This document shows, one piece after another, positions 1-5,567 of a DNA stretch of 5,567 nucleotides. The notes under the pieces were generated by a model. That model made no database searches, was not told the origin of the DNA, and was given only the letters and a program-made list of their open reading frames with translations. The stretch is from the IMG/VR virus record IMGVR_UViG_2698536379_000014. One strand, 5' to 3'. The position numbers were made by a program, and so were the translations under genes. Numbering within the stretch: position 1 is the stretch's first letter; each line of letters starts with the position of its first letter. The stretch is from a virus. Taxonomy: Duplodnaviria; Heunggongvirae; Uroviricota; Caudoviricetes.

Positions 1-93
1 CCCCCCGGATCATGGACGACTGGGGGCAGTAATCATGCCGGGTCTGGCTGGCTAACACCCCATTATAAGGGGTACGAATAAAGTAACGGGGGG

Positions 94-1059
94 ATGAAGC
101 TCCTTTTTGCTGAACGCCCGCTGGTTATAAACACGCAGCTGGCGATGAAAATTGGTCTGAACGAAGCCATCGTGTTGCAGCAGCTGCATTACTGGTTGAG
201 AGATACCGGTTCCGGCATGGAATGTGATGGTGTTCGCTGGATTTATAACACAACAGAACAATGGCTGGAACAGTTCCCGTTCTGGTCAGAGTCAACGTTA
301 AAACGCGCATTTGCAAGTCTGAAAACGCTGGGGCTTTTGCGTTGCGAAAAGCTCAACAAATCAAAGCGTGATATGACTAATTTTTACACGATTAATTACG
401 AGAGCGAGCTTTTAGATGGTGGCAAAGTGAGCGAATCCATCAGGTCAAAATGCGCCGCTCCATCAGGTCAAAATGACACGATGGAAGAGACCAAAATGAC
501 ACGCTCCATTGGTTCAAAACGACCCAATGTCATCGGGTCAAAATGGCCCGATGATCTTACAGAGAATACAACAGAGATTACTACAGAGAATAAAAACACT
601 TCTCGTCCGGAAGCTTCGCAACCGGACATGCAGACGGCTGAACAGGATTTTTTAACCCGACATCCTGACGCGGTTGTGTTCAGTGCAAAAAAACGCCAGT
701 GGGGCAGCCAGGACGATTTGGCGTGTGCGCAGTGGATCTGGGGGCGAATCGTGAGTCTTTACGAGCAGGCCGCCAGCGATGATGGCGAGATTTCGCGACC
801 GAAAGAACCCAACTGGACCGCATGGGCCAACGACGTGCGCACAATGCGGATGCTGGATGGCAGAACTCACAGACAAATTTGTGAAATGTTTGGTCGGGTG
901 CAGCGGGATCCATTCTGGGTAAAAAATATCATGAGTCCGTCAAAGCTTCGCGAAAAATGGGATGAACTGGTTATCCGCCTGGGGCGTTCGTCTGTACAGC
1001 GTTGTGTGAATCATATTTCTGAGCCGGATACCGAAATTCCGCCGGGCTTCAGGGGGTAA
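94..1059 (+). CDS. Lambda-O-type replication initiation protein (origin-binding initiator)
   Basis: 321-aa ORF. The N-terminal ~110 aa contain an HTH-like segment (TLKRAFASLKTLGLLRCEK). The middle of the gene encodes the iteron array and A+T-rich repeats, i.e. the protein linker is encoded by the origin, which is the hallmark lambda O / ori-lambda arrangement. TAA stop at 1057-1059. Start context is unusual: a G6 run (88-93) abuts the ATG at 94, so the exact start is uncertain. Confidence 0.75.
   Translation: MKLLFAERPLVINTQLAMKIGLNEAIVLQQLHYWLRDTGSGMECDGVRWIYNTTEQWLEQFPFWSESTLKRAFASLKTLGLLRCEKLNKSKRDMTNFYTINYESELLDGGKVSESIRSKCAAPSGQNDTMEETKMTRSIGSKRPNVIGSKWPDDLTENTTEITTENKNTSRPEASQPDMQTAEQDFLTRHPDAVVFSAKKRQWGSQDDLACAQWIWGRIVSLYEQAASDDGEISRPKEPNWTAWANDVRTMRMLDGRTHRQICEMFGRVQRDPFWVKNIMSPSKLREKWDELVIRLGRSSVQRCVNHISEPDTEIPPGFRG
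436..553. repeat. Origin iteron array, five ~17-bp iterons at 23-24 bp periodicity
   Basis: Direct repeats TCCATCAGGTCAAAATG at 436-452 and again exactly at 459-475; a degenerate copy at 482-498 (TGGAAGAGACCAAAATG); TCCATTGGTTCAAAACG at 505-521; GTCATCGGGTCAAAATG at 529-545. Several iterons have flanking inverted arms (CATTGG 507-512 / CCAATG 524-529; CATCGGG 531-537 / CCCGATG 547-553), as in lambda ori iterons. Confidence 0.7.
559..594. repeat. A+T-rich region of origin, three 12-bp tandem repeats
   Basis: ACAGAGAATACA (559-570), ACAGAGATTACT (571-582), ACAGAGAATAAA (583-594), immediately right of the iterons. This is the position of the DNA-unwinding element in ori-lambda. It encodes the TENTTEITTENK linker of the O-like protein. 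Confidence 0.6.
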
Positions 1060-1099
1060 GTGTTGATTTCTGGTCATGAGGTAATTTTCAGGAGGACTT

Positions 1100-1525
1100 G
1101 TGGCAAAAGTATTTACACAAGAAGAGCGGGAAAAAATTAAGAGGCAAGTTGTTGAACTCGTGCGCCAGAGTGGGCGTGAGACGTTACGACAACTGGAAGC
1201 GAAAACAGGTGCGACAAGATATCTGATGAGCGTTCTCGCCAGAGAGCTGGTTGCCAGTGGCGATGTATACAACTCTGGTTACGGGTTATTCCCGTCTGAA
1301 CAGGCTCGTAAGGACTGGCAAAACGCCCGCAAAAAACTCTCAAGGGCAAAGCTGAAGAAAAAAACATCTGTGGTTGATCCGGACCTTATCTGGTCGTTAC
1401 CAGACGGCGAAATACGCCGCTACGACAGGCGCCTAAACATAATCTGTCGCGAGTGCCGGAAGAGTGAAGCTATGCAGCGTGTACTGGCTTTCTATCAGGG
1501 TAATTTTCAGGAGGCGGTACTGTGA
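1100..1525 (+). CDS. Hypothetical basic protein with HTH-like segment, in the position normally held by a helicase loader
   Basis: 141-aa ORF with GTG start at 1100 and a GGAGG SD at 1091-1095. Lys/Arg-rich, with an HTH-like stretch (ETLRQLEAKTGATRYLMSVLAREL). It does not resemble lambda P from memory and no Walker ATPase motif is seen. Its TGA stop (1523-1525) overlaps the downstream GTG (1522-1524). Confidence 0.6.
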   Translation: MAKVFTQEEREKIKRQVVELVRQSGRETLRQLEAKTGATRYLMSVLARELVASGDVYNSGYGLFPSEQARKDWQNARKKLSRAKLKKKTSVVDPDLIWSLPDGEIRRYDRRLNIICRECRKSEAMQRVLAFYQGNFQEAVL

Positions 1526-1901
1526 GTGAAATTAGCTATCAGGCTTCAATTACCGCTGGCATTCGCATCAAAGGAGAGGAGCATGGAAATATAGGGGCAA
1601 ATCCAACCCTCGTAATCAGGTTAATTTTCTTTATGAGCCATCGGAAAGACCATATTGCCATCACGCCTCTGTTCGGGTTGACGAAAAAGAGCGTCAGGTC
1701 CGCTGTAAAATCTGCGGTGCAGTTGTGGAGCCGTTTGACTGGATGCTCTCTGTGGCGAAAAGAGAAACCAGACTGGCAGATGATGTAAGGCTATTGCGCC
1801 AGGAGGAACAGGAAAGGCGGAAAAATATAGAAAAGTTAATTCAGATTGAGCGTAACGCGAAAGCGCGGATACGCAGGGCGACAAAATCCAGAACTGAATA
1901 A
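1522..1901 (+). pseudogene. Frame-disrupted gene (possible pseudogene, recoding site or sequence error) encoding a Cys/His-motif protein with charged C-terminal helix
   Basis: Three overlapping pieces. (a) Frame-1 ORF 1522..1788 (88 aa), GTG start coupled to the upstream stop, but the region after ~1590 uses rare codons (AGG, ATA, GGG, CGG) and is hydrophobic. (b) A frame-0 reading frame is open 1536..1901 and looks strongly coding (…NFLYEPSERPYCHHASVRVDEKERQVRCKICGAVVEPFDWMLSVAKRETRLADDVRLLRQEEQERRKNIEKLIQIERNAKARIRRATKSRTE) but has no ATG/GTG/TTG before the GTG at 1725 and ATG at 1743. (c) A strong SD (AAAGGAGAGGAG, 1570-1581) plus ATG at 1583 in the third frame reads only M-E-I-stop (TAG 1592-1594). 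Removing one base in 1586-1592 would join ATG 1583 to the frame-0 ORF. Confidence 0.45.
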
Positions 1902-1951
1902 ATAAATTTAGCGCTGTAAATAAAATCTAATCCTTAACTGGAGGTATATTT

Positions 1952-2164
1952 ATGTTAAATACACAGAAAGCCATTAATGCGGAAAAATATAACGAGTGGG
2001 CAAGAAAATTCTCTGAGCAGATTTTTAAAATTACTGGCGATGAGAATGCGGCAAAAAATGAATTAGAACCGTGGACGCCTGAAGGAGCCGACCCAAATTA
2101 TTGCTGGAGGGAGGTTGATCCAGTTGATGCTGCAAATGAAGCTATGAGTTATCACAACGATTAA
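1952..2164 (+). CDS. Hypothetical small acidic protein (70 aa)
   Basis: ATG at 1952 with GGAGG SD at 1940-1944 (7-nt spacing). Net acidic composition (about 14 D/E versus 8 K/R/H). Preceded by an AT-rich intergenic region (1902-1951). No family recognised. Confidence 0.55.
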   Translation: MLNTQKAINAEKYNEWARKFSEQIFKITGDENAAKNELEPWTPEGADPNYCWREVDPVDAANEAMSYHND

Positions 2165-2172
2165 TGTCAGGA

Positions 2173-2190
2173 GGCCGCCCGAAAGGGCGG
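2173..2190 (+). other. GNRA-tetraloop hairpin between two small genes
   Basis: GCCGCCC-GAAA-GGGCGGT: 7-bp GC-rich stem (one G-U pair) with a GAAA loop and no downstream U-tract. It sits 8 nt after the stop at 2164 and 6 nt before the ATG at 2197. Its 3' arm GGGCGG is the only SD-like sequence for the downstream ORF. Confidence 0.4.
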
Positions 2191-2196
2191 TAATGA

Positions 2197-2415
2197 ATGG
2201 TCACATTATTTAGAAAAAAATATCCGCGAAAGAGTAGAACAACAGAATTTCTGTTTCTCATTCTGTTTATCGTGTTGATGATACCGATATCCCCGTTAAT
2301 CCTAGCCTGGATAATCGGAAAAATAATTGAGCCAGTTATTGAATTGTATAACGACGTGGTATGGGCGTCATTCAACACACTGCACAATAAAATTAATCCG
2401 TATAAGGAAAACTGA
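2197..2415 (+). CDS. Hypothetical small membrane protein (72 aa)
   Basis: Strongly hydrophobic core (FLFLILFIVLMIPISPLILAWIIGKII) consistent with one or two transmembrane helices. Very AT-rich coding region. Stop TGA 2413-2415 lies 1 nt before the next ATG (2417). Weak SD, so confidence is limited. Confidence 0.4.
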   Translation: MVTLFRKKYPRKSRTTEFLFLILFIVLMIPISPLILAWIIGKIIEPVIELYNDVVWASFNTLHNKINPYKEN

Positions 2416-2416
2416 T

Positions 2417-2680
2417 ATGGCAACTTTGACAAAAAAAGAACGGGCATGGTTGAACGAATTACAGGAAGTTCTTGATCGCTGTCCATCACCGAAAAAAATT
2501 GGCTTTTACACCATTGGCGATAAAAGCATTTACCTGTATGACCTACGCCGCATGGATGAAATCATGGAGGCTCTTGATAATCGTTCGTCGATGGATTGGT
2601 GTGTTGCTGTTCATGATATGAATGCAGGGTTTGATGAAAAGATTTTGTTCCCCTCATCAGTTGAAAGCACTGCGGGTTAA
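2417..2680 (+). CDS. Hypothetical protein (87 aa)
   Basis: ATG at 2417 preceded by AAGGAAAA (2404-2411). Tightly packed with neighbours. The track ORF 2327..2680 is the same frame with an upstream ATG that overlaps the previous gene and has no SD. No family recognised. Confidence 0.6.
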   Translation: MATLTKKERAWLNELQEVLDRCPSPKKIGFYTIGDKSIYLYDLRRMDEIMEALDNRSSMDWCVAVHDMNAGFDEKILFPSSVESTAG

Positions 2681-2690
2681 GGAGTAACAC

Positions 2691-3560
2691 ATGACCACTA
2701 TTACCAAAGAACGTATTGAATTGTTCATTAAAAATCCGCTTGAAAACGGGCTTACCCGTGGTGAACAAATGGAACTGGCACGGATTGCGCTGGCATCGCT
2801 GGAAGCAGAGCCGGTGGCAAAGATTATAGCTCATTACCCATTAGGGGTTGACGTAGGCAAACAAAAATTCGTACAGGCCATTAGAGAGCTTCCTGACTTT
2901 GGCGGATATCTATTTGCCGCCCCTCCAGCGCCGATAGTGCCGGAAGAAATGTATTGGCAGGATGCGCCAGTTGAAGGCAGCAGCAAAGCGACTGCATACG
3001 CTACAGGCTGGAACGATTGCCGCGAAGCCATGCTTCAGTCCGGAAACTTTCGGGAAAATAAAGATTCGTCAACCAATAATTTTCGGAAAATCCCGGAAGC
3101 GTCAACCAGCTCTCCGGTAACTCCGGCTCTTCTGCCTGGTGGTTTCACCATTGAGGAGGCGAAGGAATTACATGAAGACCTGGTACGCAGCCACATAAGC
3201 AAGGCCTTAAGTGGCGAAAAGATGAAAAAGAAAGATCGCGATGCTGATTTGCGCTGGATTCATGGCGTTATAGTTCAGGCAGCGTGGTTTGTAAAAGCAT
3301 CACTGGAGCAGAATGCACTATCGGGCAACTATCCGGTAACTCCGGATAGTTGGATAAGCTGTAGTGAGCGAATGCCGGATACCAAAACAGCCGTTCTTGT
3401 TGCCAGGGATTTTGGCAGGAAAGGTGACTGGCGAATGAAATGGGCGACTTACATCCCGGGGCATCCTGACGCTAATGATGGGTGGATAATACCTGGTGCG
3501 TCGTGGATACCATCACACTGGATGCCTCTACCAGAACCGCCGCAGGAGGTGCGCCAATGA
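2691..3560 (+). CDS. Phage protein with DUF551-like C-terminal domain
   Basis: 289-aa ORF with AGGAG SD at 2680-2684. The C-terminus (DSWISCSERMPDTKTAVLVARDFGRKGDWRMKWATYIPGHPDANDGWIIPGASWIPSHWMPLPEPP) matches my recollection of the conserved DUF551 signature found in lambdoid phage proteins (ending W-MPLPEPP). The N-terminal two thirds are unrecognised. Stop TGA 3558-3560 overlaps the next ATG (ATGA). Confidence 0.75.
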   Translation: MTTITKERIELFIKNPLENGLTRGEQMELARIALASLEAEPVAKIIAHYPLGVDVGKQKFVQAIRELPDFGGYLFAAPPAPIVPEEMYWQDAPVEGSSKATAYATGWNDCREAMLQSGNFRENKDSSTNNFRKIPEASTSSPVTPALLPGGFTIEEAKELHEDLVRSHISKALSGEKMKKKDRDADLRWIHGVIVQAAWFVKASLEQNALSGNYPVTPDSWISCSERMPDTKTAVLVARDFGRKGDWRMKWATYIPGHPDANDGWIIPGASWIPSHWMPLPEPPQEVRQ

Positions 3561-3640
3561 ACTGGCCTGAAGCATTTGCAATTACAGGCGTTGCTATGGC
3601 TATCGCTTTTTTAGTATATGTTATTTGTCGGTGGGGGTAA
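3557..3640 (+). CDS. Candidate small hydrophobic peptide (27 aa), single predicted TM helix
   Basis: ATG 3557-3559 overlaps the upstream stop (ATGA), with AGGAGG at 3544-3549 (7-nt spacing). Translation MNWPEAFAITGVAMAIAFLVYVICRWG, stop TAA 3638-3640. Too short for the ORF track. Confidence 0.35.
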   Translation: MNWPEAFAITGVAMAIAFLVYVICRWG

Positions 3641-3675
3641 AAACGTTCGCCGGGATTAACACCAAAGGAGGGAAT

Positions 3676-3780
3676 ATGTCGGATGATATATCACTGGCAA
3701 TGGAAGGTGCGCTGGCTGTTGTTGCTGTTGTGGGCGTTTACTGCCTGGTTGTGTTTTTGATGGATCGACTAGGGAACTGA
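3676..3780 (+). CDS. Candidate small hydrophobic peptide (34 aa), single predicted TM helix
   Basis: ATG 3676 with AGGAGG at 3666-3671 (4-nt spacing). Translation MSDDISLAMEGALAVVAVVGVYCLVVFLMDRLGN, stop TGA 3778-3780. Too short for the ORF track. Confidence 0.4.
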   Translation: MSDDISLAMEGALAVVAVVGVYCLVVFLMDRLGN

Positions 3781-3788
3781 ATTCATTA

Positions 3789-3810
3789 CGATATGGGAAT
3801 TCCCATATCG
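3789..3810. promoter_or_regulatory. Perfect 22-bp palindrome (candidate operator or RNA hairpin)
   Basis: CGATATGGGAATTCCCATATCG is an exact inverted repeat, located 9 nt after the small ORF stop and about 12 nt upstream of the predicted hok -35. No U-tract follows on either strand. Confidence 0.4.
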
Positions 3811-3821
3811 GGTAAAAACGG

Positions 3822-3858
3822 TTTGCGGTAAAGCGAGAGTTAAGTAGAATTGCTGCGG
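3822..3858 (+). promoter_or_regulatory. Predicted sigma70 promoter and start site of the hok mRNA
   Basis: -35 TTTGCG/TTGCGG (3822-3828), 16-17 bp spacer, -10 TAGAAT (3845-3850). The predicted start near 3857 coincides with the beginning of the 5' element that is complementary to the mRNA 3' end. Confidence 0.4.
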
Positions 3859-3904
3859 GTGCTTGAGGCTATCTGCCTCAGGCATGAACACCAAAAGGCA
3901 GATA

Positions 3905-3980
3905 GAGAAAAGCCCCAGTTAACATTACGCGTCCTGCAAGACGCTTAACATTAATCTGAGGCCCAATCTATGTCTCACAA
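3905..3980 (-). ncRNA. sok: Predicted Sok-like antisense RNA (coordinates approximate)
   Basis: Minus-strand promoter candidate: -35 TTGCCT (plus coords 4013-4008), 17-bp spacer, -10 TAACCT (3990-3985), giving a start near 3978 and a transcript antisense to the mok SD/start (3957-3972). This matches the known hok/sok layout. The 3' end and terminator could not be defined from sequence. Confidence 0.3.
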
Positions 3981-4182
3981 ATGTAGGTTAGCCTCTTACG
4001 TGCCGAAAGGCAAGGAGAAGCAGGCTATGAAGCAGCAAAAGGCGATGTTAATCGCCCTGATCGTCATCTGTTTAACCGTCATAGTGACGGCACTGGTAAC
4101 GAGGAAAGACCTCTGCGAGGTACGAATCCGAACCGGCCAGACGGAGGTCGCTGTCTTCACAGCTTACGAACCTGAGGAGTAA
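3970..4182 (+). CDS. mok: mok-like overlapping reading frame (70 codons) in the hok leader
   Basis: ATG 3970 with SD TGAGG at 3957-3961 (8-nt spacing), 57 nt upstream of and in frame with the hok ATG, ending at the same stop. Its size matches the ~70-codon mok frames described for hok loci. Whether it is translated as an extended Hok or only serves coupling cannot be told from sequence. Confidence 0.4.
   Translation: MSHKCRLASYVPKGKEKQAMKQQKAMLIALIVICLTVIVTALVTRKDLCEVRIRTGQTEVAVFTAYEPEE
4027..4182 (+). CDS. hok: Hok/Gef-family type I toxin (HokD/RelF-like membrane peptide, 51 aa)
   Basis: Translation MKQQKAMLIALIVICLTVIVTALVTRKDLCEVRIRTGQTEVAVFTAYEPEE. It has the family hallmarks: N-terminal TM helix, LVTRKxLCE motif and conserved C-terminal TGQTEVAVFTAYE. 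From memory it is identical or near-identical to E. coli HokD (RelF). SD AAGGAG 4012-4017 (9-nt spacing); stop TAA 4180-4182. Confidence 0.9.
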   Translation: MKQQKAMLIALIVICLTVIVTALVTRKDLCEVRIRTGQTEVAVFTAYEPEE

Positions 4183-4251
4183 GAGACCAGGCGGGGGAGA
4201 AATCCCTCGCCACCGCTGATGTGTCAGGCATCCTCAACGCACCCGCACTTA

Positions 4252-4277
4252 ACCCGCTTCGGCGGGTTTTGTTTTTT
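4252..4277 (+). terminator. Rho-independent terminator of the hok transcript
   Basis: ACCCGC-UUCG-GCGGGU: 6-bp GC-rich stem with a UUCG tetraloop (4252-4267), followed by TTTTGTTTTTT (4267-4277). Confidence 0.8.
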
Positions 4278-4349
4278 CTGGTCGTTCTGGTTTACAATCC
4301 ATCCGTCAGCCTGAACAACTGGCACCTGCTGCGCCAGCAGAGAAAACAG

Positions 4350-4628
4350 ATGGCGCACGATACCAAATTTTACAATTCGGATAACTCTGCCGCCCCTGCC
4401 AGCAGGCACGGGCGGCGTTCTCATGCATTCAAATCTGACTGGTATCAGCACGACCCCTGCACCGAAGAACAGGCTGAATGGCTGATTCAGTGTTACCGCA
4501 GGCGCGGATACGAGATTAAGAAAGCCCTCAGCCTCGACTACCGTCACTGGATAATCTCCGTCAGGCTTCCTTACTCCGAACGCCCACCGCGTCCGTCCCG
4601 CACATTCCAGCAACGGATCTGGAGGTAA
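4350..4628 (+). CDS. Hypothetical protein (92 aa), in the position of rem in Qin-type prophages
   Basis: ATG at 4350 (translation MAHDTKFYNSDNSAAPASRHGRRSHAFKSDWYQHDPCTEEQAEWLIQCYRRRGYEIKK…), stop TAA 4626-4628. Weak SD. The longer track ORF from 4221 would run through the hok terminator, so the internal start is preferred. The rem assignment is by synteny from memory only. Confidence 0.5.
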   Translation: MAHDTKFYNSDNSAAPASRHGRRSHAFKSDWYQHDPCTEEQAEWLIQCYRRRGYEIKKALSLDYRHWIISVRLPYSERPPRPSRTFQQRIWR

Positions 4629-4629
4629 C

Positions 4630-5567
4630 GTGCGGGTATTACTTCGACCTGTTCTGGTACCGGAACTCGGGCTGGTGGCCCTTAAGCCAGGTCGTGAATC
4701 CATGCAGGTATTTCACAATACCCGGGTACTGGTGGAGCCGGAACCGAAAAGCATGCGTAATCTGCCGTCCGGGGTCGTTCCTGCCGTTCGCCAGCCGCTG
4801 GTGGAAGACAAAACATTGCTGCCATTTTTCAGCGACGAACGAGTGATTCGTGCTGCTGGTGGTGCTGGTGCATTGTCTGACTGGCTGTTGCGCCATATTA
4901 AATCCTGCCAGTGGCCACACGGCGATTATCACCACAGCGAAACTGTCATTCACCGTTATGGTACCGGCGCAATGGTGTTGTGCTGGCACTGCGACAACCA
5001 GTTGCGTGACCAGACCTCCGAATCACTCGGGCAACTTGCTCACCAAAATTTGTCAGCATGGATGATTGACGTCATACGCCATGCAATGAATGGCACGCAG
5101 GAGCGGGAATTATCTCTGGGTGAATTATCCTGGTGGGCGGTCTGCAATCAGGTGGCGGATGCGCTACCAGAGGCAGCATTACGTCGTTCTCTGGGGTTAC
5201 GTGCGGAAAAAATCCGCTCGGTGTACCGCGAAAGCGACATCATACCGGGAGAACAGACAGCCACCAGCATCCTGAAACAGCGCACAAAAAATCTTGCGCC
5301 GCTGCCTCACGCCCACCAGCAAAACCCGCCACAGGAAAAGACGGTGGTAAGCATTGCCGTTGATCCGGAGTCTCCGGAATCCTTCATGAAACGACCTAAA
5401 CGTCGCCGCTGGGTAAATGAGAAATACACACGCTGGGTAAAGACACAGCCGTGTGCGTGTTGTGGTAAGCCAGCGGACGATCCTCATCATCTGATTGGTC
5501 ATGGTCAGGGCGGAATGGGAACAAAATCCCACGATATTTTCACGCTACCGCTGTGTCGGGAGCATCA
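4630..5567 (+). CDS. DUF968/YdfU-like protein with two HNH-like Cys/His motifs (partial, continues beyond window)
   Basis: Frame open from GTG 4630 (GGAGG SD at 4621-4625; alternative ATG at 4702) to the window end with no stop. Motif 1: CQWPHGDYHHSETVIHRYGTGAMVLCWHCDNQLRD. Motif 2: CACCGKPADDPHHLIGHGQGGMGTKSHDIFTLPLCREH. Both look HNH-nuclease-like. The track missed it because it lacks a stop within the window. Confidence 0.75.
   Translation, partial: MRVLLRPVLVPELGLVALKPGRESMQVFHNTRVLVEPEPKSMRNLPSGVVPAVRQPLVEDKTLLPFFSDERVIRAAGGAGALSDWLLRHIKSCQWPHGDYHHSETVIHRYGTGAMVLCWHCDNQLRDQTSESLGQLAHQNLSAWMIDVIRHAMNGTQERELSLGELSWWAVCNQVADALPEAALRRSLGLRAEKIRSVYRESDIIPGEQTATSILKQRTKNLAPLPHAHQQNPPQEKTVVSIAVDPESPESFMKRPKRRRWVNEKYTRWVKTQPCACCGKPADDPHHLIGHGQGGMGTKSHDIFTLPLCREH

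Follow-up and report, generated by a model that had tools for sequence, protein, structure and literature searches.

A pseudogene of the phrog_1621 family in a lambdoid prophage of Escherichia coli and the complex indel that probably produced it

Three overlapping reading frames follow the DUF977 gene in a lambdoid prophage of Escherichia coli, and they raise the question of which is the gene and how the arrangement arose. The DNA analysed (the window) is a stretch of 5567 nt; megablast aligns it with the chromosome of E. coli 2013C-4465 at 100% identity over the query. On its plus strand, a frame called here phase 0 is open from 1536 to 1901, with 121 sense codons and the stop TAA (1899–1901), and is preceded by a TAG at 1533–1535. 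This frame is startless for 63 codons, the first ATG, GTG or TTG in phase being GTG 1725. In another phase, a strong Shine–Dalgarno (SD) sequence, GGAGAGGAG, is followed by ATG 1583, GAA, ATA and a stop, TAG (1592–1594). An 88-codon ORF starting with GTG (1522–1788, plus strand) occupies the remaining phase, and its start codon overlaps the stop of the DUF977 gene in GTGA. The original prediction described these frames correctly, and also saw in phase 0 a C-HH…C-x2-C motif with a charged helical tail. It ascribed the arrangement to a 1-bp insertion, real or an assembly error, or alternatively to a −1 slip of the ribosome.

The prophage is lambdoid and Rac-like, and the window represents its early-right region. 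The region is matched in 2391 of 5426 complete E. coli genomes (megablast), and in most of these matches the stretch of the matched record is 36–38 nt longer than the query. An O-like replication initiator (94–1059; phrog_391) is followed by a DUF977/Ren-like gene (1100–1525), which adjoins the gene under study on its 5′ side. On the 3′ side lies a 70-aa gene (1952–2164) and after it, in order, a DUF4014 gene, an 87-aa gene, DUF551 ORFs and a hokD/sok toxin–antitoxin pair, after which a large ORF begins that continues past the end of the window. Neither promoters nor terminators were detected in a scan of 1000–2300; the region is the interior of an operon. The 3′ end of the DUF977 gene carries a linker with a ribosome-binding site, GGTAATTTTCAGGAGG (1499–1514, plus strand), which is one half of a 16-nt direct repeat with an exact copy (16/16) at 1080–1095, before the DUF977 start. 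The two copies thus flank the DUF977 gene, each being the SD for a GTG start 4–7 nt downstream (1100 and 1522), and variants are present at the equivalent joint of other prophages (L008, L010 and L012). The repeat looks like a conserved linker and site of module exchange.

Several other features of the window were observed. Inside the O-like gene, five head-to-tail iteron-like repeats of 23–24 nt (CATCAGGTCAAAATG...) occupy 438–553. In lambda, ori lies within O, and by analogy these repeats are likely to be the replication origin of the prophage. A single ORF of 289 aa spans 2691–3560; in the PGAP annotation two features take its place, a DUF551 pseudogene 'missing C-terminus' (2691–3107) and a separate DUF551 gene (3222–3560). 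It contains near-repeats (3045–3108; 3107–3126/3326–3345) and represents either two DUF551 units fused in tandem or another decayed gene of the block. The hok/sok type I toxin–antitoxin locus (3857–4182) includes a match of 121.7 bits to Rfam sok RF01794 at 3857–4032, hokD at 4027–4182 and a mok-like 70-aa ORF from 3970 that overlaps hokD. A GC-rich hairpin at approximately 4245–4275, followed by a T-run, looks like the terminator of this locus. Two short, very hydrophobic ORFs are located in 3558–3780, one of about 27 aa from ATG 3558 (MNWPEAFAITGVAMAIAFLVYVICRWG) and one of about 34 aa from ATG 3677 (MSDDISLAMEGALAVVAVVGVYCLVVFLMDRLGN); they may encode small membrane peptides.

In homologous prophages, the orthologue is a single ORF starting at the equivalent of ATG 1583, which is therefore the authentic start, as had been anticipated. 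This intact gene is a 357-nt CDS annotated as 'hypothetical protein'. Its product of 118 aa begins MEIKPEDELSNIVLFPVKEDDPRNQ and reads MEIKPEDELSNIVLFPVKEDDPRNQVNFLYEPSERPYCHHASVRVDEKERQVRCKICGAVVEPFDW...KSRTE; annotated examples are WP_009453172.1, WP_000403785.1, WP_000403783.1, WP_001302146.1 and WP_000403788.1. The protein matches the PHROG family phrog_1621 (E = 1.5e-56). Of 5426 complete E. coli genomes, 1654 contain the intact 5′ segment (2063 places), and the gene is located 3′ of DUF977 or Ea22-like genes in lambdoid and Stx prophages; an inducible phage with an intact copy is the Stx2a phage ArgO145. In architecture, the family combines a CHCC zinc ribbon with a long helix C-terminal to it. 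Four zinc ligands, C38, H40, C54 and C57, are invariant across 36 homologues. The family has a conserved N-terminal peptide, E-x-ELSN-V-x-FP, in which F15 and P16 are invariant and E6, E8, N11 and V13 nearly so in the family alignment, and its C-terminus is a nearly invariant NIEKLIQIERNAKARIRR.

Alignment with the intact alleles locates the damage in the window copy. After ATGGAAATA, 53 nt (AAACCAGAGGATGAGTTAAGCAATATCGTTTTATTTCCGGTAAAAGAGGATGA) have been swapped for 15 nt (TAGGGGCAAATCCAA), with a net loss of 38 nt. The SD of the 118-aa gene (1572–1580, plus strand), which is conserved in all intact alleles, is retained, and so are the authentic ATG and codons 2 and 3 (M-E-I). Intact orthologues then continue as MEIKPEDE...; in the window the premature TAG follows (1583–1594 from ATG to stop, plus strand). 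The 15-nt filler (1592–1606, plus strand) replaces codons 4–21 of the intact gene, and the TAG with which it starts is codon 4 of the native phase. The 3′ remnant (1607–1901, plus strand) comprises the last base of codon 21, codons 22–118 (1608–1898) and the TAA; it is undamaged, startless and in phase 0. Because 38 is not divisible by three, codons 22–118 now stand in another phase.

The coding character claimed for phase 0 is beyond chance. From P22 on, the translation of 1608–1898 is 100% identical to residues 22–118 of the intact protein of strain 97-3250 (L004); over 295 nt, four substitutions, all of them synonymous, separate the remnant from the intact allele of that strain. Residues 1–3 and 22–118 of the window gene are identical to WP_000403783.1, codons 4–21 being missing. 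The remnant encodes the CHCC zinc ribbon and the long C-terminal helix, with ligands C38, H40, C54 and C57 all present in phase 0 (YCHHAS...RCKICG), so that the motif and charged tail first noticed in this frame are the conserved core of the family. The N-terminal motif E-x-ELSN-V-x-FP is absent; codons 4–21 include not only F15 and P16 but also E6, E8, N11 and V13. No uninterrupted ORF runs from the SD-linked ATG to the stop. The window copy is thus a pseudogene of the phrog_1621/WP_000403783 family and not a functional member of it. RefSeq (PGAP) already records this status: in each of the carriers inspected, 1599–1901 is labelled a pseudogene ('incomplete; missing N-terminus').

The origin of the filler was sought in several ways. 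There is no second copy of it in the window at up to three mismatches, and its best local alignment in the window, L003, L004 and L008 (both strands) scores 15, against a mean of 16.5 for shuffled sequences. The right-hand junction was used to search viral, genome-representative and metagenome collections and did not reveal the filler in any other context. Two simple events were considered and rejected by inspection. A deletion between microhomologies does not fit, as the 53 nt do not contain the filler as a subsequence, and neither does inversion of the lost segment, no part of which has the filler as its reverse complement.

The lesion is rare but not private to one isolate. A 64-nt probe across the junction has a 100% match in 11 complete genomes (12 places), including five O55:H7 strains, two dog isolates and one pig isolate, so that the lesion allele represents roughly 0.6% of the copies of the gene. 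The right-hand junction also occurs in three IMG/VR contigs and one metagenome contig; it was not found in the GTDB species-representative genomes. Both the left and the right contexts are identical in every carrier. The constant left context means that there is no allele in which the 15 nt form part of a different in-frame N-terminus. Eight lesion copies that were compared show no difference across the 319 nt that span ATG to TAA. Upstream, the carriers have modules of three kinds (LexA-type repressor/Cro/YdaT; RacR/HTH/YdaT; DUF1376/P/DUF1627), and downstream they share a block with WP_000935420.1, WP_000256993.1 and WP_000224233.1; there are at least three prophage backbones that carry the junction. 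The undamaged remnant and the identity of all compared copies indicate a young lesion of single origin, and from these sequences we infer one recent mutation that was later moved among prophages by recombination. As a counterpoint, the allele has survived on three prophage backbones and taken no additional damage there; this could point to tolerance or even to selection, and not to youth alone. The exact junction provides a clean identity-by-descent marker for the exchange of early-region blocks among lambdoid prophages (O55:H7, dog and pig isolates).

The GTG frame is a by-product of the same event. In intact alleles it has 27 codons, MSEISYQASITAGIRIKGEEHGNKTRG, and then a stop, and the TGA that ends it sits within the 53-nt deleted segment. 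With this TGA deleted, the frame reads through for 88 codons: codons 1–23 are those of the 27-codon relic ORF, and the remainder is an out-of-phase reading of the broken gene. The sequence for the last 16 residues of the relic (AGIRIKGEEHGNKTRG) shares bases with the SD and ATG of the 118-aa gene. In other mosaics this AGIRIKGEEHGNKTRG sequence forms the 3′ end of a full-length gene situated upstream, one for an RseB-domain or ead/Ea22-like protein that ends ...LRVAGIRIKGEEHGNKTRG. The other by-product is the GTG-started fragment of 58 aa (1725–1901, plus strand), which comprises the helix only and lacks both C38 and H40 of the first knuckle and both cysteines of the CxxC. Both products have been deposited: the 88-aa one as a 'hypothetical/uncharacterised protein', in a cluster of 13 near-identical members that all come from the lesion allele, and the 58-aa one in the old annotation of the O55:H7 strain CB9615, as the 'putative bacteriophage protein' ADD56532.1. 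These O55:H7 'proteins' are annotation artefacts of the lesion and should not be treated as proteins.

With high confidence, we regard the locus as a pseudogene of a widespread lambdoid-prophage gene, produced by a single complex indel. This indel replaced the 53 nt directly behind codon 3, and the 15 nt that took their place are unrelated. A ribosome that initiates at the preserved SD and ATG would meet TAG as codon 4 and yield only Met-Glu-Ile, and the other 97 codons (1608–1898) have been pushed to another phase, where the first start comes 63 codons into the open frame. Loss of the relic TGA has extended the 27-codon ORF out of phase to the 88 codons reported by ORF callers. The lesion allele would then have been carried among prophages within a recombining block. 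The 118-aa protein would not be made, and to judge from the sequence the prophage probably lacks this accessory function.

The 1-bp insertion originally proposed in the A/T-rich run 1586–1592, whether a true mutation or an error, would split an ORF starting at ATG 1583, and removal of one base there does join this ATG to phase 0. A gene disrupted by a frame-changing lesion just after codon 3, and a genuine pseudogenizing mutation, were indeed what was found. The lesion itself is of a different kind, being the 53-to-15-nt replacement seen in the alignments, and the product repaired by removal of one base would begin MEYRGKSNPRNQ, which is absent among 150 homologues; all full-length relatives have E-x-ELSN-V-x-FP instead. 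The identical junction in 11 independent complete genomes and in the four additional contigs excludes an assembly error, and the probability that a 1-bp insertion accounts for the locus is negligible. We give equally little credence to the 88-aa GTG ORF as a real gene. It has a good SD (AGGAGG, 1509–1514), is coupled to the DUF977 stop and was deposited as a hypothetical protein. Its PHROG matches, however, are limited to residues 2–23 and are all to short relic ORFs, residues 24–88 are an out-of-phase reading of a conserved gene, its near-identical relatives all carry the lesion, and the frame has 27 codons in the 1654 genomes with the intact allele. It had rightly been ranked as the least plausible of the three frames. 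Programmed recoding to a fused protein, by a −1 shift at 1681–1689 from the GTG frame or a +1 shift at ATA-TAG-G (1589–1595) from the ATG frame, is extremely improbable. For both shifts the direction is right to enter phase 0, and for the second the ATA codon is rare and followed by a stop, a context able to favour +1 events. In intact homologues, however, the GTG frame is only 27 codons long and stops well short of the motif, and the two-frame arrangement was not found conserved in diverged homologues. Because all lesion carriers are identical by descent, they provide no independent conservation of the frame arrangement. The sequence ACG-AAA-AAG is present at 1681–1689 (plus strand) in the GTG phase as described; its likeness to a slippery site is coincidental, the A-run belonging in phase 0 to GAC-GAA-AAA-GAG (D-E-K-E), a conserved stretch of the protein. 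Either recoded product would lack residues 4–21, and with them the invariant F15–P16. We conclude that there is no evidence for programmed recoding.

The remaining alternatives grant the lesion and suppose that the remnant is still of use. A functional helix-only peptide of 58 aa made from GTG 1725 would explain why the remnant persists undamaged in several prophages; the ORF exists, the helix is the most conserved part of the family and there is no further damage. Inspection reveals no SD-like purine run before GTG 1725, all four zinc ligands are missing from the peptide and, with zero divergence among copies, youth alone explains the persistence. That E. coli and Shigella hold many further truncated or fused versions of the gene also speaks against it, indicating frequent loss without consequence, and we consider such a peptide very unlikely. 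A more elaborate version, in which the lesion allele is alive through this peptide or through a low-level +1 product (M-E-I-R-G-K-S-N-P-R-N-Q...) that alters or antagonizes intact paralogues in co-resident prophages, is very unlikely. If true, it would account for the spread of an undamaged remnant across three prophage backbones. If the locus is, as preferred here, a pseudogene, its biological weight is small, as it merely adds to the decayed accessory genes of mosaic E. coli prophages.

The intact family deserves study more than the broken copy, as it is present in approximately 30% of complete E. coli genomes and across the Enterobacterales. Its members, typically of 114–132 aa and 45–100% identical, are encoded by temperate phages and prophages of Escherichia, Shigella, Salmonella, Klebsiella, Kluyvera, Yokenella, Serratia, Erwinia, Yersinia and Pluralibacter, and more distant ones by phages of Enterobacter, Hafnia, Providencia, Cronobacter and Morganella. 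The AlphaFold2 model of the intact protein (mean pLDDT 75.6) has two short beta-hairpins at 43–54, a low-confidence N-terminus and one helix at 63–117 (pLDDT >90), which is both the most conserved and the most confidently modelled part of the family. There was no PDB match by sequence profile, and no NCBIfam model and no PADLOC defence model matched the protein. The RefSeq accessions of the family and phrog_1621 are mentioned in no paper, and a literature search for DUF977 with prophage returned nothing relevant. As a working inference, the protein may be a small zinc-ribbon adaptor that oligomerizes via its long helix and contacts a partner via the conserved N-terminal peptide.

The 118-aa gene is broken in varied ways in E. 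coli and Shigella (L002–L007; proteins P0033–P0061). Strain OkiPb01690 (L005) has an internal stop within it, some copies have C-terminal truncations with foreign tails, which suggest insertion elements, and others are fused to DUF977 or Ea22-like sequences. Some prophages are without any copy. In E. coli strain 142 (L008, 1576–1682) the gene is absent, and DUF977 is followed by a GTG ORF of 20 codons, MSQINNRNFVKRKHNPNLNN, whose 3′ end ...AATCCAAATCTGAATAA resembles that of the 118-aa gene, ...AATCCAGAACTGAATAA; this ORF may be an older deletion scar. These observations suggest frequent and tolerated loss. As the gene is so often truncated or fused, it appears dispensable for prophage maintenance.

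The locus can be compared with four known cases. The −1 programmed frameshift of dnaX uses the heptamer A-AAA-AAG with an upstream SD and a downstream stem-loop. The window resembles it in that the GTG ORF has an AAA-AAG pair in phase, from which a −1 shift would lead into the long frame. Unlike dnaX, the window has G-AAA-AAG at 1683–1689, which does not fit the pattern X-XXY-YYZ, and here the original prediction was mistaken about the likeness. It was right that a convincing downstream structure is lacking: the 81 nt at 1690–1770 fold no better than shuffled sequences (z = −0.32; 67 of 200 shuffles fold as well). The arrangement is also absent from intact homologues. The +1 frameshift of prfB depends on a P-site tRNA able to re-pair in the +1 frame, a poor A-site stop and an SD about 3 nt upstream. 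By inspection, the tRNA decoding AUA is unable to re-pair with UAU, and the SD of the window, ending at 1580, is about 8 nt before the ATA codon instead of 3 nt. The zinc ribbon of the intact protein resembles the TFIIB type in its four ligands and two beta-hairpin knuckles, with weak matches both in sequence (PF08271, 21.5 bits, below the Pfam cut-off of 29) and in fold (Foldseek against the PDB, best 1pft, the TFIIB ribbon, E = 0.5, and nothing at E ≤ 0.001). It differs in the ligand pattern, C-x-H...C-x2-C and not CxxC...CxxC, and in the 55-residue helix that follows the ribbon. Finally, the other decayed copies (P0040, P0045, P0050 and P0058) have in common with the window allele that the same gene is inactivated in a prophage; they are C-terminal truncations or fusions with other breakpoints, whereas the window allele is a complex indel at the 5′ end.

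Follow-up and report, generated by a model that had tools for sequence, protein, structure and literature searches.

A portable tetraloop hairpin upstream of prophage accessory genes: a candidate hairpin-bridged ribosome binding site

Introduction

The window analysed here is a 5,567-nucleotide stretch of viral DNA (IMGVR_UViG_2698536379_000014) in which positions 1902 to 2680 hold three small open reading frames (g1, g2, and g3) and, between the first two, a GC-rich hairpin with a GAAA loop. Which of the reading frames on the two strands are genes, do the three small ones form a unit, and what does so stable a hairpin do immediately upstream of a start codon? The original prediction took the region for accessory cargo, expected the hairpin to sequester the only Shine-Dalgarno (SD) sequence available to g2, and proposed that translation of g2 may depend on ribosomes terminating upstream. 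We address the genes, their neighborhood, and the hairpin in turn.

Results

The window is a stretch of a Rac-like lambdoid prophage of E. coli, and 901 bases around 1902-2680 are 100% identical to O55:H7 and other genomes. The predicted drop in base composition across about 1900-2420 is real: GC content is 0.382 for 1902-2420 and 0.394 for 1902-2680 against 0.493 window-wide, and 1902-2680 is the lowest-GC 779-nt stretch in the window. Gene order in the identical RefSeq genomes begins with racR and two HTH/YdaT-type genes, and continues with a replication-type HTH protein of 321 aa (window 94-1059), DUF977 (1100-1525), and a 5′-truncated pseudogene fragment (1599-1901) matching phrog_1621 over profile positions 64-121; 3′ of the three small coding sequences, which are thus placed downstream of replication genes, lies DUF551 (2691-3560), with hokD and DUF968 next. 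Packing with gaps of 1 to 10 nt was found for g2 and g3 (1 nt) and for g3 and the next gene (10 nt), but not for g1 and g2, which are separated by 32 nt holding the hairpin. A scan of 1500-3000 for promoters and terminators returned chance-level matches only.

Other parts of the window carry features of their own. Five tandem 23-nt repeats at 438-553 (CATCAGGTCAAAATG...), within the 321-aa replication-type ORF (94-1059), resemble origin iterons lying inside the gene of an initiator, the arrangement of lambda O. The 16-nt sequence GGTAATTTTCAGGAGG occurs twice without mismatch as a direct repeat, at 1080-1095 and 1499-1514, each copy just 5′ of a GTG start (1100 for DUF977, and 1522), and is another shared RBS/junction motif. 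The segment 1522-1901 is a decayed gene; within it, 1560-1583 (GCTGGCATTCGCATCAAAGGAGAG) looks like a relic recombination joint, because it is identical to the hairpin-less leader preceding other DUF4014 genes. Inside the DUF551 gene, an imperfect 31-nt tandem repeat (3045-3108) encodes (N/K)FRE/KI… segments, and a further 20-nt repeat is found at 3107-3126 and 3326-3345. A hok/sok type I toxin-antitoxin locus spans 3857-4275, with the hokD ORF at 3970-4182 and an Rfam match to sok at 3857-4032 (E=2.7e-28); strong hairpins follow at 4191-4210 and 4250-4269, and the latter has a CUUCGG loop and also a U-tract, as a terminator would.

All three small ORFs, on the plus strand, are annotated coding sequences in the identical RefSeq genomes, and each has a full-length match to a PHROG family. 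The protein sizes and properties are those predicted: g1 (1952-2164; WP_000935420; phrog_4659, E=3e-50) encodes an acidic protein of 70 aa with a pI of 4.5; g2 (2197-2415; WP_000256993) encodes a hydrophobic protein of 72 aa (GRAVY +0.44); and g3 (2417-2680; WP_000224233; phrog_1714), which has its own SD, AAGGA (2404-2408), encodes a protein of 87 aa. The g2 protein belongs to DUF4014 (PF13198; phrog_1832), fitting the entire profile (positions 1-72 of 72) at 86.9 bits, well over the cutoff of 23.2; it has a basic N-terminus, one hydrophobic (membrane) helix at about residues 18-41, and an amphipathic C-terminus. For g1, which is confined to Escherichia/Shigella, the AF2 model (pLDDT 85) consists of three helices, and a structure search with it gave no PDB match. 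The widest-spread of the three is g3, found in Enterobacterales prophages including those of Klebsiella, Edwardsiella, Serratia, and Pectobacterium; its residues C22, P23, G29, G34, Y41, and D42 are invariant, and it may be a small alpha/beta fold without a solved relative.

Variable sites are most numerous at third codon positions in all three genes (first, second, and third positions: 10, 13, and 26 in g1; 8, 7, and 27 in g2; 5, 7, and 23 in g3). The same test is uninformative for the 115-aa antisense ORF at 2142-2489 on the minus strand, because this frame and that of g2 share the wobble position, which is also why the antisense ORF tends to stay open; we used a census of stop codons among alleles instead. 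The g2 frame is intact in 62 of 64 distinct alleles, and 8 of these 62, especially the most diverged ones, carry stops in the antisense frame, both ends of which fall in neighbors that vary between loci. We therefore reject the antisense ORF as a gene. The real genes are the plus-strand ones, as the original prediction had preferred.

Searches of Pfam, NCBIfam, PADLOC, PDB, and fold databases assigned no function to g1, g2, or g3, for which the original prediction could assign none from sequence: NCBIfam returned nothing, PDB profile searches returned nothing significant, and PADLOC models found no family at E<=0.1 among the three genes or their neighbors. Two labels are attached to g2 in databases, 'sugar acetyltransferase inhibitor' in some records and 'released from the phage upon host infection' for its PHROG; neither could be traced to a paper, and literature searches for DUF4014, for 'sugar acetyltransferase inhibitor', and for the hairpin sequence gave no matches. 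The description of the three genes as AT-rich, mosaic, accessory-type cargo of no assignable function is borne out: they are ordinary, already-catalogued prophage cargo, and nothing points to a defence or anti-defence role.

Nor do the three genes travel as a trio. Among 5426 complete E. coli genomes, g1 is carried by 620, g2 by 1012, and g3 by 979, and the whole block by 400; at 83 DUF4014 loci, g1 lies directly upstream in 24 and g3 directly downstream in 27, and both neighbors are present in only 14, contrary to the idea of a conserved unit. In phage records the pieces are found separately, with breakpoints at gene borders; some follow the replication genes, and others lie in the early-left region, close to Ea22, abc, and int. 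We conclude that g1, g2, and g3 are three independent accessory genes in an early operon of a Rac-like lambdoid prophage. They are like the lambdoid accessory genes of the 'moron' type and of the nin and ea regions in being small and AT-rich, in shuffling independently, in lying 3′ of replication genes or in the early-left operon, and in exchanging at short conserved junctions; they differ from autonomous morons in being operon passengers, without a promoter or terminator of their own in our scan.

The hairpin between the g1 stop and the g2 start is present as predicted. The centroid fold places it at 2174-2191 on the plus strand (CCGCCC-GAAA-GGGCGG, a C(GAAA)G tetraloop), with six G-C pairs (2175-2180 with 2185-2190), a terminal G2174.U2191 pair, a loop at 2181-2184, an energy of -14.4 kcal/mol, and a pair probability of about 1.0. 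Among 20-nt local folds it ranks first in the window for stability (-15.5), and beats the minimum of each of 20 dinucleotide-shuffled sequences. Directly 5′ of the stem is SD2, a plus-strand SD sequence AGGAGG (2169-2174), 22 nt upstream of AUG 2197. Because the stem begins at 2174, AGGAG (2169-2173) lies outside it, and G2174 alone can join, as the terminal G.U; contrary to the original prediction, the hairpin does not sequester the sole SD-like sequence. The linear SD-AUG distance of 22 nt shrinks to 5-6 nt once the hairpin folds, and the spacer between hairpin and start codon, AAUGA (2192-2196), contains no SD-like motif. When 151 nt are folded together, the SD is partly paired with distant sequence and the AUG lies in a weak 4-bp stem.

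A nine-codon mini-ORF (MSGGRPKGR*, 2164-2193, plus strand) can be read across the junction; its ATG shares bases with the stop of g1 (TAATG), its codons cover the SD and the hairpin, and 3 nt lie between its last base and ATG 2197. It could relay ribosomes in this window, and is probably fortuitous, because no such frame arises where g1 is missing and because the cassette described below fixes its codons; cassette copies preceded by the leader alone read ACATCAGGAGG and have no ATG, hence no mini-ORF.

Several established roles for such a structure were considered and set aside. Rfam, searched at E up to 10, returned nothing at the hairpin or its leader. A scan of 2170-2200 on both strands found no Rho-independent terminator, and the tail following the stem is UAAUGAAUGG; the absence of a U-tract excludes an intrinsic terminator. 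A lambda-type nut site (boxA plus boxB) is unlikely: no boxA-like sequence occurs near 2150-2175, four bases rather than five make up the loop, the scan returned no promoter, and there is no Rfam match. Ribosome bypass or frameshifting to fuse g1 and g2 was rejected: take-off and landing codons that match are missing, two in-frame stops (TAA 2191 and TGA 2194) lie ahead of ATG 2197, and g1 and g2 are also found apart from each other.

The SD and hairpin form part of a cassette, CAGGAGG-CCGCCC-GAAA-GGGCGG-TA, and the block CAGGAGGCCGCCCGAAAGGGCGGTA is found 5′ of at least five unrelated gene families: DUF4014, DUF7167 (MRKFKIIIE..., small and acidic), and families whose proteins begin MTELTKE..., MQDIKEN..., and MEITKER.... 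The distance from the last stem G to the ATG is constant within each of the five (6, 7, 9, 9, and 11 nt), and in four of them, with spacers of 6-9 nt, there is no SD-like motif between hairpin and AUG. The exception is the MEITKER family, which has its own GGAG between hairpin and ATG; the cassette can therefore be present without serving as a needed SD. About three quarters of the DUF4014 upstream regions read ...CAGGAGGCCGCCCGAAAGGGCGGTAA(T/G)(G/A)AATG, and the remainder a plain ...AAAGGAGAGTGAT(A/G)TG. DUF4014 and MTELT genes that lack the cassette all have a canonical SD 5-8 nt upstream; the copies bearing it have none in the spacer.

Of 5426 complete E. coli genomes, 2128 (about 39%) carry the cassette core, in up to five copies each, and it is commoner there than g1, g2, or g3. 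In an exact-match scan of one genome per species, the block was found in E. coli and Shigella only, plus one likely contaminated MAG; variant cassettes lie upstream of DUF4014 alleles that the source databases name for Salmonella enterica. Full E. coli-type leaders with cassettes were also matched in a phage record named 'Actinobacillus phage vB_Apl-pPE4' (PP818812.1, locus L083; 103.5 bits) and in a 3-kb contig from a Collinsella MAG bin (JAIHTM010000290.1; 97.3 bits); the host label of the one and the bin label of the other look doubtful. A further candidate, the 24-mer CAGGAGGCCGCCCGAAAGGGCGG at locus L125 (11415-11500), was rejected as a cassette: it lies inside a terminase small-subunit coding region (…AQEAARKGGNETM…; …QEAARKGG…), belongs to the gene of an unrelated phage, and has no tie to the cassette.

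To the left of the cassette lies either the end of g1 or a conserved leader of about 70-90 nt, AATCCTTAACCGGAGGGATTTCTGCACCCTCAGAACATCAGGAGG...; most copies are about 90 nt from the stop of the previous gene, with no ORF ending nearby. Ribosome coupling consequently cannot be the general mode of the cassette, and with the SD outside the stem as well, the idea that g2 translation hangs on ribosomes terminating upstream loses its footing. The intact leader contains a first SD of its own (GGAGG), which is base-paired within a hairpin, GAGGG(9 nt)CCCUC. Intact leaders with this first hairpin include those of L083 (2464-2535) and L225 (2920-2983); the divergent L225 keeps the first hairpin with changed pairs (GGAGGC/GCCUUU). 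The second hairpin of L225 differs (UUCGGC/GCCGAA), and no SD precedes it.

The window preserves this leader in two pieces. Its 5′ half (1902-1951, plus strand) comprises an AT-rich spacer (26% GC) and a junction motif, AATCCTTAACTGGAGG (1929-1944), which repeats at more than 200 places in the fetched prophage loci; within the motif, GGAGG (1940-1944) acts as the SD of g1, 7 nt before ATG 1952. The gene g1 is an insertion inside the leader, where it replaces GATTTCTGCACCCTCAGAACA, and the 3′ half of the leader resumes at 2167. Because g1 sits inside it, a covariance model of the intact leader (R1) matches the window in two halves, at 1929-2011 (16.6 bits) and 2139-2201 (30.5 bits). Mosaic breakpoints coincide with both edges of the cassette block.

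Conservation within the cassette is uneven. In a sample of loci that was partly gathered using the hairpin pattern itself, all but one of 69 distinct leader-anchored sequences keep GGAG unchanged, and the exception has no ATG in the sequence shown 3′ of the hairpin. The spacer between the two hairpins is more variable than either the SD or the 3′ stem arm, and together with one loop position it holds the most variable sites; the loop variants GGAA, GGCA, UAAA, and AAAA are all tolerated. Alignment A1 has pairing in 97.3% of cells and a single compensatory change (G-C to A-U); in so young and nearly invariant an element, covariation does not rise above column shuffles. Substitutions in the stem are mainly C to U, keeping U.G pairs, and the cassette of a DUF4014 allele named for Salmonella enterica (CUGCUC/GGGCGG) has two wobble pairs. 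Of 31 variant cells, which are not independent events, 22 still pair in the plus-strand RNA versus 4 in that of the minus strand, an asymmetry to which a C-to-T mutation bias on the coding strand could contribute. Taken together, the comparative evidence would favor selection on the fold of the plus-strand RNA rather than on the DNA.

Discussion

The anatomy of the element, its stability, conservation, and portability, and the lack of another SD are matters of observation. What they may add up to, in a reading we favor tentatively, is a portable hairpin-bridged RBS for g2 that doubles as a joint at mosaic boundaries. In the linear state, the sole SD, AGGAG (2169-2173), would be too far from AUG 2197; folding of the tetraloop hairpin (2174-2191) would loop out the intervening nucleotides, leaving about 5 nt, and the 30S subunit could then hold SD and AUG together, as in T4 genes 38 and 25. 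Because at least five unrelated modules have the block at their left edge, the block would also provide the short shared homology at which accessory genes are swapped, and any gene landing behind it would inherit a start signal. The gene g1 would be a later insertion into the leader that uses the first SD of the leader; in copies without g1, this SD is paired in another hairpin (GAGGG...CCCUC).

In phage T4, a hairpin cuts the SD-AUG spacing from 22 to 5 nt in gene 38 and from 27 to 11 nt in gene 25, and initiation drops when the structure between SD and AUG is destabilized (Uzan and Miller 2010, PMC3014915). The cassette shares with these genes a linear SD that is too distant (22 nt, compared with 22 and 27 nt), a stable hairpin lying wholly between SD and AUG, and a short folded spacing (about 5 nt, compared with 5 nt for gene 38 and 11 nt for gene 25). 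It differs in belonging to temperate lambdoid prophages of E. coli, Shigella, and Salmonella; in serving at least five unrelated genes at mosaic boundaries, whereas each T4 structure serves a single gene; and in that enhancement was proven by mutation in T4, whereas for the cassette we infer from sequence that the hairpin enhances rather than blocks initiation. A split RBS is a plausible reading of the hairpin. Some points weigh against it: initiation may be SD-independent on the A/U-rich spacer, the MEITKER family has a GGAG of its own, the second hairpin of L225 lacks an SD, and both SD and AUG are predicted to be partly paired.

The serious rival, rather unlikely as the whole explanation and compatible with an RBS role, is that the cassette is a mosaic joint and perhaps an mRNA-stability hairpin with no part in initiation: the block would offer short homology to phage recombinases, the genes downstream would be translated without an SD from A/U-rich spacers, and the hairpin might bar exonucleases, or 5′-end-dependent RNase E after cleavage of the AU-rich leader. 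Breakpoints falling exactly at both edges of the block, a block more widespread than any gene that flanks it, and a MEITKER family that keeps its own SD behind the hairpin are all as expected for a joint, and homologous recombination at short conserved flanks is documented in lambdoid mosaics (PMC3945230; PMC2327257). However, a joint alone leaves unexplained why an invariant GGAG abuts the stem, why the distance from hairpin to ATG is a constant 6-9 nt, and why every DUF4014 or MTELT copy without the block has a canonical SD; and the bias toward wobble pairs in the plus-strand RNA speaks against a purely DNA-level role.

An inhibitory hairpin, melted only by ribosomes arriving from g1, perhaps by way of the mini-ORF at 2164-2193, would extend the original prediction and strikes us as improbable. 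It draws on the local geometry: 10 nt separate the stop of g1 from the stem, the mini-ORF crosses the whole hairpin, the AUG is predicted to be partly paired, and the stem hides its own 3′ arm, GGGCGGU, which resembles an SD with one mismatch and lies 5 nt from the AUG. The TAATG at the end of g1 and UAAUGAAUG before g2 also resemble the UGAUG/TAATG junctions of termination-reinitiation coupling. Such coupling differs, however, from an arrangement in which a 32-nt gap with a hairpin of -14 kcal/mol separates the genes and the cassette mostly has no upstream ORF nearby; most cassettes lack the ATG of the mini-ORF as well, the true SD is outside the stem, and g1 adjoins only 24 of 83 DUF4014 loci. 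We give still less credence to a binding site for an RNA-binding protein, whether a translational repressor or an antitermination element (boxB/nut-like or put-like), formed by the hairpin and the leader hairpin together. Two conserved stem-loops in a leader of about 70 nt, with the spacer between them and one loop position the most variable sites, would suit such a site, and the combination of a G-C stem with a GNRA-type loop is loosely reminiscent of lambda boxB; but the loop is a true tetraloop rather than the pentaloop of boxB, and tolerates four variants, no Rfam family (E up to 10) or boxA-like sequence accompanies it, early promoters are distant, and a start codon always follows the element by 6-11 nt.

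Returning to the hairpin-bridged RBS, we would go one step further, with more doubt, and suggest that the cassette is possibly a standardized 'expression socket', a common left joint in lambdoid prophages of E. coli, Shigella, and Salmonella at which each incoming gene would be translated by means of the looped-out hairpin. On this view, a mechanism seen in single genes, T4 38 and 25, would reach a mobile element that is tied to no gene family and that about 39% of E. coli genomes carry. If the bridged reading is true, the cassette would be a second, far more widespread natural case of a looped-out hairpin inside an RBS. It would help gene-start prediction and models of RBS strength, which assume a linear SD-AUG spacing; and it would tie the location of mosaic recombination joints to the translation of newly acquired accessory genes, two subjects that are usually treated apart.

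Follow-up and report, generated by a model that had tools for sequence, protein, structure and literature searches.

Two genes for small predicted membrane peptides between a DUF551 gene and hok/sok in a lambdoid prophage of Escherichia coli

The phage DNA analysed here (5,567 nt, hereafter the window) carries two very short hydrophobic ORFs, ORF1 and ORF2, between the gene of a 289-aa DUF551 protein and a hok toxin gene. This arrangement raises the question of whether such short frames are genes at all and, if they are, whether their products act as membrane toxins, exclusion factors or regulators of membrane proteins, as an earlier note made from the sequence alone had suggested.

Setting of the segment and the mosaic gene upstream

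The window is 100% identical to a lambdoid prophage found in E. coli O55:H7 CB9615. In that prophage the segment lies between the replication genes and the DUF968/RusA/antiterminator genes, and it forms the distal end of the early accessory region. The coordinates of the earlier note were all verified: the 289-aa ORF at 2691-3560, ORF1 at 3557-3640 and ORF2 at 3676-3780, each on the + strand. Its statement that three membrane-active peptides fall within 650 bp is correct as to distance, with 626 bp between the ORF1 start and the hok stop.

The hok/sok locus lies 77 nt downstream of ORF2 on the + strand. The hok mRNA leader with the sok antisense region (3857-4032) matches Rfam RF01794 at 121.7 bits, against a gathering threshold of 59 (E = 2.7e-28). 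The mok frame, which starts at 3970, overlaps hokD (4027-4182); the product of 3970-4182 matches Pfam HOK_GEF (E = 3e-23), and PGAP also annotates hokD. A terminator-like hairpin follows at 4251-4268 (+). A putative hok promoter (TTTGCG, 17-nt spacer, TAGAAT) can be read from the sequence at 3822-3850 (+), with its end 6 nt ahead of the 5' end of the hok mRNA, and was not listed by a stringent promoter scan. This adjacent locus appears to be a separate, classical type I module.

In the mosaic Eaa-type protein encoded by the 289-aa gene (2691-3560, +), helical modules at the N-terminus are followed by a disordered linker with repeats, a helical hairpin and, at the C-terminus, a DUF551 domain. 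The DUF551-type C-terminus recognised in the earlier note is a full-length Pfam match (PF04448; aa 220-285, nt 3348-3545, +; E = 6e-19; score 69.1 bits, cut-off 22; all 68 model positions covered). In the AlphaFold model this domain has a pLDDT of ∼96, and separate domains are linked by low-confidence stretches (pLDDT <50 at aa 128-143); a PDB fold search and a sequence search with the model returned nothing significant (best E 0.97). The N-terminal two thirds, previously described as unrecognised, do not deserve that description: no Pfam family matched there, but the PHROG families phrog_60, 5117, 3323, 660, 14306 and 12449 did, and homologues number in the thousands. The N-terminus consists of known phage modules, shuffled, and contains nothing new.

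Identical copies of the 289-aa protein are present in thousands of E. coli contigs, and module breakpoints among its relatives fall near aa 27, 45, 73, 86, 146 and 207. In RefSeq, PGAP shows two pieces in place of the gene, a pseudogene at 2691-3107 and a CDS at 3222-3560, despite the intact frame, an artefact that renders an intact gene as 'pseudogene' fragments. The reading suggested by PGAP, a pseudogene or a recent accidental fusion, was rejected: both RefSeq genomes examined have an unbroken frame, and relatives at 40-64% identity show the same architecture over their full length. The gene is an intact, common mosaic of shuffled phage modules and low-complexity linkers with a portable DUF551 domain at its end.

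Two repeats mark the linkers. A 33-nt tandem repeat (3045-3108, +; two copies, 71% identical) encodes NFRENKDSSTN and NFRKIPEASTS within the disordered linker. The internal PVTP repeats of the earlier note are present, although at the DNA level they are part of a 20-nt direct repeat (+ strand, 90% identity between copies) located at 3107-3126 (S-S-P-V-T-P linker) and at 3326-3345 (N-Y-P-V-T-P), immediately before the DUF551 domain. A '[ST]PVTP.GWISCS' linker also precedes DUF551 in other members of that family. Two variants, P0062 and P0063, carry internal duplications, and that of P0063 starts and stops beside the PVTP linker. The 20-nt repeat is likely a recombination joint between modules.

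The 289-aa protein shares the full-length DUF551 domain and the mosaic, portable-domain architecture with the lambdoid Eaa, Ea22-V2 and YfdS proteins (PF04448), whereas its N-terminal module set (aa 1-210) is unlike that of Ea22 and YfdS, and no ORF1 follows yfdS in K-12. To our knowledge, no member of this group has a defined biochemical function.

ORF1, a portable unit coupled to unrelated upstream genes

ORF1 (3557-3640, +) encodes a 27-aa predicted single-pass membrane peptide, MNWPEAFAITGVAMAIAFLVYVICRWG. The start overlap and the near-consensus Shine-Dalgarno sites reported in the earlier note were found as described, and both sites are strong. The ORF1 start overlaps the stop of the 289-aa gene (ATGA, 3557-3560), with AGGAGGT at 3544-3550 (+), 6 nt before the ATG and inside the last codons (Q-E-V) of the upstream gene; AAGGAGG at 3665-3671 (+) stands 4 nt before the ORF2 ATG and is kept in 11/11 aligned alleles. 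Each peptide has one strongly hydrophobic 17-residue stretch, in agreement with the single transmembrane segments previously assigned to them (ORF1, residues 7-23, Kyte-Doolittle 2.48; ORF2, residues 13-29, Kyte-Doolittle 2.94).

No Pfam, NCBIfam, PHROGs or PADLOC family corresponds to ORF1, and small-ORF searches in these libraries gave noise only; the family is missing from them because it is too short for gene finders. ORF1 is unannotated in the RefSeq records looked at and in the GenBank records of 933W and Av-05; a few GenBank submitters annotate it as a hypothetical protein. A literature search for the peptide motif and the RefSeq accessions found nothing. One cluster of 121-aa 'DUF551' proteins appeared to include ORF1, possibly as a natural fusion, but inspection of its sequences showed this to be a clustering artefact.

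The family, defined here as MxWPEAF-TM, comprises ORFs of 22-34 aa that start M-x-W-P-[ET]-A-F and continue into one hydrophobic helix, with a Shine-Dalgarno sequence inside the upstream gene and an overlapping stop and start; ORF1 of the window has all of these features. Members are found in the Stx phages 933W, VT2-Sakai, BP-4795 and Min27, on a 93-kb E. coli plasmid with phage-type genes, in the lytic phage Av-05 (Vequintavirinae) and in phage contigs of widely differing G+C content. In 933W the unannotated ORF1 lies between L0139 and sokW/hokW, and in Klebsiella phages it occupies a syntenic site adjoining xis/int.

The genes upstream of ORF1 are of at least three unrelated kinds, the frame being open with the same motif behind DUF551 proteins, two unrelated protein classes and a dATPase-DUF551 fusion. 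Whatever the upstream gene, a GGAG/GAGG/AGGA core lies 4-16 nt before the ATG in 115/120 family members. ORF1 is a portable unit made up of a Shine-Dalgarno sequence, ATGA and a 27-codon ORF, and it occurs behind unrelated genes in many phages. Some copies are disrupted (a nonsense codon in locus L006, a frameshift in L007, W26stop in O26 11368), and ORF1 is therefore dispensable in resident prophages.

Substitution patterns provide further evidence. Among viral contigs, 117 of the 120 matches to the ORF1 DNA pattern contain an ORF of 20-34 aa, and in 110 of the 120 it is hydrophobic; in the chance control, a genome collection that yields mostly random matches (120 among those listed), the corresponding counts are 23/120 and 2/120. 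The viral sample was drawn with a degenerate DNA pattern that fixes residues 1-7. Over codons 8-27, outside this pattern, pS is 0.39, pN is 0.16 and the in-frame omega is 0.32, compared with 0.67 and 1.87 in the other two frames, summed pairwise values that are not independent observations because many of the sequences are closely related and the sample is pattern-drawn. Third codon positions are the most variable over the same codons. Between the window ORF1 and a distant clade, changes are found at 12/16 synonymous and 11/44 nonsynonymous sites (p = 7e-4).

At the residue level, P4, A6, F7, G11 and A15 are invariant in a pattern-independent alignment, and G11, A13, A15, A17, Y21, C24 and W26 are near-invariant in 39 distinct peptides. 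Divergent members from high- and low-GC phage contigs retain MxWPEAF and the hydrophobic helix, while the remainder of the sequence differs. The earlier note had named loss of the small frames within otherwise conserved DNA as an observation that would speak against genes, and had proposed Ka/Ks as a check. Such loss is not what the comparisons show. ORF1 stays open with its residues conserved at 65-73% nucleotide identity and in unrelated contexts, ORF2 is open in alleles 87-100% identical and in a ∼67% identical homologue at the equivalent position, and a synonymous excess is found in both. As judged from these comparisons, ORF1 is a real protein-coding gene for a predicted single-pass hydrophobic peptide.

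ORF2 and its repeat-bounded module

ORF2 (3676-3780, +; RefSeq WP_001278454.1) starts 35 nt past ORF1 and encodes a 34-aa predicted single-pass membrane peptide, MSDDISLAMEGALAVVAVVGVYCLVVFLMDRLGN. It lies in a segment of 175 bp, shortly before the hok promoter, whose bounds are the two copies of a perfect 11-nt direct repeat, GGGTAAAAACG, the left one at 3635-3645 (+) and the right one at 3810-3820. At loci lacking ORF2 (933W, L007 and L008), the ORF1 end is joined directly to the hok promoter at the 11-nt repeat sequence. With a narrower distribution than ORF1, restricted to E. coli prophages, ORF2 forms an insertion/deletion module of 175 bp that separates ORF1 from the hok promoter. Directly after its stop lies a 22-nt perfect palindrome (CGATATGGGAA/TTCCCATATCG, 3789-3810, no strand assigned), which is lineage-specific and missing from the divergent ORF2 lineage. 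In the phage collection, ORF2 was absent by DNA search, and tblastn gave no match either, possibly through its low-complexity filter.

Compared with the window allele, other ORF2 alleles show synonymous/nonsynonymous differences of 6/3, 7/3 and 8/4 on ∼25/65 sites (p 0.003-0.012). The amino-acid changes in the 11 alleles are all conservative, with no stops, and omega is 0.38 in frame, against 0.55-1.9 out of frame for ORF1 and ORF2 together. A homologue ∼52% identical, with its own Shine-Dalgarno sequence and a GTG start, occupies the same place upstream of the hok promoter, and the divergent homologue occurs without ORF1 in two genomes. The synonymous excess against the most divergent homologue is not significant (p = 0.14), and the ORF2 DNA is conserved no better than its flanks.

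Published ribosome profiling bears directly on ORF2. Its allele in E. coli O157:H7 Sakai, which differs from the window ORF2 solely by V16I, is contained in XECs145, reported as a novel translated intergenic sORF (Huecker et al. 2017; PMC5597208, S2 Table) and predicted there to be an inner-membrane protein. In LB, XECs145 has an RNA RPKM of 79, a footprint RPKM of 346, an RCV of 4.35 (mean of short annotated genes, 1.55) and a coverage of 0.99 (PMC5597208), with read assignment uncertain since Sakai carries multiple copies of the region. These values pass the translation criteria of that study (RPKM ≥1, coverage ≥0.5, RCV ≥0.25), which excluded ORFs <30 aa by design. The ribosome-profiling check proposed in the earlier note is thus answered positively for ORF2 in its Sakai allele, while ORF1 fell outside the ≥30 aa limit. 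In its published form XECs145 has 54 aa and begins further upstream, within the 3' end of ORF1, and it was described without function, context or family analysis; the conserved Shine-Dalgarno sequence and ATG suggest that this start is probably wrong and point to the 34-aa product. ORF2 is translated in growing, uninduced lysogens and is a real protein-coding gene for a single-pass hydrophobic peptide, under purifying selection.

Possible roles of the two peptides

The best overall explanation, to which a probability of roughly 0.6 is given, is that ORF1 and ORF2 are two real genes for small inner-membrane helices that act by helix packing. Four other readings were weighed against it.

The first, which develops the leading idea of the earlier note, is that one or both of the peptides resemble type I toxins or holins and depolarise or permeabilise the inner membrane, with a role in abortive infection, phage exclusion or prophage maintenance alongside Hok. 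Size (27 and 34 aa), a single hydrophobic helix (Kyte-Doolittle 2.48 and 2.94) and a prophage site beside a genuine hok/sok all fit this idea, and small hydrophobic membrane peptides are what type I toxins are. Small-xxx-small motifs occur in pore-forming peptides, and the overlapping motifs of ORF1 (G11xxxA15, A13xxxA17) would suit self-association into oligomers. A hok gene lies ≤600 nt downstream of ORF1 in 49/107 loci; over half of the ORF1 copies have none nearby.

The other attributes of a type I toxin were not found. An Rfam search of both strands of 3557-3856, with E values up to 1 admitted, gave no match, although an undescribed antisense RNA is possible; minus-strand promoter-like sites number 2 against 1.0 ± 1.0 expected by chance. 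A stringent scan of 3300-3860 gave no plus-strand promoter-like site, and folding of 3530-3860 gave no telling structure (z = -2.1 against shuffled sequence). Instead of an own promoter and a translationally silenced mRNA with a long structured leader, there are coupled starts, with ORF1 coupled to any upstream gene, strong Shine-Dalgarno sites and translation of ORF2 in LB. Its efficient translation in healthy, uninduced lysogens (RCV 4.35) argues against a potent toxin. Neither ORF matches Hok/Gef (Pfam PF01848), which only the 3970-4182 product does, nor does either resemble a toxin family in PADLOC, NCBIfam or Pfam. Holins, antiholins and spanins are encoded late, beside the endolysin, whereas ORF1 and ORF2 lie in the early region, and in other phages the ORF1 family lies beside xis/int. 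A maintenance toxin would also be of little use to the lytic phage that carries ORF1. A toxin or holin role is accordingly regarded as unlikely for either peptide, and the wider suggestion of the earlier note (toxins, exclusion factors or regulators) is speculative.

It is quite improbable that ORF1 translation acts mainly in cis, by protecting the mRNA end or controlling read-through into hok or the terminator, with the peptide itself irrelevant. In favour of such a role, no further ORF often separates ORF1 from a terminator hairpin or the hok promoter, and at family loci its start is in every case tightly coupled to the stop of the gene upstream. Against it, the amino-acid sequence is conserved and not merely the frame: certain residues are invariant, dN is low and distant members retain the hydrophobic helix.

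A still more doubtful proposal is that the small ORFs are non-functional and that their DNA is kept through neighbouring modules or as an RNA or DNA element, such as an upstream control of hok or an operon terminator. Short frames are fairly often open by chance, the ORF2 DNA is no better conserved than its flanks, several ORF1 copies are disrupted and the region folds somewhat better than shuffled sequence. This proposal is countered by frame-specific substitution (omega 0.32 and 0.38 in frame, 0.55-1.9 out of frame), variable third codon positions, a Shine-Dalgarno sequence and start kept in unrelated contexts, divergent members that keep motif, hydrophobicity and length while the DNA differs, the chance control (2/120 against 110/120) and the ribosome footprints over ORF2.

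That ORF1 and ORF2 are halves of one 74-aa two-helix membrane protein, split by a frameshift in this lineage or joined by programmed -1 slippage at the G5 run before the ORF1 stop (TGG GGG TAA), is very unlikely: the ORF2 frame is open back to 3625, overlapping the ORF1 end, and four of the clusters among the 26 proteins returned by a concatenated ORF1+ORF2 query are exact ORF1-linker-ORF2 fusions (70-74 aa, 1-2 contigs each), but these are rare against >1000 contigs with separate genes and fall at a homopolymer run prone to sequencing or mutational error, no canonical slippery heptamer is present, ORF2 retains its own strong Shine-Dalgarno sequence and ATG, ORF1 is unaccompanied by ORF2 at ∼84% of sampled loci, and ORF2 too can be found where ORF1 is missing.

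Under the preferred reading, two genuine helix-packing peptides, ribosomes that terminate on the upstream gene would restart at the overlapping ATG, which would tie the synthesis of ORF1 to that of the early gene products. The two peptides would both insert into the inner membrane. The ORF1 topology is probably N-terminus out and C-terminus in, with Trp3 and Trp26 each at one membrane interface and Arg25 facing the cytoplasm. ORF1 may work through its conserved small-residue surface (G11, A13, A15 and A17, plus Y21, I23 and C24), by which the helix would pack on a second transmembrane helix, provided by other copies of the peptide or by a membrane protein of the host or the phage. Packing and topology are predicted here from sequence patterns. 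A bolder and tentative extension, possible rather than probable, is that ORF1 is a widely spread phage small membrane effector, made early, that binds a host inner-membrane protein via its G/A-rich face. If so, candidate targets would be a transporter, a DNA-entry route, a protease and the divisome, and ORF1 would block superinfection or rewire the envelope, having been overlooked in 933W and other Stx phages as a gene of <30 codons.

Few mobile elements of pathogenic E. coli have been studied as closely as its lambdoid phages, the Stx-converting ones included. Owing to its length of 27 codons, a conserved gene has nevertheless escaped annotation in 933W, VT2-Sakai, BP-4795 and hundreds of prophages, and the 30-codon cut-off is a systematic blind spot of prokaryotic annotation. 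The present analysis provides the ORF1 family signature, the evidence for purifying selection and the modular anatomy, with a coupled ORF1 unit and a repeat-bounded ORF2 cassette. Both ORFs are cheap targets for small-protein work on superinfection exclusion, envelope remodelling and interplay with Hok.

Among known systems, Hok/Gef, Ldr, TisB, Ibs, ShoB and Zor are, like ORF1 and ORF2, small hydrophobic prophage peptides. ORF1 and ORF2 differ from these toxins in having no antisense RNA, mok-like leader ORF, fold-back mRNA or sequence similarity, and ORF2 differs further in being well translated in growing cells. AcrZ, MgtS, MgrB, CydX and KdpF are proteins of 25-50 aa with one transmembrane helix that pack against a larger membrane protein, and small inner-membrane regulatory proteins of this kind are often missed in annotation. 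Unlike them, ORF1 and ORF2 are phage-borne and have no Pfam or NCBIfam similarity, and ORF1 is coupled to a variable upstream gene. In size and in their single helix the two peptides are alike to these proteins, and ORF1 would resemble such bacterial small regulatory membrane proteins rather than the toxin of a toxin-antitoxin pair.

The segment and its mosaic upstream gene

The segment at 2691-3780 has a modular anatomy and carries, behind the gene of a 289-aa protein (2691-3560), two ORFs for hydrophobic peptides that are under selection and equipped with Shine-Dalgarno sites. ORF1 (27 aa, 3557-3640) starts at the ATG of the ATGA whose TGA terminates the 289-aa gene, with AGGAGGT 6 nt upstream, and ORF2 (34 aa, 3676-3780) has AAGGAGG 4 nt upstream. 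Each peptide contains one strongly hydrophobic 17-residue stretch. Re-reading of the window found every coordinate of the earlier note, which had proposed two coupled tiny membrane ORFs behind a DUF551-like protein, to be correct.

The surrounding 1.7 kb matches a lambdoid prophage of E. coli O55:H7 CB9615 at 100% identity, and 182 complete E. coli genomes have near-identical copies. The gene order starts with repressor, cro and ydaT-like genes, an iteron-bearing replication gene and DUF977, continues through small accessory genes, DUF4014, an 87-aa protein, the 289-aa ORF, ORF1 and ORF2, and ends with the type I module hokD/sok, a 92-aa protein, DUF968, RusA and the antiterminator. This order places the segment at the distal end of the early accessory ('nin-like') region. 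Downstream of ORF2 are the hok leader/sok region (Rfam RF01794, 121.7 bits) and hokD (4027-4182). A weak Rfam isrK match at 4191-4272 (27 bits, gathering score 50, E 0.007) covers the 3' end of the hok mRNA and the terminator hairpin (4251-4268), and most likely represents the terminator alone. Within the putative replication-initiator gene (94-1059), five tandem 23-nt repeats (CATCAGGTCAAAATG...) at 438-553, spaced 23-24 nt, are arranged like the origin iterons of lambdoid O-type genes. At 1522-1788 and 1725-1901, two ORFs overlap in different frames; they correspond to an 'incomplete' PGAP pseudogene and look like a frameshifted accessory gene.

The 289-aa product matches the full Pfam DUF551 model at aa 220-285. 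Published work describes DUF551 as a portable domain of unknown function, shared by Ea22 variant 2, YfdS and a phage dATP/dGTP pyrophosphohydrolase. Copies of the 289-aa sequence, identical or as 98-100% alleles, number in the thousands among E. coli contigs, under the labels 'DUF551 domain-containing protein' or 'Eaa'. Among 1.84 billion representatives searched, 2231 relatives were found; their matched stretches break recurrently near aa 27, 45, 73, 86, 146 and 207, and some relatives, at 40-64% identity, are full-length. This makes the protein a stable mosaic rather than a fresh fusion. Its N-terminal part, previously described as unrecognised, consists of modules covered by PHROG profiles. 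In the AlphaFold model, flexible linkers connect separate domains. The N-terminus is helical and is followed by a small, confidently modelled unit around the GWNDCREAML helix; after a disordered linker at aa 121-150 come a helical hairpin and a beta-rich DUF551 domain of very high confidence. Neither a fold search nor a sequence search matched the protein to a solved structure.

The PVTP repeats of the earlier note are part of a 20-nt direct DNA repeat (3107-3126 and 3326-3345), which adjoins a 33-nt tandem repeat. Other family members have this PVTP linker ahead of DUF551 as well. Internal duplications of ~100 aa occur in two variants of the protein, P0062 (389 aa) and P0063 (395 aa), each from a single contig, and may reflect genuine recombination or faulty assembly; in P0063, both ends of the duplicated block adjoin the linker repeat. 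Given its position before DUF551 in relatives and these duplications, the linker is read as a probable recombination joint. RefSeq PGAP splits the 289-aa gene into a 'pseudogene' fragment and a 112-aa CDS in CB9615 (locus L001, 4092-4961) and into three fragments in O26:H11 11368 (locus L002, 3092-3961). The frame is open in both genomes and a normal CDS in others; the splitting is an annotation artefact.

The ORF1 peptide family

A sensitive DNA search of E. coli genomes recovered the ORF1 region detached from ORF2 at 72-79% identity. Ten such loci, read individually, showed a 25-31 aa ORF that begins M-x-W-P-E-A-F, continues as a helix and then reads C-R-W-G; the upstream neighbours are different DUF551 proteins, two unrelated hypothetical proteins and a dATPase-DUF551 fusion. 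One copy lies behind a gene on a 93-kb plasmid with phage-type genes, and the stop/start overlap is found in nearly all loci examined. Phages with ORF1 (99 records by tblastn) include 933W, VT2-Sakai, BP-4795, Min27, Klebsiella phages and the lytic Vequintavirinae phage Av-05. In 933W, ORF1 lies unannotated between L0139 and sokW/hokW.

A degenerate DNA pattern (ATGA + W-P-E-A-F) matched at least 120 viral contigs. Among the 120 matches listed, 117 open a 20-34 aa ORF (hydrophobic in 110 of these) and 115 carry a Shine-Dalgarno core. A scan of a 596-Gb genome collection with this pattern served as a negative control: it gave mostly chance matches in unrelated phyla, and of the 120 matches listed only 2 had a hydrophobic 20-34 aa ORF and 13 a Shine-Dalgarno core. 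The ORF1 Shine-Dalgarno site is embedded in the final codons of upstream genes from at least three unrelated classes, ending ...PEPPQEV[NR]Q, ...GLISVEDVLR and ...NDLKNIEQEVNR. The hok mRNA start lies at most 600 nt downstream in 49 of 107 ORF1 loci, ORF2 follows in 17, and many others have a terminator hairpin immediately 3' of ORF1. No family in Pfam, NCBIfam, PHROG or PADLOC covers ORF1, which at 84 nt is below length cut-offs common in gene finders and is given as hypothetical by only a few GenBank submitters.

Selection was measured over codons 8-27, which the search pattern leaves unconstrained, in 58 distinct DNA sequences. With pS 0.39 and pN 0.16, omega is 0.32 in frame versus 0.67 and 1.87 in the other frames, and variation is greatest at third positions. 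In comparison with the distant clade, ~12 of 16 synonymous sites have changed versus only 11 of 44 nonsynonymous ones (p = 7e-4). MxWPEAF and the hydrophobic helix persist in divergent members, whose contigs range from 40-66% G+C, while all else differs. The conserved residues (G11, A13, A15, A17, Y21, I23, C24 and W26) make up a pair of overlapping small-xxx-small motifs, with an interface tryptophan on either side. Disrupted copies also occur, through a nonsense codon (locus L006), a frameshift (locus L007) or W26stop (O26). In O26:H11 11368, the last of these is a G-to-A change at window position 3634 (L002 4035) that leaves a 25-aa peptide; this truncated allele occurs once among the viral contigs listed.

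The ORF2 module

ORF2 is a narrower module than ORF1. Its DNA is present in ~675 E. coli genomes at 87-100% identity and was not found in the phage genome collection. It lies within a 175-bp segment flanked by the perfect 11-nt direct repeat GGGTAAAAACG, at 3635 and 3810, and in loci without ORF2 the junction between ORF1 and the hok promoter falls exactly at this repeat sequence. Eleven alleles contain zero stops and zero frameshifts, all amino-acid changes are conservative, and per-site synonymous differences exceed nonsynonymous ones 3- to 6-fold (p = 0.003-0.012). Both small ORFs of the earlier note are conserved as ORFs.

A divergent ORF2 homologue (~67% DNA and ~52% protein identity), with its own AGGAGGT and a GTG start, lies immediately 5' of the hok promoter at three loci, and ORF1 is missing from two of these; the conserved core is the C-terminal YCL.V.LMDRL. 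In two E. coli genomes (L136 1130-1640 and L137 1160-1640), ~400-500 nt of unannotated DNA precede this homologue and hokD, of which ~360 nt are conserved across both loci and stand in place of ORF1. Centred on an EcoRI site, a perfect 22-nt palindrome (3789-3810), absent in the divergent lineage, lies 9 nt after the ORF2 stop with no T-run following; it may bind a protein or fold into an RNA hairpin. On the minus strand, a promoter-like site (3700-3673; TTGCCA, 16-nt spacer, CATATT), whose -10 overlaps the ORF2 start codon, would yield an RNA complementary to ORF1 and to the ORF2 ribosome-binding site; the frequency of such sites in this segment is that expected by chance.

ORF2 is translated. 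Its Sakai allele is contained within XECs145, a translated intergenic sORF of E. coli O157:H7 Sakai that is predicted as an inner-membrane protein (Huecker et al. 2017, PMC5597208). In LB, XECs145 has a footprint RPKM of 346, an RNA RPKM of 79, an RCV of 4.35 and a coverage of 0.99, the mean RCV of short annotated genes being 1.55; in BHI its RCV is 1.14 (PMC5597208). ORF1 was outside the scope of that ribosome profiling because a minimum ORF length of 30 aa was required. The published start of XECs145 lies upstream of the ORF2 ATG, inside ORF1 (PMC5597208); the conserved Shine-Dalgarno site and ATG favour the 34-aa product rather than this longer form.

Proposed mode of action and relation to known systems

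ORF1 would be made via termination-reinitiation at the ATGA, in step with early phage genes, and both peptides probably insert in the inner membrane. The G/A-rich face of ORF1 may pack onto another transmembrane helix, either its own copy or a host or phage membrane protein. For ORF1, a toxin or pore is a less probable alternative; its small-residue motifs would suit oligomeric pores too. Helix-packing small membrane peptides are preferred to toxins because searches around ORF1 and ORF2 for an antisense RNA family, an own promoter or a silencing leader gave none, and neither peptide had a toxin-family match in Pfam, NCBIfam or PADLOC. Moreover, ORF2 is efficiently translated in healthy cultures, ORF1 is present in a lytic phage, and the majority of ORF1 copies are not adjacent to hok.

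Exact ORF1-linker-ORF2 fusions make up four rare protein clusters of 70-74 aa, a G5 run precedes the ORF1 stop (TGG GGG TAA, 3632-3640), and the open ORF2 frame reaches back to 3625 (3625-3780), which suggests that one two-helix gene was split or that programmed frameshifting takes place at the G5 run. However, ORF1 and ORF2 are found independently of each other and ORF2 retains its own start; the fusions may stem from homopolymer errors, from real mutation or from slippage. A non-coding origin of the conserved ORFs is contradicted by frame-specific selection, the chance control of the search pattern and ribosome footprints, and a purely cis-acting role of ORF1 translation by its amino-acid conservation.

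Although it brings no mechanistic surprise so far, the finding offers a specific small-protein family, amenable to experiment, in phages of medical importance. The 289-aa protein is an already known DUF551 member, and ORF2 is already annotated as hypothetical and already reported as translated. The ORF1 family, undescribed in the libraries and papers searched, is of a known kind, that of small phage or bacterial membrane proteins.

Follow-up and report, generated by a model that had tools for sequence, protein, structure and literature searches.

hok loci of plasmids, chromosomes and lambdoid prophages

In E. coli, chromosomal hok loci, like the hok/mok/sok (parB) locus of plasmid R1, encode a Hok/Gef peptide and carry, upstream of hok and overlapping it, a mok reading frame. 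The nin regions of lambdoid phages and prophages are mosaics of small genes lying between O-like and DUF977 replication genes on one side and RusA-Q on the other, with accessory cargo flanked by terminators. The sub-type considered here has a 92-aa gene and a DUF968 gene in place of the nin genes of lambda. In the Qin prophage of E. coli K-12, hokD (relF) is found in the order relB-relE-hokD-rem-ydfU-Q, an order that the original prediction for this DNA had given correctly according to the K-12 annotation, and relBEF are co-transcribed (PMC3598666).

The stretch of DNA analyzed herein (5,567 nucleotides, hereafter the window) matches a prophage of E. coli O55:H7 CB9615 at 100% identity, and annotation tables place this prophage next to rspB, the Qin site of K-12. 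Positions 1-2095 of locus L001 aligned with K-12 rspB-intQ at 95% DNA identity over a stretch that comprises rspB and the greater part of the integrase gene, the integrase being of the Qin type and aligning with the intQ pseudogene of K-12. Ordered homology blocks and annotation tables further revealed the synteny dicB ... hokD ... ydfU ... Q ... lysis genes. The resemblance to Qin that had been proposed is thus real, as is the gene order hok - 92-codon ORF - DUF968. The region is an ordinary nin-like segment, with the same mosaic of small genes and terminator-bounded cargo as other nin regions; the lambdoid prophage in whose early-right arm it lies belongs to the E. coli O55:H7 lineage and occupies the Qin attachment site. 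In contrast to R1 and the chromosomal hok loci, the cassette of the window sits in a prophage nin-like region, in the same direction as the early-right operon.

Homology between K-12 and the window is limited to window positions 4013-4276 (98.5% identity, covering the hok Shine-Dalgarno sequence, coding sequence, fbi element and terminator) and to the segment running from 4333 to the window end (85%); none was found anywhere left of 4013. Both prophages have the rspB site, an identical Hok peptide (51/51 residues shared with K-12 HokD), the 92-aa ORF and YdfU, followed by Q. The window has the whole upstream part of the locus, comprising leader and mok as well as the predicted hok promoter and Sok gene, and is devoid of flxA-ydfV-relBE and rem, whereas K-12 Qin is devoid of replication genes and of everything 5' of hok position -14. 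In the window prophage, RusA is additionally found between DUF968 and Q, and the conserved, late-proximal module downstream of the cassette reads 92-aa gene, DUF968/YdfU, RusA and Q. We assign a probability of roughly 85% to the joint reading in which this Qin-site O55:H7 prophage carries a complete hok/mok/sok cassette, the K-12 arrangement is derived, rem is a separate insert and the 92-aa gene is real.

The hok/mok/sok cassette and its upstream cargo

At about positions 3811-4276, the window contains a complete type I toxin-antitoxin cassette, hok/mok/sok [Table 1]. Its leader (3857-4032) matched Rfam RF01794 over model positions 1-157 and scored 121.7 bits, the gathering score being 59; since it is the hok-sense strand that the Rfam 'sok' model detects, this result speaks for homology of the leader region and not for the existence of a Sok RNA. 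In the minimum free energy (MFE) fold of 3857-4272, positions 3857-3868 paired with 4232-4244, reproducing the long-range tac-fbi pairing. These two traits, the full-length leader match and the pairing, are common to R1 and the chromosomal hok loci; a convergent antisense promoter followed by a hairpin and a U-run, as expected for Sok, is predicted on the minus strand. The consensus promoter scan called neither the hok nor the Sok promoter, both falling below its threshold, and both were therefore read by eye. The predicted Sok promoter consists of TTGCCT (4013-4008) and TAACCT (3990-3985) separated by 17 nt, from which Sok would start near 3979 and extend through a long hairpin to a U-run ending near 3905. 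The leader match and the predicted promoter support, at the sequence level, the earlier proposal that hok has a promoter and leader of its own. The frame shared by mok and hok is as expected if mok drives hok translation, a coupling suggested by homology with R1. Within hok, a TAC Tyr codon followed by G (4165-4168) constitutes a TadA-editable motif (PMC5630033).

By homology with plasmid R1 hok/sok, we infer that the hok mRNA would be made from its own promoter and held translationally inert by pairing of 5' tac with 3' fbi, until slow 3' trimming switches it on. Transcribed from the opposite strand, the unstable antisense RNA Sok would block the translation of mok, and therefore that of hok, the resulting duplex being marked for cleavage. 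Upon loss of the element, or once Sok is no longer made, the Hok membrane peptide would kill or arrest the cells. The HokD peptide, identical to that encoded here, is reported to be toxic upon overexpression; the function of the prophage cassette is uncertain because the chromosomal hok loci assayed yielded no post-segregational killing (preprint 10.1101/2025.08.07.668861).

Upstream of the cassette, the DUF551 ORF represents nin-region cargo. RefSeq annotates 2691..3560 as two units, one a 'pseudo' N-terminal portion and the other a DUF551 CDS. The 27-aa ORF that overlaps its end is unannotated in RefSeq and matched no Pfam or PHROG family, and the 34-aa ORF adjoins hok in some of the related prophages (about 20 loci, 91-100% identity). 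In E. coli, numerous matches to the cassette begin directly past the palindrome (query_from 30-34).

Table 1. Features of the window from the DUF551 ORF to the window end.
Feature	Position	Strand	Basis or remark
289-aa ORF, C-terminal DUF551 domain	2691..3560	+	PF04448, E=6e-19; PHROG 60
27-aa hydrophobic ORF, putative coding	3557..3640	+	ATG overlaps DUF551 stop (ATGA)
34-aa hydrophobic ORF, hypothetical protein WP_001278454.1	3676..3780	+	RefSeq annotation
Perfect 22-nt palindrome CGATATGGGAATTCCCATATCG, left edge of hok/sok cassette	3789..3810	.	Read from sequence
Predicted hok promoter TTGCGG-16 nt-TAGAAT	3823..3850	+	Hand-read; ends 6 nt before 5' end of leader match
Predicted full-length hok mRNA (leader, mok/hok, 3' fbi, through terminator)	3857..4272	+	Rfam and MFE fold
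5' tac element, partner of 3' fbi; absent from K-12 Qin	3857..3868	+	MFE fold
Predicted Sok antisense gene	3905..4013	-	Inferred from minus-strand sequence and fold
mok ORF of 70 codons, sharing frame and stop with hok	3970..4182	+	PHROG 251 'MokW-like host killing', E=8e-33
hok toxin gene, 51 aa	4027..4182	+	Hok/Gef Pfam PF01848, E=3e-23
3' fbi (fold-back inhibition) element; kept in K-12 without partner	4232..4244	+	MFE fold
Intrinsic terminator of hok mRNA	4251..4277	+	High-identity Qin homology stops at 4276
Short spacer at variable cargo site	4277..4332	.	Comparison with Qin and other prophages
92-aa gene, PHROG 1212, conserved upstream partner of DUF968	4350..4628	+	ORF list; profile match; locus comparison
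DUF968 / YdfU counterpart, C-terminal HNH-like domain	4630..5567	+	PF06147, E=9e-60; GTG start

The 92-codon gene, DUF968 and the variable cargo site

The two products encoded downstream of hok had been proposed as counterparts of Rem and YdfU. The second of these homologies was borne out, the DUF968 protein (348 aa at full length, its ORF being cut by the window end) showing 88% identity to K-12 YdfU over 313 aa. The first failed: the 92-aa product yielded no BLASTP alignment with Rem (b1561) at E<=100, the two proteins belong to different PHROGs (1212 for the 92-aa product, 340 for Rem), and the best E value of a tblastn search of Rem against the window was 0.28. The 92-aa ORF as Rem is thereby ruled out. 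Its K-12 counterpart is an unannotated ORF located between rem and ydfU, with 79% amino acid identity.

That this ORF is unannotated in K-12 MG1655, is preceded in the window by a weak Shine-Dalgarno sequence (AGAG) and encodes a protein belonging to no Pfam or NCBIfam family would fit a conserved stretch that regulates ydfU or forms its untranslated leader, rather than a gene. We consider this very unlikely in view of the variation among copies, which is concentrated at third codon positions (30/28/68 variable sites by codon position; median dN/dS of 0.16), the frame being intact in 82/83 sequences at 70-91% protein divergence. A profile search of 1.84 billion representatives returned only 76 relatives, mostly unnamed 66-aa proteins, and these distant relatives are called as separate genes at the same position in other prophages. 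The AF2 model of the 92-aa protein, for which no PDB match better than E=0.25 was found, had a pLDDT of 69 overall and of about 85 in its core. Judging from these sequence patterns, the 92-aa gene does encode a protein. Its translation is probably also coupled to that of DUF968, the GTG start of which lies 1 nt past the stop of the 92-aa gene (TAA-N-GTG junction); DUF968 begins 280 nt after the start of the 92-codon ORF in all loci extending far enough, except L023.

The tandem HNH-like motifs attributed to the DUF968 protein stood in part. The C-terminal motif was recognized by the HNHc_6 profile at 23.5-26.4 bits, below the Pfam cut-off of 26.6, and by PHROG 96 'HNH endonuclease'. In contrast, the N-terminal look-alike matched no HNH profile, and comparison of the two motif regions with hhalign gave P=0.14. 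A PDB sequence search with the DUF968 protein returned no match, and the AF2 model of the full-length protein had a pLDDT of 45, with values below 50 that make it unusable in the N-terminal half.

Between the hok terminator and the 92-aa gene, at the position of the short spacer in the window, Qin and mEp460 carry rem, and different cargo is found in other prophages. The rem of Qin is an additional insert of ~390 bp that would have arrived independently behind the hok terminator; that it was gained separately follows from locus L059, which has relBE-'hok without rem. Somewhat speculatively, and with less confidence than doubt, one may envision the 92-aa protein and its ~66-aa relatives as functional partners of DUF968 (regulator, inhibitor or specificity subunit) coupled via TAA-N-GTG, and the site between the hok terminator and the 92-aa gene as a hotspot for toxin-antitoxin or defence cargo (Rem, ParDE, HTH-Peptidase_M78 pairs).

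The relBE junction of K-12 and the direction of change

K-12 carries a 2.3-kb flxA-ydfV-relBE block whose junction with hok lies 14 nt ahead of the hok ATG. The left breakpoint, between window positions 4012 and 4013, interrupts the -35 hexamer of the predicted Sok promoter, and the right one lies at 4276/4277, directly after the terminator. The mok start and 5' tac element, as well as the predicted hok promoter and Sok gene, all present in the window, are removed by the block, with the consequence that transcription of K-12 hokD occurs solely within relBEF, where it is the third gene; hokD keeps the terminator and an orphan 3' fbi. K-12 Qin would thus represent a derived state, created when the flxA-ydfV-relBE block joined hok. 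The origin of K-12 hokD from an autonomous hok locus, through truncation by relBE, has already been published, a passage of PMC6379469 (citing Ramisetty & Santhosh 2016) describing the truncation of an ancestral ~70-codon hokD ORF by relBE integration. In locus L059, the K-12 block (99.8% identical) is likewise joined to hok and reaches at least to ydfW; its left boundary is unmappable on the window because homology ends at 4013.

Among the 5426 complete E. coli genomes surveyed, 3860 harbored the full hok/sok locus and 1172 the K-12 relBE-'hokD junction, and hok/sok, the 92-aa gene and DUF968 were contiguous in at least 2412. The K-12 junction was essentially clonal (99.9-100% identity in the full-length matches listed, from 1172 genomes), and all hok-only matches to the K-12 relBEF query began at the same breakpoint among the matches listed. 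Full cassettes, in contrast, were diverse (87-100% identity) and more widespread. Given these counts and the single breakpoint, the intact, autonomous form of hok/sok is probably ancestral, in line with the original prediction, K-12 hokD having kept its fbi and terminator and lost the pairing partner; this direction of change rests on parsimony and the orphan fbi, not on a dated phylogeny.

The order hok - small ORF - DUF968 and the chromosomal site common to both prophages, together with the mosaic flanks of the hok cassette, might be taken to reflect a fixed Qin-type relBE-hok-rem-ydfU backbone whose relBE slot was refilled by module exchange with the DUF551 gene and two small peptides, the 92-aa ORF then being Rem. 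This explanation is highly improbable. Not only is the 92-aa ORF devoid of similarity to Rem and endowed with a K-12 counterpart of its own downstream of rem, but the end of the relBE block falls within the hok/sok locus itself (4012/4013) and not at a gene boundary. With no homology shared by the window and K-12 left of this point, there is no discrete relBE slot, and hence no 'relBE position', for the DUF551 gene and the small peptides to occupy. The window contains no relic of Rem, RelB, RelE, YdfV or FlxA anywhere (by tblastn, best E=0.86 for RelB and no match at E<=10 for RelE), and L001 gave no DNA match to K-12 relBE. Finally, the arrangement of the window is the majority form, and relBE upstream of an intact hok leader occurred neither among the matches listed in the genome survey nor among the 80 loci compared. 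Least probable of all is a secondary origin of the full cassette, through repair of a truncated K-12-like 'hokD by recombination with a plasmid or other-prophage hok/sok, the autonomous state then being derived: donors are at hand, hok cassettes being multi-copy in E. coli (median of 2, up to 10 places per genome), and a hok core 98.5% identical to K-12 between flanks at ~85% shows its recent exchange, but the K-12 fbi element makes sense only with its missing tac partner, and it is the K-12 junction, not the full cassette, that is essentially clonal among the matches listed and the less widespread of the two.

Both the observation and the interpretation made from the sequence thus hold in part: gene order, kinship with Qin, autonomous hok and YdfU are retained, Rem and the discrete relBE slot are not, and of the tandem HNH motifs only the C-terminal one has profile support. 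Under the preferred reading of a complete hok/mok/sok cassette at the Qin site, from which the K-12 arrangement is derived, the region is a common prophage arrangement of which the biology is already known, and its discovery value is little. The comparison corrects a tempting mis-assignment, in that the small ORF is not Rem, provides base-exact breakpoints for the K-12 rearrangement (4012/4013 and 4276/4277), and flags a conserved 92-codon gene missing from the MG1655 reference annotation.

The source prophage and its likeness to Qin

The 3557-5567 part of the window matched chromosomes of E. coli O55:H7 at 100% identity; in one of these strains, CB9615, it lies in a lambdoid prophage integrated beside rspB, the same chromosomal place that the cryptic prophage Qin adjoins in K-12. 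The left part of the CB9615 prophage runs from integrase-xis-exo through dicB and a LexA-family repressor (CI position)/Cro to O-like/DUF977 replication genes, and the remainder from DUF551 through hokD, a hypothetical gene, DUF968, RusA, Q and lysis genes to terminase. Identity to K-12 was 95% across the initial 2.1 kb of the locus, a stretch that takes in rspB and the greater part of the integrase gene (whose K-12 counterpart in the alignment is the intQ pseudogene), and ordered DNA blocks were shared with Qin further on: the dicB region (89%), ydfA (92%), hok (98.5%), the 92-aa ORF with ydfU (85%) and lysozyme (84%). Given the shared rspB site and these ordered blocks, the comparison with Qin drawn in the original prediction was apt, and the element is an intact-looking Qin relative at Qin's own site. 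The ORF positions were as predicted, and the annotation of K-12 does have the order relB-relE-hokD-rem-ydfU-Q.

Within the O-like replication gene (94-1059), five tandem 23-nt repeats (438-553; consensus CATCAGGTCAAAATG...) resemble the iterons of a replication origin such as lambda ori. The product of 2691-3560 contains a DUF551 domain; this stretch (11135-12004 of the CB9615 locus) is one uninterrupted 289-codon ORF, an intact mosaic of an N-terminal part matching PHROG 5117/660 and the C-terminal DUF551 domain, and is represented in RefSeq/PGAP by a pseudogene fragment and a separate DUF551 CDS. Between it and hok lie two small hydrophobic ORFs, each with one predicted membrane-spanning stretch: an unannotated 27-aa ORF (3557-3640) overlapping the DUF551 stop (ATGA), and a 34-aa ORF (3676-3780) that recurs beside hok, at 91-100% identity, in some 20 related loci. 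No family match was found for either.

The hok/sok cassette and its K-12 counterpart

The product of 3970-4182 carries a Hok/Gef domain (E=3e-23), and the window's Hok is identical to K-12 HokD at 51/51 residues. The Rfam hok/sok leader model matched end to end at 3857-4032 with 121.7 bits (gathering score 59), a match that speaks for homology of the leader and not for Sok itself, since the model aligns to the hok-sense strand. A consensus promoter scan of the window called neither the hok nor the Sok promoter, both of which were read by hand. The minus-strand promoter, tail, hairpin and U-run were as expected for the predicted antisense RNA Sok, and the 5' element of the hok mRNA (tac) was predicted to pair with its 3' fold-back inhibition element (fbi), a closure that in the R1 system holds full-length hok mRNA inert. 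The full leader match, hand-read promoter, tac/fbi fold and antisense Sok-like element bear out the claim that hok has its own promoter and leader, and argue that hok is autonomous in the window.

Coordinates of the hok/sok elements of the window and of the K-12 92-codon ORF
Feature	Position	Strand	Detail	Basis
Predicted hok promoter	3823-3850		TTGCGG-16-TAGAAT, 6 nt short of 3857	read by hand
tac/fbi pairing	3857-3868 with 4232-4244			MFE fold of 3857-4272
Predicted Sok promoter	4013-4008 and 3990-3985	minus	TTGCCT (4013-4008)-17-TAACCT (3990-3985)	read by hand
Predicted Sok body	ending near 3905	minus	5' tail, long hairpin, U-run	sequence and fold
Intrinsic terminator	4251-4277		hok mRNA end	
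K-12 92-codon ORF	13307-13585 of the MG1655 Qin locus (= NC_000913.3 1644306-1644584)	minus		read from sequence

Just upstream of the hok promoter lies a perfect 22-nt palindrome (3789-3810, CGATATGGGAATTCCCATATCG) with no U-run behind it, right after which many E. coli cassette matches start; it may mark the boundary of recombination events or be bound by a protein. The hok Tyr codon, TAC followed by G (4165-4168), is the TadA A-to-I editing motif reported for Tyr-to-Cys recoding in hokC/D/E mRNAs (PMC5630033). In two related loci (L074 1519-2607, and L016), a ~1.1-kb insertion with a 362-aa transposase gene comes between the leader and the core of hok, a case of a prophage hok locus disrupted by an IS; a similar match, in NZ_CP024131, carries the annotation IS481-family transposase.

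The window and Qin share high-identity homology at 4013-4276 only (98.5%), and homology begins again from 4333 (85%). The left breakpoint lies 14 nt ahead of the hok ATG, within the predicted Sok -35 hexamer, and the K-12 sequence just upstream of it consists of the relE stop and a 71-nt spacer. Because homology stops at this point, K-12 is missing the hok promoter, tac, the start of the overlapping upstream frame mok, and Sok, and retains the hok Shine-Dalgarno sequence, coding sequence, terminator and a partnerless fbi. Within the locus itself, this orphan fbi is the best indication that K-12 has the derived form, the relBE block having presumably overwritten the 5' half of an intact hok/sok cassette.

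The original prediction had instead placed the DUF551 gene and two small peptides in the relBE slot. As the K-12 breakpoint falls inside the cassette, and as tblastn found no relics of Rem, RelB, RelE, YdfV or FlxA in any frame of the window, these genes do not occupy that slot but are nin-type cargo preceding an intact hok cassette. Thus, of the proposed module exchange, the resemblance stands, while a truncating insertion fits in place of the exchange of slots. The proposed ancestral autonomy of hok was correct, in line with the orphan fbi, and is already published: Ramisetty and Sudhakari (PMC6379469, citing Ramisetty & Santhosh 2016) describe relBE integration as having cut the ancestral hokD ORF from about 70 codons to 51. 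That relF/hokD is the third co-transcribed gene of relBEF is likewise long established (PMC3598666, citing Bech 1985, Gerdes 1986).

At least 80% of the cassette (3781-4280) was present in 3860 of 5426 complete E. coli genomes, and the K-12 ydfV-relBE-'hokD junction in 1172 of them. The full-length matches listed for this junction were 99.9-100% identical, and of the listed matches to the K-12 query that covered hok only, all but the weakest shared one start, query position 672 (window 4013). In one IMG/VR contig (L059), a 2.3-kb stretch (ydfW'-flxA-ydfV-relBE-'hokD) is 99.8% identical to K-12 and is joined to the 92-aa gene via the ordinary 74-nt spacer without rem; the relBE block and rem were therefore acquired separately. 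A 101-kb E. coli plasmid (NZ_CP173597.1, 45512-45995) matches K-12 at 99.6% identity over the ydfV-proximal flank, relB and the first half of relE and diverges beyond; this segment bears on the proposal that the relBE block of Qin came from a plasmid.

A conserved 92-codon gene ahead of ydfU

The product of 4350-4628 had been proposed to be homologous to Rem. BLASTP against Rem (b1561) returned no alignment at E<=100, and the two proteins belong to separate PHROGs (1212 for the 92-aa protein, 340 for Rem), so this assignment was rejected. The true K-12 counterpart is an intact 92-codon ORF between rem and ydfU, missing from the MG1655 RefSeq feature table; it and the window's ORF align at 79% identity along the full length (E=4e-56), and each ends in a TAA 1 nt ahead of the GTG of the following gene, ydfU or its DUF968 counterpart. 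In the K-12/window DNA alignment, the hok terminator and this ORF are separated in K-12 by a ~390-bp insert that carries rem. The same insert is found in phage mEp460_ev081, and phage vB_EcoS-689R5 has a different 130-aa ORF at the rem position; no evidence was found for the latter's label 'toxin to Rem' on its 92-aa homologue.

Among 83 sequences (window, K-12 and 81 phage or IMG/VR loci), the ORF was exactly 279 nt long in 82 and 272 nt in the remaining one, and the DUF968 start followed 280 nt after the ORF start in every locus reaching far enough except one (L023). Variable sites fell 30/28/68 by codon position (41 distinct full-length DNA sequences), with a median pairwise dN/dS of 0.16 overall, higher in the N-terminal 26 codons (0.36) than in codons 27-92 (0.11). 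The family is under purifying selection, and the ORF is a real gene. A word-indexed search with the protein gave 162 clusters, the named ones all Escherichia or Shigella, and a profile search of 1.84 billion representatives gave 76 relatives, mostly ~66-aa proteins matching residues 27-92. Two of these were placed in genome context on two contigs each: on one of its contigs the first directly precedes a 290-aa gene that has no Pfam record, and on its other contig it is one gene away from a DUF968 gene; the second is directly upstream of RusA-Q on both. No family in Pfam or NCBIfam covers the protein or its relatives. In the AlphaFold model (overall pLDDT 69) the N-terminus is disordered and the core, at a pLDDT of about 85, is beta-alpha-beta-beta-alpha; a PDB search with the model returned no significant neighbour (best E 0.25). 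From the conserved adjacency and 1-nt stop-start spacing, our best guess is that the protein is a partner of the DUF968 protein.

The product from 4630 matched DUF968 (E=9e-60) and, as predicted, is homologous to YdfU (88% identity over 313 residues). Of the tandem HNH-like motifs proposed for it, the C-terminal one is backed by profiles, with HNHc_6 just under the Pfam cut-off and a strong match to PHROG 96 'HNH endonuclease'. The N-terminal C-x-x-P-x-x-D-x-HH ... LC-x-x-C-x-N-x-L resembles it by eye, had no profile hit, aligned to it at only P=0.14 and lies where the AlphaFold model is too poor for a judgement.

Variable cargo behind the hok terminator

In most of 80 IMG/VR loci, as in the window, 74 nt separate the hok terminator from the 92-aa gene; about 20 had no hok at all. 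Inserts of 455, 745, 1157, 1330, 1915 or 1942 bp occupy this spacer (window 4277-4349; equivalents in L004, L005, L032, L043, L051 and L078, all related loci) in some, encoding Rem, a lipoprotein-like 130-aa ORF, a ParE/ParD pair, a 272-aa membrane protein, or HTH and Peptidase_M78 (ImmA/IrrE-like) proteins with an upstream partner gene; such cargo may serve defence or addiction. Matches to the cassette also differ at its left edge, beginning at 3810-3814 or 3834-3839. Together, the inserts and variable edge support the general idea of a recombination hotspot, and the variation is typical lambdoid mosaicism. Enrichment of hok in prophages has been reported (preprint 10.1101/2025.08.07.668861).

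The window's arrangement is thus common and the main evolutionary inference, though correct, is already in the literature (PMC6379469); the resemblance had been rightly noticed, with one gene misassigned (Rem) and a slot-exchange model slightly wrong. The modest by-products are the exact breakpoints, an unannotated conserved K-12 ORF and a cargo site 3' of the hok terminator.

Follow-up and report, generated by a model that had tools for sequence, protein, structure and literature searches.

A hokD-type hok/mok/sok locus with a complete leader region on a Qin-like prophage of Escherichia coli O55:H7

Positions 3823-4278 of the window, the whole 5,567-nucleotide stretch of viral DNA analyzed here, very probably constitute an intact hok/mok/sok type I toxin-antitoxin locus that carries the hokD allele on a Qin-like lambdoid prophage of Escherichia coli O55:H7. 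A preliminary description, made from the sequence alone, had proposed a complete locus of this kind, and the proposal held on every point that sequence can test: the Hok/Gef peptide, the full leader, and the pairings. Each of the features that it listed was present at the position assigned to it. The novelty that it implied did not hold, as E. coli commonly carries the intact form and a prophage copy of about 94% identity has already been characterized. The locus is an ordinary copy of the well-known hok/sok module, a kind already known, and has little significance beyond annotation. Feature positions are collected in Table 1.

Table 1. Elements of the locus, with window positions
Feature	Position	Strand	Basis
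Putative hok mRNA promoter	3823-3850	+	Read from sequence; -10 kept in relatives
tac (translational activator), mRNA 5' end GGGUGCUUGAGG	3857-3868	+	Start of RF01794 match; pairs with fbi
Metastable 5' hairpin of nascent transcript, 11 bp, loop UAUCU	3859-3885	+	Minimum-energy fold; 36 loci
Stem CUAUCUGCC/GGCAGAUAG, common to closed and tac-stem forms	3869-3905	+	Folds; alignment
Predicted Sok antisense RNA, ~70 nt	3905-3978	-	Promoter position; hairpin and GGGGCUUUUCUCU tail
ucb (upstream complementary box, anti-SD) AAGCCCC	3910-3916	+	Pairs with mok SD (closed) or tac (tac-stem)
Long hairpin in Sok target region; minus strand is the Sok terminator hairpin	3918-3955		Rfam structure
mok SD GAGG	3958-3961	+	Invariant in 36 loci
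mok reading frame, 70 codons	3970-4182	+	In frame with hok; common stop codon
Putative Sok promoter	3985-4013	-	Read from sequence; Sp5 identity
dcb (downstream complementary box) GCCUC	3991-3995	+	Complementary to mok SD; Rfam consensus structure
hok toxin gene (HokD allele, 51 aa)	4027-4182	+	Pfam PF01848; K-12 hokD identity; RefSeq
GC-rich 3' UTR stem-loop	4190-4211	+	Folds; conserved with compensatory changes
fbi (fold-back inhibitory element) CCUCAACGCACCC	4232-4244	+	Complementary to tac, with bulged C4238
hok mRNA intrinsic terminator (AACCCGC-UUCG-GCGGGUU and U-run)	4251-4278	+	Terminator scan

Toxin, antitoxin, and transcript ends

The toxin of the locus is HokD. The 51-residue peptide matched the full Pfam HOK_GEF profile (PF01848, positions 1 to 42) with an E value of 1.2e-23 and a score of 82.9 bits (cut-off, 22), a significant similarity that agrees with the family assigned in the preliminary description. 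The coding sequence is identical in nucleotides to hokD of K-12, RefSeq names the open reading frame hokD (WP_000813254.1), and a Shine-Dalgarno (SD) sequence, AGGAGAAG, lies at 4013-4020. Overexpression of the HokD peptide is toxic (bioRxiv 10.1101/2025.08.07.668861). The proposed mok-like frame is also present, begins with an ATG at 3970, and has its own SD. Its product is identical at 63 of 70 residues to the 70-residue "gef homolog" orf74 of VT2-Sakai/Sp5.

The region upstream of hok is a complete leader. Positions 3857-4032 matched the Rfam family RF01794 (sok/hok-leader) over model positions 1 to 157 of 157, scoring 121.7 bits (gathering score, 59) with an E value of 2.7e-28. Because the family bears the name "sok antitoxin" and was matched on the plus strand, 3857-4032 could be taken for the antitoxin RNA gene itself. 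The 157-nt model, however, is the hok leader from tac to the hok start codon, including the tac-stem and the mok SD/dcb hairpin, and is thus sense to hok. Moreover, Sok is an antisense RNA of about 65 to 70 nt in the family paradigm (PMC9841398, PMC1635323), and promoter-like hexamers and a hairpin with a U-tail are found here on the minus strand. We conclude that a plus-strand sok gene is very improbable and that the match marks the leader of the hok mRNA.

The antitoxin is predicted from the minus strand. Sok would begin near 3978 and end in the U-run near 3905-3910, and the predicted RNA covers both the SD and the start codon of mok. Its putative promoter consists of a -35 hexamer, TTGCCT (4013-4008), a 17-nt spacer, and a -10 hexamer, TAACCT (3990-3985), and falls below the threshold of the consensus scan. 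Hexamers for the antisense promoter suggested earlier are in place on the minus strand, and positions 3981-4026 are 100% identical to prophage Sp5, covering the validated promoter region of sokW. In Sp5, a promoter of its own drives sokW, mutating that promoter abolishes antitoxin activity, and sokW RNA was seen by northern blotting (PMC8621323). The antisense hairpin folds at -30.9 kcal/mol (z = -5.39), and the hairpin of the Sok target is extended by 18 to 22 nt in the hokD-type subgroup compared with hokC-type and Photorhabdus loci.

The putative hok promoter combines a weak -35 hexamer, TTGCGG (3823-3828), with a 16-nt spacer and a -10 hexamer, TAGAAT (3845-3850). In related loci, the -10 hexamer (TAGAAT, TATAAT, or TATATT) is conserved in its spacing from the GGG 5' end, and hokW of Sp5 has the identical hexamer. 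A consensus promoter scan of 3600-4400 missed both the hok and the Sok promoters, since one hexamer of each matches below 4/6, the hok -35 matching at only 3/6; both promoters were placed by homology with related loci and Sp5. Given the conserved -10 box and the start of the Rfam model, the hok mRNA likely begins at about 3856/3857.

The 3' end is defined by an intrinsic terminator. The UUCG-loop terminator of the preliminary description, with its stem at 4251-4268 and a T-run, was recovered by a terminator scan; it is common to hokD of K-12 and absent from hokW of Sp5. Upstream of it, the GC-rich stem-loop of the 3' UTR is predicted by analogy to form the 3' end of the mRNA after processing, as the last stem-loop of the truncated hok mRNA of plasmid R1 protects against exonucleases (PMC9841398).

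Pairing of the mRNA ends and alternative folds

The two ends of the hok mRNA are complementary. The sequence TGCGGGTGCTTGAGG at 3854-3868 can pair with CCTCAACGCACCCGCA at 4232-4247, leaving a single bulge, C4238, on the 3' side, and a repeat finder recovered the perfect 9-nt core (3854-3862/4239-4247). The preliminary description had reported this complementarity correctly but had started the mRNA at 3854, whereas the conserved -10 box and the Rfam model place its likely start two or three nucleotides later. The extra TGC/GCA pairs gained by starting at 3854 probably lie outside the transcript, and they are unconserved beyond the hokD/hokW subgroup. Within the likely transcript, the tac/fbi duplex has the 1-nt bulge and 12 bp, each of them a standard pair.

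On its own, a perfect 9-nt inverted repeat is not especially rare in a span of a few hundred bases, and chance matches might account for both the end pairing and the alternative hairpins described below. Shuffled controls argue otherwise. Folding of the full-length RNA (3857-4277) gave -169.9 kcal/mol, whereas shuffles gave -127.3 +/- 6.0 kcal/mol (z = -7.06) and none of the 100 folded as well; the tac/fbi closure is part of the minimum-energy fold of the real RNA. The duplex itself reaches -21.5 kcal/mol, compared with -9.9 +/- 2.7 kcal/mol for shuffled 3' elements, and lies beyond the best of 1,800 shuffles (-21.2 kcal/mol).

Comparison with relatives also argues against chance. The comparative set comprised 36 related loci, including one frameshifted Shigella pseudogene, with Escherichia, Kluyvera, Photorhabdus, Pantoea, and Citrobacter among the genera; six decayed or truncated relatives (L005, L006, L015, L027, L043, and L045) were left out of the covariation alignment because their 5' or 3' element is missing. 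The aligned tac/fbi positions are 92.6% paired in the real register and 40 to 52% paired in slid controls. In the alignment (A2), the bulge-less Photorhabdus loci fall out of register over the distal half of tac/fbi, which created spurious unpaired cells, and the loci were therefore retested by duplex calculation. By that per-locus calculation, all 35 nonpseudogene loci form a duplex of about 12 bp at -18 to -25.6 kcal/mol, while the Shigella pseudogene reaches only -10. The pairing is kept with double changes: U3860 and its fbi partner change together (UA in 22 loci, CG in 11), and covariation is seen at alignment column 9. Thus, the shuffled and comparative controls refute a chance origin, which we regard as vanishingly improbable even though the unvarying tac-stem pairs described below lend no comparative support.

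The 5' end can also pair locally. The preliminary description had pointed to a hairpin of TGAGGC (3864-3869) and GCCTCA (3875-3880), which is present and extends to 11 bp (3859-3869/3875-3885). This metastable hairpin is the minimum-energy fold of the first 30 to 55 nt (-19.6 kcal/mol), is paired in 96.5% of cells across the 36 loci, and has three pairs changed on both sides. U3860 covaries with its partner in this hairpin as well (UA in 23 loci, CG in 12), and covariation of one position with both its 3' and its local partner is a known signature of hok mRNA refolding. Also present is the pairing of CTATCTGCC (3869-3877) with GGCAGATAG (3897-3905) noted before; in related loci this stem is 95.7% paired, again with three pairs changed on both sides.

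How the mok SD is paired depends on the fold. In the full-length fold, 3912-3914 joins 3960-3962, such that ucb sequesters the mok SD, and this closed helix covaries across related loci. In the open structure given by Rfam, the mok SD is instead paired with dcb, and GAGGC/GCCUC is kept in every locus with letters at both positions. The tac-stem pairs are likewise kept (99.2% across related loci). Because the tac-stem and SD/dcb pairs are invariant, neither provides evidence from covariation.

Folding energies favor the closed form. Forcing the RNA into the tac-stem or the metastable hairpin cost 7 to 10 kcal/mol relative to the closure form. In folds of the growing transcript, the first 30 to 55 nt gave the metastable hairpin, and lengths of 62 to 80 nt and 140 nt gave the tac-stem. 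The tac-stem was not, however, the minimum-energy fold of 3'-truncated RNAs ending at 4215, 4225, or 4231, in which it was about 3 kcal/mol worse than the form with the local 5' hairpin. Energies alone therefore fail to show the activating refolding, and that step rests on the R1 model and the comparative data.

Setting of the locus and its relatives

The locus resides on a prophage at a familiar site. The whole window is 100% identical to the prophage adjoining rspB in E. coli O55:H7 strain CB9615, which is the site of the cryptic prophage Qin in K-12. The neighboring prophage genes encode replication O-like, Ren-like, DUF551, DUF968, RusA, and Q products, with the integrase adjoining rspB, and the locus lies between the replication genes and the DUF968/rusA/Q genes. 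A PHROGs search with two small hydrophobic open reading frames just upstream of the locus gave no match. Among the matches listed, RefSeq annotates only the hokD coding sequence, and the leader is unannotated or lies under an unrelated feature; a reader of the raw sequence therefore meets an unannotated RNA control region.

The hokD of K-12 (relF, in Qin) has the same toxin allele and a different upstream region. The prophage type and site are the same, with the integrase beside rspB and, downstream, likewise DUF968/ydfU and then Q. The coding sequences are the same, and the 3' UTR, fbi, and terminator are nearly identical, with four substitutions from the stop codon through the terminator. 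Homology, however, begins only at about 4013, at the hok SD, and relB-relE lies upstream in K-12; the statement in the preliminary description that K-12 hokD lacks its upstream region was accurate. Absent from K-12 are the promoter of hok, its tac and ucb elements, the target of Sok, the start of mok, and most of sok together with its promoter. Conversely, the relBEF-type arrangement, with hokD straight after relB-relE, is absent from the window, which has a 170-nt leader where K-12 has relE. As judged from sequence, the two are the same toxin allele in a different, and here complete, locus architecture.

The closest characterized relative is hokW-sokW of Sakai prophage 5 (Sp5, VT2-Sakai), the Stx2 phage of E. 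coli O157:H7. It too is a hok/mok/sok locus on a lambdoid prophage, with about 94% nucleotide identity over 3813-4250, and it does not differ from the window in the hok -10 box, tac, ucb, mok SD, dcb, Sok promoter region, or fbi. The Hok peptides share 46 of 51 residues and differ at the C terminus (TAYEPEE in the window, VDYESEK in HokW), and there are a few substitutions in the mok N terminus, which is the Sok 5' region. Beyond fbi, the sequence, including the terminator, is unrelated, and the host prophage and integration site differ. The hokW-sokW pair is an established type I toxin-antitoxin system (Takada et al. 2021, PMC8621323).

More distant systems share the architecture. The hokC/mokC/sokC (gef) loci of Escherichia have an in-frame mok and nearly the same tac and fbi; their Hok is about 80% identical, their Sok-target hairpin is 18 nt shorter, and their 3' terminator differs. 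The family paradigm, hok/sok (parB) of plasmid R1, has tac, the metastable hairpin, ucb, the Sok target, mok, dcb, hok, the 3' stem-loop, fbi, and the terminator in the order seen here (names from PMC9841398). The R1 toxin is distant from the Hok of the window, HokW being 44% identical to R1 Hok (PMC8621323), and R1 hok/sok is on a plasmid, whereas the present locus is on a prophage. In a plasmid search, hokD-type copies turned up, some of them on P1-like plasmids of about 95 kb, along with only short, partial matches outside hokD-type loci; the comparison with R1 was accordingly one of elements. In R1, mok is out of frame with hok, whereas the two are in frame in the window.

Proposed control and biological role

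How the locus would be controlled is proposed by analogy with the R1 paradigm, for which the window offers fitting sequence features. A weak constitutive promoter would give an mRNA of about 420 nt from near 3857, and during transcription the 5' end would be held in the local hairpin. Once the 3' end is made, tac would pair with fbi and ucb would lock the mok SD, so that the full-length RNA would be neither translated nor bound by Sok. Slow trimming of the 3' end would remove fbi, whereupon the 5' end would refold onto ucb as the tac-stem and free the mok SD. Translation of mok would then enable that of hok, unless the short-lived Sok paired across the mok start region and blocked translation, a pairing probably followed by RNase III cleavage. 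When Sok synthesis ends, the membrane toxin Hok would be produced.

Loci of this family can decay: one relative, from Shigella (L047), has a frameshift and a degraded fbi, two lack tac (L005 and L045), and three have leaders replaced by K-12-type upstream sequence (L006, L027, and L043). The O55:H7 locus could likewise be a silent relic, intact in sequence like a chromosomal hok of K-12 and perhaps transcribed, with no killing or lysis in native single copy. Against this, the O55:H7 copy carries no IS insertion, frameshift, or broken pairing, and its tac/fbi and leader helices consist entirely of standard pairs. Moreover, the leader is retained in 4,290 of 5,426 complete E. coli genomes (about 79%), and the hokW-sokW locus, about 94% identical, gives measurable phenotypes from its prophage in single copy (PMC8621323). 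We consider a relic unlikely and infer from the intact sequence that the O55:H7 copy may be active.

What an active copy would do is likely, by analogy, to aid host lysis on prophage induction and/or to promote prophage retention or the exclusion of other phages. Help with lysis on prophage induction was demonstrated for hokW-sokW (PMC8621323). Native chromosomal hokA, hokB, and hokC, in earlier tests cited in a preprint, gave no post-segregational killing (bioRxiv 10.1101/2025.08.07.668861), and an intact sequence is thus no guarantee of a killing phenotype. We speculate, tentatively, that this Qin-like prophage, apparently a complete one, has an active hokD-type locus that, like hokW-sokW, helps lysis and phage release on induction rather than killing after segregation, and that the in-frame 70-residue Mok-Hok product might be a second, N-terminally extended isoform of the toxin.

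The hokD of textbooks, that of K-12, is the exception, and elsewhere in E. coli a complete, RNA-regulated locus occupies the same site on the same type of prophage. Low-level A-to-I editing has been reported at the Tyr47 codon of hokD, and the function of hokD, including this editing, would be better studied on an intact copy than on that of K-12. If our speculation is true, the relBE-hokD arrangement of K-12 would be derived, a type II module having taken the place of the RNA region that controlled a type I toxin.

Organization of the hok locus

The analysis supports a complete, HokD-type hok/mok/sok locus, as a preliminary description had proposed, with agreement among Pfam and Rfam matches, folds, covariation and a relative in Sakai prophage 5 (Sp5). 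Every string named in that description was in place when the full window was read, and the 51-residue peptide matches Pfam HOK_GEF across the entire profile (E = 1.2e-23). The mok-like frame lies upstream of and in frame with hok and is preceded by its own Shine-Dalgarno (SD) sequence, GAGG, such that translation from its ATG would yield a 70-residue, N-terminally extended Hok. An in-frame mok is common to the window, orf74 of Sp5 and hokC-type loci; in plasmid R1, mok and hok are in different frames. A terminator scan recovered the UUCG-loop terminator, AACCCGC-TTCG-GCGGGTT followed by TTGTTTTTT.

Features of the window (coordinates are window positions)
Feature	Position	Strand	Remark
O-like replication initiator gene	94-1059		PHROG 391
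Five tandem 23-nt repeats	438-553		CATCAGGTCAAAATG...-type, spacing 23-24 nt
Three 12-nt repeats	559-594		ACAGAGAATACA
DUF551 ORF	2691-3560		289 aa, single and continuous
Small hydrophobic ORF	3557-3640		27 aa
Small hydrophobic ORF	3676-3780		34 aa; RefSeq hypothetical protein
Palindrome	3789-3810		22 bp, perfect; CGATATGGGAA/TTCCCATATCG
Putative hok promoter	3823-3850	+	TTGCGG-16-TAGAAT
RF01794 match	3857-4032	+	157/157 model positions
tac (translational activator)	3857-3868	+	likely hok mRNA 5' end
Local (metastable) hairpin	3859-3885	+	
ucb (upstream complementary box)	3910-3916	+	
Predicted Sok RNA	~3978 to ~3905	-	
mok SD	3958-3961	+	
mok-like frame	3970-4182	+	70 aa
dcb (downstream complementary box)	3991-3995	+	
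Putative Sok promoter	4013-4008, 3990-3985	-	TTGCCT, 17-nt spacer, TAACCT
hok ORF	4027-4182	+	ATG to TAA, 51 aa, from ORF list
TadA editing motif	4165-4168	+	UACG
fbi (fold-back inhibitory element)	4232-4244	+	
Terminator	4251-4268	+	

The Rfam model RF01794 matched the plus strand at 121.7 bits (E = 2.7e-28; gathering score, 59). Whatever its family name implies, the model is sense to hok, running from the mRNA 5' end through the tac-stem, Sok-target hairpin and mok-SD/dcb hairpin to the hok start codon. On the minus strand, the hexamers of the candidate antisense promoter are in place, but neither it nor the hok promoter passes a consensus promoter scan, and both assignments therefore rest on position, conservation and comparison with Sp5. 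The putative Sok promoter is followed by a 15-bp-class hairpin and GGGGCUUUUCUCU (-30.9 kcal/mol, z -5.39), and the predicted Sok RNA would span the mok start codon and SD. We note that the Sok-target/Sok-terminator hairpin has an 18- to 22-nt GC-rich extension (3925-3948, CGCGUCCUGCAAGACGC core) in the hokD/hokW subgroup and some Kluyvera loci, whereas hokC-type and Photorhabdus loci are without it.

The TadA motif comprises the hok Tyr47 codon UAC and the following G, and UACGAA is invariant at the site in 36 of 36 aligned loci. The K-12 hokD mRNA is reported to undergo A-to-I editing at this codon (Tyr to Cys) at a level of about 6% (PMC12214031).

Alternative folds and their conservation

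The hok mRNA is predicted to adopt alternative folds, whose elements are named after the R1 hok model (PMC9841398). As described, the reverse complement of TGCGGGTGCTTGAGG (3854-3868) lies at 4232-4247 as CCTCAACGCACCCGCA, interrupted only by an extra C4238 on the 3' side, and a repeat finder independently returned the perfect 9-nt core (3854-3862/4239-4247) and an imperfect 21-nt inverted repeat (3858-3878/3896-3916). The tac/fbi duplex is predicted at -21.5 kcal/mol, and none of 1,800 shuffled 3' elements was as strong (mean, -9.9 ± 2.7). Moreover, RNA 3857-4277 folds at -169.9 kcal/mol, compared with -127.3 ± 6.0 when its dinucleotides are shuffled (z -7.06), with the 5'/3' closure present in the minimum-energy structure.

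When transcripts of increasing length were folded with ViennaRNA, the local hairpin formed in the first 30 to 55 nt (-19.6 kcal/mol), and at 62 to 80 nt the 5' end switched to AAGCCCC (3910-3916), giving the tac-stem (-28.5). The 140-nt transcript adopted the Rfam consensus fold of tac-stem, Sok-target hairpin and GAGGC/GCCUC hairpin. In the full-length RNA, tac/fbi closure was better than an enforced tac-stem by 10.5 kcal/mol and than an enforced metastable hairpin by 6.9 kcal/mol, and in the closed form ucb (3912-3916) pairs with the mok SD. In RNAs ending before fbi, however, the tac-stem was not the minimum-energy fold; the local hairpin was kept and the tac-stem was about 3 kcal/mol worse. 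Thus, the predicted energies are compatible with the proposed refolding from nascent to mature mRNA but do not demonstrate it.

A Hok peptide scan of one genome per species gave 53 loci, of which 36, from Escherichia, Shigella, Kluyvera, Pseudocitrobacter, Citrobacter, Photorhabdus and Pantoea, were aligned after duplicates, short contigs and copies without the 5' or 3' element were left out.

Conservation of pairing in the 36 aligned loci
Helix	Cells paired	Slid controls	Remark
tac/fbi and adjacent stem	92.6%	40-52%	double changes at 6 pairs
Metastable hairpin	96.5%	29-52%	double changes at 3 pairs
Closed ucb/SD helix	85.1%	25-45%	AU/GC 24:12, GC/AU 20:12
tac-stem 5'/ucb pairs	99.2%		invariant, hence uninformative on covariation

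The most telling column is 3860, a base bulged in the tac-stem, with U in 24 loci and C in the other 12. Both its fbi partner 4241 (UA 22, CG 11, UG 1, 2 unpaired) and its metastable-hairpin partner 3884 (UA 23, CG 12, UG 1) shift from A to G with it. Covariation of a single base with two partners is the pattern that alternate use of the two pairings should produce, and Gultyaev, Franch and Gerdes reportedly described such "coupled covariation" for the hok family in 1997. A per-locus duplex calculation, which sidesteps the alignment register problem of the bulge-free Photorhabdus loci, gave a full or almost full 12-bp tac/fbi duplex (-18 to -25.6 kcal/mol) in 35 of 35 non-pseudogene loci; in L047, a frameshifted Shigella pseudogene, it was only -10.

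Sequence features, folds and covariation fit the R1 paradigm, and the mechanism would be that of plasmid R1 (PMC9841398, PMC1635323). For the window copy, we infer the transcripts, 3' processing, Sok action and toxicity.

Relatives in Sp5 and K-12

The characterized relative is hokW-sokW of Sp5. HokW is toxic and is neutralized by sokW RNA made from its own promoter, mutation of which abolishes protection; mitomycin C causes RecA-dependent loss of sokW RNA and appearance of HokW, and without hokW-sokW phage release is halved (Takada et al. 2021, PMC8621323). The two loci are about 94% identical over 3813-4250, with no difference in the hok -10 box, tac, metastable hairpin, ucb, mok SD, dcb, fbi or any part of the Sok promoter region (3981-4026). 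They differ only in a few bases of the hairpin loop and mok N terminus, in five residues at the Hok C terminus and in the sequence past fbi, and 63 of 70 Mok/Hok residues are identical. The palindrome, with an EcoRI site at its center, is absent from the Sp5 locus, where similarity begins at 3813; it lies about 10 nt past the stop of the 34-residue ORF and 13 nt ahead of the hok -35, with no T-run after it on either strand.

E. coli O55:H7 strains, CB9615 among them, matched a 521-nt query at 100% identity, and RefSeq annotates 4027-4182 as hokD (WP_000813254.1); among the matches listed, the leader carried no annotated feature or an unrelated one. Around hokD are lambdoid prophage genes: an integrase adjoining rspB, excisionase, exonuclease, dicB, repressor/cro, O-like replication protein, Ren-like DUF977, DUF551, hokD, DUF968, RusA, antiterminator, lysis genes and terminase. 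The repeats within the initiator gene look like origin iterons, as in phage lambda. For the same DNA in L001, a related locus (10912-11781), RefSeq annotates two pieces in place of the single DUF551 frame: part of a pseudogene and a shorter DUF551 CDS. The two small ORFs directly upstream of the hok locus (MNWPEAFAITGVAMAIAFLVYVICRWG and MSDDISLAMEGALAVVAVVGVYCLVVFLMDRLGN) had no PHROG match.

In K-12, the intQ pseudogene beside ynfP/rspB marks the end of the cryptic prophage Qin, which carries relB-relE-hokD-rem-ydfU-ydfT. The window is therefore Qin's counterpart at that chromosomal site. The statement in the preliminary description that K-12 hokD lacks its upstream regulatory region is confirmed: identity to the window starts only at about 4013 (the hok SD) and continues through the coding sequence (0 differences), the 3' untranslated region with fbi and the terminator; upstream lies relE instead of the hok leader. 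K-12 retains an fbi that is now partnerless. We note that the sequence between relE and hokD in K-12 also replaces the leader in three loci (L027 from Kluyvera sp. CHPC 1.2972, L006 and L043), as a group a Kluyvera genome, a K-12-like strain and a second, frameshifted E. coli copy.

Abundance

The 521-nt region was matched in 4,739 of 5,426 complete E. coli genomes (at least 80% covered in 3,820), and the leader alone (3845-4012), absent from K-12 hokD, was found in 4,290, with a median of 2 and up to 10 copies per genome and 537 places on plasmids. Copies also occur in 79 phage records, including Stx1/Stx2 phages and mEp460, labeled variously "gef," "host killer protein," "MokW" or "HokD toxin." A 2026 preprint cataloged 44,248 Hok homologues and reported prophage enrichment. 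Near-identical E. coli-type copies (96 to 100% protein or 98.5% DNA identity) appear under unrelated genera: two on tiny contigs that look like contamination (L017, Acinetobacter idrijaensis, 275 bp; L022, Xanthomonas pisi, 431 bp) and one in a phage record unexpected for its stated host (H28, Actinobacillus phage vB_Apl-pPE4).

Elements of this kind are already known and very common in E. coli, and the locus is of low interest for that reason and because a near-identical relative has been characterized experimentally. The residual interest is small: the window has in intact form, and at the same prophage site, the locus that K-12 retains only in part.
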